Shown: positions 1 through 64,000 of the stretch, piece after piece
Numbering within the stretch: the first letter of the stretch is position 1
How the letters are laid out: every line of letters begins with the position of its first letter
From: Euglena gracilis
Lineage: Eukaryota
Assembly: GCA_039621445.1 (NCBI GenBank)
Contig: CP154954.1
Span: 21,128,642-21,192,641 of the forward strand
DNA length: 64,000 bases
Direction: 5' to 3'
Notes under the pieces: model-generated
What the model was told of the DNA's origin: nothing
Seen by the model: the letters and a program-made list of their open reading frames with translations, nothing else
Database searches by the model: none
Made by a program: the position numbers and the translations under genes

Positions 1-234
1 CGTAGCTTGAGATCAAGATACACAAAAAGGCCTGGCGGGGAAATCAACCTATTCCCCAGAGGCACGTTTTTTTGGGCTTCCTGTCCAGTCTGATCTCTCA
101 TTGGATATGCGTGAGACCCAGAAGAACATCCCTCAGTCGCTCGCGTTTACCCATCCACCCAGTCCGGCCCTCTGCCACGCCACTGGTAGGGAAAACCTAC
201 CGTCCTCGCCCCCCTCCCCGGGAGGTGCCTGGGC

Positions 235-1583
235 CCAGGGCGGCGTAGTGGGCCTCGAGGTGCTGCCGCGACGTCGCCAGGCAAGGACAGTCATCCCCGG
301 TTTTTGGTCTCCGGTGGGGTCCAGTGGGATCCGGTGGGACCCGGTGGGATCCGGTGGGATCCGGTGGGATCCGGTGGGGTTCCGGTGGGTTGCCTTGGGG
401 GGGGGGGCGGGAAAAAAACACATGCAACAAGGTCAGGCTCTTGGTCTCTTTTTTTTGTCCCATATGAGTCACCTTTTGGTTCTGTTTAATGGGCCCAGCC
501 AGGTGCTCAGGATCTTTTGCCCCGTCGCCACATGGGATCACCACATGATGTGATGTACTCATTGCTCACCCTGGGGTCGTCGGTTTCATCCACCCCAATA
601 GCCACCAAATATTTGTCATCACGAATCATGTCCTGCAACTTTTTTTGACCAAAAAGAAAGGGTTGTACAAAAAAAGCAACCCATTCTTGTGCATCCCTCT
701 TTGGGGATGCTGCCGCACCGTGCACACCGCGTGGCACGGCATGACAGCAAGCAGGTACCTTTAATAACTGAATGAGAGAAAACCACCCGCAAAAGCGCCC
801 ATCGATTATCAAATTGCAATAAAAAGTCATTTTGAGCGAATTTCGTCAATTTTAGGTGTTTTTGGCACAAATCACCTGGTTTTGCCACCAGATCATACCC
901 AAAATGTCCCAATGTTCACCTAATCTGTGCAAATGGCCACAAAATGGCCAAAAGTGGCCAAAAAGTGGATAAAGGGGCAAAAAGTGGATAAAAGCAGTCA
1001 GAAGTGGCCGAAAATGGACACAAATGTGCAAAAATAGCCAGAAGCAGCCAAAAGTTGGTGTAAATAAAGCAAAAATGCATTCAAACAGCCAAAGGTGGTC
1101 TAAACTGCCAAATGCAGCCCAAAATGGCTAAAAGTGGACAAAAGTGGTCCAGAATGGCCAAAAAAAAATGGCCAAAAGGGCCAAAAGCTGCTGATTTGCA
1201 GTAAACCAGACAAAAAAAGAATGTAAGTCAACTACAGATGGGGTACTGGTGGAAATTTGTGAAAATTGCACATTCGGAAATGATTCTCCTCACGCGGGCC
1301 ATGAATCCAAGAAGAAAAATCTGTGCATGAAAAAAAATCTCCGGTGGGATCCGGTGGGATCCGGTGGGATCCGGTGGGATCCGGTGGGATCCGGTGGGAA
1401 CCCACTAGTCAAATGGTCAAAAAATCCCCGGTGGGATCCAGTGGGATCCGGTGGGATCCGGTGGGATCCGGTGGGATCCGGTGGCTGTCCTTGCCTGGAC
1501 GTCGCCTCCGGGCAGCCCGCGAAGAACAGCGTCCGCTGCGCCGCGGCGATGTCCCGCGACCGGCGCTGGCTCTCCTTCGCCAT
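235..1583 (-). CDS. 5' part of a putative RRM-type RNA-binding protein gene (exon 1 1501-1583, exon 2 ~235-272; probably continues past the window start)
   Basis: ATG at 1583. Removing intron 273-1500 gives MAKESQRRSRDIAAAQRTLFFAGCPEAT|SRQHLEAHYAAL. TLFFAGCP...L..HY..LG resembles RNP2 plus helix 1 of an RRM. GC-rich codons. Confidence 0.55.
278..1497. mobile_element. hAT-like non-autonomous transposon forming nonconventional intron 273-1500 of the RRM gene
   Basis: Perfect 13-bp TIR CAGGCAAGGACAG/CTGTCCTTGCCTG. Perfect 8-bp direct repeat GACGTCGC at 270-277 and 1498-1505. Subterminal (ccggtgggat)n arrays at ~311-389 and ~1341-1484. Confidence 0.9.
545..720 (-). pseudogene. Probable DDE/hAT-like transposase fragment inside the intron-forming element
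   Basis: Translation KKLQDMIRDDKYLVAIGVDETDDPRVSNEYI resembles the strand carrying the first catalytic Asp of hAT-like transposases (..I.vDETtD..). Judged by eye only. Confidence 0.5.
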
Positions 1584-2927
1584 GTGGGCAGGGCCGGGCC
1601 GCGGGCGGCGACCGGAAGGGAGGCGGGGCTGGGGAGGCCCACGACGCGGGGGTTGGGCGGGTGGATCCTGTTCGAACCCTTGTCCAATGGTGGTACTTTC
1701 ATGTTTGAAAAAAGTTTCATTTTTATTTTCATTTTCATTTTTTTTATTTTAATTTTCATTCTTTCATTTTCATGTTAAATTTTCATGTTTGTTTGAGGGA
1801 CGGGCACGGATCAATTCCATGCAAGCATCACAGGCCAAACAAAATCATGAAACTGAGGGATCTGCCGAAAAAAAATTCAGATCCGGTCCTTGACCTGCGA
1901 GAGGGAACCTATCACCCACAGCGGATACGTTGGCCCCATGTCCCTGCAGTTCCCACAGAGATTGATTTGCATCGTTAGTCCTGCCACCCTGAAAGCTTTT
2001 CCCACAACATTCATGTGTTGAGCAGCAAAAAATTGCAAATTATGTCGTCTCATCAATTTCAGTTTTAAGAAGTGATTCAAAAATGTAGAATAGTTGACCA
2101 AAGCGCATTTGTGCTCCCAAAGCCAGGGTGTTAAATAAGCGGTGGAGGGGGGTCTGGACCGTCCATCTCCCCCAGTGCATAAAAATGTCTGGCGCTTCAT
2201 GTCAAGAATAAAATTGGGCCTTGAAAAAGCCCAAAAATCGCGTTTTCACACGCTTGTTTGAAAAATCGGTCAAAACATACACCAGAAAATTAATATATAT
2301 TAAAAATTTTGGGTTCCCGGGGTGTCCCAGACCCCCTGAAGGGTCTGAAGGAGGAAGGGGGGGGGTCTGAACCGCCTCCCCCAGGGGTGGGATTGGTCAA
2401 CATCCCGGGAGATATGTCCCCTATTTACATCGCCCGGTGCACTGACTTGGGATGCATTTCGGCCATCATTCAGGAGTTTTAATCCCAGGTGACGAACTGG
2501 TCCTAAACGAACAAACTATTCATCAATATTGCAAGATTCTGCAAAGGCGTTGAAAAATCAAACGGAAAAATAACGTTTCATCAAGATAAGTGGGGCAGAC
2601 AAAGAAGAAGAGGAAGGTGGGGTAAATGGTTGTTTGAAATTTCCAAAAGAATGAAACAATATGAAACCTGTCCAACCATTGCCCAAGGTTCGCGTCCCAG
2701 GAGAATAGAATACTGGAATAAAATGTTGAACGCAATCTACTGATCTAAGACATCTGAACTTAGGTTGGCGAAACAAAACCATGGAGGGGAAGCAACATAC
2801 AGACAGGGCTGTTTCATACATTGAGAGCTTTGGGGTGGTTAGACCGAAGTGGACCGAGGGTAGGAGGGAGGTCGAGAAGAACAAAACAGGAGAAAGAATT
2901 TGCAGAACGGTGCAGCTCGGCTTTGAG

Positions 2928-9116
<6,189 letters not shown>

Positions 9117-11048
9117 CGTGCCAGGGCTGAATGGCCGTGTGGGACCCCCTCCTGCGAGTTGCCGGCTCAACCCCCCCCATTAGAAATTGTGTTTTCCGCC
9201 ATACTGATTTGGGGGGGTTACAAGCCACGGAGCGCAGGCCCATGGAACAACGTCTGGGATGTGTAACCCCCCCCAATTAACCCGGCGGGGTGCCAAGTTA
9301 TTGGAACCAACGCGCCGTACAGGAATTTTGCCTAAAAAGGGGGTGCCAAATTACTGGAACCATCATTTTTACCCCCCCCCCACCAAGTTATTCGGCCAAT
9401 GCCAGGGCAAGGGCCCCGCCAGGTTATTTGGGGGGGGGGTTAGGTCACACAAAGCTAACCTGGCCTGGCCTGCGAGGTGGGTTGAACAGCAGCCTTTCCT
9501 CCCGCCACCGACCCATCCTGAGCATTGTTTTCGACATGAAACGCTTTCTGCAAAGGTCCCTTGATGCTGTATTTTTTCAGGCTGCATATGACTCCTTCAG
9601 CTCTGAGTGTGTCAATGAGCAGCCTTTCTTTCAGGGAAGTCGAAAAGGAAAAAAAATGCGAGCTTTTTGTGGGACCCATTCTGGGTGGGGGGGGGGTTGG
9701 CCTCTCCCCACGGCAGGCAGTCCATTCCACACTGCTTGCTGCCTGCAGCAGGAGCTGCCTCTGTGAAGAAACGTTGATCCGTTGAACGAAATGGGACGGG
9801 GCATTGTATTTCTCCGCCTGAACTGGTGGGGGGAGGGATGCGTCGGGGACGAGAGAGCTGACCGCCCCCGGAGAAAAAATGCTGCTCTTGTGCAGCCAGC
9901 CGAGGGACGTGAAAGGGATCTCTGACGGGAGATTCCTTGAAGACTTCGGAGGAGGTGGGTCCAGCCCAGGGACTTATCACCCTTCCCCCCCCCCCAACGA
10001 CCGGTAACCTCTGTCCTCCGACCGGGGGGGGGGGGTCGTTCGACATAGAGGGGGGGGGAGTCTCTGCTGCACTCGCTGAGCTCCCTTTATGGGTGAGAGC
10101 GAAGCTAACCCCTGGGCAAAATGGGGGGGGGGTCGAACCCCCCCGGGAACCACCCTCAGGAACCGGCAGATTATTACCATGATCCCGGCTCCGTTCCTGG
10201 AACCCTTTCCCAGCTGCGAGCGAGGGGATTTCTAATTTCCAAATCACCTCCGTTTGACCCCCAACTCCGGCCAGGCCCGAGTTATTCAGAGAAAATTTCA
10301 AAGGAAATGTCCGGAGACCTAAATTGAAGCCCTTAAAATGCCCTATCGAACAGGATTTTGATTTCCCTGCAACTCCCGGACCAGGCCGAAATATGGCCAA
10401 TTTACGACCCAAAACAGCGCGAAACGCTTGCAACTTAGCCGTTGTTTGTGTCAAAAATTCAATTTTCCAAAATTTCTCAAAAATGGTGGGGAATCAAAGA
10501 AAATGTCCGGAGACCTAAATTGAAGCCCTTAAAATGCCCAATCTAACGGTATTTTGATTCGCCCGCAACTCCCCGCCTGCCTAAGTTACGGCCATTTTTC
10601 GGCTAATTTGGGCCATCTCGTGCAGTTTTGGCCAGTTTTGACTCAGCCTCTTTCGGCCATTTTTGGGTTAAAAAAAGTCGAAAAAAATCAAAAAAAAAAA
10701 ACAAAAAAATTGCCCAAAACCATGTTTTTTGGCTTCCTGGACCCGGAAAACCTTTTTTCAAGCCGAATCAGCGTTTTTTGAACCCCCGGCCCCCCATTTT
10801 TGGCCCCAAACCCATGCATTTTGGGTCATTTCCGGGTCAAAAAAGTTGAAGAAAATTTACACAACTGGCATAAATTTCAAAAATTATTGTAAATTACCAT
10901 AAATTACAGGTGTGTAATATATAAATCATAAATTACGCCAAATTCGCATTACTAGTCTTTTTGGCTGCCCATTGCATGCAAACCCCATTCAGAGCTCAGC
11001 ACTATTCAATACCTGGTAAGACACGGGGGATTGGGTGCCCCATGTTTG

Positions 11049-11850
11049 CAGGGGGGAAATGTGCAACTTAGCCCTTCAAATTATGCAAGTCAAAAAAATG
11101 AAAAAAAATGAAAAAAAAATTGCAAAAAAATGCAAAAGAAAATTGCAACTTGCATAAAACCCCTGAGAAAAGGCTAGAATATAACAGAGTTTTGCTGCTT
11201 AAAATTCGTAAACATGTGGCAATGCCGGTGTACCTGTCAATGATTCACAAGAAGACCTCCTGGAAGACAACGGCAAGCACTGAAGCTTTGAAAATGAACA
11301 TGAATGCCGCCTGCATGTTCAGTCTAAGCAAATCGTCCCTCCAGGTCACCATTGAACATCAATGAAGCGGCGGCACGTCGCATTTTATTGCACAATGTGG
11401 AACGCAACTTGGTATCAACACACCCAGCAAGACTGAACGAACGTGGTGGCACACCCTTCTGCATTGTATAACACTACATTTGGATTTCACACATGAAGAA
11501 GTGTGTGCTTTCAACGTCAGCAGAGGTGGTGGGAATGGTCAGCAAAAACTTGGCAACTTGGGCGAGGGCACCACTGTGCTTCGCCCAATACTACATAAGA
11601 GAAACGGAATCTGAAGGGAACACTTGCTCCACGCGGCAATACCGCTGCCAATCCCCTTGAAATTCGGTATCATTCACAGCGAACGAAAGCATGGGGTATT
11701 GTGCAGGCTCGTGGGACAAGTCCGGAAGATTCCACAAAACTACAAAAAATTACAAACTACAAAAATCCAGGGCAAAATACTTTATGAAAAAAAATGAAAA
11801 AAAAATTGAAAAAAATGTAAATTATGCAAGTTGCATATTCCCCCCCCCTG
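11049..11850. mobile_element. hAT deletion derivative (CAGGGGGG family) carrying a dimerisation-domain relic
   Basis: TIR caggggggaaatgtgcaact / agttgcatattccccccccctg. Minus strand ~11508-11590 reads YWAKHSGALAQVAKFLLTIPTTSADVES (hAT C-terminal W...L...A...L.IP.TSA.VE). TSD is degenerate. Confidence 0.8.
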
Positions 11851-12446
11851 CTGAATGTATGTATGGGAAGCCCTTGTGGGGTCAGGACCCTCGAACAACA
11901 GGGGGGACCCCCCAGTCACAGTCGGACCCCCCCCCAACTTGAACACGTAAGGCACCTGAAAAGTTTCGGTTCTTTTGTCGGCCGAGGGCCGGATACCAGG
12001 CCAAAATTTTTGGAAAATCCCTTGATTATTTTTTTCAAAATAAGTACAAAAATGCTCGAATTATTACTTTCTTCATTTGACTTGAGCATTTTTCTCTACT
12101 ACTTTGGTCTGGACCATGCCATGCTTACCAACCCATGGGGGGGGGGGGTCCCTTTCCACTTTCAAAAAGAACCGTCAGACACTTTTCAAAAAAACCCGTC
12201 ACCGACTTACCCCCAAGGGGGTCCGTCACTCACTCGGTCCAGCCAGTCGAAAATAGCCAAAAAGCAAAGCACTTTGATAAAAACCCAAAAAATTGGACCC
12301 TACCAAAACGATGCAGTGTGGTCTGGGTTAAGAAAGTGGTACTGTGGTACCTTTTCAGGTGGTGCAGCGACATATTTGATGCCCTAGTTACAGTCTGGAA
12401 ACCAAGTCAACAAAGTTGCAGGAATGAACAAAAATAAACAATAAAC

Positions 12447-14002
12447 CTGGCTTGCGGGCGTAAGGCAAAGCCAACTTCGTGAGTTGCAAATCTTGAGCTG
12501 TTGGCCTGCAAAAGAAAAAAAAGGAAAAATAAAAACAAAAACAATAAAAAATAAAAATAATAAAATATATAATTCCTGGATGTCTATATTTCTGTTATTC
12601 TTTGCCGTTTCCCATTTTTGCTGCTTGCTGTTTTCCCATTATTCGTGTTTGTTTCCCGCGCGTACAGGATGATTTTCAAAGATGGCTGACAGCGAGGATG
12701 ATGCACACGTGAACACTCAATTGTACTTAAAATTAATTGTGCCAGTTTGATGGATGTCATTTGCCGATGGTTCCAAAATAATGTGCAATAAAATTATGGC
12801 TAAATTGTGCACGACGTTGTGTGTGTTAAAAAATGGATAGTACGGATGCTGAGGGCGGCTGAGGACATATTTTCTCTGTTTACGGTTTTGGATGCAGGGC
12901 ATACGGGGGGTAGGAGGTGCGGTAGGTTGTCTCGAAGGTTGGCGGGTTGAAGAGCTCAGTGGGCAGCGTGTGGGTGAGCCCCTTGCCCTTTTTTGTCTGT
13001 AGGTGGCTCGTGTCGTAGTTCCGGCTGTTGTGACTGTAGACTGCGTAGCACTTCTGTTGAAGGTTGACAGAGATGGTCCAAAGGCAATGGAAATGCTTTA
13101 AAAAAAATCCCCGATGAGATCTGTCCAGAGGGGGAAACAGAAGCCAGCGCAATTAGTTGGCCTATAAAAATTTTAATGCTAAATCAATGAATTTCAATGA
13201 TTGAATTCAAATTAAATACAGTTTGCAAATTTACCCCCATCCGCTGTTTCTACCTCAATCTGCCTTGATTTTCTATCTGGCAGTGGTAACTTCAGGTGCA
13301 AATATGTGTCCGCCTTGAAGACATGGAATTTCCCCAGGATACACCATGCAAAATGCCATGGCCTACCCACCAGGGTATAAAGTGAGAGAGGGGAAGGGGG
13401 AAGGGTGGTCTTTGGAAGCTTTTTTCTCCGGGGGTCGGACCCCTCTCCCCTCATGTGCAAGACCACTTGCAGTCCGCACAAAATGACAAAAAACAAAAAC
13501 GATGGGAAACCACCCGATTTTCCCCATCATTTCTTCCCGCCATCCTGTACCCTTTCTAAGTCCTTGGGGGGGCACGTTCAGGGGTAGTCAAATTCCAAAC
13601 AAAAAAGTTGGGGATATGACATATGGCCAATTTTGGGGTCTGTCTTGAAATGAAAAATCACAAAAAAAAAGACACCCCGAAGACCATTTTGAACTTTTTC
13701 ATTTGCAATTTTGAGTTGCCCTTTTTCAGAAAAACTTTCATCACAAGTGGGAAAAATTTTTACAATTTTCTGAGAAAGCAAAATTTTCCCAATTTTTTTC
13801 CTTTCATTTTCCCTGGCATTTTTGTTCCCCGTCATTTTTTGTCTGGACTGCAATGCCCTGCTCCTAACCTCCCTGGGCGGTGGGATGTTTCTCACAAATG
13901 GGTGAAGAGTCACCTGGAAGCCAAGGGAGGTGGTGGACCTGCAGTTGGGCGCTGTAGCCTGGAGTTTGCTTGGGAATGGAGGAGTAGGTTTGGCTCGTCC
14001 GC
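12447..14002 (-). CDS. Probable linker exons between the two calcyphosin modules (~13966-14002, ~13551-13573, 12883-13053, 12447-12505)
   Basis: These join in frame after WEAG: RTSQTYSSIPKQSPPKDLERKCYAVYSHNSRNYDTSHLQ...PYALHPKPPTAQDLQLTKLALPYARKP, mostly with AG/GT boundaries. The connection through 9600-12400 is unresolved. Confidence 0.45.
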
Positions 14003-14715
14003 CTGATGAGCAGCGAAATTAACTTACAGCCCCAAACCACACATCAAATTGTCACGAAAAACCCAGCCCTCAAATTTTTTTGCTGGGAATCCAACAATTT
14101 TTGTACCCTCAAACAACAAGCAGAATGGTATCAATTTTTAGGATTTAAATTCGAGTGTCAAAACAAAATGGGTTTGTCATATAAACACCGCTGAAAACTT
14201 CAGCTGGAGGGCGAGCCCTTTTTGGACATACACCCACTGAACAAGGTGCCTTAGGGGTGCTATATATTGGATTGAAAGCGACAGCACTTTTCACATACGA
14301 CCTGGGCAACTCTTGAAAACTGCATTGAAAATGGGAATTTTCTGGGCTCGGCGCCTTGGTGATGTGGGGCAAGGAACTTGAGGGGTCAAAAAGTGACTTC
14401 GAAATGCCCCCTTCCTGCCCATAGTACCCACTCACCCACGATCTTCCTGAAAAGAATTCTGCCTCTAAGCACATGCCTTGAATGGCAAACCCCCGCACAT
14501 GACTCCTAACAACTGAACCAATCCCATTCCCTCCAAGGGTAATAAATGAGGATTCACATGTGTCACCTTCAGGAATAAACTTCACACCCACCCAAAGAAC
14601 CTGGGTAGTAGTCCAACCTGAGGGGGAGGGAAGCTCCTCCCTCCCTGAGGCAAGTCCCTGGCTCCAACTGGGCCGCAATGCAACTCTACTTTTGCCAGAG
14701 GTGGGTTGGGCACAC

Positions 14716-17700
14716 CCGGCCTCCCAGGCGGCCTTCACCGTACCGTACGAGCTGGTCAGGGAGGCCTCCACCGGCTCAATGTCCCACAGGGAGTACATCC
14801 GGTTCTCGAAGTACTCGTCGTCCGGGATGTTCTGGCTGATGCCTGGGTGGGCAAGGAGGCCGAGGCAAAGGGAGGGCAGAAGGAGGCGCGCCGGAGGAAC
14901 GCCAGAGCAGAGCAGCGTCAAAGGAACAATCATGCAAAATGCAACCCTCTCCAAACTGGAAAACCTCAAACAGTGCAACAACAACAACCGCACTATCGAG
15001 CTCATGTTGTGCTGGGATAAAGAAAAATCCCTTCGGTGACAGAATGTGCGAAGAAAAAAATTTCTGAAGTATTTCTTGGAGCTCTTGATGCGGGGCACAC
15101 CAGCGTAGAAGGCGATGAATTCCTCCTTCGTCACCAACCCGGAAGGGTTTGTGTCCCGAGTGAAATGGGAGTGGAAATTCTCCGCCGCCTCCTCGTGGCT
15201 CAGTTCCCCGGCCCGGACCAGGGGATGGTTGGAAGCGTTGGCGGCTGGACCGCTCCGCAACTCCAGCGGACTCCAGCGGACGGGCGTTGCACCCACAGTT
15301 ATACCAACAGAGCTGGAGGCAGTCCAGGCCGAAGCGATTGGTCACCTCGTCCAAGGCAACGTTTCCATCGCTGTCGTGACTGAAGCTGGCGCCAGGGCAG
15401 GATGAGACAGTCCCCACAGAAGGGTGGCAGCAGGGGGCTGCCAGTGGATGGTTCCCCACCAGGGGTTTTTAAAGACCGGGGGGGAGGGGGGGGGTCCCCC
15501 CCACCCACCCACCCCCTGGGGGGGCCCCCGGGGGGAGGGGGGGGGTCCCAGGGGACCCACAAAAAAAAATGGCCAAAAATCGCGAAAAGTGCTAAAAATA
15601 GCACTTTTTCGGCACCGAAAAGTGTATCCCACCCCCCTCCGGAGGGACCCCCCCTCCTGGGGGTCCATGACTAAAAAAAACCCCAATTCCCCACACCCAC
15701 CCTCTTTCGGGGAATTATAGAGGAAATCCAAAAAGGATACCCCTTGGAAAAAAAATAGAACTCCCCTTGAATTTTCAGCGGTCCCAAAAAGCAGACCGGG
15801 TTTATTTGGAGGGGTTTAGAGGTCACCGGGCTGTCAACAGGTGACGATGTGGTTGTGGGGAGCCTCATGCAGTCCCAAACGCCACCAGTGCGACTCTGCT
15901 CACGTACGTGCCGCGGAGAAGCCATCCGATAGAACCTTCCTGGGGCAGGGTACAAAAAAAACCGGTCCAAACAAGCAGGGTTTTCTGCACTGGGGGGAAA
16001 TTGTCTCAAAACCCCCAATTTTTGACACAATTTGGGCAGTTTCACAGTTGTGGGGTCTATTTGGATTTGAGGGGGGTATTTGGGTGGGGGGGGGGTCCAG
16101 TGTTTGGATTATTGAAATTGGCAGGGGCATTTTTGGGGGGGATTTTATTGGGGGGGGGGTGGCAGCAATATTCACGATACTGCTAGCCACTCCCTCCCTG
16201 TCCTCCCCTGGAGTGGCCCAAACCCGCTCCAGGGCAAACTTCCGGCGGGGCGGTAGTCCGATGGCGAAGCTGGCGAGGAACTCCGACAGGGAGATCAGCC
16301 CGTCGTCTGGGGGGGGGGGGGGGTTTAGGAAGGCCTGCTGGTTGGGAGGGGGGGGGGGTCGACCCCCCCACCCACCCCAGTGGAGGGTGGGTCACCCCCA
16401 TCCTGGTGGGAGGGGGGGGGGGTCCGACCCTCCATCCACCACTCTTCTTGTATTTTAATTGGCGCCTATTTTTAGCTCAAAAATATCCTTCGACGCCTTC
16501 AGTGCCACTGGGATTTTTTCCTTGCACAATGCTCACTCACCATCGGTAGGGTTTGGGGTTCCCACACAGCCTCTGGGGGATGGGGGAGCAGAGGGGAGGG
16601 CATTGCGAACAGAGTGGGTAGGCACCTTGCCGTCGCCCACCCCACTTTTTACAAGGCACACTCTGAACAGAAAACAGGAATCAGTCGACCCCGCCCCCCG
16701 CGAGTCGACCTCCCCGCCGAGGCACCAAAAGCAGATCACGCACGCTGTCAACGTGTTCTGTCTCTGTCAATACAAAAAGGTCCTGTGCATACCATTGCTC
16801 AGCGACCCCCGGCGGGGGGGAGGGGGAGGTCACTTTCCACTCTGAAAAAACCAGTCAGTCACTTTACCCCCCCCCGGAGGGATCGACCACTCTTGAATGC
16901 GCTCATGTTGGCAAGGCAATATTGCCAAAAAGACTCAAAAATCCAAAAAATTTCCTGCGCCTTCGGCGCCAGGCCAGCCACTTTTTCTTTTTCGGGCCTA
17001 CCCCACCCCCGGGGGGGGGGGGGGGCTCTTGGCCAGAAAACCAGTCAGTCACTCTGAAAAAAACAGTCAGTCACCCCCCCGGGGTGAGGTGGGACAGGTG
17101 TTAAGCAATGGTATGGTCCTGTGCCTGGCAAGGGGAGTCTGGTGGAGTGTGGATTGCTGGTGTGGACCAAGGCAGTTGCCTTTGTAGCAGTCTTTGCCCG
17201 GCAGTGGACAGGACAAACTTTCGCTGTCGAACGCAATGGCGAGGTGCCGCACTTCGTGGTCGGTGAGCTGCAGCTTGCAGGCCTGGGCCTTGGCGGCGAA
17301 CTGCGCGAACGTTCTGCGGGAAGCGACCCACGGGGATTTTGAAGGCCGCAGCAACGGACACAACATGACCGGGGTTGTTTTCTGGGACAGGAGGAGGTCA
17401 GCACCTCCCCATCCACCAACTCCTGGATGAAAATCTGCCCTTAAAGAAAAACTGACAGTGTTTCTTATTTTTTTCGCGGATTTTCTTTATTTTCGGCTCC
17501 ACTTGGAATACTTGGAACCCCCCATCCCCCGGAGGAGGTTAGGCCAATACCCACCCAACCACCCAACCTGACTCCCTGGGTCACCAACCGGCAGACAAAA
17601 CACTTTCTTCTGCCCCAGCAGCCGGCAATGTATGGCAACAACCTTTATAAACAGAAAAGAGAACGCGGATACATGATAGAGAATACAAGAAAGAGAACTA

Positions 17701-18126
17701 CGGAACAGCTGCCCATACCAGCTGGATGATGACCCTCACACTGACACCCACAGCATTGAAGAGGTGCGGAGAGGAGAGGAGAGGAGAGAGGTGCACACAG
17801 TTTGGTGTCTGGATCCGGGTTCCCCTTCCGGAAGAACTGGACCAGCGACCGGACGCCATTGTTCCCCCGCTGCGCGCAGAACCGCTTGATCTGTTTGGAG
17901 GAGGGCAACCACAGATGGACGGAAGTCGCAAGCAAACTGTTTTCAGGGTGAGCAATAAAATAAAAAATCATACAAAGGTGATCGTGATATGAGGGTGTCG
18001 GTGAAAATGAATTGGGATTGGGAAGAAATATCTGGGTTGGTGTATTACATCACATTGGATGGGGGGGGGGGTGCTGCGTGGGGGGGAGCACGCCTTGAGG
18101 ATGACGGGATCCTCCAGAGACTCGGT
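14716..18126 (-). CDS. Upstream calcyphosin-like EF-hand module (exons ~18094-18126, 17799-17890, 17219-17313, 16214-16306, 15331-15386, 15101-15239, 14716-14842)
   Basis: Spliced: SLEDPVILKIKRFCAQRGNNGVRSLVQFFRKGNPDPDTKLTFAQFAAK...AFDSENDGLISLSEFLASFAIGLPPRRKFALERVWASFSHDSDGNVALDEVTNRFNASNHPLVRAGELSHEEAAENF...GLVTKEEFIAFYAGISQNIPDDEYFENRMYSLWDI. Confidence 0.8.
15460..15686. mobile_element. hAT-like MITE (CAGGGGTTTTT family) with eroded right TIR
   Basis: Perfect 8-bp TSD TTCCCCAC (15452-15459, 15687-15694). Homologous to 27761-28058 and 60840-61117. Confidence 0.8.
16788..17115. mobile_element. hAT-like MITE (CATACCATTGCT family)
   Basis: Perfect 12-bp TIR and perfect 8-bp TSD GTCCTGTG. 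Confidence 0.9.
17891..18093 (-). other. GC-AG spliceosomal intron
   Basis: AAG|gcgtgc...aaacag|ATC gives in-frame PVILK|IKRF. Confidence 0.7.
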
Positions 18127-18469
18127 GGAAGTCATGACGATGGGCGGAGGGGACACAGGGTGACAGGTCAATGCGACCTCACATACAACATACACGGTGG
18201 CGAACTGGGACACGGAGAAACACATGGTGGCGCATGGCACAACAAGCAGCCATTTGGGATGCCAATCCAGCGCCACTGCAATCCAAAAGCAACCCCAGGC
18301 AAGAGACAAAATCACGCAGATATTTGCACAAATTTGCCAATTTGCACCTAAGAGAGTCCCCTCCCCCCCTGCCAATACCAGGTCCTGACTATTTCCTGGG
18401 CAGGAACGAAACAGGTGTTCGGTCATAACAATTTCGAGGAGGGGAGATAAGGGTGGGAGTAGCGAAGAC

Positions 18470-23017
<4,548 letters not shown>

Positions 23018-23037
23018 TGTGTCATTTGTGTCCCATG

Positions 23038-23818
23038 CAGGGGGGGGGATTGATACGGAGGCCTTCGGAAAAATTGCGGAAAAAAAATGCGGAAAGAAAT
23101 TGCGGGACAAAAATGCGGAAATTGCGGAAAAAATGCGGAAAAGAAAAAAAAAAAAAAAAAAAATTGCGGAAAAAACAATGCGGAAATTGCGGAAAAAAAA
23201 TTGCGGAAATTGCAGAAAAAATGCGGAAAATTTTATATCGGGAAGACACATTTCTGCTTGAGAGGACTTAGAAATTTTTTCAACTGTGAGGTTCAGAACA
23301 CCGCAAACACCCACGTCGATGCATGTGCGGAACGCGTGTACTCTGCCCAATCATCCTCAAAACAATCAAGTTGAAGCAAAGGGTAATTGATGCGCAAAAG
23401 GCTCATACAGGCAGACATCTGAAAAAGTCATAATGAAACTGCTGAAATTAATGGTCTGAAAAAACCTTTGAGTTTGCAACTCGTCTTGACGCTGGCATTG
23501 AACAATGCCTTTCACCCCACGCCCTTTCCCTCTCTTCTTTTGTTTGGCAGGTGCACCTGTGAGAAAAGTTGGTAAACTGGGGGAAGAAAACACAAAAACA
23601 ATAGCACACCTGTTGATCCCATTTGAAGAATGGCTTGAACTCATTGGCATCTTCCATCTTCGGTGGGTGGGGAAAAAAATTCTGCGAATGGGAAAAATTG
23701 CGGAAAAAATTGCGGAAATTGCGGGGAAAAAAATGCGAAAAATTGCGGATAACTTGCGATAATTGCGGGAAAATTTCGGAAATTGCGGGAAAATTGTGGA
23801 TATCAATTTCCCCCCCTG
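23038..23818. mobile_element. hAT-like element (CAGGGGGG family) with (aaattgcgga)n subterminal arrays
   Basis: TIR caggggggggg.attgata / tatcaatttcccccctg. Homologous to 31040-31558. Flanks TCCCATG/CCCAATG (5/7). Confidence 0.8.
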
Positions 23819-24090
23819 CCCAATGTCAGCAGGGTTGGAATCCAAATCTGAGGCCATTTACCCACCTCTGCATCTCACTATTTATAATTGTCAGTAGGCA
23901 GGATGCCAGGTCATTGTTGTATGGCAAAGGACCCAACGAGGCACAGGTAAGCGCACTGGTGAACACCGAAGTCAAATCACCTTCGCTGGAAAAAGAAAAT
24001 AAAAAATAAGTGGAATACGTCTCGCGTCGCGCGACACATTGTTTTTTTTCTTTGGGACTCATCTTAAGCTGCCCGTTCTGCAACAGCGAT

Positions 24091-27000
24091 TCAGAGGAGC
24101 CTTTGACACAGGCGCCTGGCTGGGCAGCTGTCGCCACTCAGGCGGGGCTCCTCGCGCTTCTCCTTGGTGCGGAAGCCGGTGTAGCCGCTGGCGTGGCGCT
24201 TCCACATCCAGTCCTGGAGGGACTTGCTGTGGAATTGCTTGAGGTGTATGCTGTGTCGTTTCAGGGCAGGCCTGGTGGCAGCAGAGTGGGCTGGAACCTG
24301 TCATCATCGCGATGACCGCCCCGACCCCAATTCAGTTTGTGTGATTTATGCTATATATGCTATGAATATTATATATATTATGCAGATATTACATTGTTAT
24401 ATGTTATATGCATACATTGCATTGCTTATGCTATGTTGTGTGTGTGTGTGTGTGTGTGCTCATATGATCTGGTGGGCACCACAGCTCCACAAAAAAACAT
24501 GTGGCAATGCTCCAGCCGACCAAGCCGCTGGCCTTTGAGATGTGTGCAGTGCGCAGACCACACTCTGCAAGCCTGGTACCGAATTCTCGCCGCTGCCCTC
24601 CCGCTTCCTCCCGCGCCCCTCACCCCGGCACCAGCAGCGCACATCACATGTGTCGCTGTCGGCCCACAGCCCCCCCCCCTGGGCGATGTTGCAGCCCTCC
24701 ACACAGCCACACCGTCAGCTGGTGCGGGGACGGGAGAGAAGCCAGGAACTTCCCGTTGAGGCGGCCGAAGTGCGTCGCGTTGACCGAGTCGTGGACGCAG
24801 AGGGCGGCCCGGAGGTGGTACGACTCGATAGTCAGCGTGGTGGCGAGGAAAATCCGGCCGCTTTTCATGGCCCCGGCCAGGCCGGAGCCCCAACGCATGC
24901 GGCAACCTCTCTGGCCAACAGAGAGCTGTGAAGCATCAGGAGGCCATGTGAAGAATCTGCCCAGGATACGTATGCATCGACTCGATTGTTAACCTCGCTG
25001 TCACTGGCGGGGGTGACCCTCGTTGATTTCCATTGCTCTGGGCAAAAGATGTCGACTTTAAATGAACATAGCACAGCACCTCCATAATCGCTTTAAAACT
25101 TCTCAGGGGCATTAGGCGTTTGTACAACCAAAAGCAGTACAGATGCGCAGATGTGAGGAAGAGTGAGGGTCCAGGCTGGGCGGAGGACCCGAACATCACC
25201 CACGGCAGCGCCACTGCCCCGGTACCGTTGCGCTCGGCAGCCGCCACCAGGCTTGAGGTGGCCTCTGCTTGGAACGCCGTCCCATCATTGAAAGAATCCC
25301 CCCCACGGAAAAAATAACTTGACCTGACGTGTGTGCCCCCTGTGCCCCTGTGTGCAGGCACCTATGGTCACTTCCCATTTTGGTGCTCATGTTGACACAA
25401 ATTAGCCCAATATTTGCCAAATCAGTGACAAATAGCCCGCAAATTAGCAAAAACTGATCCATAATGGCCAAAATGGGTGTAAAACTGGATATTTGTGGGA
25501 AAATTATCCAAAAATGGGTTTAATTCTTCAAAATATACAAAAAAAATGTCAGCATCACCCAGCATCGCCCAGCAACGCCCTGCATCGCCCAGCATCGCCC
25601 TGCATCACACCACAGCATCCAGCCCGCACCCATCAGAGGTGCTTGGGTTCCGGAGGCTCTAAGCTGCCGATTCCCTTCATCCATTCCCTTTTCTGCCGGC
25701 CAACCACATGCAAGTCGGCTTTGGTCGCCCTGTGTCGGGGCCCTGGTCGGCCGTAGGTGCCCTGCCGGTGTTGGGCTTTGACTTGACATCAAATGTGTGC
25801 CCCACCCCCCTCCACAGAAGCGTTGCAGGCAACCGCCATCGCCAGTGCCAGTGCAACGCCGTCGAAGGAAGGCAAATTCCAATGAAACCATCATGAAGGT
25901 CCAACGGTCCTAACGTCCTACGCCAAAAGACCAGTGCCTCGCCCGGGGAGCCCAATACAAAATGCAACCTGGTCAACAGGCGGAATTCGACGAACCCCAG
26001 GAGTGGTGCCAGGCAGGCACTACCCCCCCCCTGGGGTCGGTGCCTGTTCGTGGGACAAAAAGTGCCAAAAATGGGCTTTTCCGGGCTTCCAGACCCAAAG
26101 GTGCCAGAAGTGCCTTGGCCGAGTGCCCACGCGCTTTTGACCATGTGCCCGACCAACCCACCCCCCCCCCCCGGGGGGTCGGATTTGGGTGCCTTGGAGT
26201 GCCTTCCAAAAATGCTAAAATTCAGCCTGGTCAATGTCAAATGCTGTTTTCACAAATAATTTTCACATAATTTTTATGGTTCTCTTTGTCAGAGAGCAAC
26301 ATTGTGAAACTTTGACAATTTTTTTTGCTCTCACTGCCTCGTGCCTTGCTGGAAACAGGTGGTTGCTTTTCGGTTTTACCTGTGAAGGGGGGGAGGGCAA
26401 AATTACTTGGACACATCTCGTTGACCGTTCCCCGTGCAAAGTCATTTGGGCACGCAAAGCTTAAGGCTTTAGGGCACTGGACACTTATTTGGGAGGGTGG
26501 TCTAAGAACACAAATGAGGTAATTATGAACAGAGCCCAGTTGGGAACGTGGGGTAGCGGGAGGAGTAGTAGAACTCGTCCGGATCCAGGTTGAGCAGCCA
26601 GTCCGCGAATCCCTTAAACCGGTTGAAGCAGAACCGCATGGCTGGGGGGCAGGGCGAGGCCTAAACCCCCCCCACTTATAAACCCCCCGGGGTTAGTAGG
26701 ATCCGGTTTGGTTGGTCGGCCGAAGGGGGGGGTTAGTAAGTGGGGGGGGGGGTTTATAAGTCCCGGAATTGTTGGTGAAAATCCGAACCCCAAAAATGAC
26801 CCCGAAACCCCCCCAAAATGGCAATTTTTGGTAAATTTGGTCAAAAATGGCATTTTTGATGATGGTCGATCTCAAAAAAAGGGCCAAAAATCAGTTTTTG
26901 GGTGGTTTGAGGCCAAAAAAATCGGCCCCGGCGGCTTTCAAGTGGGGGGGGGGGTTAGTAAGTGGGGGGGGGGTTAGGAAGTGGGGGGGGGGTTATATGG

Positions 27001-28507
27001 CCAGCCCAGGGGTCACATGGACAGAAGCTGCCCCGGACGAAAAGGAATCGACAACCATGTGAGTGGGCCACCTCAACCAGGGTGGGGCAAGAGTGGGAGC
27101 CCTGCTGAAAGGGGGGGGGGGTTGTAGGCTGGTGGGTCTGAAGGCCGGGAGGGGGGGTCCATGGGGAGGGGACGGACAGGGGGGGGGGGGCAACAAAAGA
27201 GCACTGGTGCAAGGGGTCCCTGGCACTCGCCACACAGCAAACTGGGCCAGGAGCGAAGTGAGCGCCGGCTATAAACAGACAAGGAGTCTGAGTGCAACTA
27301 AGGGGGTCCATCCCCCACCCACCGCCCGTGAGCTTTCCGTTCAACCCTGGTGGGGGGGTGACTGGCGGGGCCCTGGAGGCAAGAGTGGGTGCCCTGCTGA
27401 AGGTGGGGGGGCTTTGGGCCGGTAGGTCTGAAGGCTGGGGGGTCCACCCCCCCCACCCACCACCCATACGCTTTCCGTTCAACGCTGTTGGGGGGGAGGG
27501 GGGACTGGCGGGGCCCTGGGGGCGACCTGCTCCATCAGCTGCGGGGCGTCGTACACGACGGGGAACAGCGCGGTGGTCACGAGGCCGCGCGCGACGTACG
27601 GCCGCAGGATGCGCTCCGAGGCCTCCACCGACCGCCGCGAGACGTTGGGGGGAGGCCCGGGCTGGCCAGCAGGGACGGAGGTCGCAACGTTTCTCAAACT
27701 CCGGGGAGAAGCTTGTTTCCGAACAGGCGAAATCAGAGCTCGGAGCTGCTTGGTGTGGACCAGGGGTCTTTTTAAGACCGGGGGGGGGGAGGGGGGTAGA
27801 CACCCACCCACCCACCCCCTGGGGTGGGGGCCCCCGGGGGTGGGGGGGAGGTCCCGGGGGAGCAACCCACTTTTGCCCGAAAATGGCAAAAAAACGCTAA
27901 AAATAGCACCTTTTCAAAACTTTCGGCGCCTTCGGCGCTGAAAAAGATATACCCACCAGCCCCTACCTCCACCTCCCCCCAGGGGGTCCAAGGGACCCAC
28001 CCACCTGGGGCCTACCCCCCCGGGGGAGGGGGTCCAAAACTAAAAAAAAAAAACCCTGGTGTGGACACAAACACTCCGGTAATGGGGTTGATTCCACACA
28101 TGTGACCCCGCACAAACAAATGGATATTCAAAAGAAATGGAATGGTTGGAGCGTCGCAACACAGAATGGTTGGAGTGAGCAACACAGACACTTCCGGTTT
28201 GCCGGACAGGTAGAAGCGCCCCAGCGAAGCCAGCCAGGGCCTCGGGCGTGGAGGGTCGTCATGTGGACGAGGAAGAGGTGGTCGATGCCCAGCATCAGGT
28301 TGTACAGCACCCATTCCTGGAGGTAGGGGTCCTCCAGGTACAGCGCGGTGCAGACCGCCACCTTGCAGCGGGCGGCCCGGGTACAGTTTGAGTGGAGGCG
28401 GGGGCAGGACGAGGGGGGGTGGGTTCCATCGACACACCTCTTGTCTGGAATGCCGTCCCGTGCTGCGCGTGGATGTTTGATACCACGTTCTGTGGGTGTT
28501 GCTATGA

Positions 28508-28558
<51 letters not shown>

Positions 28559-31500
28559 CACACACACGCGCGCGCGCACACACACACACACACGCGCGCG
28601 CGCACACACACACACACATACACACACACTGATGTGGTTATTGTTATGCCATTGTGTACCCACGTTGCTTGTGCACGAAAGCCCCGAAGAAAGGCAGGCA
28701 CATAAGCAAGGAAAAGAATAGGCACGGTTTCAGCTGGTGATTTAGGCACTTGCGCTGCGGACGCTGTGGTTGTAACATGTGAGTGGCGGCTGCAGCAAAA
28801 AGTGACGTCTAACAGTCCACCTGCAGCAATGTGGTCGAGGGAAACTCCCTCTGCCTGTGCTGTGCACCGTGTTGGGGTCCACAGAGCCAAGGTGCCGCCG
28901 AAACTCCTCCACCGTGGTGAACCGCGTGGAGCGGACGGAAGCCGCGGCCAAGCACCCACAAACCACCCCGACATGCCCGCTGTGGAGGCTTGCCAGGGAC
29001 AGCGATGGCCGCGGCCTCACGGGGCTCTCGGCGGCCACTGAGTTTGTGCAGCCGTAACCCCCCCCCCCGGGGCCGGCCACCAAAGAGGATCCTGTGATCC
29101 CTCGGGGTCATAAGTTGGGGTTAGAGCAGTGTCTTGCCAAGTGGAGGGAAAGGAGAAGAGAGGAGGGAAAGCACGGGCAAAATGGAACCAGAATCTGCCA
29201 CCAAAGAAAGGAGGGAATCCAAAGATACATATCCACCGGCGATTGCTCAGATTTTATGCCCATCATGAGTTACAATATTGTGTATGTGATGTATTGAATG
29301 CTGTATACATTATGGCAGATTGAATGCACAAAATCAGCACCTGCAGTGGACTCATGCTGCATAGCATCTTCAATGTTCGGCGAAGCGTGGACTTGAGCGG
29401 CAGAGGGCTCCAACTCTGGATTGAGGAAACTGAACACGGCGATGGCAGGGATTCCTGGAATAACAATAAAAGGTCACTTACAGTAAAAAAAGGTTGAAAA
29501 TTTGAAGCACTGCCCTCATAAGTTCCAGGTTGCCCTGAGAATCGCCAACGAGTTCATTTGTGCTGGCACTCCGCAAAATGCGAAGGGTGGGAGCAGGACG
29601 CACCCACGCTGGGACAAGTGCAAAATCGATACACATAAAAAAATATCACAAAAGAAAAAGACATGAACTCATTGAATGTGTTAACTGCTTCCATGTGGCT
29701 CTCCTGTGCATTCAATCTGTACTAATAACGCTGACAGAACAAGTCATGATGTTCCCCCCACCAACCCACAACTGAACCAGATTCGAAACAAAAAAAAACA
29801 CAGTGCCTGTGATTATTAGCTGCTTAGGGACCTCTTTTTTGCCCCCCAAAGCTGCTGACCTCCAATCAAGGGTCCGTGGGGGGGTGCTTCTGAATCCGGA
29901 AGGGTGTTATTCAAGCAAATACAGCAGGATCCAAACAGTTTGCAAACCTGTCACAAGAAGCCCCGGTCGTCGGATGTTGCCCCTGCATAATTGCTGAGGA
30001 GATTCTTAGGGATGGCAGGTGAAAGGAATCACATGGTATTGCTTTTTGTCTCAGACGTTTGGTGACCCCCATCAAGCCAGATTTTAGCTTCTGCCTGTTG
30101 CCCTCTCAGGGGACCAAGGGGCACCCCACGGCAAGTGAAGTGTTTCAGAGATACCCACCCCCCCCCCCCGGGCAATTGTCGCGCGACAGATCGGGCAGCA
30201 CAGAGGGGGGTGACAATTTCCCGGGGTGAGAATTTGGCCAGCACAGAGGGGGGTGACAATTGCCCGGGGGCGTCAATTGCCCGGGGGGGGGGTACCTTTT
30301 TCCCTTGTCATTGTGGGCCAGACGGCATAAGACGTCGGAAATACTCACCCCGTCCGAGAGGACACCAAACCCTGGAGGCGGGGTGGGGGTGGTCCTGGGC
30401 CTCGCGCACCTGGCCGATGGCGAGGAGGAGGGCGCGGAGGACCAGCGCGGCGAAAACGACCGCGAGGGCGGCCAGCAGCCGGCCGCGCGGAGGCGCCGCC
30501 AGGGCGGCGGCACCGCGCGGCGGGGGCCCGGCGGTGGGGCTGGGGAGGGAGGCGCCGCGGCACGGGCGGCGGTGCACATGCCGGGGGTCGGCACGTCCCC
30601 GGTCGGCCGGGTTGCCCTCGAGGTGCCACCGGGCAAGTCGACACACGAGTCAGCACACGAGTCAGCGCACGAGTCAGCACACGAGTCAGCGCACGCCTTG
30701 GTAACACTTCCCTGGGAGTGAGCCCGGGCAGACTGCACCTCACTAAACCCCACCCCCCACTTATAAACCCCCCGCCTCGGGCCGACCAACAAAGCCGGCT
30801 CCTATAAACCCCCCCCTGGGGAAGAAAAATGCAAACCATCGGGGACGATTTTTCCAGCCCCAAACCACCAAAAAAAATGATTTTTGGGCAATTTTTTGAG
30901 ACCCACCATCATCAAAAATGCCATTTTTGACCAAATTTGCCGAAAATTGCCAATTTGGGGGGGGGTTCGGGGTCATTTTTGGGGGTCGGGTTTTCACCAA
31001 CAATTCCGGATCCTATAACCCCCCCCCCCACCTATAAACCAGGGGGGGGGAATAATTGATATCGGAGGCCTTCGGAAAAATTGCGGAAAAATTGCGGAAA
31101 AATTGCGGAAATTGCGGAAAAATTGCGGAAAAATTGATATTGGGTATACACATTTCTGCTTGGGGGGACTTAGAAAATTTTCAATTGTGAGGTTCAGAAC
31201 ACCGCAACACCCACGTCGATGCAAGCGAGCACAAATCAACACGCTTGATGTTCTTTGCACAGGTGGGACGTACCCATCCTGTGACTAGTGGTGCACCTGT
31301 GAGAAAAATTGGTAAACTGGGGGGGGGAACAACAAAACACAATAGCACACCTGTTGATCCATTTGAAGAATGGCTTGAACTCATTGCATCTTCCATCTTC
31401 GGTGGTGGAGAAAAAAATCTTCAAAAAAATGGTGAAAAATTGCGGAAAAATTGCGGAAATTGCGGAAAAATTGCGGAAAATTGCGGAAAATTGCGGAAAT

Positions 31501-31805
31501 TGCGGAAAATTGCGGAAATTGCGGAAAAATTGCGGATATCAATTATTCCCCCCCCCTGTATAAACCCCCCCCCTTCGGCCGACCAACCAAACCGGATCCA
31601 TTAAACCCCAGGGGGTTTATAAGTGGGGGGGGGGGTTTACAGCGCAGTCCACCGCTGGGTGGAAGTGGACATTGGTGGCAGCGTAAGAGTCGAAAAGGCA
31701 GCAGCGGTCCACAAGATTCCGTGTGTCGCGTTTCGCTGTCACACGTTGTAGGGAAGCGTCGAAGCGCGTGAACCAGCCATGCGACTGAAATGGAGCAGCC
31801 GGCAT
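24091..31805 (-). CDS. Glycosyltransferase family 92 / DUF23-like type II membrane protein (multi-exon; ends approximate)
   Basis: TM anchor [23 protein letters not shown] (~30415-30490). [31 protein letters not shown] (28265-28360). [12 protein letters not shown] (27575-27610). [27 protein letters not shown] (DxD motif; across intron 26644-27521). [12 protein letters not shown] (~25185-25220). [17 protein letters not shown] (~24195-24250). Confidence 0.75.
25977..26229. mobile_element. hAT-like MITE (CAGGCKGAATT family; related copies 43098-43373 and partial ~36400-36609)
   Basis: TIR caggcggaatt / aattcagcctg. GTCAA on both sides, possibly an 8-bp CTGGTCAA TSD that lost one ctg. Confidence 0.7.
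26664..26993. mobile_element. TA-flanked MITE (aaccccccccacttataaaccc family), Tc1/mariner-like
   Basis: C-rich/G-rich TIRs bounded by TA. Inverse-oriented homolog at 30746-31637. Confidence 0.7.
27761..28058. mobile_element. hAT-like MITE (CAGGGGTTTTT family)
   Basis: TIR caggggtcttttta / taaaaaaaaaaaaccctg. Perfect TSD GTGTGGAC. Confidence 0.9.
28510..28629. repeat. (CA)n microsatellite
   Basis: Directly visible. Confidence 0.95.
30746..31637. mobile_element. TA-flanked MITE carrying a nested hAT element
   Basis: ta-aaccccacccccacttataaacccc ... ggggtttataagtggggggggggtt-ta. Homologous to 26664-26993. Confidence 0.75.
31040..31558. mobile_element. Nested hAT-like element (CAGGGGGG family), 7-bp TSD
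   Basis: TIR cagggggggggaataattgatatc / gatatcaattattccccccccctg. TATAAAC on both sides. Confidence 0.88.
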
Positions 31806-31893
31806 GGAAGGTGGACCTGATGTATGAGCGGGGAAGGTGGTGATGGCAATGCCACCACCGGGATGAGGAGGTTTGCGGGGGGGGCTGAGGGGA

Positions 31894-34800
31894 TCACAAT
31901 TCCTCCTTCATCTTCTCAGGGTCCATCTTCCGGAGGTCCTCCGCCGTAAACATCTTGAAGCCCATCCCTGCACAGAAATCCATCAGGCATCAGGGGCAGA
32001 TGGTCCATGTCTGGTTGCAGGGGGAGGGGGTCACCTTCGCTTAACCCCCCTCTAAAATGAAACAACCCCCCAAATTTAAACAAAAACCTTTGGGCAAAAC
32101 ATACACCAAAAATCATCTTCCCCACAACAGAAAATGTTTTGGGTTTTCAGGGGAACCGAACCCCCCCCCCGGTCTAAAGGGGGGTCTGATCTCCCCCCCC
32201 CCCCGCAAAACCCAAAACCACTGCTCACTTAATATCCTGAGGTTAGGGCCAAATCCAGAATTAAGCAACCCCTGAAAAAAAATGAAATTCAGGAAAAATA
32301 AACAGAAATTTCCAATCCAACCAACTGTCAGCAACAAAACCACCCAAACTCACAATGATTGCTCATGTGTTTTGAAGGCAAGCACCAGCTCCTTCCGTAA
32401 CTGGAAAATTAGACATTTTTTGTTCATATCCAGTCCAACCCAAAAGTTTGAGAAACCTCTTAGCAGACAGTTGAAACCCAAATGCAAGCAGCAGGCTGCT
32501 TATATTCGGAATTAGACTCACTTCGAGGGAGGGAGGGAAAGGACGCGTACCAGTCTCCCGCTTCATCTTCGCCAGGAGGTCCTGCAGGTCTTTTTCCTTG
32601 AGCTTGTCCTTGGGCTTCGCCCCGTCCGCTTTTGCATTAGCGGACGCCTGTGGGGAGGTGAAGTAGTCAAGTCGGTCACCCTGGAGCCCTCCCCGAGGGG
32701 GACGGCAGACAAACAAACCACATAAAGTACTGTCCCACTGAACCCCGACTTTCAACTTTATTGGAGGGTTCACACAAAACAAGCCCATCCCCATCGTCGT
32801 AGGCAGCCTAAAAGCAACCCTCGGATTTGAGGTGTGACGTTCGGATGTGTTGTGGTCGTAGCATTGCACTGTGTTCGAATTGCAGTCCGACGTTGCACAC
32901 CTTGATTGGCAAGTCCTTGGACTCCCGCACCAGGCGAATCAGATCTGGCTTTTCTCCAGAGGCATACTGCTTCTCATCCACCCCTGGAAAAATGGGTGTA
33001 AAAAAAATAGATGTGAGGCGTGGCTTGCATTTGAATATGCTGCTGTTTTCCCTCCTTTGGTGCTTGCAAGCCAGAGAGGGAGGGATCATTCCAACAAGGA
33101 GAGGTGCAATGAGAAGGAGTAGAAGCACACATCATAAAATGGCTGACAAAATGAGATTTGGGTACGATTATGATAAACCACAAAAATTATCAGCAAACTT
33201 TCCACACAAACAGGCTTCTTCTTGAGACCCCCTGGCATGAGGCATAACCAGGAGGGGGTCGGTCCAGCCCATACCACACCTTACCGACCCCCGGGGGAGT
33301 GGGCCCACGAAAACCAGTCAGTAACTTTTTTAAAAGCCAATCACCCCCTGCTATCCCTGGGGGGGGGGGGGTCGGTCTGGCCAGTCGGCCAAAAATGGCT
33401 GAAAACCAATGGATTTTGATCAAAGCCCCTGAAAAATTATCCGGCTCCTTCAGCGACGGTGGCCACTTTCGGCCATCCTTGGTCGACCCACTGTGGGGGG
33501 GGGGGTCCGGAGCCAAAAACCAGTTAGTCACTCCGAAAAAACCAGTCAGCAGTCCCCCTGGTGAGTGGGTAGTGCCGTTTGGGAAGGCCTGGTGGGGGGT
33601 CAACCCCCCAACCACCACAGCACCCGTGCAAAGGAAAATCATTCGGTGCCGACGGAAAATCCTGACCGAAAAATCGGCACCCGGAAATGCGGGAATGCCT
33701 GGTTGTGCCTCATGCCAGGGGGTCTCAAGAAGAAGCCTGTTTGTGTAGAAAGTTTGCTGATAATTTTTGTGGTTTGTCATAATCGTACCCAAATCCAGGG
33801 GGGGGGGGATGCGCTGGACGGCCCTCGGAAAAAAATGCGCAAAAATGCGCAAAAAATGCGGTGAGTTTATGACATTCCTAAGGGAAAAAGGACTTAGAAA
33901 AATTTCCAACAAAAAACCCAAAATTAAACCAAAATCACCAAAAAAGAGCTGAAATGAAGGCATTTTGGCCAAGAAAAAGCATGACCTCACTCTCCGTTCA
34001 CCATAACCAACAATGTCAGCCATGGTGCCCCTTACTTGTGACCAGGGGAGTAGGATTCCCGCCTTGGTTACGTGTCAATGTGGGGTCTCTGAAACCCCTA
34101 GTATCCTCATCGTCATTGGATGAGTACCCACACCTCATCACCCAAGGGTTTTCTCTTGAGGCGGGTCCCTTGGGTGGGAAAAAAGTGCGAAAATGTGTTC
34201 GTTGGTTACAGAAATGGGTCAGTTGAATGTGGGCAAAATTCGGTGAGCATGTGATTTGGGTGGGAAAATGTGCAAAAATGGAAAAATGTGCAAAATTGGG
34301 TAAAAAATGTGCAAAAAAATGCACAAAAATGAAAAATGTGCAAAATTGGGCAAAAAAATGCGCAAAAAAAATGCGCAAAAAAATGGAAAATGTGCAAAAA
34401 TGGGGGGGGGATGTGCAAAAAATGCGCAAAAAAATGCGCATGAATGAAAAATTGACAAAAATGCGCAAAAATGCGGAAAAATGCGCAGCGCATTTCCCCC
34501 CCTGCCAAATCTCATTTTGTCATCCATTTTATGATGTGATAATTTTTGTGGTTTATCATAATCGTACCCAAATCTCATTTTGTCAGCCATTTTATGATGT
34601 GTGCTTCTACTCCTTCTCATTGCACCTCTCCTTGTTGGAATGATCCCTCCCTCTCTGGCTTGCAAACATAGTGGTAAGGAGGGGGGGTCGGACCCCCCCC
34701 CCCACCAGGACGGGGGTGCGGTCGGACCCCCTACCCACCACCCACAGGGTTTCAGGGATTCCCGCCCAGTCCTGAGGGTGGGGTCGGACACACCTTAAAC

Positions 34801-36352
34801 AGTGGCATGGCCCGACCTTGCCCCCACCCGGGAGGGGGGCAAGGTTCCATATAAGGACAGGTGGGACATCCCCCAGGGAAAGCGCCACCTAAACAGTGGC
34901 GCTGCCCAGGTGACCAATTTTCGCCTCCTGAAATTGGCTGAAAATGTATTATGGGGCAAATTTTTTGGGGGCAAAACTTTGTCGAAATGCAAAAAAAAAG
35001 CGCCAGAAGGAAAATTTTGACTGGGAGTTTTAACTGGGGGTTTAACTGGGAGAAGGGAATTTAACTGGGAGGTTCGGATATCCCCACCCACGAGGAAGGC
35101 GGGGGGGTCCAGATAACCCACCTATGGTCCAAGAGGAGGGTGGGGGTGTTCCCTCTGCCTCATGTGGGTAAATCGCCATCTGTTTTCTGTTTGCAAACGT
35201 TTGTTGTGGCATGGCTTCCTCTTTTGCCTCGCTCTTGATATTTACTAAAAACAGACCAATTTCTGGTTGATGACCAGGCTGCTTTTAATTGGCGGACCCC
35301 CCCAGGTTTGATATAAGAGGAGTACAGGGTAGAGAAGGGGGGGGTGTCCCCCAAGGGGCAAAAGGAGTGGGGGAGGGGGGGGCACCTCGCTCCTTCAGGA
35401 ACTGCCGCAGCTCCTTCGTCTTGTGCTTCCCCAGGTTGTCACCGCCAGGCCTCTTTTTGATAACACAGTCCTTATGCTTGTGCCTGCCCATGGCAGTCAC
35501 ACACCCCACACATGGACCCCGGCATATTTCCCCTGAAAATGCCCATTGGGTCCCCCAGTTGGTGCTGGGGAACCCCCTCCCCCCCACTTAAACCCCCCTC
35601 GGACCGACCAACCAAAAGGACACCTTATAAACTGCCCATCGTGAACAAAAATGAAAACGGTGTGGACATTCTTTTTGCCCTCAAAACTGCCCAGATCCGA
35701 TTTTTTTTTGGAAATTTCACTGACTTCGGACATCATCAAAAATGCAATTTTGGCCAATTTTGGTCAAAATACATTCCTTGGGGGGGGGGGGTATTTTGGT
35801 GGATTTCGACGAACAATTCCTTGACTCATAAAACCTCCCCATTATCAGCATTGTTATTTTTACTGACTTGTGAACCCCCCCCATTATAAAACCCTCTCAT
35901 CCGACCCGCCACACCAGACACAGGAGGGTTACAAATGGGAGGGTTCACCAGTTTACAGCATTACCCGGGGGGGGGGTCAGGGGGAGAGGTGCGGGTTCAA
36001 AATGTACACCACCCCCACCGCACAAAAATCCGAAAAGGCAATTTTCCCACAAATTTATGATCAGGGACCCGAAAATTTTTTTACCGTTTTATTCAAAGAT
36101 TAAAAAAAAAAAATGATGAGGAGACAGGTCAGCAGGTGCCAGAGCAGGAGAAAGGACAATTTAGCGAGCACAGATGGTCAAGGATATTTTCGCGGAGAGG
36201 TCAGAGGGTCGGAAGTACCCGGGGGGGGGGGGGCTTCTGCAAAGAAACGAAGCCTGGTCCCAGTCCAGCTCGACCCCCTGCACCACCGCCACCATCGCCA
36301 GCACCAACACCACGGCCAGCAGCCAGCGCCACCCACAGAGCTGCGGGGCCAT
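31894..36352 (-). CDS. ER-lumen protein with signal peptide, SAP/ARMET(MANF)-C-like domain and C-terminal KEEL (exons 36260-36352, 35386-35440, 32901-32983, 32551-32647, 31894-31967)
   Basis: Spliced: MAPQLCGWRWLLAVVLVLAMVAVVQGVELDWDNLGKHKTKELRQFLKERGVDEKQYASGEKPDLIRLVRESKDLPIKASANAKADGAKPKDKLKEKDLQDLLAKMKRETGMGFKMFTAEDLRKMDPEKMKEEL*. One nonconventional intron (35441-36259) and three GT-AG introns. Confidence 0.85.
33064..34665. repeat. ~190-bp inverted duplication (33064-33252 versus 33698-33795 + 34505-34665)
   Basis: Arms are near-identical reverse complements. The right arm is interrupted by a MITE and carries a ~60-bp tandem duplication. Confidence 0.85.
33796..34504. mobile_element. 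hAT-like element (CAGGGGGG family), 7-bp TSD confirmed by an empty site
   Basis: TIR caggggggggg.atgcgctg / cagcgcatttcccccctg. CCAAATC on both sides; a single copy occurs in the uninterrupted duplicate at ~34561-34580. Confidence 0.9.
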
Positions 36353-36689
36353 GAACGACAGCCCGGTCTCGGAAGGAAATGCCTGTAAGAGTGGTGGGGG
36401 CAGGGGGGGGTCGGTCGTGGGTCAAAAGTGCACCAAAAAAACGGGCTTTCCTGGTCTTTGGCGCCTTCGGCATGGGAAGTACCTTGGCCGAGTGCCCGGG
36501 CACTTTTGGCCATGTGCTCCCCCCCCCCCCCGGAGGGTCGGGTCTGGGTGCCTTGGAGCCCAGGCAGGCACCCGGGGTGGGGTCGGCCTCACCTTGAAAT
36601 TCCGCCTGGATTTGACGGGGATGACGATTTTGGTGGCACCTGAGATTGTGCGATCTGCAAAGGTGAAGATGGTTGAGCGTTCCGCATAG

Positions 36690-39500
36690 GACTTCCCGCA
36701 ACAACTGCATCAATGCCACGTTTTGCTGCACCAGATTTGTACGTGAACGTCTGTCCTGTGGATCCTTCCACAGCCATTCAGACCCCACTTGAACTCTGCA
36801 GCGCTGGTCTCGTTTTGGACTAGAATTGAGATGACCATAAAGCAGGGGGATGCAAACAGAAAATGCTTACGGGCAGATGAAAAGCTGTACTGCAAAAAAA
36901 ACGTATAAAAGGCGAAAACTGCAAAGCAAAAGCACACACTGTCCCAGTGGGGAAAAAAAAACTCAAAAAACAATCAAATAAAAACCAGACAGGCATCCAA
37001 TAGCAAATGGCGATGTGAAGAAGGCTTCGAATTTATCATGGAAATGCTGTAGAGGGAGAAAGGCTCGCTTGGCCATCCTGGCCCTGCCCATGCTTGTGCT
37101 TACCAACCGGGGGGGGTGGGTGCTATAGGGTGCCTGCCCCTAGCAGGCACACCCCCCCCCCGGGGGGGATAGGGGTTTGGGGGGGACCCAGAAAATTTTC
37201 ATTGAAAATGGCCTTTTCCGGCCCCCGGCGCCTTCGGTGCCAGGGTCGGAGGGGGGTGCCTGCTAGGGGCAGGCACCCCCCAAAACCCTACCCCCCCCCC
37301 CCCCGGGGCGGGCGGATCGGGTGCTATGGGGTGCCTGCTCCTAGCACCCACCCCCCCCCCCTGGGGTAGGCCCTCGACCAAGCACAAGCCTGGCCCTGCC
37401 ACCTTCCCGGCCGGCCAAGGTCGAAAAGTCAAAGAGCTGAGGCCAGGCTGGGCCTTCTGAAGAAAATTGGGGGGCGGACTCACTAAAGAAAGAGAACAAG
37501 AAAGACCAGAAAGGCTTTATTCATCCACGGTTTTTTTTTACAGGACAATACAATGAAAAAAATTTCATCACAATAAACAAATCCTGCTACAGAGCACTGT
37601 AGAGGACAGAAAAATTGAGTTGCTGTTTTTGTAAGGTTGTTGTTCACGACAAACCAGAAAACAGCAGCCTCTCTCTGGCTCACAAGGCAGAGGGAAGAAG
37701 GGCAAGCAACGGAAGAGGCTGGTCCCGCAGCCGGTCATGCACACAAACCGCACACACCAAGCAGCGGGAAGTGGCCAGCGTTCCAGTCGTTCGGGTTCAA
37801 AGCGAGCATTAACAGGCAGTAGGTCCATGGGGGGGGGGTCGATGCTCAGAGACGTCGGCGCCCTCCACGGGAGGCCGGGGCCTTCCGCGCCGCCCCTGGC
37901 CTCTCGCTGGCCCACGGCGGGGGACGGGCCGGGGCGTCTCCGGGCTGCTGGACCCGCGGCAGCAGCCCACCGGGGAAGACGAAGGGAGGCAAGGGGGCTG
38001 CCTCACTGCGGACCGCTGCCAGGGCAGGCTGCAGAAACCCCCCGGGGGTTGGGACCAGAGAATGCAGCGGGGAGGGGAGGGGGCTGCTGGGCGGGGGCCA
38101 CCGCCACCCGACGGCGCGGAGACTGGCGAGGGTGTCGGCGGCGAGCCCCCGGGGGTTGGCTCGAAAAGGTGGGGAGGGGAACCTGCCCGGGCTCTTGTCT
38201 TTGGCACGCCAAAGTACGGGGAAAGTGCGGTTGCCACAGGGGTGTGTCATGGACCAGCCGTGTCAAGGACAGGGGGGGGGAGGTGCCTGCCCCCGCCCCC
38301 AGCACACGCTGGGTCGGGAGGTCCTGGACGGGAAGGGCATCACCCATGGGGTCGACAACATCTGGGGGCGGGGGAGGGGGGTGTTATGCGGTGGCTCGGG
38401 GGAGGAAGCTGGAGACCCGGTCAGCACTGGTGAGGCAGCGGGCCCGGGGGCCCCCCAGCTGCAGCGTCAGGGTCAGGGGCTGCCACTCCCCACCGCCGGG
38501 CCCGGCTTTGGCAGAAGAGGGGTTCTGGAACGTAGGGTTTGGGGTCTGAGATTTCCACGAATTATTATTTCCACCCCCAAAATTGTTATTTTACGCTTAT
38601 TGTAGTTTTTTGTGTTCTATTTTGTTTGACGTTATGTTTTGTTTTTGGAGTTCGTAGGCCCGAAAATGAAAAGTGGCTGGCCCGGCGCCGAAGGCGCCGA
38701 ACTTTTTTTTGATTTTTGGCAAATGTTCATTGCCATCTTCTCATCATTCCAGAGAGGCCGATCCCCGGGGGGGGGGGGGTAAAGTGACTGACTGGTTGTT
38801 GTTTTTTTGAGAAAAAGTGACTGACTGGTTTTTTCAGAGTGCAAAGTGACCCCCCTCCCCCCCCCCCCGGGGTCGCTAAGCAATGGTATGGTCAAGAGGA
38901 CAAATACATTGCGCGGCACTTTCCCCCAGATCTGGAACCCCTGGTGCCGAAGGTGGTGAGCCCCGAAACTGACCATTTTCATGGACTTTTGCCTGAGACG
39001 GAGGGTTGGAACTAACTGTGGGACAAGAATGATGGTTTTCCCCGTGCCATTTTCTCATCCTTCCGGTGCATGTATTCGATGTGTTGGTGAACTTGTGCAT
39101 GCATGTTTTGTATATGCGCATCCCATGGGGGGGGGGGTTCTTGGCCAGAAAACCAATCAGTCACTCTGAAAAAAAACCAGTCAGTCACCCCCCGGGGGTG
39201 GGGTGGGACAGGTGTTAAGCAATGGTATGCTCTTGACTTTGCATTCAGGTTGTTGAGGACACTTTTCTTGCAGCGCACGGCATGATTGCGGATTCCAAAG
39301 GCACCACGAATGCCGAAAATTCACGCAAGGACGAACCCGCCTGGTGGGGGCACGGGCCCCAGAGGCCCCGGCTGCCACGCTACCCATGCGCGGCGGCCCA
39401 GGGAGCACGGTGCGGTGCCCGGGACTCGCAGGAAGGGCGGCAGTGGTAGCCAGGAAAGGAGCACCGACTGGCGTAACCCCCGCCGCAAGCAATGGAAGCA
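36690..39500 (-). CDS. Putative multi-exon gene of unknown function
   Basis: Coding-like islands at ~39320-39490, 38400-38520, 37840-38200, 37000-37455 (GPAWPQLFDFSTLAGREGGRARMAKRAFLPLQHFHDKFEAFFTSPFAIG after removing the MITE) and 36690-36830. No family recognised. Confidence 0.35.
37089..37392. mobile_element. hAT-like MITE (CAKGCTTGTGCTT family); candidate nonconventional intron 37084-37395
   Basis: TIR catgcttgtgctt / aagcacaagcctg. Perfect TSD GCCCTGCC. The flanks join into an open, protein-like frame. Confidence 0.88.
38654..39229. mobile_element. CATACCATTGCT-family MITE split by a local inversion
   Basis: Left half is reversed at ~38654-38890 and followed by GTCAAGAG. Right half is forward at ~39126-39229 and followed by CTCTTGAC, the reverse complement. 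Confidence 0.75.
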
Positions 39501-39597
39501 ACCCCTCCCCCCAAGCAATCAGACAGCACCAGTTCAGCCAACTTGGGCCCAACACCTAAACATAAGCAACCCTGGGGCTGGCTGTTGGAAACTCAAT

Positions 39598-39860
39598 TGG
39601 CATCCATTGGTTATACGCCCCCGGGGGGGGGGGGGTCCTGTAAACACACCAGGGGTCGGCGGAAAATCTTGGGTTATCAATGGAATAAGGTTAGGGTCAG
39701 GATTAGCCTAATTTAGGTCTTACTTTTAGTGTACAAGTTATGCCTGAAGTTAGGCCAAACTCTTAACCCTAACCCTATTCCATCAATAACACTAAAAACT
39801 TTGACCCCCCCCTGGATTAGTTACACGACCCCCCCCCAGGCGTATAACCAATGGCTGCCA
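39598..39860. mobile_element. MITE-like foldback element with internal telomere-like motifs
   Basis: 22-bp inverted repeat tggcatccattggttatacgcc / ggcgtataaccaatggctgcca. Internal ggttagggt and taaccctaaccct. No clear TSD. Confidence 0.6.
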
Positions 39861-40130
39861 CCCAGCTGTAAGCAATCAGTTGCTGAGGTTTAGGAGGAGG
39901 GTCAAGAAAATTTGATTAACACAGCGGTGGCGGTGTGTGTGTGGGGGTGGTGTGTGGACCCCCAAGCCAGAAAAAGCAGCCCAAGAAAGTTTTGCTTTAA
40001 ATAAAAAAAAACCACAACCAGGCGAAGTTCCATTGAAAATGGTCATTATACATCTGTTGTCATGTTTGACACCTAACCATGCGGGCTCTATTTTTCCAGC
40101 GGATGGATGCACAAAGAAGAAGGAATTGCT

Positions 40131-58211
<18,081 letters not shown>

Positions 58212-58658
58212 CGGCCCTCTGTATCAAAATCAATCAGATGGGGGCGTTTGGCAGCATCGGAGGGCTGCAAGTATGGGCATGAAAAATGTCTGCGGACATG
58301 GAAAGGAAATAGATATAGATAGATAGAGGGTGGAAAACACACAAAAAAAACTTCAGGGCTGAAGTAATGTGAATCAAAAAAAAGAAACTGATTTTTTATG
58401 TCACTGAATCGGTTTGATTTGGGGAGGGGGATTCCGCCAAGGGAAAAGACCATCCCTCAAAATAAAGTGGGTGCGATTGAATTAAATGACAAAAAAGCAA
58501 ATGAAAACATGCCAAAGAAATCAAAATGACAAAAAATGGCAATGGGATTGTATATTCATACTGTAAAAGACATATACGTGCACGCAATGACGCAATATTG
58601 TATGCACTCATGCCTGAAATACGTACATATGCACGCGCACATGCGCATATGCATACAT

Positions 58659-58659
<1 letters not shown>

Positions 58660-58750
<91 letters not shown>

Positions 58751-58780
58751 GCACGCACACACACACACACACACACACAC
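58660..58780. repeat. (CA)n microsatellite
   Basis: Directly visible. Confidence 0.95.
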
Positions 58781-60839
58781 ATCATATATTACACCGAAAA
58801 AGAACAAATACTTCATTTTTGGTCCAATGCACAGCGACAAAAAAAATCCAATAACTCCCAACTACTAGCCAAAAAAGTAAAAAAAAAAAACAGCAATCAA
58901 ACAAAAGTTCTCTTTATTGAAAGGTACGCATTTGTTTCTGTGGGGCATGAAGGCACCCAAAACGAAATGCTGAAAATGCAAGAAAATAAAAAATGTCGCA
59001 CGGAGATTCCTTCGGATTTGGCGTAACACATTTTGGGTGTGTTTGGGGGGGGGGGGTGGATATTGGCAACATTCTGTGGTTTTTTGTGTATATTGTGTCT
59101 TTTTCCAGGCAAATTTTCAATTCTTGCTGAGGATCATTTCGACACAAAAAAAGCTTCTGCTTTTTTATTAGATTTTCTCTGCCCTTTGATTAGACAGTGT
59201 GCATAGTAATCGACACCATCACTACTATTATTAGATATAAGTACTATACTGCACCGGGTCTGAAAAAACAAGGTCAGGCGGCGCATCTCGCACTTCAGGA
59301 TTTTTTTCTTTGTCGATGTGCACAACTGCACAAATCGACATTTTCTTCAAAAAAAACACTGAAGTGCCTACTGGGAAAGCAGAAATATGCAAGATGCACA
59401 CCTCGTGATGCACGTTAGGAAACACAAAGGTTTAACTAGTTATCCTAACGAGTTGTGTGTTACATCCGGAGCGACAGATATGTATTCTTGTCAGTCAAGC
59501 AGGCGGGTCATATACCCTGGCTGTGACGGCTACGGGTTTTGGTTTGTCCGCTCCACGTGCATTGCTGATTACTGTTTGATGGGGACTGACTTTCCACCAT
59601 TTAAACAATGTGATGTGCAGTAAAACTAGACGATGATTGTGGCATAAAAACCTTTCCGGAACGCTGCCGCCATCAACGGATCGAAATATGTCTTTACCAA
59701 TGGAAAATTCACATGAAACAAATTTATGAAGTGAGGGTTGATGTGTGCATTTGTGCACACCAACCACATGTGTATTTTGTGTAAATGGTGGAAAATGTGC
59801 GCATTTGCACACATTGACCACTTGTGTATTTGTAGATGGTCGATGTGCATAAATGCGCACACCAACCATCAACAAATGCACGAGTGGCTGATGTGCGCAT
59901 TTGCACACACCAACTGCTTACACAAAATTTACGTGGTTGGTGTGGGCAAATGTGTGAATGGTTGATGTGCGCATTTGCGCACATCAACCACGTGTCGACA
60001 TGTTGTACATTACCACATGAAACAAAACACCTGCCTTTTTTGGTTCTCGAAGTAAAGGTTAGGGTGAAGATTTTGAATGGGCACCATTGTAAGGATTTTG
60101 CACGAACCTTTGTTATACCTCCGTCCACGGAGTGACCTTCGTCCTTGACAGTCAGTTGACGTGCACACCTGCGCACGCTGATCTTCGTCCTTGACAGTTG
60201 ACATGCGCACTTGCGCACATGGACCATTGTGGACGAAAAACTCTTGAATCTGTTGTGTGGTGAAGAAATTCTGGCTTTAGGTTATGCAAAATGTTCAGTA
60301 GAACATGGTCCATGACAGGAGAAAATTTGTTTTTAGGGCAAGCTTGTATGTCTTATCTCCAACCCGCATGACCGGTCGTTTTCGCATCATCGATTTGGAA
60401 GTAGCACGGGAGAAATTAATGACGTATAAACCCCCAAAAATTGTTGTTGGATTTTCTTCAAAATAACGACTTCTAGAATTTTAAAATTGCATTTTTGTTT
60501 TTCGCAGATGTCAAATTGCATGCAACCATTGGTATTCAGCACCTGGATAATTGTGCACAAAACTGGTAAAAAAAAACTGTGGTAAAAAAAAGAGAGAACA
60601 ATGATTCTCGGCCAAGGCACTAGGAAGATTACACAGTGAGCTTTGAGCATAATGATGCTGCAATGCATGATGTTGCAATCATCCATTTGTTGTCATGGGC
60701 AGTGTGCCCCCCCCCAGTCTGCCGTCCCGGGTGTGGGAGATAACATGGCCACGTCGGTGGCTGCTTGCACTGGGGGGTTGATGACGACCTTCGGCTGCTG
60801 AAGCGCCATCACCCGTCGTCACCTGATGTGACTGTTGAA

Positions 60840-61117
60840 CAGGGTTTTTTTATGACCGGGAGGGAGGGGGGGTCCCCCCACCCACCCACCCCTGGGGGCC
60901 CCCAGGGGGGGGGGGTCCCGGGGGACCCACAAAAAATGGGCGAAAATCGCGAAAAGTGCTAAAAATAGCACTTTTCAAAAATTTTCGGCGCCATCGGCGC
61001 CGAAAAGTATATCCCACCCCCCTCCGGGGGGACCCCCCTGGGGGGGGGGGGGGGGGCTCGGCCGGACCCACCCACCCTACCCCCCCCCGAGGGTCCACGA
61101 CTGAAAAAAAACCCCTG
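60840..61117. mobile_element. hAT-like MITE (CAGGGGTTTTT family)
   Basis: TIR cagggtttttt / aaaaaaacccctg. Perfect TSD CTGTTGAA. Confidence 0.9.
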
Positions 61118-61323
61118 CTGTTGAAGCAAAATGCAAGCCAGGGGGCGAGCAGGGGGGGGTTCGAGGGTCCACCCATTGCCCAAGCGGTGCCGTTGGACGT
61201 GTGCCGCGAGGTGCAAGCGGTGGGCCACCTACTAAAGGTCTGCAGTGTCCACCTGGACCTAGCCTGTCACTGGAAAAAAAAACGCCCCAAAATAAACTTC
61301 ATGGTGGAGGAGAGCGTGTGGAC

Positions 61324-61713
61324 CAGGCATTTGCTTAAGGACCCCGGGGGGGGGGGGTACTGGCTAGCCAATCGGCTAGACACTGGAAAAAGTGGACTAG
61401 CTAGACCCCCCCCCCCCCGGGGGGGGGGGGGGGTCCGGGGGTCCCCCGGGCTGGAAAAAAAATTTTCTTCCATTTTGTTCCAAAAATTCCCAAAAATGGC
61501 CAAAAACGGGCATTTTTGGCCATTTTTGGGGGTCCCAAAAAAAATTTTCGGCGCTTCGCGCCGGTCACTGGAAAAAAATTTTCCACTAGCTAGCCCTGCT
61601 AGCAGCCCCCTCCCCCCGGGGGTCTGCTAGAAATCCCACTAGCCAAATTTGGACAAGCTGCAGTCCAGCCCCCCCCCCCCGGGGGGTACTGCAATCCCTT
61701 AAGCAAATGCCTG
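61324..61713. mobile_element. hAT-like MITE
   Basis: Perfect 17-bp TIR CAGGCATTTGCTTAAGG. Perfect TSD GTGTGGAC. Confidence 0.92.
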
Positions 61714-64000
61714 GTGTGGACCATTGCAGGTGGTGTTTGGAGTCGTTTTTGATGAGTTTTGGCTGAAATTTTATTGTTGTGGTTGGTGTGTGCAAATGCG
61801 CACGTTGTAATGGTGTGCCCATTTCGCACTCCGACGACATGCATCTTTACACATGTGGTCAGCGTGCACAAGTGTGCATGTCGACCACGTGCGCATTTGC
61901 GCAAACTGACCACATTTTTTATTCCGACGAGGTGCTTGATACCAAGTGTTTTTTCAATGCATTTCTGTCTGTTTTCTGAGTGAGACTGCATTGTAAGACC
62001 TTCTGGTTGTTGTTGTTTCGAAAGGCTCAGGGGAGCGAGGCTGTTCATGTGCGTGATAGTTGATTGCATCAATGTGCTCAATTTCGCACATTGACCACTC
62101 TGAGGTTACAACGGCCATAAATACCCCAGGATTCCCCGGTGGAAACGGCGCGACAAACACCATGAGTTTGGGAGAGACCATGAGGTCGATTTGCGCAAAT
62201 GCGCACACCATCGATGTTTGTGCAAACCGACGTCATGTGTATTTGTGCAAAGGTCGACATTCTTCCTTTATTCGAACCATGGCAATAAATCATTGCAGTG
62301 AAAGTTGTGTGATCCCCTCCCCCGTTGCATCACAACACAATCTGGAGGAACACATCCTCGTAGAAAATTGGGTGGGGACTCCCGACCCTTCCCTCCCCTT
62401 GTTCCCCATCCTTGTTCCCCACGCTCCAGCAAACGCCAAAAAAAACCAAAACCGGAAAAAATAAAAAAATAGTGTGCCAAAACCCCCCGGAGGGAGACAC
62501 CACCATCTGCCGACAACTGGTGAAGAGAGCCGCAGCACACAAAATGGGGGGAGGCGGCACAGGGGTTTTGGTGTTTTGGTTGGCCTTTTGTCCACTTTGG
62601 GGGGATAGGTCCGGGGGGTTCCAGCAAGGCACCTATAGTCAAGCCCAAACATTTCCCCGTTTTAGGCCATTTCAGGCCATTTTAGGCCATTTTAGGCCAT
62701 TTTAAGGTATAGGTGAGGGTTCTGGAAATCATAATTTTTCGTCAATTTTGTCCCAAAAACTGTATCATAACGTGTGCAAACCTTCTCTTATTCAGTAATA
62801 AGAAATGTACATACAAAAAGCATGCAAAATTCATGAACAATGTATCAAAACCATGATCAACAAATCTTAATTCATACCCATAGAGGAATTCTGAACAGTA
62901 AGAAATTATGGAAGTGAAAATTTTTCAAAAAAACGTTTGACAAATATTAAAAGTTTTTATTTGCGCAACCAAAAAAGCGCCCAGTTTTTTGTATTTTGTG
63001 AAATCGACTCCACCTGCGCCACCTTCGCCATGCTCTGAGCTATGCCGGTATGTGTTCATTACGGGTGTCGTCTTTTTCGGTGCATCTCTCAAGCGTGTAT
63101 TTTTTTTAAGTCTGGAAAGCTCCAAATATCAATGATTTGTGCAGCTGATATCCAGCACTCTTAAGGAGGGATCTTGCCAGGATGTTTATGTGTCCTCGTT
63201 GCTTGCACAGGGGAAGAAGAAGGGACGCCATTTTGCAGGATTTCGCAAAAAGAAGCCATTTTTCTGAAAGATGATGCTGTTGCATGGTGAAATTCAATTT
63301 GAGAGCTGAGCAAAGCTGAGATCAATTCCTCTTCTCCGTGTTTGTTTTCCCCTTTGGGGAATTCATAAACAGGAGAGAATCTCATTCATAATTGTTTGTG
63401 GTTGTTTGGGTCACTTGATCACTCGGCGTGATTATTTGTGGTTTTGGAAAATCCCCAAAATTGTGCTGGTTCGTGATTTGAAGGAATCCCTGGTACGCAA
63501 CAAAACAAATGAGCATGCACATCTTTCAATTGAGATGTTCCAACATCTTTTGTCTTTCTTTCCCTGTCTTTTTCCCCATGCTTCCAAATTTGCACTGTTT
63601 CATTATTTGCAAAACAGACATCGTTGCGCACCAAAAAAGATGGGAGTAAGAAAAAAATTCAGCTGCCCAAGAAGGTTGGGGATCATGGGGACTGATACTG
63701 ATACTCACAATGAATTGCCACCTGTCTCAAAAATTTTGCCACTGTCTCAAAGTATGACTGCAATCTTCTCAAAAGCAATTTTCCACTTGTCTCATAATCA
63801 GAAAAAAGAAGTGTCCATTGGGGTGGACAGTCAAAGAAAGTCATCCGACAGCCCCGTCAGGAGGGCCCACATTTTAGGCAAATCCCTGGCCAACAAATTG
63901 TACCCATGACGAGCATTATTCGGATCAGACATGGATGCAAGAGAAAAAGACGCTTATGAAACAGAAACTTGTCTTCCAAACACAACATGAGGACATTCAT

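Follow-up and report, generated by a model that had tools for sequence, protein, structure and literature searches.

The subject of this analysis is the origin of the nonconventional introns of euglenids and the reason for the rule by which their boundaries are set, 3 nt before a CAG and 5 nt after a CTG. In a window of 64,000 nucleotides of Euglena gracilis, which is the whole stretch of DNA analysed here, a transposable element with an 8-bp target-site duplication interrupts a coding exon. The locus raises the question of whether such an insertion may leave the pre-mRNA as a scarless intron, and of whether the 3+5 spacing of the rule is the length of the duplication.

A code for these introns, 5'-N3CDG-/-CH'GN5-6|R, has been defined experimentally and genetically in Euglena (Nomura et al. 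2025, PMC12501133). According to that study a stem is required, splicing is abolished when the 5' spacer is longer or shorter by one nucleotide, and a 3' spacer longer by one (6 nt) is tolerated; synthetic 50-bp introns based on the code were spliced out of a foreign exon in E. gracilis, and foreign introns matching the code were likewise spliced from a non-native exon. In the same study 84.4% of the introns were 'slidable', with direct repeats at their junctions, and were removed before the motif was derived.

A MITE origin of euglenid nonconventional introns was proposed in 2014 (Milanowski et al., PMC3935182), when, according to its authors, transposable elements were not yet known in euglenids, and appears again in a 2024 review (PMC11282704); the earlier note on this DNA also mentions that a transposon origin had been put forward in general terms. 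The hypothesis resembles the case of element 278-1497 in taking inverted ends as the stem, 'TSD-like' repeats at the junctions and insertion as the source of new introns; in the parts of both sources considered here it is kept in general terms and specifies neither a superfamily nor how long the duplication is. Intron 4 of gapC in E. agilis ACOI 323, which is strain-specific and nonconventional and has 8-nt direct repeats at its junctions (Milanowski et al. 2016, PMC4770533), is comparable to intron 273-1500 as a recent gain, missing from other strains, with 8-nt junction repeats; no transposon family, copy number or register inside the repeat is given in the account as consulted.

Structure and Copy Number of the Inserted Element

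The coordinates of the features are detailed in Table 1. The perfect terminal inverted repeats (CAG...CTG), the perfect 8-bp duplication and the exonic position described in the earlier note were all confirmed. Element 278-1497 shows inverted ends with a flush target-site duplication, as expected of a MITE-like transposon, and is small and non-coding (no Pfam match in either of the two ORFs tested); its length exceeds the usual limit for MITEs, under ~1 kb (PMC3935182).

Table 1. Coordinates and characteristics of the features of the window (minus-strand features are given by their lower coordinate first).
Feature	Coordinates	Strand	Characteristics
Left copy of the 8-bp target-site duplication GACGTCGC	270..277		Exact; single copy in the empty-site contig of DNA run X1
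Right copy of the 8-bp target-site duplication GACGTCGC	1498..1505		Exact
Non-autonomous TIR transposon, high-copy family	278..1497		1220 bp; from inverted ends, depth and ends of other copies
Left terminal inverted repeat CAGGCAAGGACAG	278..290	+	13/13 complementary to 1485-1497
Right terminal inverted repeat	1485..1497	-	Exact reverse complement of CAGGCAAGGACAG
Left subterminal 10-bp tandem array (TCCGGTGGGA)n	310..400	+	7.9 copies
Right subterminal 10-bp array, unit and orientation as in 310..400	1340..1484	+	13.8 copies; repeat family D1
Internal array with 10-bp periodicity, AAAGTGGCCA-like	931..1195	+	Repeat families D2-D4
Exon 1 of the host gene (5' UTR and first 27.7 codons), ATG 1583-1581	1501..1628	-	From sequence and reads
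Exon 2 of the host gene; following exon off the window	234..272	-	Loose end at 234: 9 reads X21, 6 reads X24, 1 contig X15
Predicted nonconventional intron, N3/N5 register	273..1500	-	mRNA sense GTC-CAG...CTG-GCGAC, then exon-start G; register inferred from the published code
Reference intron, unambiguous N3-CAG/CTG-N5, then G	3379..4209	-	Exact junction at protein level
TIR element (CAGGGCTGTACGG), intron of the EF-hand gene; nested element 8009-8975	7846..9046		Transcript-derived protein P0003 reads across
EF-hand intron, N3/N5 register	7841..9049	-	7 equivalent cuts; stem 14/14; acceptor exon starts with G

Depth in DNA run X1 was 37,670-359,388 in bins 206-1640, which cover the element and its flanks, against 131-297 in most unique bins, and the interior of the element exceeded unique DNA in depth by a factor of hundreds. 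In X1, other copies gave loose ends at 276/278 (10 contigs) and at 1498 (19 contigs), and the sequence beyond them showed a low consensus agreement (0.42-0.48), indicating unrelated flanks. The family comprises hundreds of copies or more, with common ends in unrelated surroundings. An intron-absent site with a single copy of the duplication, which the earlier note had proposed to look for, was found as DNA: one 769-nt contig of X1 joins 1498 straight to 269-249. None of four other RNA joints was present in X1, and this run is therefore not contaminated with cDNA. On the basis of the empty site in DNA, the high-copy family and the other copies that end at the same two bases, 278-1497 is a genuine insertion of a transposon that duplicated 8 bp of its target.

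Within the window, the 13-nt end had no other copy beyond chance (5 matches with up to 2 mismatches, 2.2 expected), and no second copy was detected by blastn with the interior of the element. Rfam gave no matches at gathering thresholds. The expectation by chance was taken from a census of exact inverted ends of at least 9 nt directly abutted by a direct repeat, from which low-complexity sequences were excluded among ends and repeats alike. When the window was block-shuffled 30 times, the average number of pairs flanked by a 7-bp repeat was 0.03, and pairs with a longer repeat did not occur. Microsatellite pairs near 19.2-20.2 kb were excluded by eye from the element list, and 6-bp 'duplications' of the census were rejected as palindromes that merely lengthen the inverted repeat.

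Host Gene and Predicted Intron

The insertion splits codon ~28 in the first coding exon of a minus-strand gene, and the intron that follows exon 2 begins at 234/233 with (G)CC-CAG-GCACC. One contig of X15 stops at position 1629 with GAAAA and adapter, which fits what we take to be the 3' end of the spliced leader, and the host gene would accordingly fit a trans-spliced transcript. Excision of 273-1500 removes the element together with one copy of the duplication and, as claimed in the earlier note, restores the frame, the exon 1 reading ..CPEAT being joined in frame to SRQHLEAHYAAL; without splicing the frame enters the element and reaches a stop after 97 codons. An additional C at 278 and at 1506 extends the ambiguity of the joint to 9 letters, so that 10 cut registers lead to a single product.

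None of the 10 equivalent registers has GT/GC...AG ends, as is characteristic of euglenid nonconventional introns, and the N3/N5 register ends in GT...AC. In this register, which is 1 of 10 indistinguishable in the data, CAG is located at +4..+6 and CTG at -8..-6, with spacers of 3 and 5 nt (..GCGAC|GTC CAGGCA.../...GCCTG GCGAC|GTC). Behind CAG and CTG, where a pairing of about 12 nt is expected, 13 of 13 positions are complementary, and the terminal stem of 273-1500 is present in both the MFE and the centroid structure of a 1266-nt fold. The acceptor exon starts with a purine on the minus strand (G at 272), while the + strand of this insertion would give a C; the excision in either orientation envisaged in the earlier note is thus limited by the acceptor purine. 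As judged from its sequence, 273-1500 on the minus strand matches every part of the published Euglena code.

The predicted intron shares with those of Nomura et al. (PMC12501133) the absence of GT-AG, the positions of CAG and CTG, a stem of at least 12 bp and the acceptor purine. Unlike that set, it has as its direct repeat the complete 8-bp duplication of a transposon, and it corresponds to a multi-copy element that is polymorphic and dated; in the parts of that study considered here, the 3+5 spacers are not related to duplication length. The introners of Micromonas, dinoflagellates and other organisms are likewise TIR DNA transposons that become introns, and the duplication aids their exact removal, but they are removed by the spliceosome through a GT/GC-AG supplied by the element or the duplication (PMC11282704); no such register exists in 273-1500, for which a stem-measured rule would apply instead.

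Reads across the Joint

The exact joint 269->1498 was found in RNA, with 6 reads (6 starts) in X21, 5 reads (5 starts) in X24 and one contig in X15. The same joint is present in DNA run X1, in the 769-nt contig mentioned above, and as the joined form also exists as DNA, the RNA reads may derive from an empty allele or strain. RNA reads over the element were mostly variants of other copies (e.g. 12 of the 14 X21 reads at position 323), and among the runs examined none was assignable to the filled allele as a spliced product. The mapping of RNA across the junction suggested in the earlier note yielded the joint that was looked for, and splicing of the 273-1500 copy stays a prediction from the published code, not a proven event.

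A Second Exon-Splitting Element

Element 7846-9046, also with CAG...CTG ends, splits an exon of an EF-hand gene, and its duplication (in mRNA sense GGTGCAGG / GGTGCGGG, at 9047-9054 and 7838-7845, identical at 7 of 8 positions) lies in the same 5+3 register as that of 278-1497. The mismatch is at position 6 of the duplication and shows that the product takes its positions 6-8 from the 3' copy. Protein P0003, derived from the organism's own transcripts, lacks intron 9049..7841 and is 100% identical to the exons. This second case supports the general idea that a transposon can become a nonconventional intron.

A common family for elements 3501-3785 and 7846-9046 was considered and rejected; only their ends are alike, and their interiors do not match.

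Register and Duplication Lengths in the Window

The register of 3 nt before CAG and 5 nt after CTG is unambiguous in two introns of the window, 4209..3379 and 9737..9117, and is that of the experimentally defined code (PMC12501133), in accordance with the earlier reading of this register as the Euglena rule. In the former intron the joint 3378->4210, where 0 letters fit both sides, was covered by 32 reads of X21, 1 read of X24 and 1 contig of X15, and was absent from DNA run X1. A purine is the first base of each of the 7 nonconventional acceptor exons in the EF-hand gene. Intron 16213..15387 has a 3' spacer of 6 nt.

Perfect duplications of 8 bp directly abut the CAG/CAT...CTG/ATG ends of six elements of the window, and in two more the duplication is identical at 7/8. 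Flush duplications of 7 bp are present in 3 of the 12 tabulated elements, with CAGGG ends; a 3+5 cut would not be scarless with a 7-bp duplication. The flanks of these three elements have a GC content of 0.43-0.54, none being GC-rich like those of 278-1497, and one of the three is nested in an intron.

The identity of the flanks was 4, 3, 5, 3, 4 and 1 of 8 in the six other nonconventional introns of the EF-hand gene, and 3, 1, 2, 2, 3 and 4 of 8 in the six best-supported of the 17 NSUN2-like introns inferred with the guidance of orthologs; for conventional introns the range in this 5+3 register was 0-5 of 8. Among the older nonconventional introns that were sampled there is little, if any, clear sign of a duplication. 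The equation of the 3/5 offset with the duplication length, made in the earlier note, is in agreement with the two exon-splitting elements and finds no such agreement in the 7-bp elements or in the older introns.

Superfamily of the Element

Typical hAT transposons (Ac/Ds, hobo, Hermes) have short ends starting with CAG, 8-bp duplications and subterminal repeats, with the terminal consensus YARNG and the duplication motif nTnnnnAn. Element 278-1497 is similar to them in its 8-bp duplication, short CAG ends and subterminal short repeats. It differs in the fifth base of its end (CAGGC, with C instead of the G of YARNG, to which 6 of the 12 tabulated elements do conform), in a duplication that does not fit nTnnnnAn, in subterminal arrays of the same orientation at both ends and in that no transposase was seen. 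No transposase-bearing copy was detected within the window, and the membership in hAT is therefore unproven.

The only ORF-bearing element of the window is 45382-46966 (ORF 46168-46662). For this ORF, Pfam gave 0 families and a word-index search of longer proteins 0 of 331 candidates, and the protein atlas pointed to zf-C17orf113 (0.92) and DUF4371 (0.90), a weak lead below recognition level. An exhaustive search retrieved 33 homologues, 8 of which (the longer ones) were scanned for domains; among these 8, zf-C17orf113 was found at the matched part only in P0029, and a hAT domain in none.

An origin of 278-1497 in another superfamily with 8-bp duplications (P-like, Merlin, Mutator-like or an undescribed euglenozoan group) is a serious possibility, to which we give somewhat less than an even chance. 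It would agree with the lack of a transposase in the window, with the departure from YARNG at position 5, with the two 8-bp-duplication elements of the window that start with CATAC and with an ORF in 45382-46966 that shows no hAT domain; the combination of short CAG ends, 8-bp duplications and subterminal repeats argues for hAT instead, as does, weakly, the lead to DUF4371 clusters. Merlin families with 8-bp duplications have been reported in E. gracilis (PMC8101967), but Merlin ends begin with 5'-GG, whereas those of 278-1497 begin with CAG. The hAT identity proposed in the earlier note is thus retained as far as the duplication length is concerned and weakened with regard to transposase and terminal sequence, and we infer a hAT-like superfamily.

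Discussion

The locus is probably best explained by a young, high-copy transposon that entered an exon with an 8-bp duplication and that is removed without a scar under the rule of nonconventional splicing. The copy, a young member of a non-autonomous, high-copy family of cut-and-paste DNA transposons, would have entered the first coding exon and duplicated 8 bp. In the pre-mRNA the two ends of the element would pair into a stem, with the copies of the duplication as identical single-stranded tails; the rule, which needs a purine as first exon base, would then place both cuts after position 5 of the 8-nt duplication (GCGAC|GTC). As the cuts would fall after position 5 in both copies, the element and exactly 8 nt would be lost and the sequence preceding the insertion kept, and an exon insertion of this type would be neutralised at once and become an intron. 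Within this explanation we infer splicing of the RNA of the filled allele, a 3+5 spacing that mirrors how long the duplications of the seeding elements were, and a hAT-like superfamily for the element.

That the insertion is instead a null or hypomorphic allele, with the RNA of the filled allele unspliced or degraded and the joined reads derived from the empty allele or from other strains, is unlikely in our judgement. The joint in the 769-nt DNA contig, with a depth similar to that of unique DNA, and the lack of reads assignable to the filled allele are in line with it, but the copy has all five requirements of the experimentally defined code, E. gracilis splices synthetic as well as foreign introns that follow this code out of a non-native exon (PMC12501133), and the analogous element 7846-9046 is absent from P0003. 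We regard as extremely improbable that the 8-nt repeat arose when a DNA fragment was captured during the repair of a staggered double-strand break: the authors of the gapC study read the 8-nt repeat at that new intron as a trace of such repair (PMC4770533), but the inverted ends of 278-1497 are perfect, its many family copies end at the same two bases within unrelated flanks, and several unrelated elements of the window also have flush 8-bp duplications.

With regard to the arithmetic, the chances are evenly balanced that the 3/5 spacing is the 8-bp duplication of CAG-ended seeding transposons. In both copies the cut would then follow base 5, at an identical Y|R step, a sense-strand purine at position 6 would make the removal scarless, and the RNA circle set free would consist of the element and one rebuilt copy of the duplication. 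The sum of 3 and 5 could also be a coincidence, the spacers following from the geometry of the enzyme involved, and elements with other duplication lengths seeding introns as well, which we consider rather doubtful. The three CAGGG-ended elements with 7-bp duplications, the near-chance flank identity of most nonconventional introns sampled and the 6-nt 3' spacer, tolerated by the code (PMC12501133) and used by 16213..15387, all speak for coincidence. Against it, both young exon-splitting elements have their duplication in exactly the 5+3 register, 8 is the commonest duplication length of the CAG...CTG elements of the window (6 perfect and 2 at 7/8 vs. 3 of 7 bp), and the 7-bp elements lack GC-rich flanks, one of them lying nested in an intron.

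The separate components are already published, namely the origin from MITEs, junction repeats that resemble TSDs, a new intron flanked by an 8-nt repeat, and the spacers of 3 and 5 nt; no paper stating that 3+5 equals the length of the target duplication was found in the literature searched. The window adds an insertion caught in the act, which is polymorphic, exonic, from a high-copy family and matching the code; a neighbouring gene contributes a second, older case. Should the arithmetic hold generally, the splicing code would be tied to a transposase through the stagger with which it cuts its target, and sharp genome-wide predictions would follow that can be tested in existing data of E. gracilis and E. 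agilis. If true, it would explain the 'slidable' majority of Euglena introns, the pyrimidine|purine pattern common to both junctions and the way in which a genome could tolerate intron gain on a large scale.

Genomic evidence for a transposon at 278-1497

The element begins with CAGGCAAGGACAG (278-290), of which 1485-1497 is the exact reverse complement, and is flanked by two copies of GACGTCGC, at 270-277 and 1498-1505. When the sequence was re-read, the ends and the duplication described in the earlier note matched in all positions. The G+C content was 49% in the element vs 75% in its flanks. Besides the subterminal arrays (see table), a second array with 10-bp periodicity lies mid-element. 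No Pfam match was obtained for any tested ORF of the element. The census of such elements used exact inverted ends of at least 9 nt with a flush direct repeat, low-complexity ends being filtered out; in 30 block-shuffled versions of the window, pairs with a 7-bp repeat averaged 0.03 and pairs with a longer one were absent.

Four sequencing runs (X1, X15, X21 and X24) were compared with positions 1-6150 of the window. Run X1 has the character of genomic DNA: depth was ~131-297 in most unique bins, zero-RNA stretches included, and four RNA joints other than that across the element were all missing from it. In the bins spanning the element (206-1640) X1 depth was 37,670-359,388, indicating hundreds or more copies of at least 95% likeness. 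Contigs with other flanks diverged at 276/278 (left, 10 contigs) and at 1498 (right, 19 contigs), and thus the repeated unit stops where the inverted repeats stop. One 769-nt contig of X1 ran from 2245 down to 1498 and then directly into 269-249, with a single 8-bp copy. This contig represents the empty site. The insertion is therefore polymorphic between haplotypes or strains, and comparison of filled and empty sites demonstrates the 8-bp duplication directly. Element 278-1497 is proven to be a transposon, and a young one.

Host gene and prediction of splicing

The flanks of 278-1497 are minus-strand coding, with the ATG at 1583-1581 and exon 1 ending in ..CPEAT. The frame restoration claimed in the earlier note was reproduced, as on removal of 273-1500 the CPEAT reading carries on in frame as SRQHLEAHYAAL; without splicing, the host-gene frame meets a stop after 97 codons. 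By eye, the peptide resembles the beginning of an RNA-recognition motif. RNA reads and contigs have their 5' end at 1628/1629, with a few extra letters that fit the 3' end of a spliced leader, and reveal another splice, at 234, into an exon outside the window edge.

The joint 269->1498 was found in RNA in X21 (6 reads, 6 starts), X24 (5 reads, 5 starts) and X15 (one contig). An extra C common to 278 and 1506 makes 9 letters placeable on either side, so that ten cut registers give a single identical product; GT/GC-AG occurs in 0/10 of them. The exact joint expected for an intron is thus present in RNA, but it is also present in the DNA of X1, and the RNA reads carrying it are therefore not creditable to splicing of the filled allele.

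The case for splicing comes from the published rule, 5'-N3CDG-/-CH'GN5-6|R (Nomura et al. 2025, PMC12501133). According to this source, splicing is lost when the 5' spacer is changed by +1 or -1; in the 3' spacer, +1 is tolerated and -1 brings a drop to ~20%; pairing of ~12 nt behind CAG/CTG is required; and fully synthetic introns of 50 bp that follow the code were spliced out of a foreign exon in E. gracilis. In mRNA sense the insertion reads ..GCGAC|GTC-CAGGCAAGGACAG...CTGTCCTTGCCTG-GCGAC|GTC.., and 273-1500 agrees with every element of the code (N3, CAG, 13-bp stem, CTG, N5 and exon-start G). Folding of the whole intron gives the terminal stem in both the MFE and the centroid structure. 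On this match, the copy is strongly predicted to act as an intron. Excision in either orientation, as proposed earlier, would hold only with a purine at position 6 of the sense-strand duplication, since an exon-start purine is needed; the opposite-strand reading would here put C at the exon start.

Features of the window
Feature	Position	Strand	Characteristics
Subterminal 10-bp tandem arrays of 278-1497	310-400, 1340-1484		Unit TCCGGTGGGA; just inside both ends, same orientation, not inverted
Multi-EF-hand gene	18135-2931	minus	P0003 (gene product), 561 aa, 19 exons, 18 introns
Second exonic TIR element	7846-9046		Intron 9049..7841, after residue 335; ends CAGGGCTGTACGG, stem 14/14
Arrays in the 8009-8975 region	8050-8099, 8862-8952		10-bp unit ATTCGTACTT; both ends, same orientation, not inverted
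NSUN2-like RNA methyltransferase gene	58211-37849	minus	~20 kb, at least 17 introns; PF01189 in ortholog P0002
ORF-bearing element	45382-46966		1585 bp; 19-bp ends CATACTTGTAG..., 8-bp duplication, hairpin-like GCCGCGGTGGTCGCGGC subterminal motifs
Perfect 8-bp duplication (n = 6)	278-1497, 16788-17115, 27761-28058, 43098-43373, 45382-46966, 61324-61713
7/8 duplication (n = 2)	3501-3785, 7846-9046
6/8 duplication (n = 1)	34209-35265
Flush 7-bp duplication (n = 3)	8009-8975, 31040-31558, 33796-34504		Ends CAGGG...
Inverted-repeat unit	33070-34659		1590 bp; perfect 123-nt inverted repeat at its bounds
Inverted arms	26705-31593		~4.9 kb apart; exact stretches of at least 28 nt
Microsatellite	19326-19878		Long (GT/GC)n
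(ATG)n array	6354-6661		By coordinates inside EF-hand intron after residue 377 (6776..6308)

EF-hand gene and second exonic element

P0003 was found with one EF-hand exon as query and is 100% identical to the window exons; its source label, EG_transcript_6694, suggests Euglena gracilis. At exact protein-level junctions, 11 of the 18 introns have a GT/GC-AG register and 7 are nonconventional; 4 junctions are also present as RNA-only joints, and transcripts terminate at ~2786. The unambiguous nonconventional introns 4209..3379 and 9737..9117 are both exactly N3-CAG/CTG-N5|G, and a purine starts the acceptor exon in 7/7. One end of the intron that follows residue 107, CAGGGGAGGACAG, resembles that of 278-1497, and the 3' spacer of this intron is 6 nt long.

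The flanks of 7846-9046 in mRNA sense, GGTGCAGG and GGTGCGGG, stand in the same 5+3 register as at 278-1497. Their lone mismatch is at position 6, where the protein carries the base of the 3' copy, which places the donor cut 3 nt or more upstream of CAG. This element holds a nested insertion (8009-8975) and is therefore older.

Other elements of the window

Twelve elements with ends CAG/CAT...CTG/ATG were tabulated, and exon splitting was demonstrated only for 278-1497 and 7846-9046. One of the three elements with 7-bp duplications has a perfect 23-bp inverted repeat. Same-orientation 10-bp arrays (TCCGGTGGGA; ATTCGTACTT) occur at both ends of two unrelated elements; their period equals one helical turn, and they may be protein-binding. 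The duplication GTGTGGAC is identical in 27761-28058 and 61324-61713, different elements with different outer flanks, and GTGTG-rich duplications, GTGTGTGC and GGTGTGGG, occur at 43098-43373 and 45382-46966. These repeated target sequences suggest a target preference.

Superfamily assignment

Elements of the hAT superfamily have 8-bp duplications, short ends starting with CAG and subterminal repeats, with the terminal consensus YARNG. Element 278-1497 shares the first three features, but its end CAGGC departs from the consensus at position 5 and no transposase was found among the window elements. The hAT assignment of the earlier note is a reasonable guess, not an established result. For ORF 46168-46662 (minus strand, 164 aa) of the ORF-bearing element, the representative library contains 33 homologues; of the 8 that were scanned, one carries a zf-C17orf113 zinc finger in the region of the match. 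Pfam and homologue searches found no hAT domain in this ORF or its scanned homologues; the protein atlas gave a weak lead to DUF4371. Merlin elements that have 8-bp duplications but GG ends are reported from E. gracilis (PMC8101967).

Spacer lengths and duplication length

A MITE origin for euglenid nonconventional introns (Milanowski 2014, PMC3935182) and the +4..+6/-8..-6 pairing (Milanowski 2016, PMC4770533) are in print. The latter source reports a strain-specific E. agilis intron with an eight-nucleotide direct repeat, interpreted as break repair, and a 2024 review (PMC11282704) describes repeats as "TSD-like" and notes that both junctions follow a pyrimidine|purine pattern. Nomura et al. 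2025 (PMC12501133) give the 3/5 spacers, suggest a possible role of the machinery in mitigating transposon insertions, and left out the 84.4% of introns with junction repeats before motif derivation. These components are published; full-text searches, figures and supplements aside, found no paper equating N3+N5 with the duplication length, and none naming hAT for these introns.

Flank identity at the other six EF-hand nonconventional introns was 4, 3, 5, 3, 4 and 1 of 8. Guided by the ortholog, many introns of the NSUN2-like gene appear nonconventional, and the six best-supported of 17, which are less certain, gave 3, 1, 2, 2, 3 and 4 of 8. Conventional introns in the same 5+3 register gave 0-5 of 8. 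Little duplication signal is seen in older nonconventional introns, and the 3+5 arithmetic is thus visible in young insertions only. A caveat is that 3/12 elements have 7-bp duplications, where a 3+5 RNA cut would leave a scar. Within these bounds, the reading of the 3+5 spacing as the length of an 8-bp duplication is supported by the two exonic cases in the window and by the published code.
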